From: a virus
Taxonomy: Duplodnaviria > Heunggongvirae > Uroviricota > Caudoviricetes
Direction: 5' to 3' (one strand)
IMG/VR virus record: IMGVR_UViG_2671180979_000013
Length of the DNA stretch: 4,491 nt
In this document: positions 1-4,491 of the stretch, piece by piece
Layout: each line of letters begins with the position of its first letter
Numbering within the stretch: the stretch's first letter is position 1
Made by a program: the position numbers and the translations under genes
Notes under the pieces: generated by a model
Seen by the model: the letters and a program-made list of their open reading frames with translations, nothing else
Database searches by the model: none
Told to the model about the DNA's origin: nothing

Positions 1-1184
1 CGGTCCTTCAGGGCGCTGAAGCTGTAGCGAAACCCCACGCCGTTATCATCCACCACCACATCGCTGTTGGTGTACGGCCACACCACATCCGACGGGCGGT
101 CCTGAACGAACGTCAGCGTCTGACCGTTCCATACCGGCATACAGCGCATCGCCGAGCAGAAATCACTGAGAACATCCCACGCCTTACGCTGTTGTGCCAG
201 GTACGCATTGAAGGTCATCCGCGGCTCGGTGCCCCCGAAGCCATCCGGCACCATCTGGTCGCAGTACTGCCCGATGGCATACAGCGCCCACTTGTCCACA
301 TCCGCCGCCCCCAGACGTTTTCCCATGCCGTAGCGCGGGTGAGTCAGCATGTCCCACAGGCACCAGGCAGGGTTGTTGCTGTATGCCGGTTTCAGGCTGC
401 CGTCCCAGATGCCGCTGTAAGTGCGTTTTTCCGGGTCATAGTTTGACGGTACCTGGATGATGCGACCGCGGATATGGTAGTTCACCGTCATCTGCTGACC
501 GCCAAACTGCTCCGCATCCACCTGCAGCCCCACAATCGCCGTGTTCGGGTAGCACTGTTTCACATCGATGATTTCGGTGTATGACGACCAGAGCGTCTTA
601 TTCTGCAACTGGTCCGTGGTGCTGTCCGCTGTCTCCCGGACCATCCGGATGTTAAAAGGACGGGGAGGCAGATTATCCAGAATCACCGACGCCAGGTACT
701 GTGAGGTGGTCTTGCCGTTAATGGTGACATCCTTTTCCGTCATCCATTTACCACCACGCTCAAGCTGAATCAGCAGGCGGACAGACGTCGGGTTACGGTC
801 ACCCTTTGAGGTGGTCTCCACCAGTGACTGCACCCCGAAGGTAACCCGCAGGCGGTCAATGTTCGCGGACGTAATGGTGCGCGTTACCGGCTTTGCCTTC
901 GTCACTTCCACGCCCAGTCCGGTTTCAGCTCCGGAGGACTCAAAGCCTTCCGGTGGTGTCTGCTCCTGCTCCCCAGCGCGCCAGACCGCGGTCACACCGT
1001 GTATCACAGGATTGCCGTCCGTGTCCGTCAGCGGGGTTTTGTTCACCAGGATACTCTGCAGCCCCTTCACCGGGCCTTCTATCGGTCCCTCACCAATCGC
1101 ATCAATCACACTCATCATCTGCGTGGATTTGAGATTGTCCTTCGCCTCGCGCGGTGTGTGCGCCTTGCCGCCACCTTTGCCCAT
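1..1184 (-). CDS. J: Host specificity / tail tip protein J, N-terminal ~394 codons; 3' end lies beyond the window start
   Basis: ATG at 1184..1182 on the minus strand, preceded by AAAGGGTGAG. My translation begins MGKGGGKAHTPREAKDNLKSTQMMSVIDAIGEGPIEGP...SNNPAWCLWDMLTHPRYGMGKRLGAADVDKWALY...CSAMRCMPVWNGQTLTFVQDRPSD, which matches the lambda gpJ N-terminus as I recall it. The frame stays open to position 1. Absent from the ORF track because no stop falls inside the window. Confidence 0.9.
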   Translation of the reverse strand, partial: MGKGGGKAHTPREAKDNLKSTQMMSVIDAIGEGPIEGPVKGLQSILVNKTPLTDTDGNPVIHGVTAVWRAGEQEQTPPEGFESSGAETGLGVEVTKAKPVTRTITSANIDRLRVTFGVQSLVETTSKGDRNPTSVRLLIQLERGGKWMTEKDVTINGKTTSQYLASVILDNLPPRPFNIRMVRETADSTTDQLQNKTLWSSYTEIIDVKQCYPNTAIVGLQVDAEQFGGQQMTVNYHIRGRIIQVPSNYDPEKRTYSGIWDGSLKPAYSNNPAWCLWDMLTHPRYGMGKRLGAADVDKWALYAIGQYCDQMVPDGFGGTEPRMTFNAYLAQQRKAWDVLSDFCSAMRCMPVWNGQTLTFVQDRPSDVVWPYTNSDVVVDDNGVGFRYSFSALKD

Positions 1185-1212
1185 TGTCTCACCCTTTACT
1201 GTGATAACTGTT

Positions 1213-1247
1213 ACGCACAAAAACAACAGGCATCCCGGAGGATGCCT
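1213..1247 (-). terminator. Perfect 9-bp stem / 4-nt loop hairpin followed on the minus strand by TTGTTTTTGTG; intrinsic-terminator-like, about 28 nt upstream of the J ATG
   Basis: Plus strand 1226..1247 is caggcatcc-cgga-ggatgcctg, a perfect inverted repeat. On the minus strand it is followed by ttgtttttgtgcg (plus 1225..1213). Function not demonstrated. Confidence 0.3.
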
Positions 1248-1286
1248 GCATCATGACGGAATAAAACTTCTGAATATCTTCACATT

Positions 1287-1315
1287 TTCACAAACTGACT
1301 GTGGTGCTAATAATT
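1287..1315 (+). promoter_or_regulatory. Candidate sigma70-like promoter on the plus strand, antisense to the tail operon
   Basis: TTCACA at 1287..1292, then a 15-17 nt spacer, then TAATAAT at 1308..1314. Each hexamer matches consensus at about 4 of 6 positions. It sits inside the AT-rich island, so chance matches are likely. Confidence 0.2.
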
Positions 1316-1387
1316 TCTCTGCGTTAATGTTTTTTTGCCCGAGCACCAGAAACAAAAATAACTCCTTAACGTTAATCTTTGTCTGTC

Positions 1388-1420
1388 CCCGCAACTCTGC
1401 GGGATTGTTTTATTCTTTTT
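1388..1420 (+). terminator. Plus-strand intrinsic-terminator-like hairpin with a T-rich tail
   Basis: cccgca (1388..1393), loop actc, tgcggg (1398..1403), then attgttttattcttttt (1404..1420). The T-tract overlaps the complement of the I stop codon. On the minus strand the A-tract precedes the stem, so it is not a terminator for the tail operon. Confidence 0.3.
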
Positions 1421-2099
1421 ACCCCTGCCGCCCGATAACCACAACCTTTCCGCCACCGCCTTCATCACGGGTACTGATGTCCTGGGATATCCGTCGTGAA
1501 CCAACCAGCATTTCACCATAAGGCACCGGCATCGGGTTACCCTGGGCAATCATATTGTCCAGTGAGGAAAAATACGTGTTCTGTTTACCGTTATCCGTTG
1601 CGCGGTAATCCGGTGTTTTTGCCTTCGGTGCCAGCATCTGGGCCACACCGCCCAGTATCATGCTAGCCCCCAGTGAAAACAGCATCGTGGTGGCAGAAAA
1701 ACCACCGGCTGCCAGGGCTGAACCCCATAACGCCATTGATGCCCCGGCCGTGAAGAACGACCCCACGATGGCCGCCGCCCCCAGCACAATCTGCAGTCCG
1801 CCCTTTCCGGCTCCGACCAGTCGCGGCACAATATGGATGACCGCCCCCTCACCCAGAGGTTCGTGAAGACGGGCGTACACCGCCTCCGGTGCCGTGTCCT
1901 CACCGCGAATACGTATCTGGTACCAGCCTTCGTTCATCTGACGGCGAAAGCCCGGCATCTGCATCGACAGGGCACGGATGGCTTCCGCTGCCGTGTTCAC
2001 GTACAGGCTGAGGCGGCGGCCAAATCGTTGCAAATCCCCGTGAAGGCAGATGCGTGCCAGTGGCGGTGACGCCAGACAGAATGCGTTCGTCGTTGCCAT
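1419..2099 (-). CDS. I: Tail assembly protein I (gpI-like), 226 aa
   Basis: Complete ORF in the track. The N-terminus MATTNAFCLASPPLARICLHGDLQRFGRR..., the tract HIVPRLVGAGKGG (Gly-Gly at residues 100-101), a Gly/Ala-rich hydrophobic segment, and the C-terminal NGKQNTYFSSLDNMIAQGN...GEMLVGSRRISQDIST match lambda gpI as I recall it. A GGGAGAGG Shine-Dalgarno-like motif lies upstream of the ATG. The start overlaps the K 3' end by 103 nt. Confidence 0.92.
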   Translation of the reverse strand: MATTNAFCLASPPLARICLHGDLQRFGRRLSLYVNTAAEAIRALSMQMPGFRRQMNEGWYQIRIRGEDTAPEAVYARLHEPLGEGAVIHIVPRLVGAGKGGLQIVLGAAAIVGSFFTAGASMALWGSALAAGGFSATTMLFSLGASMILGGVAQMLAPKAKTPDYRATDNGKQNTYFSSLDNMIAQGNPMPVPYGEMLVGSRRISQDISTRDEGGGGKVVVIGRQG

Positions 2100-2740
2100 T
2101 TTTCAGAATACCTCTCCCGTTTACTCAGTTGTTCAGGCAGATGGTGAAGCAGCTCACCGTTGCCGCAGTATATGGCGGCATGATTGGCCACCGATGCGCC
2201 AAAGCAGCACAGCAGAATATCGCCCGCCTGTGCAGAGGACAGGGGCACCCGGTAAAAGCCGGTGACCGCCATATTGTCCAGGTACAGGTTCTGGCCGTTG
2301 CGCCACCAGTCATCCTCACGCTCAAAATCCGGCATATCAATTCCCGCCAGATGGTAGGCATCCCGGAACAGCGTGTAACAGTCCGTCACCCCGTGCGCAA
2401 AGCGCCGTCCCGTCAGGTGCGGCACACAGCGGAATTTATGAATGTCCCCCCGGCAGACCAGCCACCAGGACAGTGCACTTTTTATCTGCAGCCGCCGGTC
2501 GGCCTCGCTCAGCCAGGGCAGACCACCGGGATGACTGTGGACCAGTGCCACAATCTCCCCCTGCATCTCTGCCCGCAGCCAGTCTTCCGGTGCAATACGA
2601 AAATACGCCTCCGGCTCTGCAGAGATATTCACACAAGGGATATACCGCTCCCCCTCCGGCGTTCTCACCACGAAGCCGCACGACTCCGCAGGCGCACACC
2701 GCCGGGCATGCGCCAGAATCGCTGATTCAGTCTGTGTCAT
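1997..2740 (-). CDS. K: Tail tip assembly protein K (gpK-like) with JAMM/MPN and NlpC/P60 motifs, 247 aa
   Basis: Start taken at the internal ATG 2740..2738 (MTQTESAILAHARRC...), 10 nt after the L stop; the 334-aa track ORF runs further upstream into L in another frame. The JAMM motif H-S-H-x7-S-x2-D is intact (HSHPGGLPWLSEAD; HSH encoded at 2539..2531). An NlpC/P60-like Cys (GVTDCYTLF, C121) and His (ANHAAIYCG, H187) are present. An unusually long lambda-like N-terminus is implied; a later start cannot be excluded. Confidence 0.85.
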   Translation of the reverse strand: MTQTESAILAHARRCAPAESCGFVVRTPEGERYIPCVNISAEPEAYFRIAPEDWLRAEMQGEIVALVHSHPGGLPWLSEADRRLQIKSALSWWLVCRGDIHKFRCVPHLTGRRFAHGVTDCYTLFRDAYHLAGIDMPDFEREDDWWRNGQNLYLDNMAVTGFYRVPLSSAQAGDILLCCFGASVANHAAIYCGNGELLHHLPEQLSKRERYSEKWQRRTHSVWRHRHWHASAFTGICNDLAAASACT

Positions 2741-2750
2741 AAAACAGGAT

Positions 2751-3449
2751 TTACTGCGAAAGTTTATTGATGGAAAGGAAACCGCCAAAATTAGCCACCA
2801 TGCCGCGCATCTCACACCCGCGCATGCACTTGCTGCATCTGTCCTTACGGATATCCGTGGTGGGTTTATCGAACTCATCCGCCACAGCCCCGCCCGTGTA
2901 ACCACACTCATCAGAGCGGTAGGTCCACATACAGGTGTTCGCCAGCATGATACGACCGGGAAACAGCGCTCCGTCCGTCTCCGTCGGTGTTGCCAGCACA
3001 AACGAGGCTGTCATGGCCGTCAGCTCTGACATCTGCTCCACCACCCAGCGGTCGCTCAGCTCCTGCTCCGGGTCCGCTTCCGGATTGCCCGCCACAAAAT
3101 TCACCGCATCCAGAAAACGGGCATACACCCGGCGGCGGACCACCGTGGCCCCCACCAGGCTCTGCAGGTCCTCCGCCATCCCGGTGACCAGACCAAACAG
3201 ATTGGACACCGTCAGCGACGGTCTGGCACTGCTGCCCTTCCCGTTCATCTCAAAACCGCTGCCGTCAATCGGGTATGCCTGATATTGCCGCCCCTGCCAG
3301 GTGACCGGCTCCCCTTTTTCATTCAGCTCATTACAGAAAAAATACCGCTCACCGCCCTGCACCGTCAGGTCAATTTCCCAGAGCACCACCCGCGGTGACT
3401 GCTCTGATTTAACCGACTCGTTCAGACTTTCTTCGTGAATATCCTGCAT
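2751..3449 (-). CDS. L: Tail tip protein L (gpL-like), 232 aa, full length
   Basis: Start at ATG 3449..3447 (MQDIHEESLNE...), overlapping the M stop as ATGA. The first 9 codons of the track ORF 2751..3476 are an upstream extension into M. The C-terminus ...CSKCMRGCEMRGMVANFGGFLSINKLSQ and the conserved tracts VVLWEIDL, GGERYFFCNE, PVTWQGRQYQ and FPGRIMLANTC match lambda gpL as I recall it. Confidence 0.92.
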   Translation of the reverse strand: MQDIHEESLNESVKSEQSPRVVLWEIDLTVQGGERYFFCNELNEKGEPVTWQGRQYQAYPIDGSGFEMNGKGSSARPSLTVSNLFGLVTGMAEDLQSLVGATVVRRRVYARFLDAVNFVAGNPEADPEQELSDRWVVEQMSELTAMTASFVLATPTETDGALFPGRIMLANTCMWTYRSDECGYTGGAVADEFDKPTTDIRKDRCSKCMRGCEMRGMVANFGGFLSINKLSQ

Positions 3450-3475
3450 CAGTTCACCACCTGCTCTATCGTGCA
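2847..3475. repeat. Direct repeat copy A (629 bp): 5' 603 bp of L plus the 3' end of M
   Basis: Hand alignment to 3863..4491 at a constant offset of 1016 bp gives about 26 substitutions and no indels, roughly 96% identity. Confidence 0.9.
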
Positions 3476-3790
3476 ACTGAAATCACTGTACCGGGCATTA
3501 TCCGTGACACTCCACTCACGGCACACAACCCTCACCGTCCGGTTATGTTTCGGCGGTCGCCACAAAAAGGCACGGTAACCACCATGCCACGATAAAAACT
3601 CTTCCAGCCAGCGCCGGGTTGACTCATCCGTCACCCGGAACACCGCCTGAAACGTCTTCAGTTGAGGATTCAGCCCTGTGGGGCGGCGCTGTTCATAACC
3701 GTCACCAAACCGCACCCTCACCACCGACGGCTTCTCACTCACCTGCATCCCTTCACGCGGGACCAGATGCAGCGTTTTTATCTCAGCCAC
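3449..3790 (-). CDS. M: Minor tail protein M (gpM-like), 113 codons, GTG start
   Basis: The C-terminus ...FSCTIEQVVN and the internal VRFGDGYEQR and WHGGYRAFLW tracts resemble lambda gpM. The start codon is GTG at 3790..3788 (checked by hand), preceded by GGAGG with an 8-nt spacer. An in-frame TGA lies immediately upstream of the GTG, so no longer N-terminus is possible. Confidence 0.8.
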   Translation of the reverse strand: MAEIKTLHLVPREGMQVSEKPSVVRVRFGDGYEQRRPTGLNPQLKTFQAVFRVTDESTRRWLEEFLSWHGGYRAFLWRPPKHNRTVRVVCREWSVTDNARYSDFSCTIEQVVN

Positions 3791-3862
3791 TCAGCATTCC
3801 TCCGTCACGTCGCATGGACAGCATCACCGCCTGCACCCGCTGGTCAATCAGCTGCACAAGAA
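3783..3862 (-). other. Orphaned 3'-terminal fragment (about 26 codons) of the gene upstream of M; by lambda gene order this would be the tape measure gene H
   Basis: A minus-strand frame reads ...LVQLIDQRVQAVMLSMRRDGGMLSG* with its TGA at 3785..3783, overlapping the M GTG start (GTGGCTGA). The frame is closed by a stop at 3893..3891, and sequence similarity to copy A ends at 3862/3863. Identification as H is by position only. Confidence 0.4.
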
Positions 3863-4465
3863 ACGGATATCCGTGGTGGGGTTGTCGAACTCATCCGCCA
3901 CAGCCCCGCCCGTGTAACCACACTCATCAGAGCGGTAGGTCCACATACAGGTGTTCGCCAGCATGATGCGACCGGGAAACAGCGCTCCGTCCGTCTCGGT
4001 CGGTGTAGCCAGCACAAACGAGGCCGTCATGGCTGTCAGCTGCGACATCTGCTCCACCACCCAGCGGTCACTCAGCTCCTGCTCCGGGTCCGCCTCCGGA
4101 TTGCCCGCAACGAAATTCACCGCATCCAGAAAACGGGCATACACCCGGCGGCGGACCACCGTGGCCCCCACCAGGCTCTGCAGGTCCTCCGCCATTCCGG
4201 TGACAAGGCCAAACAGATTGGACACCGTCAGCGACGGTCTGGCACTGCTGCCCTTCCCGTTCATCTCAAAGCCGCTGCCGTCAATCGGGTACGCCTGATA
4301 TTGCCGCCCCTGCCAGGTGACCGGCTCCCCTTTTTCATTCAGTTCATTGCAGAAAAAATAGCGCTCACCGCCCTGCACCGTCAGGTCGATTTCCCAGAGT
4401 ACCACACGCGGTGACTGCTCTGACTTAACCGACTCGTTCAGGCTTTCTTCGTGAATATCCTGCAT
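3848..4465 (-). pseudogene. Truncated second copy of L (L'): 202 gpL codons plus 3 unrelated codons (FLCS) and a stop
   Basis: 205-aa track ORF. Residues 1-202 differ from the L copy at 2751..3449 at only 2 positions (E to Q, K to N). The sequence diverges completely after ...PTTDIR, at plus coordinate 3862/3863. The start ATG 4465..4463 overlaps the stop of an upstream M copy as ATGA. Confidence 0.75.
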
Positions 4466-4491
4466 CAGTTCACCACCTGCTCTATCGTGCA
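3863..4491. repeat. Direct repeat copy B (629 bp, runs to the window edge): L' plus the 3' end of a second M
   Basis: Same alignment as copy A. Similarity ends sharply at 3862/3863; plus 3857..3862 caagaa does not match 2841..2846 gtcctt. Confidence 0.9.
4465..4491 (-). CDS. 3' end (last 8 codons plus stop) of a second M copy; the rest lies beyond the window end
   Basis: The reverse complement of 4468..4491 encodes CTIEQVVN followed by TGA (4467..4465), identical to the C-terminus of M at 3449..3790. Confidence 0.5.
   Translation of the reverse strand, partial: CTIEQVVN

Follow-up and report, generated by a model that had tools for sequence, protein, structure and literature searches.

The closest described relatives of the locus analysed here are two sets of prophage-encoded small RNAs (sRNAs). 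PasB of EPEC O127:H6 E2348/69 is an 83-nt RNA (NC_011601.1, 1466343–1466261, minus strand) that was detected with the Northern probe AATCCCGCAGTGATCGCGGAGCT and has a U-tract of 7 (Pearl Mizrahi et al. 2021, PMC8550237). Northern blotting and RIL-seq showed it to be Hfq-dependent, with log2 fold changes of −6.8 and −2.4 upon hfq deletion (PMC8550237). RIL-seq partners exist for PasB, and the published table seemingly holds 37 interactions (PMC8550237). EcOnc22 of EHEC O157:H7 Sakai is approximately 85 nt long, bound by Hfq, destabilised in an hfq deletion and likewise detected on Northern blots (Tree et al. 2014, PMC4104026, Table S2). Expression in lysogens has been shown for both PasB (PMC8550237) and EcOnc22 (PMC4104026). 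Small independent units of this kind fall under the concept of morons (Juhala et al. 2000, as cited in PMC4104026). A moron is extra DNA between conserved genes that some relatives have and others lack, that deviates in base composition from the phage genes around it, and whose own promoter and terminator permit expression while the prophage is repressed.

Here we describe an AT-rich island that separates the tail genes I and J in a lambdoid prophage of the Stx-phage type. With a probability of approximately 0.8, we consider it a moron that forms an autonomous antisense unit for an sRNA of approximately 90 nt belonging to the PasB/EcOnc22–24 family. The element is most likely a divergent copy of this known sRNA family, which many prophages of pathogenic E. 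coli carry, not a new kind.

Composition and borders of the I–J spacer

The window, i.e. the whole analysed stretch of 4,491 nt from IMG/VR record IMGVR_UViG_2671180979_000013, encodes tail genes on the minus strand. The features bordering the island and its J-proximal part were:

1–1184, minus strand: 5′ part of J, the downstream neighbour (host-specificity/tail-tip gene, starting MGKGGGKAHTPREAKDNLKS...; sequence, translation and annotation of relatives)
1185–1225, minus strand: J leader, in the position of the 60-nt I–J spacer of lambda (sequence, terminator scan)
1226–1249, minus strand: intrinsic-terminator-like hairpin, GCAGGCATCC-TCCG-GGATGCCTGT followed by a T-run (terminator scan)
1419–2099, minus strand: tail assembly gene I, the upstream neighbour, 226 aa (open reading frame list; relatives annotated as tail assembly protein)

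The spacer extends over 234 nt (1185–1418), from the I stop codon (1421–1419) to the J ATG (1184–1182, minus strand). Its G+C content was 40.2%, compared with 58.9% for the rest of the window. All other 234-nt segments had a G+C content of 50.4% or above (mean 59.1, s.d. 3.5), which placed the spacer at z = −5.4. The initial annotation had proposed such an island from hand counts, and these were close to the computed values: 30.0% for 1261–1320 (counted as 32%), 35.0% for 1321–1380 and 56.7% for 1681–1740. Uniform G+C, named there as evidence against an island, was not borne out on computation; the contrast is real. The tight packing of the neighbouring tail genes was also as described, with a K/I overlap of approximately 100 nt and a gap of 10 nt between L and K. 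M and L do overlap, by a single base (TGATG) and not as the ATGA given before, a trivial slip. The lambda gap is indeed shorter, as stated there, at 60 nt (I ends at 15444, J starts at 15505). I of the window was 67% identical to lambda I (tblastn). I, K, L, M and the start of J were intact, and the tail region was rearranged: it contained a partial M/L duplication, in which a truncated L duplicate was fused to the 3′ end of H.

The low G+C was unevenly distributed, with 48.5% in 1185–1250, similar to the lambda spacer (47%), and 36.9% in 1251–1418. The spacer is thus made up of two parts, a J-proximal segment (1185–1249) in the position of the lambda spacer and the true insert (1250–1418, 37% G+C). 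The insert accounts for only approximately 169 of the 234 nt, and the J-proximal 65 nt are outside it, corresponding to lambda's own spacer by position.

Within these 65 nt, a Shine–Dalgarno-like GGGTGAG lies approximately 4–10 nt before the J ATG (1184). The hairpin has 10 pairs, including 6 G-C (terminator scan), folds with −21.4 kcal/mol (z = −4.6) and is followed by the T-rich tail TGTTTTTGTG at 1225–1216. This predicted structure has the form of an intrinsic terminator, a G+C-rich stem-loop directly followed by a U-run. Pair 7 showed a compensatory T-A to C-G change among relatives. The U-tail was on the minus strand in 11 of 11 variants, and it is only because of this tail that the hairpin was assigned to that strand: wobble intermediates were equivocal, with three variants favouring the minus strand and two the plus strand. 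Lambda and the class of approximately 340-nt spacers have a non-homologous hairpin plus T-run in the same position. The lambda spacer therefore resembles 1185–1249 of the window in that the J ribosome site is preceded by a hairpin and T-run on the tail-gene strand. It differs in its length of 60 nt and its 47% G+C, in having neither antisense promoter, sRNA nor covariance model match, and in a hairpin of unrelated sequence. Most likely, the hairpin and U-run of the window stop or stabilise non-antiterminated transcripts before J.

A predicted antisense sRNA unit

The insert contained the following features, all on the strand opposite to the tail genes:

1266–1288, plus strand: most conserved block of the island, just 5′ of the −35; candidate activator-binding or UP-type element (allele comparison)
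1287–1314, plus strand: sigma-70-type promoter-like site, TTCACA (1287–1292), 16-nt spacer, AATAAT (1309–1314) (promoter scan)
1321–1411, plus strand: predicted sRNA of approximately 91 nt, PasB/EcOnc22–24 family (covariance model, alignment with E2348/69 pasB, fold)
1344–1349, plus strand: allele-specific CACCAG insertion in the sRNA
1361–1365, plus strand: conserved sRNA box ACUCC
1374–1380, plus strand: conserved sRNA box UAAUCUU
1388–1411, plus strand: Rho-independent terminator, CCCGCA-ACTC-TGCGGG followed by AUUGUUUU (terminator scan)

The promoter-like site matched 10 of 12 positions (promoter scan) and is directed away from J, antisense to the tail genes. The position of this predicted promoter was conserved across alleles. 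The −10 hexamer of the window is AATAAT, as in Sakai, where EcOnc22 was detected on Northern blots, whereas the E2348/69 PasB locus has TATAAT at the equivalent position. The promoter-proximal block was more conserved than the RNA body. It carries a dyad-like TCTGA-N6-TCACA (1269–1284), of which both half-sites were invariant in 37 of 37 distinct alleles; variation was confined to the 6-nt spacer, and the −35 hexamer itself varied. From this pattern, the block at 1266–1288 is a candidate promoter-helping element. Assignment as a CRP site was rejected and is kept as a speculative lead only, the dyad being centred near −44.5 from the predicted start, compared with the canonical −41.5 or −61.5.

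The 5′ end of the sRNA at 1321 was predicted from the −10 box, and the published coverage-based start of PasB corresponds to approximately 1336, about 15 nt downstream. The 3′ end of the U-tract is 8 nt before the I stop codon. Promoter-like and terminator-like sites both lie on the plus strand and were conserved across alleles. The terminator stem was kept in all relatives, with loops of 4 to 17 nt; the window has the shortest loop (4 nt) and a stem of 6 bp rather than 7 bp. A private G at 1407 breaks the U-tract (UUGUUUU) and may weaken termination or Hfq binding. The longest unbroken run is four U, compared with seven in relatives, which is within the U-tract length of at least 4 used in Table S6 of PMC8550237.

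The fold of the sRNA had a z-score of −2.35. The RNAalifold consensus consisted only of the invariant terminator stem, and no covariation was found in the sRNA alignment; since the stem is invariant, covariation speaks neither for nor against an RNA structure. The 5′ hairpins predicted in single alleles were unsupported across alleles and were discarded. Complementarity of the sRNA to the initiation regions of J, I, K, L and M showed no excess over shuffled controls.

Relationship to PasB and EcOnc22–24

By its published coordinates, PasB lies on the strand opposite to the tail genes in the I–J spacer of prophage PP6, and the spacer of the window aligned end to end with this spacer. The two loci share a homologous promoter block, the conserved boxes, the terminator stem and the U-tail. 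Over the RNA, identity was approximately 71% with 19 gap columns, and the longest common exact word was 16 nt. The window differs from PasB by the 6-nt insertion in the 5′ part, the G in the U-tract and a terminator loop of 4 nt versus 11 nt. A published survey of PasB used blastn with a word size of 28 and >75% query coverage (Zhu, Shabalina & Storz 2026, bioRxiv 10.64898/2026.05.13.724894). Given the 16-nt longest word and approximately 71% identity, the window copy falls outside this operational definition and counts as a relative within the family rather than as a "PasB variant" as the 2026 survey uses the term. Published PasB surveys would miss it.

A covariance model built from 20 relatives, with the window copy left out, matched the window at 1321–1411 (plus strand) with 64.8 bits (E approximately 6e-11), covering model positions 1–94 of 94. 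PasB of E2348/69 scored 97.9 bits and the three Sakai spacers 83.7 bits. The window allele had the lowest score among 80 relatives. In lambda and about 30 lambda-type junctions, the model gave no match.

EcOnc22, EcOnc23 and EcOnc24, described as Hfq-dependent RNAs of approximately 85 nt, sit in the I–J spacers of Sp15, Sp14 and Sp11, respectively, antisense to tail genes. By the model score they belong to the same family, and their spacers match that of the window. The Sakai allele is distinguished from the window by a divergent 5′ region, a divergent −35 region (TCCGGC) and a longer terminator loop. The Sakai coordinates of 2014 are offset by approximately +138 nt from the current record, as calibrated with AsxR and AgvB1; the offset was measured at 1.27 and 1.94 Mb, and the link to EcOnc22 assumes the same value at 2.2–2.9 Mb. 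After calibration, the Hfq peak of EcOnc22 lies inside the RNA predicted by the model. Uncalibrated coordinates had placed this peak on the hairpin region, an assignment ruled out by the offset. The sRNA of the window shares its I–J location and antisense orientation with PasB and EcOnc22–24, and it was antisense to I in 80 of 80 relatives. We infer that PasB (EPEC, 2021) and EcOnc22–24 (EHEC, 2014) are alleles of one I–J family, a link that is unstated in PMC8550237 and bioRxiv 10.64898/2026.05.13.724894.

An Rfam scan of the whole window gave no match at E-values up to 1, while AgvB, AsxR and STnc100 were detected in Sakai loci as controls. The element is therefore not AgvB, AsxR, STnc100, Esr41, IsrK or another curated Rfam family. 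AgvB and AsxR (RF02702, RF02703), like other sRNA morons of Stx phages, resemble the I–J unit as short, Hfq-dependent, independent units at conserved moron sites. They differ in their location, the late promoter/lysis region downstream of PR′ and stx rather than the tail region, and have no sequence or model similarity to it.

Distribution of the element and other cargo at the junction

The element was present at the I–J junction in 80 of 80 IMG/VR phages with the I allele of the window. The spacers of lambda, Shigella, E. ruysiae and Citrobacter werkmanii had no match to it. Spacer lengths were 60–71 nt in these lambda-type junctions versus 234–851 nt in the window and its relatives. In the cross-species scan, many apparent hits in unrelated taxa were lambda DNA on low-coverage contigs, and these were kept solely as lambda-type controls.

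Other phages carry other cargo at this junction, including sodC genes. [quoted passage not shown] 2008, PMC2569942); the 851-nt spacer class matched the sodC-F primers of that study and Pfam Sod_Cu. Unlike the sRNA unit, they are protein-coding (Cu,Zn superoxide dismutase). In this class, sodC stands in place of the sense hairpin and sRNA promoter, and the sRNA body is kept downstream of the sodC terminator. The suggestion of a moron-like foreign insert is thus upheld by the G+C contrast (36.9% versus 58.9%), by presence and absence among relatives and by the other cargo found at the junction, together with promoter-like and terminator-like sites predicted for the insert itself.

The sRNA of the window was 98.9% identical to copies in O157:H7 and O121 genomes, and near-identical unannotated copies occurred in about 280 E. 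coli genomes of different serotypes. Of the complete E. coli genomes, roughly 20–25% carried family members, often in multiple copies (1,034 E. coli genomes matched the RNA alone, 1,569 the RNA plus flanks). In every record examined, the I–J junction was unannotated.

Alternative explanations

Several features of the window allele could also be read as signs of decay, i.e. of a PasB-family descendant that no longer gives a functional sRNA and persists as a remnant in a prophage that is rearranged and possibly defective. These are its low model score, the private G, the shortened terminator (6 bp, 4-nt loop), the non-consensus −10 and the adjoining L–H fusion; moreover, the prophage with the nearest allele (O157:H7 86-24) has lost K and I and carries a frameshift in J. 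However, the short-loop AATAAT allele is otherwise identical in the approximately 280 genomes, which argues for maintenance rather than decay. Sakai EcOnc22 also has AATAAT yet is detected on Northern blots, a G+C-rich stem of 6 bp followed by four terminal U can still serve as a terminator, and the surrounding tail genes are intact. We therefore consider decay unlikely, and the moron carrying a PasB/EcOnc22–24-family sRNA remains the preferred reading.

A mainly cis-acting role, with the sense hairpin and antisense transcription or RNA jointly controlling the tail genes in place of a trans-acting sRNA, appears very unlikely. Such control might act through pairing with the I–J late mRNA, through head-on transcriptional interference with late-operon expression, or by insulating J in the lysogenic state. 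The sRNA is by construction perfectly complementary to the I–J late mRNA, but it does not overlap the J ribosome site, from which it is separated by approximately 135 nt, and it has no excess complementarity to the tail gene initiation regions. The terminator-like hairpin just upstream of J, with its compensatory change, and the occurrence of three unrelated hairpin plus T-run elements in the same position (lambda, the approximately 240-nt class and the approximately 340-nt class) would fit a role in cis, as would the stronger conservation of the promoter-proximal block. Lambda, however, functions without the insert, the tail genes of the sodC class still work without the promoter, and PasB, with its many trans partners in RIL-seq, behaves as a classical Hfq sRNA. 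Hardly credible is a small protein encoded by the spacer on the tail-gene strand, such as the MKINVKELF... open reading frame (hypothetical, phage PhiR12_1). Many alleles have an ATG-initiated frame of 22–41 codons starting MKIN, one of which is annotated in PhiR12_1, but the window has no ATG there (ACA AAG ATT AAC) and some alleles have no frame of at least 25 codons. AAGGAG does occur on the tail-gene strand of the window; against translation, the length and C-terminus of the frame shift with 1-nt run-length differences and stops in the −10 box, and the conserved block lies in different frames among alleles. A protein-coding spacer was rejected, as the small frames were not conserved and had no Pfam match.

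Discussion

Under the preferred reading, an autonomous PasB/EcOnc22–24-family sRNA unit carried as a moron, host RNA polymerase would start at TTCACA-16-AATAAT in a lysogen, where the late tail operon is silent. Initiation would probably be aided by a factor or the alpha-CTD on the invariant block 1266–1288. Judging from the sequence features and the homology to Northern-detected RNAs, transcription would end at the hairpin and U-tract 1388–1411. The terminator hairpin, the preceding U-rich stretch and the 3′ U-tail would constitute the Hfq-binding module. Stabilisation by Hfq is experimental for PasB and EcOnc22 and predicted for the window allele. The unstructured, hypervariable 5′ and central part, with an anti-Shine–Dalgarno-like ACUCCUU, may pair with host and prophage mRNAs in trans.

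As a tentative extension, which we regard as possible but doubtful, the family may be a "seed-swapping" sRNA cassette. A near-invariant promoter/operator and Hfq-binding terminator scaffold would then be combined with a targeting region of approximately 50 nt that diversifies by indels and recombination. PasB and EcOnc22–24 would be two alleles of it, and TCTGA-N6-TCACA would be the site of a host regulator, possibly CRP-like. If so, the prophages sharing one genome, of which there can be several, would give different target specificities from one conserved input, with the regulator at TCTGA-N6-TCACA linking every allele to a single signal. The family would also be far larger than its published distribution, limited to PasB-like alleles, suggests.

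The finding leaves the understanding of phage or sRNA biology unchanged. Its value lies in annotation and in joining PasB (2021) and EcOnc22–24 (2014) as one family fixed at the I–J junction, for which Rfam has no model. The variability of this family goes far beyond what the published PasB survey was able to pick up, and through the family Stx-type prophages deliver related, non-identical Hfq-dependent regulators.

Composition and signals of the I–J spacer

Read along the − strand, the tail genes ran M, L, K, I and J, with the spacer between the last two. This spacer of 234 nt (1185–1418) was bordered by the I stop codon (1421–1419) and the J ATG (1184–1182). Its G+C content was 40.2%, against 58.9% in the remainder of the window, and the lowest value of any other 234-nt window was 50.4% (island z = −5.4). 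The AT-rich island reported in the initial annotation was thereby borne out, and the block values counted there by hand were near the true ones (30.0% and 35.0% for the AT-rich blocks, 56.7% for the block in I). The neighbouring tail genes were tightly packed, as described, although M and L met as TGATG, with a one-base overlap, and not as ATGA. The much shorter gap stated for lambda proved to be 60 nt. Consensus promoter and terminator scans, and the RNA bracketed by the + strand signals, gave the following features.

Features of the I–J spacer
1287–1314, + (antisense to the tail genes), promoter-like site TTCACA-16-AATAAT (consensus scan)
1321–1411, +, predicted RNA of ~91 nt
1388–1403, +, terminator CCCGCA-ACTC-TGCGGG, then a T-rich tail (consensus scan)
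1249–1226, −, 10-pair hairpin, then TGTTTTTGTG (consensus scan)

The predicted RNA folded better than shuffled sequence (z = −2.35), and the fold z of the − strand hairpin was −4.6. Rfam gave no match across the whole window at E up to 1. A weak terminator-like site inside J (1018–1035, +; TCCGTGTCCGTCAGCGGGG, then GTTTTGTTCA) is probably just coding sequence; it also forms part of the 'PromEDLFor' primer used for cloning the sodC-F promoter region.

A probable sRNA family shared with EPEC and EHEC

The moron-like insert proposed in the initial annotation was the right reading: what it carries is a predicted gene for an antisense sRNA, belonging to a family known in EPEC (PasB) and EHEC (EcOnc22–24), and the window copy is a divergent, unannotated allele. 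PasB is one of five 'pathogenicity-associated' sRNAs from Hfq RIL-seq of EPEC E2348/69, located at NC_011601.1 1466343–1466261 (minus strand, 83 nt; Northern probe AATCCCGCAGTGATCGCGGAGCT) (PMC8550237). Since the flanking genes in NC_011601.1 are tail assembly gene I, ending at 1466255, and gpJ, starting at 1466496, PasB lies in the I–J spacer, antisense to the tail genes, like the window candidate. The two spacers aligned along their full length. A covariance model built from 20 distinct relatives, excluding the window copy, matched window 1321–1411 (+) over its full length (64.8 bits, E ~6e-11) and scored 97.9 bits against PasB; it had no match in the lambda I–J region nor in ~30 lambda-type junctions from other species. 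PasB is well established by experiment: it was seen on Northern blots, its level fell when hfq was deleted (log2 fold change −6.8 and −2.4), and the RIL-seq table lists apparently 37 interactions for it, together with a U-tract of 7 (PMC8550237). Reported PasB levels are higher in static LB cultures than under conditions that induce virulence.

EcOnc22, EcOnc23 and EcOnc24, from Sakai prophages Sp15, Sp14 and Sp11, were called mutual homologues (PMC4104026, Table S2), and EcOnc22 ran at ~85 nt on Northern blots and was less stable when hfq was deleted (PMC4104026). On the present Sakai record, each of the three mapped to an I–J spacer and read antisense to the tail genes. Relative to NC_002695.2, the 2014 coordinates of Table S2 were off by about +135 to +146 nt at 1.27/1.94 Mb; uncorrected, they would misplace the EcOnc RNAs and put their Hfq peaks close to the hairpin next to J. 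Two sRNAs that Rfam detects served to calibrate the offset: AsxR mapped to 1268629–1268681 (+135 to +139), exactly 282 bp after stx2B as in PMC4104026, and AgvB1 to 1941920–1941981 (+137 to +146). An offset of ~+138 put the EcOnc22 peak at ~853–913 of its Sakai locus (L085), within the model match at 837–927. The offset was measured at 1.27 and 1.94 Mb and assumed equal at 2.2–2.9 Mb for EcOnc22–24, an assumption supported by the three peaks lying at the same position with respect to their own J genes. Two Pas papers (PMC8550237; bioRxiv 10.64898/2026.05.13.724894) do not connect EcOnc22–24 with PasB, and a 2021 review gives their targets as unknown. We infer that PasB and EcOnc22–24 are alleles of one I–J junction family.

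Cargo at the I–J junction

Among 80 IMG/VR contigs with an I protein at least 95% identical to that of the window, spacers fell into classes of 234–260 nt, about 340 nt and 851 nt. Each contig (80/80) held one model match, antisense to I and starting 8–11 nt past its stop codon. In a wider one-genome-per-species scan, spacers of 60–71 nt without the element occurred in lambda, Shigella flexneri, E. ruysiae and Citrobacter werkmanii; this lambda-type set includes lambda DNA that had contaminated unrelated assemblies. Tail sequence of lambda or of E. coli prophages stood on short or low-coverage contigs of unrelated species, for example Streptomyces flavalbus, Neobacillus, Shewanella and Bradyrhizobium, and is almost certainly lambda or E. 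coli contamination there. The universal, uniform spacer that would have spoken against an insert was not found across relatives, in which both size and cargo varied.

Antisense sodC genes (Pfam Sod_Cu) occupied the junction in the 851-nt class, which matches the published sodC-F1/F2 primers (PMC2569942), and in one Citrobacter meridianamericanus prophage. In the sodC-F class (10/80 IMG/VR loci), sodC and its terminator replaced both the sense hairpin and the promoter of the sRNA, while the PasB-like RNA body and terminator were retained directly downstream (model score ~89 bits). In these phages the RNA would either lack a promoter or arise from the sodC mRNA, as an extension of its 3' end or by processing. 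Enterobacter and Pseudocitrobacter prophages carried a lipoprotein-like ORF of ~160–180 aa. In the distant junctions of Pseudocitrobacter faecalis and Enterobacter wuhouensis, with spacers of 662–666 nt, it lay on the tail-gene strand, bore a lipoprotein-like signal (…LISACAPQ or …FISGCAPQ) and had no Pfam match; it is a further moron at this junction. Because different lineages carry different cargo there, the I–J junction is a moron hot-spot.

The G+C content was 48.5% at 1185–1249 and 36.9% at 1250–1418. The former corresponds in position to the whole of lambda's spacer, since that too has a hairpin and T-run before the J ribosome site; the actual insert is about 1250–1418. In lambda (L004, 1446–1505), the hairpin AAACCGCC-TGCG-GGCGGTTTTGTCATTT and T-run lay on the late-operon strand ~22 nt before the J ATG; we know of no described function for it. 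Pair 7 of the window-type hairpin alternated between T-A and C-G among 11 distinct variants, with single-step intermediates both ways (three compatible with G-U on the − strand, two on the + strand), and the U-run was on the − strand in every variant. Unrelated hairpin and T-run elements occupied the same position in the ~340-nt class and lambda. This recurrence suggests a conserved role on the tail-gene strand, which might be, for example, halting non-antiterminated transcripts ahead of J or stabilising the upstream message. Four loci with ~336–344-nt spacers (L066, L080, L084, L089) had an extra segment in the J-proximal ~100 nt, with a strong bidirectional terminator-like hairpin, AAAGAGAAACCCCGGTATC-AGCA-GATACCGGGGTTTTCTTT, instead of the window type; a second small transcript, antisense to the J start region, could end there.

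Divergence and state of the window allele

The window RNA was ~71% identical to PasB, with a longest common word of 16 nt. It differed in a CACCAG insertion (1344–1349), a terminator loop of 4 nt instead of 11 nt, and a −10 of AATAAT instead of TATAAT. Sakai EcOnc22 also has AATAAT and is expressed, so this −10 is no argument against expression. A 2026 survey by blastn (word size 28, coverage >75%; bioRxiv 10.64898/2026.05.13.724894) could not have recovered the window allele or the Sakai type. The allele is widespread: 283 complete E. coli genomes, O157:H7 86-24 and O121 RM8352 among them, carry unannotated copies with 98.9% identity to the 91-nt RNA. The sole difference is a G at 1407 that breaks the U-tract in the window and in an identical IMG/VR contig (L005).

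The nearest island allele, in O157:H7 86-24 (NZ_CP017251.1 2562338–2567628), lay in a decayed prophage with K and I deleted, L partial, and J and H frameshifted, which fits an sRNA gene kept after loss of phage function. In the window, a ~630-nt partial tandem duplicate (3863–4491 versus 2847–3476, 96% identical) covered the end of M plus the opening ~200 codons of L. Its shortened copy of L (L', ending ...TTDIRFLCS*) was joined near 3848–3862 to the apparent 3' end of the tape-measure gene H, and a second, complete M-L-K-I set followed this junction. At 96% identity, the duplicate more likely reflects recombination of two related prophages than an error of assembly, and suggests a rearranged tail region.

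Conservation and mode of action

Across 37 distinct alleles, the terminator stem and U-tail were nearly invariant and two short boxes, ACUCC and UAAUCUU, were well conserved, whereas the 5' and central region and the terminator loop were hypervariable, with indels. RNAalifold recovered only the invariant terminator stem, so covariation was uninformative. Hfq-dependent trans-acting sRNAs usually combine a constant Hfq-binding module (U-rich stretch, hairpin, U-tail) with a variable targeting region. This layout makes Hfq-dependent base-pairing in trans, the mode shown for PasB and EcOnc22, the most likely way for the window RNA to act.

The private G and a model score that was the lowest among all relatives leave some room for a weakened copy. 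A decayed allele of the family, for which the rearranged neighbourhood would also speak, is the least improbable of the alternatives, though unlikely. A mainly cis-acting role is more doubtful still: the RNA is perfectly antisense to the late mRNA, but such a role is not needed to explain the data, PasB has many trans partners, and the initiation regions of the neighbouring tail genes showed no excess complementarity to the sRNA. That the tail-gene strand encodes a small protein is highly improbable, as the window lacks the ATG, ORF lengths and frames differ among alleles, and there was no Pfam match.

The most conserved segment of the island was not the RNA but the block TTCTGAATATCTTCACATTTT (about 21 nt, 1266–1288, +), just upstream of the −35. 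Both half-sites of TCTGA-N6-TCACA were invariant in 37/37 alleles, with changes confined to the 6-nt spacer, and the −35 hexamer was variable. This pattern suggests an activator site or UP-type element. The dyad is CRP-like (half-site matches 4/5 and 5/5), but, with its centre near −44.5, we keep that resemblance as no more than a lead. Three by-products are the most useful: PasB and EcOnc22–24 are brought together in one family, BLAST-based surveys turn out to undercount it, and the invariant block becomes a candidate regulatory site.

What the first reader, a model, noticed from the sequence alone, without database searches (positions are those of the whole stretch)
1213..1247. Perfect 22-bp hairpin with a U-tract on the operon strand, immediately upstream of the J ribosome-binding site
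caggcatcc-cgga-ggatgcctg is a perfect 9-bp stem with a 4-nt loop. On the minus (tail-gene) strand it is followed by TTGTTTTTGTG, which is an intrinsic-terminator architecture sitting between I and J inside a late operon. It could be a terminator read through by antiterminated polymerase, an RNA processing or stability element, or a control point that uncouples J expression. It also contains the in-frame ATG codons noted for the open frame.
Basis: seen in the sequence. Interest (0 to 1): 0.35.

Follow-up and report, generated by a model that had tools for sequence, protein, structure and literature searches.

The report
Terminator hairpin before tail gene J
The hairpin is a real, conserved transcription-terminator-like signal on the tail-gene strand just ahead of tail-tip gene J, as related phages also have; the spacer around it also carries a known small regulatory RNA gene (PasB) on the other strand, so the finding is sound but mostly ordinary.

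Summary
The hairpin is real, at 1227-1248. It has a perfect 9-bp stem and a 4-nt loop. On the minus (tail-gene) strand a 10th G-U pair adds on, giving dG -19.6 kcal/mol, followed by UUGUUUUUGUG. No dinucleotide shuffle of the window (0/1000) gave such a stem plus a U-tract.

All 164 related I-J spacers collected keep it, with one compensatory pair (C-G to U-A, with U-G intermediates). The U-tract, the UCCG tetraloop and most wobble pairs work only on the tail-gene strand.

Unrelated hairpin-plus-U-tract elements occupy the same spot in lambda, HK022, HK446, mEp237, phiKO2 and T1-like phages. Two of these records annotate it as a terminator.

The 234-bp AT-rich I-J spacer is a moron-like cassette. 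Its plus strand carries a variant of the published Hfq-dependent sRNA PasB (very probably Sakai EcOnc22-24), with its own promoter and terminator. The hairpin lies 38 bp upstream of that promoter's -35, on the other strand.

Best reading: an intrinsic terminator kept at the J side of a moron-insertion hotspot. It would stop unmodified polymerase and be read through by Q-modified polymerase. No 3'-end data were available to test this.

The "in-frame ATG" remark is wrong. Interest is low to moderate.

The parts
1227..1248 (-). Stem-loop. Minus-strand RNA CAGGCAUCC-UCCG-GGAUGCCUG: 9 perfect pairs, extended to 10 by a G-U pair between 1249 and 1226. The loop is a C(UCCG)G tetraloop.
   Evidence: Conservation and compensatory change.
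1216..1226 (-). U-tract UUGUUUUUGUG directly 3' of the stem on the tail-gene strand
   Evidence: T[T/C]GTTTT is kept in all 17 distinct variants.
1185..1418 (.). I-J spacer: a 234-bp AT-rich (37-42% GC) moron-like cassette. Phage lambda has only 60 nt here.
1287..1314 (+). Sigma-70 promoter-like site of the PasB-type sRNA gene (TTCACA-16-AATAAT). E2348/69 has a perfect TATAAT at the aligned place.
1321..1413 (+). PasB-type small RNA gene, antisense to the tail operon. The start at about 1321 is predicted from the promoter. By homology to the published E2348/69 5' end the mature RNA starts at 1336. The 3' end lies in the U-tract at about 1411-1413.
   Evidence: Sakai EcOnc22-24 lie in the same spacers.
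1388..1413 (+). Intrinsic terminator of the PasB-type RNA: CCCGCA-ACTC-TGCGGG followed by ATTGTTTTAT. It abuts the I stop codon.
1..1184 (-). 5' part of tail-tip gene J (MGKGGGKAHTPREAKDNLKS...). The ATG is at 1184-1182 and the Shine-Dalgarno at about 1196-1188.
1419..2099 (-). Tail assembly gene I (226 aa)
1189..1254 (-). 21-codon open frame (MMQASSGMPVVFVRNSYHSKG*) running through the hairpin. Judged non-coding.
   Evidence: There is no Shine-Dalgarno, and the ATG is absent in variant v12.

Best explanation
The element is a Rho-independent (intrinsic) terminator on the tail-gene strand, placed just ahead of gene J.

How it would work. As RNA polymerase leaves the I-J spacer, the nascent RNA folds into a 10-pair GC-rich stem with a UCCG tetraloop, directly followed by UUGUUUUU. 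Unmodified polymerase is released there. Any transcription of the tail strand that was not loaded with the late antiterminator Q at PR' therefore stops before J and the genes beyond it. Such transcription includes any RNA that has run antisense across the adjoining PasB sRNA gene. During lytic growth Q-modified polymerase reads through. The hairpin then remains as an intercistronic structure in the late mRNA.

Origin. A pre-J terminator appears to be an old fixture of lambda-like tail-tip modules. Accessory cassettes are inserted between the I stop codon and this terminator. Here the cassette is the PasB sRNA gene; in HK022 it is gp22/gp23.

What is shown and what is inferred. Shown: the structure, its strand-specific features, its conservation and the positional analogues. 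Inferred: actual termination, read-through by Q-modified polymerase, and the biological purpose.
For: Structure and significance: 0/1000 shuffles; -19.6 kcal/mol, z -5.06.

Strand specificity. The U-tract is present only on the minus strand. The C(UNCG)G loop forms only on that strand. Eight G-U cells pair only on that strand, against two that pair only on the other.

Conservation. 164 instances in 17 distinct variants all keep the stem and the U-tract. 98.8% of cells are paired. One pair shows C-G (8), U-A (5) and U-G (2).

Independent analogues at the same junction:
- lambda: AAACCGCC-TGCG-GGCGGTTT then TGTCATTTAT
- PhiR49_1, HK446 and mEp237
- phiKO2, annotated as a putative terminator
- T1-like pSf-1, Henu8, ESP2949-1, phiKP26 and Sweeny, the last annotated as a terminator
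.

Insertion pattern. HK022 keeps the same pre-J hairpin as HK446 although two annotated morons sit between I and it.

Other. The same stem motif with a U-tract occurs next to a stop codon or between tRNA genes in unrelated bacteria.
Against: No 3'-end or reporter data could be consulted. A Sakai Term-seq set exists (GEO GSE143631, cited in PMC7547250) but is not held here.

Ten of 78 close relatives, the sodC-moron class, have no tail-strand terminator next to J. The element is therefore probably dispensable for tail production.

Q-modified polymerase should ignore the element, so any role in the lytic cycle is unclear.

No tail-strand promoter was found upstream in the spacer. The tail genes are almost silent in the EPEC lysogen, with base means of 3-15, so there may be little transcription to stop.

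Covariation support is modest because the relatives are close. Only one pair changes on both sides, and 12 of 500 shuffles reach the observed score.
Confidence: 0.6

Rival explanations
1. It is an RNA stability or processing element of the late polycistronic mRNA. The hairpin would act as a barrier to 3'-to-5' exonucleases or as a nuclease site, setting different lifetimes for the I-proximal and J-proximal parts of the transcript. Transcription would not end there.
For: The element sits inside an operon that is transcribed by terminator-resistant polymerase. A structure at this junction is kept even in virulent T1-like phages. The hairpin is very stable.
Against: A decay barrier does not need a U-tract. 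Yet a U-rich tract directly follows the stem in every independent version. In the T1-like phages a TATAAT-like (or TACAAT) hexamer follows the hairpin in four of the five, which fits real termination followed by re-initiation (the promoter reading is mine from the sequence).
Confidence: 0.15
2. It is the 3' end (Hfq-binding stem-loop plus U-tail) of a discrete small RNA made on the tail-gene strand. That RNA would either be a short transcript starting in the conserved block upstream of the hairpin, or an RNA derived from the 3' end of the I message that is fully complementary to PasB and acts as its cis-antisense partner or sponge.
For: A stem-loop plus U-tail is the canonical 3' module of an sRNA. 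The roughly 60 nt upstream of the hairpin are the most conserved part of the spacer. Lambdoid moron sites are known to carry convergent sRNA pairs (PMC4104026). The Hfq-CRAC screen discarded same-strand peaks within 100 nt of a coding sequence, so it could not have reported such an RNA.
Against: No sigma-70-like promoter was found on the minus strand of the spacer; by eye the best candidate matches only 7 of 12 positions. No such RNA appears in the parts of the EPEC RIL-seq tables that are held. The conserved block is also explained as the -35 and upstream (UP-like) region of the PasB promoter.
Confidence: 0.1
3. It works as a DNA palindrome rather than as RNA. It would be a binding site for a dimeric regulator of the PasB promoter (centred about 84 bp upstream of the predicted start) or a preferred recombination joint between mosaic modules.
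For: The palindrome lies just upstream of the PasB promoter. Two variants look like recombinants with the crossover in the loop, pairing left and right arms of different types. In another class of relatives the mosaic breakpoint lies immediately next to it.
Against: The G-U-type asymmetric variants break DNA symmetry but keep the RNA pairing. The adjacent T-tract and the UNCG loop have no role in a protein-binding site. Lambda, HK446, phiKO2 and the T1-like phages lack PasB and still have an equivalent element.
Confidence: 0.05
4. It is part of a translated 21-codon leader. Ribosomes would melt the hairpin and stop 4 nt before the J ATG, coupling J translation to the leader.
For: An open frame runs from the ATG at 1254 through the hairpin to a TGA at 1191-1189. 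Comparable open frames exist in the E2348/69 and Sakai versions (read).
Against: There is no Shine-Dalgarno before the ATG. The ATG is missing in variant v12. The peptide sequence and its end point differ between variants. An open stretch of about 20 codons is expected by chance.
Confidence: 0.03

Closest known systems
Putative Rho-independent terminators annotated between the I and J homologues of phage phiKO2 (AY374448, 15298-15320) and Klebsiella phage Sweeny (NC_049839, 25369-25398), plus the unannotated hairpin in lambda at about 15463-15492
   Same: Same place (after the I stop, a few tens of nt before the J start). Same strand. Same architecture: a GC-rich stem, a 3-4 nt loop (4 nt, often UNCG, in the lambdoid examples) and a U-tract.
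   Different: There is no sequence similarity, and the stem here is longer and stronger (10 pairs, -19.6 kcal/mol). Here about 170 nt of sRNA cassette separate it from the I stop. In the T1-like phages a promoter-like TATAAT follows the terminator; none is evident here. As far as I could find, none of these elements has been tested experimentally.
PasB sRNA of EPEC E2348/69 (Pearl Mizrahi et al. 2021, PMC8550237; Zhu, Shabalina and Storz 2026, bioRxiv 10.64898/2026.05.13.724894) and EcOnc22/23/24 of EHEC Sakai (Tree et al. 2014, PMC4104026)
   Same: The window's spacer is homologous to the E2348/69 I-J spacer that contains PasB. It has the same promoter, body and terminator on the strand opposite the tail genes. 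The same spacer in Sakai Sp11, Sp14 and Sp15 holds the EcOnc22-24 Hfq peaks.
   Different: The hairpin of the finding is not part of PasB. It lies upstream of the PasB promoter and works on the other strand. The window's PasB is a variant with a 6-nt insertion, a 4-nt deletion and a shorter terminator loop. Rfam 15 has no model that matches it.
Morons (Juhala et al. 2000 concept; HK022 gp22/gp23 between the I and J homologues)
   Same: The spacer is extra DNA relative to lambda and is AT-rich. It carries its own promoter and terminator and sits at the same I-J junction where HK022 has annotated morons.
   Different: The cargo is a small RNA on the antisense strand rather than a protein gene. 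The hairpin of the finding is not the cargo's own terminator. It resembles the pre-existing pre-J hairpin that HK022 shares with moron-free HK446.
tR' and other terminators overridden by the lambdoid late antiterminator Q
   Same: It would be an intrinsic terminator in the late transcription unit, expected to stop unmodified polymerase and to be ignored by Q-modified polymerase. This rests on established knowledge of lambda Q, summarised in PMC7547250.
   Different: tR' lies directly after PR' and its short product is a documented RNA (6S RNA / StxS). This element lies about 15 kb into the operon (by analogy with lambda, where J starts at 15505), and no product or regulatory role has been shown.

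Membership tests
Rho-independent (intrinsic) terminator | GC-rich stem-loop in the nascent RNA | tested here: met
   10 pairs, 6 of them G-C, with a 4-nt loop; -19.6 kcal/mol and z -5.06
Rho-independent (intrinsic) terminator | U-rich tract immediately 3' of the stem on the transcribed strand | tested here: met
   UUGUUUUU directly follows the stem on the minus strand only. The plus strand has CAUCAUGA after the stem. The tract is kept in all 17 variants.
Rho-independent (intrinsic) terminator | Lies outside coding sequence, on the strand of the flanking genes | tested here: met
   It lies in the I-J spacer on the same strand as I and J.
Rho-independent (intrinsic) terminator | RNA 3' ends or polymerase release at the U-tract | not testable with these tools
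   Term-seq for Sakai exists (GSE143631) but is not held here. No supplement with 3'-end tables was available.
PasB / EcOnc22-24 sRNA gene (is the hairpin part of it?) | Lies within the transcribed PasB unit, on the PasB strand | tested here: not met
   The published PasB (NC_011601.1 1466343..1466261) aligns to window 1336-1413 on the plus strand. The hairpin lies 38 bp upstream of the -35 and has no U-tract on that strand.
PasB / EcOnc22-24 sRNA gene (does the spacer carry one?) | Homologous sequence between I and J, antisense to them, with a promoter and an intrinsic terminator | tested here: met
   Alignment to the E2348/69 locus, the promoter and terminator scan, and the same spacer in Sakai Sp11/14/15 with Hfq peaks. 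Expression of this particular copy was not tested.
Moron | Extra DNA relative to related phages, with different base composition and its own promoter and terminator | tested here: met
   234 nt against 60 nt in lambda. GC is 37-42% against 55-65% in the flanks. Promoter and terminator are on the plus strand.
Any Rfam 15 family | Covariance-model match | tested here: not met
   No match with E-value of 1 or less anywhere in the window. There was also none in the homologous spacers of E2348/69 and Sakai.
Dispersed repeated palindrome (REP/BIME-like) | Many copies in varied contexts within one genome | tested here: not met
   There is a single copy in the window. In IMG/VR the related copies all sit in the same I-J context. 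The cross-species scan found only 7 loci: one 546-nt contig carrying the same spacer sequence (upstream block, hairpin and J leader) and six unrelated gene-end hairpins.

The most novel reading that the evidence does not exclude
The pre-J terminator would be more than punctuation. Together with the antisense PasB gene it would form a two-state switch.

In the lysogen, PasB is made freely. Any stray tail-strand transcript is cut off at the hairpin, which would give it an Hfq-type 3' end and make it a defined anti-PasB RNA.

On induction, Q-modified polymerase runs through the cassette and the terminator. This would silence PasB by collision and by duplex formation while turning on J.

More broadly, a terminator kept in front of J across lambda-like, HK97-like, N15-like and T1-like phages would be a general device. 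It would set J dosage and mark a preferred landing site for accessory cargo.
Probability: 0.12. Interest if true: 0.55.

Novelty: new member of a known kind. Interest (0 to 1): 0.27.

Why it matters
Taken alone, the element is an ordinary-looking intrinsic terminator, and equivalents are already annotated as putative terminators in a few phage genomes.

Two things give it some value.

1. A terminator-like hairpin just before J recurs, with complete sequence turnover, in lambda, HK022/HK446, mEp237, phiKO2, T1-like phages and this Stx-type prophage family. Accessory cargo (PasB here, gp22/gp23 in HK022) is inserted between the I stop and this hairpin. That points to a conserved and untested piece of late-operon architecture, and to a defined moron-insertion site.

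2. It fixes the anatomy of the PasB locus. PasB is an Hfq-dependent sRNA with many partners in EPEC but no assigned function. The comparison also indicates that PasB and the EHEC RNAs EcOnc22-24 are the same gene family, a link that the table describing PasB does not list.

If the terminator does shape antisense transcription over PasB, or J dosage, that would bear on how prophage-encoded regulators are switched between lysogeny and lytic growth.

Tried and rejected
Rfam. A permissive scan of the window and of the homologous E2348/69 and Sakai loci found nothing in the spacer.

Hfq peaks on the hairpin. At first the Sakai Hfq-CRAC peaks for EcOnc22-24 seemed to fall on the hairpin, 23-84 nt from the J start. 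Anchoring on AsxR showed that the paper's NC_002695.1 coordinates are about 135-142 lower than NC_002695.2. The peaks then fall on the PasB body on the opposite strand.

Known tail-strand RNA. I looked for one in the EPEC RIL-seq tables. There is no entry for the I-J spacer on that strand, but two of the files are truncated as stored.

Tail-strand promoter. The scan found none. By eye the best candidate was CAGTCA-17-GATATT, which matches only 7 of 12 positions. The PasB -10 read in reverse gives TATTAG or TATAAG, which lack the essential final T. I therefore did not adopt divergent transcription from the PasB promoter.

Small ORFs.
- The 47-aa TTG frame at 1251-1394 has relatives of 22, 31 and 39 aa with shifting frames, and the window lacks the ATG the others use. 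Its conserved ATGAAGATTAA is the complement of the PasB region just 5' of its terminator, where Zhu et al. place the proposed seed.
- The 21-codon frame through the hairpin has no Shine-Dalgarno and its ATG is not conserved.
I judged both non-coding.

Literature. Searches for experimental work on terminators inside the lambda late operon or at I-J found nothing relevant. The phiKO2 genome paper is not held.

Cross-species scan for the hairpin motif. It gave one probable contaminant contig and six unrelated gene-end hairpins, and no new relatives.

Full report
WHAT THE WINDOW IS

The minus strand carries a lambda-type tail-tip gene block. M is at 3449-3790, L at 2751-3476, K at about 2096-2741 and I at 1419-2099. 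The first 1184 nt of J follow, with the ATG at 1184 and product MGKGGGKAHTPREAKDNLKS. The block matches thousands of E. coli prophages. The best chromosomal hits are 95-96% identical, and their annotation gives the same gene order. An IMG/VR contig, IMGVR_UViG_2690316227_000010, is 99.87% identical over window 1-3861.

CHECK OF THE OBSERVATION

The inverted repeat is real: caggcatcc-cgga-ggatgcctg at 1227-1248.

On the minus strand the RNA reads CAGGCAUCC-UCCG-GGAUGCCUG followed by UUGUUUUUGUG. A G-U pair between 1249 and 1226 lengthens the stem to 10 pairs. The fold is -19.6 kcal/mol with z = -5.06. It is the strongest terminator-like site the scan finds in the window.

A perfect stem of 9 bp or more is not rare by itself. 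It occurs in 95 of 1000 dinucleotide shuffles of the window. With at least 6 T in the next 9 nt it occurs in 0 of 1000.

One detail of the finding is wrong. The ATGs at 1254, 1251 and 1233 are in the +1 frame relative to J. J's own frame carries a TGA at 1253-1251.

The I-J spacer (1185-1418) is 234 nt long and 37-42% GC, between flanks of 55-65% GC. Lambda has only 60 nt at this junction.

On the plus strand, antisense to the tail genes, there is a promoter-like site at 1287-1314 (TTCACA-16-AATAAT). There is also a terminator at 1388-1403 followed by ATTGTTTTAT.

This unit is homologous to the locus of PasB, an 83-nt Hfq-dependent sRNA of EPEC E2348/69. The published coordinates are NC_011601.1 1466343..1466261, minus strand. 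That places PasB between tail assembly gene I (which ends at 1466255) and J (which starts at 1466496), antisense to both. The two spacers align along their whole length, and E2348/69 has a perfect TATAAT at the aligned -10.

In EHEC Sakai the same spacer occurs in prophages Sp11, Sp14 and Sp15. Tree et al. list three homologous Hfq-bound RNAs there, EcOnc22/23/24. They are about 85 nt long, destabilised without Hfq, and on the strand opposite the tail genes. Their coordinates refer to NC_002695.1. Using AsxR as an anchor, that version runs about 135-142 nt behind NC_002695.2. With this correction the peaks fall on the PasB body, not on the hairpin.

So the spacer is a moron-like cassette for a known sRNA. 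The hairpin of the finding lies 38 bp upstream of that gene's -35, and it functions on the other strand. Rfam has no model for this RNA.

CONSERVATION OF THE HAIRPIN

I collected related spacers in two ways that do not depend on the hairpin itself. One was a scan with the I protein. The other was an exact-pattern scan with the conserved block between the PasB promoter and the hairpin.

This gave 164 instances in 17 distinct versions, and all of them keep a stem-loop plus U-tract. On the aligned versions 98.8% of cells are paired. Stem position 7 shows C-G (8), U-A (5), U-G (2) and one C-A. The outermost pair is A-U (12) or G-U (4). Position 8 is C-G (14) or U-G (2).

The window's version (U-A) and the Sakai version (C-G) differ by a full compensatory change. 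Eight cells pair only on the tail-gene strand (G-U there, A-C on the complement). Two cells show the reverse.

The loop UCCG closed by C-G is a UNCG-type tetraloop, but only on the tail-gene strand. The U-tract T[T/C]GTTTT is kept throughout.

The covariation statistic is modest, with 12 of 500 shuffles reaching it, because the relatives are close.

THE SAME ARCHITECTURE ELSEWHERE

Among 80 loci whose I protein is at least 95% identical, 78 could be classified:
- 43 have PasB plus this hairpin.
- 25 have PasB plus an unrelated hairpin that looks bidirectional (ACCCCGGTATC-TGCT-GATACCGGGGT then TTCTCTTT).
- 10 carry a sodC-like gene on the antisense strand in an 887-nt spacer, with no tail-strand terminator next to J. 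The sodC identity is my reading of the sequence and was not checked with a search.

Further afield, hairpin-plus-U-tract elements of unrelated sequence lie between the I and J homologues of these phages:
- lambda: AAACCGCC-TGCG-GGCGGTTT then TGTCATTTAT, at about 15463-15492
- PhiR49_1
- HK446: GGCCACC-TTCG-GGTGGC then TTTTTTAT
- mEp237
- phiKO2, where the record annotates a putative terminator
- the virulent T1-like phages pSf-1, Henu8, ESP2949-1, phiKP26 and Sweeny

In Sweeny the element is annotated as a terminator. In four of the five T1-like phages a TATAAT-like (or TACAAT) hexamer follows it, which I read as promoter-like.

Three phages with a 9-nt spacer or overlapping genes have none: Serratia Bigdog, Mannheimia 3927AP1 and Burkholderia KS9.

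HK022 is the most instructive case. Two annotated morons (gp22, gp23) sit between I and J, yet the HK446-type hairpin is still there, 18 nt before J. Cargo is therefore inserted between the I stop and a pre-existing pre-J hairpin. The arrangement in this window has the same layout.

MOST LIKELY MECHANISM

The features that define an intrinsic terminator and can be read from sequence are all present, on one strand only. Selection has maintained both the stem and the U-tract. A decay barrier or a protein-binding palindrome would not need the U-tract.

I therefore commit to a Rho-independent terminator for tail-strand transcription, with confidence 0.6.

It follows from established knowledge of lambdoid late control that polymerase modified by Q at PR' would read through, while unmodified polymerase would stop before J. 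In the read-through mRNA the hairpin may in addition slow 3' decay of the upstream part. Termination itself, Q read-through and the purpose are all inferences.

Points against:
- The sodC-class relatives lack such an element.
- I found no tail-strand promoter whose transcripts would need stopping.
- The tail genes are almost silent in the EPEC lysogen.

Rivals are an RNA stability element (0.15), the 3' end of an undiscovered tail-strand small RNA complementary to PasB (0.10), a DNA palindrome (0.05) and a translated leader (0.03).

COMPARISON WITH WHAT IS KNOWN, AND NOVELTY

The element works like, and by sequence-level criteria qualifies as, an intrinsic terminator. Its positional equivalents are already annotated as putative terminators in at least two phage records. 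The neighbouring sRNA is published. I found no experimental study of a pre-J terminator in the held literature.

I rate it a new member of a known kind, with low to moderate interest.

Three by-products may be useful:
- the recurrence of a pre-J terminator across distant siphophage lineages, with complete sequence turnover
- the I-J junction as a cargo site (PasB, a sodC-like gene, HK022 gp22/gp23)
- the apparent equivalence of PasB and EcOnc22-24

DECISIVE TEST

Term-seq and dRNA-seq data already exist for strain Sakai (GEO GSE143631). The main explanation predicts minus-strand 3' ends in the U-tract of the Sp11, Sp14 and Sp15 spacers.

Noticed in passing
window 1287-1413 (+): A complete small-RNA gene lies antisense to the tail operon, with promoter, body and terminator. 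It is a sequence variant of the published EPEC sRNA PasB.
   Followed up: yes
L003 992-1231, L004 and L005 (Sakai Sp15, Sp14, Sp11 I-J spacers): The EHEC RNAs EcOnc22/23/24 (Tree 2014) lie in the homologous spacers on the PasB strand. After a coordinate correction of about 135-142 nt they fall on the PasB body. The PasB table of Pearl Mizrahi 2021 lists EHEC homologues for other Pas RNAs but none for PasB.
   Followed up: partly
window 3863-4491 versus 2847-3476: A second, truncated copy of gene L (about 96% identical, start-to-start spacing 1016 nt) is joined at about 3862 to the last roughly 70 nt of the tape-measure gene, in front of M. The nearest IMG/VR contig and the E. coli chromosomes have the tape-measure gene there instead. 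This window therefore carries a rearrangement, a chimera between two prophages, or an assembly join.
   Followed up: partly
L020, L035, L043, L044 and others (887-nt I-J spacer): In 10 of 80 close relatives the PasB promoter and the hairpin are replaced by an antisense gene that looks like Cu/Zn superoxide dismutase (sodC), with its own terminator. The 3' part of PasB remains downstream of it. The sodC identity was read by eye and not searched.
   Followed up: partly
L016 1750-2250 and 24 similar loci: A third spacer class keeps PasB but has a different 11-14-pair hairpin with an A-tract on one side and a U-rich tract on the other. It also has an extra promoter-like site on the PasB strand (TTGCCA-18-TATCCT), which may indicate a second small transcript.
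   Followed up: no
L214-L218 (T1-like phages Henu8, pSf-1, ESP2949-1, phiKP26, Sweeny): Virulent T1-like phages have a strong terminator between the I and J homologues. In four of the five it is followed within about 10 nt by a TATAAT-like (or TACAAT) hexamer. J may therefore begin its own transcription unit there.
   Followed up: partly
window 1251-1394 (-); the same region in L002 and L003: Small tail-strand frames start at a conserved ATGAAGATTAA (MKIN...) in relatives, at 22-39 aa. The window lacks that ATG and instead has a 47-aa TTG frame. The conserved 11-mer is the exact complement of the PasB region just 5' of its terminator, where a seed has been proposed. That may be the real reason for its conservation.
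   Followed up: partly
window 3569-3588 (-): There is a second terminator-like site (GGCATGGTGGTTACCGTGCC followed by TTTTTGTGGC, 8 pairs) inside the coding sequence of M.
   Followed up: no
L221 (Asaia platycodi JCM 25414, 546-nt contig): A tiny contig of an acetic-acid bacterium assembly carries the E. coli prophage I-J spacer with this hairpin. It is probably contamination.
   Followed up: no
L222-L227 (Thalassospira, Rhodospirillales, Clostridia and Ruminococcus genomes): Nearly the same stem (CAGGCAYCC...GGRTGCCTG) with UUGUUUU occurs in unrelated sequence: about 40 nt after an apparent stop codon in the Thalassospira/Rhodospirillales loci, and between tRNA genes in Ruminococcus. This seems to be convergent use of one terminator motif.
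   Followed up: no

Follow-up and report, generated by a model that had tools for sequence, protein, structure and literature searches.

A probable PasB/EcOnc22-24 family small RNA gene between tail genes I and J of a lambdoid prophage

The window analysed here, a 4,491-nt stretch of viral DNA (IMGVR_UViG_2671180979_000013), very likely carries at positions 1266-1414 of its plus strand a self-contained small RNA gene of the PasB/EcOnc22-24 family, which forms a moron-like insert and is transcribed against the tail genes I and J. The gene represents a diverged allele, hitherto unannotated, within a family of small RNAs that had already been demonstrated experimentally. Its product is most likely a trans-acting, Hfq-dependent RNA of ~77-92 nt with an unpaired conserved seed (AAUAACUCCUUAAC...). 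A sequence-only reading of the same DNA had proposed a short plus-strand transcript opposite the tail genes, and this proposal is supported by the homologous locus of EPEC E2348/69, which makes the 83-nt RNA PasB. Its suggestion of a small regulatory RNA or a tiny moron is likewise upheld by the homology to PasB and by the moron features of the locus. The homologues do not point to a dedicated antisense regulator of the tail genes, PasB pairing with core-genome mRNAs.

The I-J gap and its motifs

The tail genes of the window are of lambdoid type and all lie on the minus strand, according to the list of open reading frames and to the RefSeq annotation of a locus with 98% identity to window 1150-1480, the I-J gap segment. 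They comprise a truncated copy of L (4465..3848), M (3790..3449), L (3476..2751), K (between L and I in gene order), the tail assembly gene I (2099..1419, with its stop at 1419) and the tail tip gene J, which starts at 1184 and runs downwards. The surrounding prophage is rearranged, as its second, truncated copy of L illustrates. The whole window is colinear in no complete E. coli genome, the best match (95.8% identity) falling in two pieces, and a gap identical to that of the window is present in one IMG/VR contig (L038).

Genes I and J are separated by an AT-rich gap of 234 bp (1185..1418) that carries the whole module. The AT-rich island described by the sequence-only reading is confirmed by the composition profile, with 41% GC at 1201-1400 compared with about 60% in both flanks. 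Phage lambda is not known to separate I from J in this way, and the insert would count as extra DNA between genes that are adjacent in related phages. It also possesses its own promoter and terminator as well as a base composition unlike that of its flanks, which are the hallmarks of a moron. The lambdoid morons are similarly AT-rich inserts between genes adjacent in lambda, with their own promoter and terminator and possible expression from the prophage (Juhala et al. 2000). Classical morons encode proteins and are usually co-oriented with the operon, whereas the cargo of the window is a non-coding RNA directed against it.

A consensus promoter scan of the plus strand identifies a -35-like hexamer TTCACA (1287..1292) and, after a 16-nt spacer, a -10 hexamer AATAAT (1309..1314), with 10 of 12 positions matching the consensus. 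The two overlapping matches found here constitute the sole sigma-70-like site in the 4.5-kb window, and the pair TTCACA and TAATAAT (1308..1314) noticed earlier is the same site, since TAATAAT includes the AATAAT of the scan. Downstream, the scan recovers a plus-strand terminator-like site at the very GC stem with T-rich tail that had been pointed out at 1388..1403: CCCGCA (1388-1393), the loop ACTC and TGCGGG (1398-1403), followed by ATTGTTTTAT. The repeat finder returns identical 6-bp arms, and the RNA hairpin CCCGCA-ACUC-UGCGGG folds with -10.9 kcal/mol. The sequence directly 3' of the hairpin on the plus strand is ATTGTTTTATTCTTTTT; its U-tract AUUGUUUUAUU (1404..1414, with a G at 1407) would be the termination point and the 3' binding site of Hfq.

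The motifs by themselves are no more than chance expectation. Promoter-like sites number 2 in the window and 1.7 +/- 1.6 in shuffled sequences, in keeping with the earlier caveat that AT-rich DNA yields such hexamers by chance; terminator-like sites number 8 as against 3.6 +/- 2.0, and the folding of 1321-1412 has a modest z-score (-2.3). The unit is raised above chance by its conservation across many prophages and by its identity with an experimentally demonstrated small RNA.

Correspondence with PasB and EcOnc22-24

PasB (pathogenicity-associated small RNA B) is encoded by prophage PP6 of EPEC O127:H6 strain E2348/69 (Pearl Mizrahi et al. 2021; PMC8550237). It was mapped to NC_011601.1 1466343..1466261, on the minus strand between E2348C_1436 and E2348C_1437 (83 nt; PMC8550237, table S6), and confirmed with a strand-specific Northern probe (PMC8550237). 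In the RefSeq annotation of this genome, both tail genes are on the plus strand, with the end of I at 1466255 and the start of J at 1466496; PasB fills the gap between them in antisense with its 3' end 6 nt from the stop of I. [quoted passage not shown] The alignment of PasB itself comprises 63 matches, 7 mismatches and 3 indels (19 gap columns), i.e. 90% identity over aligned columns, and assigns to it the window stretch 1336..1411 (plus strand, about 76-77 nt). Relative to PasB, the window allele has gained 6 nt near the 5' end and has two deletions, one of 4 nt and one of 9 nt, the latter reducing the terminator loop from 11 to 4 nt. It also carries 7 substitutions, some of which fall in the candidate seed, and the G in its U-tract. 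Both share the promoter layout TTCACA-16-(T/A)ATAAT, the terminator arms CCCGCA/UGCGGG, an unpaired body and a conserved stretch upstream of the terminator.

The homology was also recovered with a covariance model (R1) that comprised 30 other family members including PasB, the window's own allele type being left out. The model matches exactly window positions 1321-1412, on the plus strand only (67.4 bits, E 3e-11), and the next-best scores in the window are about 6 bits, with none above. The predicted primary transcript accordingly spans 1321..1412 on the plus strand (about 92 nt); it would begin at G1321, 7 nt downstream of the -10 element, and extend as far as the U-tract. The annotated 5' end of PasB corresponds to window position 1336 and lies ~15 nt downstream of the promoter-predicted start, a disagreement that leaves the true 5' end uncertain. 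The PasB start was set "according to RNA coverage" (PMC8550237, table S6 legend), and it may be a processed end, produced by cleavage in the U-run, or simply an imprecise, approximately placed one. The predicted length in the window is 92 nt from the predicted start and about 77 nt from the PasB-equivalent 5' end, compared with 83-85 nt for the homologues. An alternative promoter GTTAAT (1323-1328) for the 5' end of PasB was discarded, as it misses the conserved A2, has no -35 element and varies at its last two positions. A plus-strand peptide initiated at ATG 1327 was discarded as well: its frame, part of an open reading frame spanning 811..1521, has no stop inside the RNA and runs through the terminator. 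E2348/69 has GTG at the place of this ATG.

The published data on PasB point, by analogy, to a trans-acting Hfq small RNA that would pair with core-genome mRNAs. PasB abundance falls sharply in an hfq mutant, with log2 changes of -6.8 and -2.4 (PMC8550237). RIL-seq identified 37 partners, 30 of which are CDS or 5'UTR, and placed PasB as the second RNA in about 99-100% of its chimeras, a signature of small RNAs (PMC8550237). More than 98% of the PasB chimeric fragments join core-genome RNAs (PMC8550237), which is why a trans-acting RNA is preferred here to a dedicated antisense of the tail genes.

A second set of homologues comes from EHEC. EcOnc22 of strain Sakai is encoded on the plus strand of Sp15 (the Stx1 phage), is seen at ~85 nt on Northern blots and is destabilised in the absence of Hfq; its homologues EcOnc23 and EcOnc24 belong to Sp14 and Sp11, respectively (PMC4104026, Table S2). 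The coordinates of all three fall in I-J gaps of NC_002695.2, where the tail genes are on the minus strand, and the gaps of Sp15, Sp11 and Sp14 each contain one 92-nt family member, identical in sequence. The printed EcOnc peaks lie ~123 nt to the left of this 92-nt gene in NC_002695.2. An earlier version of the genome had been used (Tree et al. 2014; PMC4104026), and the coordinate offset was measured via Rfam-detectable small RNAs at two loci other than the three EcOnc gaps: AgvB1 gives +137 to +146, and the copy of STnc100 in Sp17 gives +99 to +227. After correction, the Hfq peaks cover roughly positions 19-79 of the 92-nt RNA. The mapping of EcOnc22-24 onto the family gene depends on this offset.

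PasB and EcOnc22-24 appear to form one family. Like the window element, EcOnc22-24 occupy I-J gaps of lambdoid prophages opposite the tail genes, and their sequence (L017) is alignable with the family and was included in model R1. They differ from the window allele in the 5' part (GCAUUACUUUUUUGAUGCCUG... in Sakai), the seed (CUCCAUAAC), the -35 region and the terminator loop, and alleles of this type match the 156-nt query, i.e. promoter plus RNA, at about 67%. The link between PasB and EcOnc22-24 is made in neither Pas paper, since table S6 lists no EHEC homologue (PMC8550237) and the 2026 preprint does not mention EcOnc. EcOnc22 targets were given as unknown in a 2021 review.

Conservation, spread and promoter control

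Conservation was assessed on 17 promoter variants collected by BLAST, hence unselected for any motif, and on 39 distinct RNA sequences, 32 of them aligned. The position of the -10 hexamer is constant in 17/17 promoter variants, with TATAAT in 10, AATAAT in 6 and GATAAT in one. The -35 hexamer is not kept in every allele: 13 variants have TTCACA and the others TTTACA, TCTGCA, TCCGGC or TTTGCA. Conserved blocks of the RNA are the 5' GCGUUA, the U-run, the stretch AAUAAcUCCuUAa...AAUCUU and the terminator. The most conserved internal stretch, columns 37-59 of alignment A2, is invariant or nearly so; it corresponds to window positions 1357..1379 (plus strand, AAUAACUCCUUAACGUUAAUCUU), is free of consensus pairing according to RNAalifold and contains CUCCUU (1362-1367), the complement of a Shine-Dalgarno sequence. 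This candidate seed is the probable seed, which agrees with the dominance of 5'UTR and CDS among PasB partners and with the placement of the PasB seed just upstream of the terminator (Zhu et al. 2026; bioRxiv 10.64898/2026.05.13.724894). It varies at several positions between alleles, and the targets of EPEC PasB may therefore not carry over to the window allele. In the same survey PasB variants differ by only a few nucleotides (Zhu, Shabalina and Storz, bioRxiv 10.64898/2026.05.13.724894), so that alleles as diverged as that of the window may have been outside its reach.

The consensus fold of the 32 variants consists of the terminator hairpin only, the remainder of the RNA being unpaired. 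The stem, whose lack of conservation would have counted against the sequence-only reading, is invariant in all 32 variants, with loops of 4 to 16 nt; allele L005 has a mutated outer 5' arm, and there the pairing falls to an inner arm. The compensatory changes that the same reading had proposed to look for did not turn up: RNAalifold detects no covariation in the terminator stem of these 32 variants. The structural support thus comes from conservation and from tolerated changes of loop size. The U-tract has the family consensus AUUUUUUUAU, compared with the G1407-interrupted tract of the window.

The 156-nt query has 2839 matching places in 1778 of 5426 complete E. coli genomes. Identity to the window allele reaches at least 99% in 216 records, including O157:H7 and O121 strains. 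The query is also found in 60 phage records, among them Stx1a, Stx2a and Stx2c phages, and the element is present in at least 120 IMG/VR contigs. It adjoins J in every annotated locus examined and sits between I and J wherever I remains, and the unit is conserved as a block in differing upstream contexts. A search of one genome per species with one pattern gave 2 matches outside Escherichia, on short contigs of Streptomyces flavalbus and Parendozoicomonas haliclonae. The former reads as E. coli prophage DNA and both are taken as contamination, in agreement with a published distribution restricted to Escherichia and Shigella.

The small RNA gene is annotated in none of the records examined. An Rfam search, also envisaged by the sequence-only reading, gave no support: no family of release 15, including AgvB, AsxR, STnc100, IsrK and DicF, matches the window in either orientation at E up to 1. 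As positive controls, AgvB and STnc100 were recovered with the same tool in Sakai loci. The identification consequently came from the literature and from the alignments made here. AgvB and AsxR (RF02702, RF02703) resemble the window RNA as short prophage small RNAs that depend on Hfq, have a promoter and terminator of their own and form a moron-like cargo. They differ in their location at the moron site downstream of PR', outside the tail operon, in their length of 51-60 nt and in acting as sponges for core small RNAs, and they show no sequence or model similarity to the window (Rfam, E up to 1). An identity of this type was dropped, these EHEC anti-sRNAs being located at the PR' site and not in the tail region.

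Upstream of the promoter lies a CRP-like 22-bp site (1266..1287), found by pattern match and supported by conservation, whose core TCTGA-ATATCT-TCACA (1269-1284) agrees with 9 of the 10 CRP core positions (TGTGA-N6-TCACA). No other match with one mismatch or fewer occurs in the window, against an expectation of 0.16. Both half-sites are identical in 17/17 BLAST-derived promoter variants, at a fixed distance of 24 nt from the -10 hexamer, and the 6-nt spacer between them takes three forms. The pattern used for the IMG/VR scan contained TCTTCACATTT, hence the loci collected in that way cannot be counted in support of the right half-site. Alleles whose upstream DNA is unrelated become homologous immediately ahead of the box, which marks the upstream edge of the conserved module.

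Binding of CRP to this site and control of the small RNA promoter by it are conceivable from the sequence. The centre of the site (1276.5) is 32.5 nt from the first -10 base, or at about -44.5 for a start at 1321. Canonical class II CRP sites are centred at about -41.5. The box departs from class II spacing, its centre lying ~3 bp further out, and a standard CRP mechanism is disfavoured for that reason. PasB reaches higher levels in overnight static LB than in DMEM, a medium in which Spot 42, itself repressed by CRP, is raised about 5-fold (PMC8550237). A higher level of PasB in LB is compatible with CRP activation, growth phase being a confounding factor. Expression from the prophage would probably be highest in glucose-poor or stationary-phase cultures, possibly via the CRP-like site.

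Mode of action and competing explanations

The following scheme builds on the motifs, synteny, homology and conservation observed and, by analogy, on the transcript, size, Hfq dependence and RNA partners published for the homologues; where exactly transcription starts, which bases form the seed, in which direction regulation goes and whether CRP plays a part are inferred. Sigma-70 RNA polymerase would start ~7 nt after AATAAT, near G1321, and transcription would end at the CCCGCA/UGCGGG hairpin and its U-tract, near 1410, to yield a primary RNA of ~92 nt. By analogy with PasB, this RNA may be trimmed to ~77 nt with a start near 1336. Hfq would bind the 3' hairpin and U-tail and stabilise the RNA, whose stretch 1357-1379 with the anti-Shine-Dalgarno CUCCUU would pair with 5'UTRs or early coding regions, mainly of core-genome mRNAs. 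Pairing would change the translation or the stability of the target mRNAs.

A more ambitious proposal was also considered, namely a mobile cassette with its own regulator site (for cAMP-CRP or another CRP-family protein at non-canonical spacing), a second role in cis and seed alleles diverging to retarget host mRNAs, with PasB and EcOnc22-24 as one family. Taken as a whole it is rather unlikely. If it were true, pairing with the I-J intercistronic RNA during lytic growth would, together with a minus-strand terminator, set the amount of J. This intrinsic terminator (1216..1249, minus strand) was found by the scan, the repeat finder and folding and consists of a 10-bp stem (1249..1226) followed by UGUUUUUGUG. 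It is located inside the inserted gap DNA, between the small RNA promoter and the J start, and folds with -19.6 kcal/mol (z -4.3), 0 of 200 shuffled sequences folding as well. Conservation of the hairpin among alleles includes a double change from T-A to C-G, with wobble intermediates, and some alleles (L006, L008 and L009) have a different hairpin in its place.

An improbable alternative makes a cis-antisense role the main job of the RNA: by pairing with the intercistronic I-J region of the late tail mRNA it would control the processing of this mRNA or the expression of J, trans pairing being secondary. The model for this is OOP of phage lambda, a 77-nt RNA with its own promoter and intrinsic terminator, convergent to a phage gene; its target is cII, whose coding sequence it overlaps at the 3' end, and it works in cis by way of RNase III. 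The window RNA is perfectly complementary to the minus-strand gap up to 7-9 nt from the I stop, the module keeps one position in nearly all loci examined, and the strong conserved terminator that directly precedes J hints at a regulated read-through into this gene. Unlike OOP, however, it overlaps no coding sequence: it reaches neither the I coding region nor the ribosome-binding site of J, whose start at 1184 is 137 nt away from the beginning of the RNA, and the partners of its homologue on Hfq are mostly host mRNAs. As a lysogen keeps the late operon largely silent, the cis target would be mostly absent when PasB is abundant. The core-genome partners of EPEC PasB (>98% of chimeric fragments, 30/37 CDS or 5'UTR) argue against cis-antisense as the main role and in favour of the trans-acting small RNA.

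The small RNA gene could alternatively be decaying or poorly functional in this particular copy, with read-through or poor Hfq binding leaving little mature RNA, which is considered highly improbable. The G at 1407 is indeed exceptional, TTGTTTT occurring in 1 of 153 copies (L038, identical to the window) and 6-9 uninterrupted T in the rest. The 6-bp hairpin, at -10.9 kcal/mol, is the weakest of the alleles folded, most others ranging from -12.6 to -16.1 kcal/mol. Termination efficiency and Hfq binding could be weaker on both counts. The -10 AATAAT in place of TATAAT and the rearranged prophage with its truncated second L go in the same direction. Nevertheless, the identical hairpin is followed by an intact U-tract in at least 10 loci (2 of L001 type and 8 of L023 type), and the 156-nt region is kept at >=99% identity in the 216 records mentioned above. 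Moreover, 4 U follow G1407 and more U are present at 1413-1420, the scan still classifies the site as terminator-like and the promoter scores 10/12.

A type I toxin-antitoxin system or a small-protein moron, in which a minus-strand open reading frame (1394..1251) would be the real gene and the plus-strand RNA its antitoxin, deserves next to no credence. This frame of 33-47 codons lies opposite the small RNA, has a Shine-Dalgarno-like AAGGAG and ends right at the minus-strand terminator, and two phage records annotate a hypothetical protein at this place. However, AAGGAG is merely the complement of the conserved CUCCUU, and in E2348/69 and five other alleles the consensus TATAAT creates an in-frame stop, so that 18 codons remain, without a start. 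The upstream part of the frame is shifted by indels of 6-10 nt, substitutions show no third-codon-position bias and the peptide is not hydrophobic. It was rejected on account of the frame being interrupted or shifted in many alleles. Equally negligible is the idea of chance motifs in an AT-rich spacer, in which the hairpin would only terminate or stabilise the message of tail gene I and no plus-strand RNA would exist: motif counts do lie within the shuffle range and AT-rich DNA gives promoter-like hexamers, but a U-tract follows the hairpin on the plus strand only (the minus strand has A's before it and GACAGAC after it), the whole unit is kept as a block across upstream contexts and the homologous RNA was detected by strand-specific probes and Hfq crosslinking.

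The identification of a PasB/EcOnc22-24 family gene in the window adds little novelty in itself. The new points are the equivalence of PasB and EcOnc22-24, the wide spread of the family and the diversity of its alleles, the CRP-like box and the conserved minus-strand terminator before J. The conserved CRP-like box provides a testable idea on the control of the small RNA. Overall, roughly one in three complete E. coli genomes has this gene, for which Rfam offers no model, and many of them have several copies; the differences in candidate seed between its alleles imply that prophages may deliver different regulatory specificities from one and the same slot of the tail operon.

Signals flanking the small RNA gene

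The PasB / EcOnc22-24 family gene of the window, whose predicted transcript occupies positions 1321-1412 of the plus strand in the gap between the tail genes I and J, is conserved as a module with a CRP-like box at its upstream border. This box (TCTGA-N6-TCACA, window 1266-1287) is flanked by A/T runs, and across alleles its half-sites are invariant while its spacer is variable. The distance separating it from the -10 element (AATAAT, 1309-1314) is about 3 bp longer than in a canonical class II CRP site. Neither a promoter nor CRP is mentioned in the 2026 preprint on the Pas RNAs (Zhu, Shabalina and Storz, bioRxiv 10.64898/2026.05.13.724894).

The segment that separates the small RNA promoter from the beginning of J carries a strong intrinsic terminator (window 1216-1249) on the minus strand, from which the tail genes are read. 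This terminator is made of a 10-bp stem followed by UGUUUUUGUG, and folding of the stem gave -19.6 kcal/mol with a z-score of -4.3. The terminator is kept among alleles, in which a double change from T-A to C-G is found together with both wobble intermediates. In some alleles, a different hairpin of bidirectional appearance replaces it at the equivalent site. The presence of a terminator immediately before J in a late tail operon is unexpected.

At the other end of the module, the U-tract of the small RNA terminator is interrupted in this allele by a T-to-G change at position 1407, giving UUGUUUU. Among the 153 family copies compared, this G is limited to the window and to an identical IMG/VR contig (L038).

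Related loci in E. coli and matches elsewhere

The I-J gap of E. coli TB06053 (L010) extends over 424 bp and contains a second unit at 110-290, upstream of the PasB-type gene. This unit carries the same TCTGA-N6-TCACA box as the PasB-type module followed by a different body, which includes a comparable CAACUCCUUAAGG stretch along with a hairpin and U-run of its own (CUCCCG...GCGGGAGCGUUUUUU). The -10 element is absent at the equivalent distance from the box. The second unit may represent either a paralogue arranged in tandem or a remnant. In E. coli RM14516 (L011), where the I-J gap borders J, about five tandem copies of the 8-nt unit GTCTGATG immediately precede the J start, compared to one or two copies in related alleles.

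A small RNA allele 99% identical to that of the window is found in a decayed prophage of E. coli O157:H7 NE 1169-1 (locus L141, 3215-3840), from which K and I are deleted and in which J is frameshifted. There, L is truncated and adjoins the module, in which the small RNA gene is intact and its U-tract uninterrupted.

Only two matches were retrieved from a collection holding one genome per species, both in non-enteric assemblies: a 460-bp contig of Parendozoicomonas haliclonae and a 3408-bp contig of Streptomyces flavalbus. By its sequence, the latter looks like tail DNA from an E. coli prophage. Both matches are probably contaminations of these assemblies.

A second copy of the tail gene L

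A second, truncated copy of L is located upstream of M (window 3848-4491, compared with the full copy at window 2832-3476). It codes for 205 residues with about 96% identity to the full copy, lacks the C-terminus and is joined at about 3863/3864 to the apparent 3' end of a tape-measure gene. The whole window is colinear in none of the complete E. coli genomes, the best match (95.8%) being in two pieces. This arrangement looks like the product of recombination between two related prophages or of a diverged tandem duplication. It may also be an assembly artefact.

Coordinates of the EcOnc RNAs

Compared with NC_002695.2, the current RefSeq sequence of the Sakai chromosome, the EcOnc coordinates listed in Table S2 of Tree et al. 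(2014) show a shift of about +130 to +146 nt, as determined at AgvB1 and at the Sp17 copy of STnc100. Mapping of the published EcOnc peaks onto NC_002695.2 needs an offset correction.

Follow-up and report, generated by a model that had tools for sequence, protein, structure and literature searches.

At first sight the 4,491-nt stretch of DNA analysed here (the window) carries the tail-tip gene L twice in tandem, once complete and once, upstream, cut short. The question that this locus raises is whether a single phage genome really came to hold two copies of L or whether their neighborhood was made during assembly. The window is the entire contig CYCT01000156.1 of the draft assembly GCA_001286285.1, with a matching gene layout, and a base-by-base comparison of the two gave a single discrepancy: window position 3862, which is N in the record and A in the window (A on the plus strand, T on the coding strand). 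All genes of the window lie on the minus strand and are arranged as in the lambda tail-tip module. The features to which we refer below are these:

3863-4491, minus strand: assembly piece A, made up of 26 nt from the 3' end of an M gene (4491-4466) followed by L allele A through codon 201 (4465-3863); it reaches the contig end
3862, no strand: N in CYCT01000156.1, at the exact L'/H breakpoint, taken here as a scaffold gap
4465-3848, minus strand: L-like ORF (L') of 205 aa, which reads over the assembly gap
3848-3862, minus strand: apparent C-terminal tail of L' (R-F/X-L-C-S-stop), in truth H sequence translated in the wrong frame beyond the gap
3783-3861, minus strand: 3' end (~79 nt) of the tape-measure gene H, which opens piece B and is identical in the sister contig CYEV01000136.1 and in many prophages
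3449-3790, minus strand: gene M, minor tail protein, 113 aa (PF05939, E=3.3e-29)
2751-3449, minus strand: full-length gene L, 232 aa, allele B (PF05100, E=9.3e-92, full profile)
2847-3449, minus strand: copy B of the repeat, equal to codons 1-201 of the full-length L
1997-2740, minus strand: gene K, tail protein with JAB/MPN and NlpC/P60 domains, 247 aa (PF14464 and PF00877)
1419-2000, minus strand: gene I, tail assembly protein, 193 aa in the annotation of relatives (PF06805)
1-1184, minus strand: gene J, tip attachment protein, 5' part only, ~394 codons (PF24801 and PF13550); it runs off the contig end

The stop codon of H overlaps the GTG start of M, and for gene I a longer frame is also open, from an ATG at 2099. 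The M protein has an exact match in 12,870 blocks of the protein collection, and the full-length protein of allele B is matched exactly on 15 contigs, all 15 with the order M-L-K. In relatives of the module, NleB/NleG effector genes adjoin it, as is typical of multi-prophage EPEC/EHEC genomes.

An offset of 1016 nt aligns positions 2847-3475 with 3863-4491 over 629 nt, without gaps or indels and with 26 mismatches, every one of which (26/26) falls within the L reading frame on the minus strand, between codons 8 and 195. Synonymous third-position changes account for 24 of the 26, and the remaining two are the replacements E142Q (GAG/CAG at codon 142) and K195N (AAA/AAC at codon 195). By the Nei-Gojobori method, the comparison of A with B gave S=142.2, N=460.8, dS=0.191 and dN=0.0044, for a dN/dS of 0.023, and a binomial test of 24 synonymous changes out of 26 against the neutral expectation of 23.6% gave p=1.7e-13. 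Neither an internal stop nor an indel was found in the 201 shared codons. The repeat continues past the start codon of L' for another 26 nt into the end of M, where 3450-3475 and 4466-4491 agree without a mismatch, and since it reaches the very last base of the window, its outer limit is set by the end of the contig and not by biology.

The initial annotation had described two L copies that differ almost only at synonymous sites, with about 26 nucleotide differences, two replacements (E/Q and K/N) and no indels, and this description is borne out in both its pattern and its counts. The codon-aligned check that it proposed likewise falls on its side, the ratio obtained being far from the value near 1 that it had named as evidence to the contrary. 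Two details needed correction: the shared codons number 201 rather than 202, codon 202 straddling the junction, and the repeat, which had been taken to stop at the L' start codon (4465), extends to 4491, in the 3' end of M.

The junction between the two pieces coincides with the one discrepant base. On its right side, L runs through codon 201, ending ...GATATCCGT (last bases ...ATCCGT); on its left side lies the 3' end of H, TCTTGTGCAGCTGATTGACC..., a base-for-base match to the H of 18 other loci. In CYCT01000156.1, the first H bases next to the N are TCTTGTGCAGC..., and known H alleles vary at the first base of piece B (T/C) as well as at four more sites within the 12 nt upstream. An exact protein look-up of the 205-aa L' product, made twice, with residue 202 as F or as X, returned no record; the "FLCS-stop" ending is H read out of frame across the gap, which explains why this product is missing from the look-up.

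Only one other non-ACGT character occurs among the loci that we fetched, a lone N in CYAQ01000086.1, a contig of the same accession series. Set against the otherwise identical CYFU01000081.1, this N replaces 25 nt of gene H and shortens the called H protein from 1080 to 1072 aa. Because the N of that sister contig hides 25 nt, the lone N in the present contig is best read as an unresolved scaffold join and not as an ambiguous base. Nothing in the deposited data shows that piece A (3863-4491) runs on without a break into piece B (1-3861). From the placement of the gap symbol exactly on the junction, at 1 position in 4,491, we infer that a scaffolder abutted two pieces that reads do not connect; a genuine novel junction makes unique k-mers and should therefore assemble gap-free.

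Other genomes carrying the module were found to have it in its ordinary form. The sister contig CYEV01000136.1 is 99.87% identical to piece B over all 3,861 nt and ends in J at the identical base to the window contig; upstream of M it has 1.3 kb of intact H, in the normal H-M-L order and with no L fragment. A 151-nt junction query, run with megablast against 5,426 complete E. coli genomes, found no site covered to at least 80%, and its two halves matched there separately only. The exact junction 35-mer is absent from GTDB representatives, and the junction pattern with N at the gap position is absent from IMG/VR and from JGI metagenome contigs. Likewise, the window with its extra 630 nt appears in no complete E. 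coli genome or phage record; the best matches to the window in these sets span ~3,860 nt and hold the sequence in single copy. From a genuine tandem duplication one would expect uninterrupted sequence over the junction and recurrence of that junction in related genomes or phages, and we found instead an N in the deposited contig and no recurrence. From a scaffolding artefact one would expect a gap at the breakpoint and two pieces that each occur elsewhere in ordinary single-copy contexts, and this is what we observed. In the E. coli genomes that carry it, the module is present in a median of 2-3 copies (maximum 12-15), and most draft contigs that encode this M protein fall below 10 kb in length, showing that the module routinely fragments in short-read assemblies.

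The opening 603 nt of L were taken from 19 further loci in prophages or phages and compared with both copies of the window; the whole set comprises 12 distinct alleles. A and B differ from each other at 26 positions (95.9% identity). Copy B is identical over the 603 nt to the L of the sister strain's prophage. Five contigs form a group that stands 2 differences away from it, and the allele of complete O111 genomes stands 9 away. Copy A lies 18-21 differences from the Sakai Sp10-like clade, its nearest neighbor being the L of the sodC-carrying prophage of O111:H8 SF4-1 (18 differences), with Sakai Sp10 itself at 20. When sites were bootstrapped, 92% of resamples placed A nearer to the SF4-1 allele than to B, and 99.9% placed B nearer to the O111 allele than to A. 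The two copies are thus not each other's closest relatives, as the copies of a genuine tandem duplication should be: they stand 26 differences apart, while B is 0-9 and A is 18 differences from other alleles. The best full-length matches in complete E. coli genomes were at 98.6% for B and 97.0% for A.

Over nt 271-603 allele A shows 4 differences from the Sp10-like alleles, whereas the 270 nt at its 5' end stand at a similar distance (12-17 differences) from every allele sampled, with three private sites among them; it is a mosaic and not a member of the Sp10 clade throughout. In the collections searched it has no exact match, the best being 97.0-97.1%. Three hypothetical full-length A proteins, built from residues 1-201 plus known C-termini, are absent from a collection of 15 billion proteins, and an A-specific 34-mer is absent from GTDB representatives. 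The same 34-mer does occur in 4 IMG/VR contigs, which are 95-97% identical overall and all 4 of which are collinear for H-M-L. Sakai Sp10 and O111:H8 SF4-1 both carry Q142 and N195 in an intact L, so that both replacements between A and B are standing polymorphisms. Over the 61 pairs of L alleles with at least 10 differences, pN/pS had a median of 0.056 (range 0-0.14); the synonymous excess is thus ordinary among L alleles and not peculiar to the A/B pair.

These results divide what had been proposed for the locus. The initial annotation held that the copies had diverged as functional genes in different phage genomes and were joined later, and it would have taken mutual nearest neighbors as a sign against this; the allele placement gave no such pairing. 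Its first half stands, in that the separate affinities and the low dN/dS support a separate functional ancestry for both copies, but the later joining within a genome does not, given the N at the L'/H breakpoint and a junction seen nowhere else. Its alternative, a recent duplication accompanied by gene conversion, finds no support for the same reasons, with an N at the join and the junction in no other genome searched. The view of L' as a truncated gene copy at this site is likewise unsupported.

In our view, the two L copies are very probably alleles of two lambdoid prophages of one polylysogenic E. coli that assembly software has abutted. Piece B (1-3861) would be the tail module H'-M-L-K-I-J' of one prophage, and piece A (3863-4491) the end of M plus L codons 1-201 of a second, co-resident one. 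The 4%-diverged stretch of L would assemble as its own contig of ~630 nt, while the flanking M and the L 3' end/K, being near-identical between the two prophages, would collapse together; a scaffolding or gap-closing step would then set A beside B with one N between them, producing an apparent tandem L'-M-L. Both L genes would be working tail-tip genes, now or until recently, and purifying selection in separate phage lineages would explain why 24 synonymous changes face only 2 replacements and why indels are missing. The second allele presumably came from a second prophage of the same genome, and some software step presumably lies behind the join. Most likely, then, L' is an incomplete assembly piece and not a truncated gene, and L was in all likelihood never duplicated within one locus.

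The ends of piece A carry no clean k-mer signature. The first variant lies 50 nt from the contig end and the last one 18 nt from the gap, an asymmetry that is unlike an odd k. Because piece A ends 18 nt past the last A/B difference, which is shorter than the arm of a simple de Bruijn bubble, our account has to assume some later trimming or extension. Assemblies in a Sanger EPEC project were made with Velvet and Velvet Optimiser (PMC5343136), and it is a guess on our part that CYCT01000156.1 is tied to that work; a search for the accession itself found it in no paper. GapFiller extends gaps from both edges and closes them only if the extensions merge; its description mentions no single-N remnants (PMC3446322).

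The same order of genes could also come from a real heterologous tandem duplication, in which two lambdoid phages, co-resident or co-infecting, underwent illegitimate recombination, so that codon 201 of L from one phage was fused to the H of the other ~72 nt short of the end of that gene. This would yield M-L'(truncated)-H'(fragment)-M-L-K, and the N would be one uncalled base at a true junction. The two pieces do have the same orientation and are in register as a 1016-nt tandem unit, a divergence of 4% suits two parental phages, and a scaffolder must have had some read-pair signal for placing them together. We nevertheless regard such an event as unlikely: the only non-ACGT symbol of the contig falls on the junction, although unique k-mers are expected there; a lone N is known to hide missing sequence in this accession series; the sister strain has a 99.87% identical module without the arrangement; and neither 5,426 complete genomes nor three collections of contigs contain the junction. 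The breakpoint itself (marked here by a slash) has ...ATCCGT/AAGG in L against ...GCAGT/CTTG in H, which share at most 1-2 nt, and we rejected microhomology-mediated joining on this ground. If the join were real, a lambdoid prophage would carry a heterologous 1,016-nt H'-M-L' tandem unit, with a captured 201-codon L fragment of another lineage upstream of a complete M-L-K-I-J, and we would be looking at non-homologous mosaicism as it forms within an essential tail operon; as a case of illegitimate recombination giving rise to phage mosaicism it would be modest, and it would add no new kind of system.

Piece A might instead derive from a second strain or phage that contaminated the sequencing library and was scaffolded in the same way. 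That allele A has no exact match in the collections searched would fit such an origin, but 2-15 copies of the module are the norm in E. coli that carry it, so that a contaminant is not needed, and the effector genes NleB/NleG beside the module in relatives point to multi-prophage EPEC/EHEC genomes; we consider contamination very unlikely. An in-place tandem duplication within a single phage, with the upstream copy decaying or undergoing gene conversion, would account for the direct-repeat geometry only, and we find it scarcely credible. A dS of 0.19 with so low a dN/dS and no indels is incompatible with neutral decay, a 1-kb tandem repeat diverged by 4% would have had to survive RecA-mediated deletion for a very long time (a point of general knowledge), the copies group with different prophage clades, and here too the junction is an N. 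Gene conversion was rejected as well, since it would homogenise the copies, yet they retain 24 evenly spread synonymous differences and belong to different clades. So was a decaying pseudogene, which should show relaxed constraint: over 201 codons, neither the dN/dS nor the lack of indels and internal stops bears this out.

With the two pieces read as scaffolded alleles of co-resident prophages, the value of the locus is mainly cautionary. The assembly gap was hidden because its N was rendered as A in the window, and anyone with the bases alone to go by will interpret such a join as a duplicated gene and then find real population genetics in it. That co-resident lambdoid prophages carry mosaic L genes a few percent apart, with nearly all of the difference synonymous, was already well known.

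Both copies are recognizable as relatives of lambda gpL. Against PF05100 (Phage_tail_L; cut-off 25), the score is 306.4 bits for copy B and 265.8 bits for copy A, the latter with E=2.6e-79 over residues 31-200. Residues 1-232 of copy B align to residues 1-232 of the lambda tail tip protein L in PDB 8iyk (E=1.7e-124), and its C205, C208 and C212 align with the C-terminal cysteines (CxxC...C) of 8iyk_L. This C-terminal cysteine motif of gpL is said to bind an Fe-S cluster. Copy B is also flanked by M and K, as expected for L in the tail-tip operon (order M-L-K-I-J), whereas all that is visible upstream of copy A is the last 26 nt of an M gene. Copy B thus has the same 232-aa layout and the same gene order as lambda gpL (PF05100; PDB 8iyk, 8iyl, 8k35, 8xcg and 9e7m; module H-M-L-K-I-J). 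Copy A ends at residue 201, before the gpL cysteines, because the assembly piece ends there. By a hand count on the 8iyk alignment, the L proteins of the window are roughly 75-80% identical to lambda gpL; unlike lambda itself, they are alleles of E. coli EPEC/EHEC-type lambdoid prophages.

Over residues 1-201, allele A differs from the L of prophage Sp10 of Sakai O157:H7 (ECs_1985) only at P48A, with Q142 and N195 in common, while at the nucleotide level the L genes of Sp10 and SF4-1 are 18-20 differences from allele A overall. As for the arrangement, it resembles what is seen when multi-copy prophage modules are mis-scaffolded, with collapsed repeats, allele bubbles and single-N joins: as in those cases, there is a gap symbol exactly at the breakpoint, the short contig ends inside repeats, and the sister assembly breaks at the identical base of J.

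At window 3862, the public record CYCT01000156.1 carries an N, whereas the window carries an A, and the supplied sequence therefore hides an assembly gap. This masked gap, which lies between the end of gene L allele A (piece A, window 3863-4491) and the start of piece B (window 1-3861), may bear on any further claims about an "L duplication" or a "205-aa truncated L." A single N also stands in for real sequence in another draft contig, CYAQ01000086.1: at its position 5370, it replaces 25 nt of the tape-measure gene H that are present in the sister contig CYFU01000081.1 (positions 5370-5394), and for this reason H is called as 1072 rather than 1080 aa. The two sister contigs are otherwise identical.

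Comparison of window 3850-3875 with the 3′ ends of H from three other prophage loci (L014, L022 and L024) showed that known H alleles carry either T or C at the base with which piece B opens, and that four further differences among these alleles fall within the 12 nt upstream of it. Piece B therefore begins at a polymorphism cluster, which is what a contig break at a point of divergence between co-resident prophage copies would be expected to give. At the other end, window 1 lies within J (at about codon 394-395) and coincides with the break in the sister contig CYEV01000136.1 (position 5114): the same break base inside J, in two independent draft assemblies, suggests a repeat boundary common to several prophages in both genomes.

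Over piece B, the window and CYEV01000136.1 are 99.87% identical, and four of their five mismatches are grouped within 78 nt at the 3′ end of K (window 2076-2153), the fifth being in J (window 975). Either a short patch of recombination or the consensus of collapsed prophage copies might account for the K cluster. Allele A itself (window 3863-4465) is a mosaic: its 3′ 333 nt have 4 differences from Sp10-like alleles (Sp10 being a prophage of O157:H7 Sakai), and its 5′ 270 nt, in which L nt 60, 105 and 123 are synonymous sites private to this allele, are roughly equally distant from every sampled allele.

Two further features concern gene I and the spacer between I and J:

Window 1419-2099, minus strand: gene I, with two candidate starts.
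Window 1185-1418: non-coding spacer between I and J, 234 nt.

Starting from the ATG at 2099, gene I would encode 226 aa and overlap K by ~100 nt; the shorter, 193-aa form (window 2000-1419) is the annotation in most relatives, across which lengths of 193, 210 or 226 aa are annotated. The I-J spacer has the look of a hotspot for cargo insertion, unoccupied in the window's prophage: in two Sp10-like prophages (L022, from O111:H8 SF4-1, and L023) the equivalent spacer is longer and carries, on the opposite strand, the Cu/Zn superoxide dismutase gene sodC, and in a further locus (L012) the equivalent spacer holds an IS21-family element.

What the first reader, a model, noticed from the sequence alone, without database searches (positions are those of the whole stretch)
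3783..3870. Sharp breakpoint fuses L codon 202 to the last ~26 codons of the upstream-gene frame
Similarity between the copies ends exactly between plus positions 3862 and 3863. On the minus strand the L' frame continues for only 3 codons (F-L-C-S then TGA at 3850..3848). A different frame then encodes ...QRVQAVMLSMRRDGGMLSG* and ends overlapping the M GTG start, as expected for the 3' end of the gene that normally precedes M. The junction is therefore a clean illegitimate join inside two coding sequences.
Basis: partly seen in the sequence, partly recalled or inferred. Interest (0 to 1): 0.4.

Follow-up and report, generated by a model that had tools for sequence, protein, structure and literature searches.

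The report
Scaffold gap mistaken for recombination junction
The "sharp breakpoint" sits exactly on a one-letter gap (an N in the public record, shown as A in the window) where assembly software stitched two separate pieces of a draft genome together, so it is an assembly artefact and not a recombination event.

Summary
Lambda-like tail genes lie on the minus strand. A 629-bp second copy of L (codons 1-201, 96% identical to the intact L) abuts the last 25 codons of the tape-measure gene H, followed by M-L-K-I-J'. But the window is an entire 4,491-bp contig of a short-read draft assembly (CYCT01000156.1, GCA_001286285.1). Its only difference from the deposited record is position 3862, which is N in the record and A in the window. 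That base lies between the end of H homology (3861) and the start of L homology (3863) and matches neither parent. In a sister assembly of the same accession series, a lone N replaces 25 real bases, so here a lone N marks an unclosed scaffold gap. The junction is absent from 5,426 complete E. coli genomes, from the best-matching records among 50,697 phage records, and from the viral, metagenome and species-representative genome collections. A sister contig that is 99.87% identical runs straight on into H. The two L copies differ at 26 sites, 25 of them third codon positions, so they are alleles from two different prophages and not a recent duplication. Verdict: not a real feature. The short L-allele contig from a second lambdoid prophage was scaffolded onto the end of the main contig.

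The parts
1..1184 (-). 5' part of J (tail tip/host specificity), 395 codons, cut by the contig end
   Evidence: in L008 (this contig) the gene at 3308-4491 hits PF24801 FNIII-A_GpJ and PF13550. Sister contig L007 breaks at the same J position.
1419..2099 (-). I (tail assembly protein), 226 aa by the longest ORF; annotated as 193 aa in some records
   Evidence: PF06805 Lambda_tail_I.
1997..2741 (-). K (JAB/NlpC-P60 tail peptidase), 247 aa; coordinates approximate to within a few bases
   Evidence: the 247-aa gene in L008 hits PF14464 and PF00877.
2751..3449 (-). Intact L (minor tail protein L), 232 aa, allele A
   Evidence: PF05100 Phage_tail_L, and the exact protein is found on 15 contigs. One search shows the C-terminus with the Cys-rich tail.
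3449..3790 (-). M (minor tail protein), 113 aa, GTG start
   Evidence: PF05939 Phage_min_tail.
3783..3861 (-). 3' end of tape-measure gene H (1 nt + 25 codons + TGA); this is the end of assembly piece 1 (window 1..3861)
   Evidence: 100% identical to the intact H-M locus L001. L007 continues into H from here; the peptide ...LVQLIDQRVQAVMLSMRRDGGMLSG* equals the C-terminus of intact H in L002 and L007.
3862..3862 (.). Scaffold gap: N in the deposited record CYCT01000156.1, rendered as A in the window
   Evidence: it is the only difference between the window and the record; the base matches neither flanking parent; a lone N in sister contig L006 replaces 25 bases.
3863..4491 (-). Assembly piece 2: 26 nt of the M 3' end plus L codons 1-201 of a different allele (B). 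It is a separate short contig from a second lambdoid prophage.
   Evidence: 26 mismatches in 629 bases to allele A; 25 of the 26 fall on third codon positions of the L frame (my arithmetic on the positions); 1929 complete genomes hold it in the ordinary M-L context; 118 of 119 viral contigs sharing its 26-mer continue as normal L.

Best explanation
The junction is an assembly artefact: a scaffolding join. The window is a whole contig of a short-read draft genome, presumably E. coli, carrying at least two lambda-like prophages with similar tail genes. Piece 1 (1..3861) is one prophage's H(3' end)-M-L-K-I-J'. Piece 2 (3863..4491) is a 629-bp contig holding the divergent stretch of the L gene of another prophage. 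It could not be merged with piece 1 because it differs from it by 4%. Scaffolding and gap-closing software linked the two pieces, presumably through read pairs that fall in sequence shared by the prophages, and left a single N between them. INSDC records keep such a short N run inside a 'contig'. Preparation of the window turned N into A, which created an apparently continuous sequence and a spurious L'-FLCS* reading frame. What is shown: the N, the uniqueness of the junction, the normal continuation of both arms in relatives, and the meaning of a lone N in this assembly series. What is inferred: which program made the join and why the pieces were linked.
For: (1): the window is the reverse complement of CYCT01000156.1 (4491 bp, GCA_001286285.1) apart from one position, 3862, which is N in the record. 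A single N landing by chance on the one base between the two homology blocks has odds of about 1 in 4491. (2): H homology ends at 3861 and L homology starts at 3863. Base 3862 matches neither, and there is no microhomology. (3): in L006 (CYAQ01000086.1, same accession series) a lone N replaces 25 bases present in L001, L002 and L003, so a lone N here stands for an unclosed gap. (4): 0 of 5426 complete E. coli genomes have the two arms adjacent, and 1921 genomes carry the locus as about 3861 bp without the duplication; the best phage records span about 3865 bp, with no duplication; the junction 26-mer is absent from the genome, viral and metagenome collections. (5): sister contig L007 is 99.87% identical to 1..3861 (5 mismatches) and continues uninterrupted into H. 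(6): the copies differ at 26 of 629 sites, 25 at third codon positions. That divergence built up in two functional L genes, so these are alleles from different phages and not a recent in-situ duplication. (7): allele-B-like L always continues as ordinary L. (8) PMC5320598: in a widely used Velvet+SSPACE+GapFiller pipeline, contigs joined by read pairs get a gap of N, and these greedy tools 'can lead to false joins'. PMC3446322: a gap is closed only if the two extensions overlap, and gaps left open are mostly in repeats.
Against: I could not see the reads or the assembly's methods, so the program and the read-pair links are inferred. A simple model of a variant branch would place piece 2 parallel to 2847-3475, not upstream of H, so I cannot reconstruct why the scaffolder chose this order. 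I tested whether piece 2 rejoins sequence identical to piece 1 just beyond its ends, and the result was inconclusive. No close relative of allele B exists in the collections (at least 19 mismatches in 629), and identical runs beyond the end were only 26-77 nt. A scaffold link can reflect true adjacency.
Confidence: 0.9

Rival explanations
1. The two pieces really are adjacent. The strain would carry a hybrid or partly duplicated tail module (M-L'(1-201)...H'(3' end)-M-L) made by illegitimate recombination between two different lambdoid phages or prophages, and the N hides a short stretch that could not be assembled.
For: Scaffolders join contigs only when read pairs link them (PMC5320598). Both arms are in the same orientation, as a tandem arrangement requires. 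The 4% synonymous divergence fits two different parental phages. Many STEC and EPEC genomes hold up to 17 such loci that could recombine.
Against: A real junction would produce unique reads, and a de Bruijn assembler or gap closer would read through it instead of leaving an N (closure rule in PMC3446322). No related genome, phage or metagenome contig has the arrangement. The near-identical sister contig L007 has intact H at this position. Both arms stop at points where relatives simply continue.
Confidence: 0.07
2. There is a recent in-situ tandem duplication of a 1016-bp unit (H 3' end + M + L 1-201) within one prophage, and the N is just one ambiguous base call.
For: The repeat is direct with a period of 1016 nt, and the contig ends inside the second M copy, as a collapsed tandem repeat would cause.
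Against: The copies are 4.1% divergent, with 25 of 26 differences at synonymous third positions. A truncated, non-functional copy could not accumulate that pattern after duplication. A lone N in this assembly series has been shown to hide 25 bases. The N falls exactly on the breakpoint. The junction is unique.
Confidence: 0.02
3. A chimeric library fragment or read (a ligation or PCR chimera) was incorporated by the assembler.
For: The join is abrupt, lacks microhomology, and is unique to this assembly.
Against: A chimeric read would give real bases across the join, not an N. Single chimeric reads are normally removed by coverage cut-offs (general knowledge, not tested).
Confidence: 0.01

Closest known systems
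Scaffold misjoin or unclosed single-N gap in short-read draft assemblies (for example Velvet/SSPACE/GapFiller-type pipelines; PMC5320598, PMC3446322)
   Same: There is an N exactly at the join. Both flanks are genuine sequence that continues normally in relatives. The region is a multi-copy prophage repeat, where such tools leave gaps or make false joins. A sister assembly shows a lone N hiding 25 bases.
   Different: I could not confirm which pipeline produced GCA_001286285.1. The order of the two pieces is not what a simple bubble placement predicts.
Bacteriophage lambda tail-tip gene cluster H-M-L-K-I-J
   Same: Gene order, sizes and Pfam families match (Tape_meas_lam_C, Phage_min_tail, Phage_tail_L, Prok-JAB/NLPC_P60, Lambda_tail_I, GpJ domains). 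H and M overlap by 8 nt, M and L by 1 nt, and K and I overlap. About 94-96% DNA identity to Stx-converting and other E. coli lambdoid prophages.
   Different: Nothing of note once the artefactual L' arm is removed. The I-J spacer is about 235 bp and AT-rich, compared with about 60 bp in lambda (the lambda figure is from my own knowledge).
Genuine illegitimate or mosaic recombination junctions between lambdoid prophages (as in EHEC O157 Sp prophages)
   Same: It involves paralogous lambdoid tail modules of a few percent divergence in one genome.
   Different: Genuine junctions are sequenced through and are often shared by related strains. This one has no sequence across it and occurs nowhere else.

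Membership tests
Assembly scaffold join (artefact) | Undetermined base(s) N at the exact join in the deposited record | tested here: met
   window 3862 A is N in CYCT01000156.1, and it is the only difference in 4491 bases.
Assembly scaffold join (artefact) | In this data series, a lone N stands for a gap of unknown length and not for one ambiguous base | tested here: met
   the lone N in L006 (CYAQ01000086.1) replaces 25 bases present in L001, L002 and L003. H is called as 1072 aa instead of 1080 aa.
Assembly scaffold join (artefact) | Each flank continues collinearly past the join in related genomes, and the joined arrangement is found nowhere else | tested here: met
   (H continues in L001 and L007). 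(L continues in 118 of 119 viral contigs). (junction absent elsewhere).
Assembly scaffold join (artefact) | No sequencing read spans the join | not testable with these tools
Assembly scaffold join (artefact) | The short piece is a variant branch that rejoins sequence shared with the main contig at both ends | tested here: inconclusive
   the piece has 18 nt and 49 nt identical to copy A outside its outermost SNPs; the nearest relatives stay identical to piece 1 for 26-77 nt beyond, but no close relative of allele B is available.
Biological illegitimate-recombination junction or tandem duplication in a prophage | Continuous determined sequence across the novel joint | tested here: not met
   there is an N at the joint.
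Biological illegitimate-recombination junction or tandem duplication in a prophage | For a recent duplication, the copies are (near-)identical | tested here: not met
   26 differences in 629 bases, 25 at third codon positions.
Biological illegitimate-recombination junction or tandem duplication in a prophage | The joint recurs in related isolates or other records | tested here: not met
   none found. Sister contig L007 has the intact arrangement.
Lambda-like tail tip module (H, M, L, K, I, J) | Ordered genes with the family-specific Pfam domains | tested here: met
   One search gives precomputed Pfam hits for L008 and its relatives. Searches give the annotation of matching phages and prophages.

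The most novel reading that the evidence does not exclude
The scaffold link reflects true adjacency. The isolate would then carry a hybrid lambdoid tail module in which a truncated L from one phage (lacking its Cys-rich C-terminal 31 residues) is joined, across a few unsequenced bases, to the last 25 codons of another phage's tape-measure gene. That would be a one-off illegitimate recombinant between co-resident prophages.
Probability: 0.07. Interest if true: 0.2.

Novelty: not a real feature. Interest (0 to 1): 0.03.

Why it matters
Biologically it does not matter. Once the join is removed, the window is an ordinary lambda-like tail-tip gene cluster plus a stray allele fragment from a second prophage. 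It does matter for the scan itself. Replacing N with a real base (here A) in the input hides scaffold gaps and produces 'clean breakpoints', fused frames and false truncated proteins. Windows from draft assemblies should keep or flag their Ns. Any breakpoint that falls on an orphan base matching neither parent should be checked against the source record first.

Tried and rejected
(1) I searched for the junction elsewhere. The searches were a 261-bp query across it against 5426 complete E. coli genomes, the whole window against E. coli genomes and 50,697 phage records, and the exact 26-mer in genome contigs, viral contigs and metagenome contigs. None found it. (2) An exact look-up of the 205-aa L' product found nothing. 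This was later explained: the record has X at codon 202. (3) Junction microhomology: there is none, and the question is moot given the N. (4) A gapped alignment to extend copy similarity past 3862 gave no extension. (5) My first attempt at the variant-branch flank test was mis-registered by one base and I discarded it. The corrected run was inconclusive because no close relative of allele B exists in the collections. (6) Literature searches for the assembly accession and for an explicit statement of the single-N convention of SSPACE or GapFiller found neither. My recollection that SSPACE inserts a single 'n' when the estimated gap is not positive and no overlap is found remains unverified memory, and I do not use it as evidence. 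(7) Rfam found no RNA family in the window.

Full report
ANATOMY. The window carries lambda-like tail-tip genes on the minus strand. Reading from 4491 downwards:
- 26 nt of an M 3' end
- L' (4465..3848, 205 codons)
- the last 25 codons plus stop of the tape-measure gene H (3861..3783)
- M (3790..3449, GTG start, 8-nt overlap with H)
- intact L (3449..2751, 232 aa)
- K, then I (2099..1419)
- an AT-rich spacer of about 235 bp
- the first 395 codons of J (1184..1)

Precomputed Pfam hits for this contig and its relatives confirm the families: Phage_min_tail, Phage_tail_L, Prok-JAB/NLPC_P60, Lambda_tail_I, GpJ domains and Tape_meas_lam_C. The closest phage records are Stx-converting and other E. 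coli lambdoid phages at about 94-95% identity. The best E. coli chromosomes reach 95-96%.

CHECK OF THE OBSERVATION. A direct repeat with offset 1016 pairs 2847-3475 with 3863-4491, with 26 mismatches in 629 bases. Ungapped identity collapses immediately to the left, and a gapped local alignment does not extend it. That peptide is identical to the C-terminus of intact H proteins in relatives L002 and L007. An intact H-M locus (L001, O157:H7 PV15-279) matches window 3780..3861 at 100% and then continues with different sequence. L homology begins at 3863. Base 3862 (A) matches neither parent: H has C and intact L has T. The coordinates are therefore right to within one base, and the 80-bp segment is indeed the 3' end of H.

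WHAT IT REALLY IS. Looking up the intact L protein by exact sequence returned a 4,491-bp contig, CYCT01000156.1 of draft assembly GCA_001286285.1. It has the same gene layout, including the 205-codon ORF (locus L008). It is the reverse complement of the window except for one position: window 3862 is N in the deposited record. The window is therefore a complete contig of a draft assembly, and the 'sharp breakpoint' is a one-N gap between two assembled pieces, 1..3861 and 3863..4491. This also explains why the 205-aa product is not in the protein collections: the record's product has X at codon 202. The window has no non-ACGT letters, so the N was evidently turned into A when the window was prepared.

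A lone N could in principle be a single ambiguous base call within continuous sequence. Two results argue against that. First, the only N in 4,491 bases falls on the only base that separates the two homology blocks. Second, a sister contig from the same accession series (L006, CYAQ01000086.1) also has a lone N, inside H. There the N replaces 25 bases that are present in three relatives, and H shrinks from 1080 to 1072 codons. In this series a lone N is a placeholder for an unclosed scaffold gap of unknown size.

INDEPENDENT SUPPORT.
(i) No place in 5,426 complete E. coli genomes covers at least 80% of a 261-bp query centred on the join; all matches stop at window 3861. In the whole-window search, 1,921 genomes carry the locus, but as about 3,861 bp without the duplicated arm. 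The best phage records likewise span about 3,865 bp.
(ii) The junction 26-mer is absent from the species-representative genome, IMG/VR and metagenome collections.
(iii) Sister contig L007 (CYEV01000136.1) is identical to window 1..3861 except for 5 bases and runs straight on into H for 443 codons.
(iv) The arm 3863-4491 lies in an ordinary M-L context in 1,929 complete genomes. Of 119 viral contigs sharing an allele-B-specific 26-mer next to the join, 118 continue as normal L and none continues into H.
(v) The two L copies differ at 26 sites. By my arithmetic on the positions, 25 of these are third codon positions of the L frame, giving only two amino-acid changes (E/Q and K/N). That pattern arises in functional genes under purifying selection. 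The arm is therefore an allele from a different prophage, not a decaying recent duplicate.

MECHANISM. This part is inferred. Genomes of this kind hold many lambdoid tail loci, up to 17 places per genome. Short-read assemblers collapse the identical parts and leave divergent stretches as separate short contigs. A scaffolder then linked the 629-bp allele-B contig to the H end of the main contig through read pairs that fall in shared sequence. The gap closer could not merge the two ends, so one N remained. The literature supports the generic steps. In the Velvet+SSPACE+GapFiller pipeline, contigs joined by read pairs receive a gap of Ns, and the greedy tools 'can lead to false joins' (PMC5320598). 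GapFiller closes a gap only when the left and right extensions overlap, and the gaps it leaves are mostly in repeats (PMC3446322). I could not establish which pipeline produced this assembly. I also cannot reconstruct why the piece was placed upstream of H and not parallel to 2847-3475. A test of whether allele B rejoins piece-1 sequence just beyond its ends was inconclusive for lack of a close relative (one search was a mis-registered run and is discarded).

RIVALS. True adjacency, meaning a real hybrid or partial duplication with a short unsequenced stretch, cannot be excluded without the reads. It is unlikely, at about 7%. A real joint yields unique reads that assemblers traverse, no relative has it, and the near-identical sister prophage is intact. 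A recent in-situ tandem duplication is contradicted by the synonymous divergence. A chimeric read would have produced bases, not an N.

COMPARISON WITH THE KNOWN, AND NOVELTY. With the join removed, the window is a standard member of the lambda H-M-L-K-I-J tail-tip module plus a stray fragment of a paralogous L allele. The 'feature' belongs to the known class of scaffold joins and misjoins in repeat-rich draft assemblies. It is not a real biological feature.

VERDICT. The gene assignment is correct. The biological interpretation as an illegitimate recombination joint is not supported. Interest is 0.03. The one useful lesson is procedural: N-to-base substitution in the input hides scaffold gaps.

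Noticed in passing
window 3862: The window shows A where the public record (CYCT01000156.1) has N. Input preparation apparently replaces N by a real base, which hides scaffold gaps and creates false reading frames (here 'F' at L' codon 202).
   Followed up: yes
window 1185-1418: The I-J spacer is AT-rich (40% GC against 58% for the window), and relatives keep a spacer of similar length (about 240 nt in L002). It holds a strong terminator-like hairpin on the coding (minus) strand at 1249..1226 followed by a T-run, about 40 nt upstream of the J start. It also holds a plus-strand terminator-like site at 1388-1403 and a plus-strand promoter-like site at 1287-1314. There is no Rfam match. It could be a regulatory element or a small moron between I and J.
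   Followed up: partly
L006 position 4440 (CYAQ01000086.1, GCA_001277535.1): A lone N inside the tape-measure gene replaces 25 bases (TGATCCGTATCAGGAGGCGAGACAA) that are present in L001, L002 and L003. H is called as 1072 aa instead of 1080 aa. This is the same artefact class in a sister assembly.
   Followed up: yes
window about 859-1521 (+ strand); L008 2971-3633 and L007 3594-4256: Gene callers place a 220-aa ORF with no Pfam hit antisense to the J start and the I-J spacer. It is probably a spurious call in GC-rich antisense sequence.
   Followed up: no
Viral-contig loci L014-L133: One of 119 viral contigs sharing the allele-B 26-mer continues with unrelated sequence (…CCGCAATCCGCTTTTCCGAGAACCAGAACTCAAACTGTAT) in place of the L 3' end. 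It could be a real mosaic joint or another assembly break within L.
   Followed up: no
window 1 and L007 end (J codon 395): This contig and sister contig L007 both break at exactly the same position in J. This suggests a shared repeat boundary (the point where J alleles of co-resident prophages converge) that fragments these assemblies.
   Followed up: no
window 2751-2846 (L codons 202-232): The part of L missing from the stray arm includes the Cys-rich C-terminal tail (…KDRCSKCMRGCEMRG…). From my own knowledge, lambda gpL relatives use C-terminal cysteines to bind an iron-sulfur cluster. A truly truncated L' would lack this region. I did not test this.
   Followed up: no
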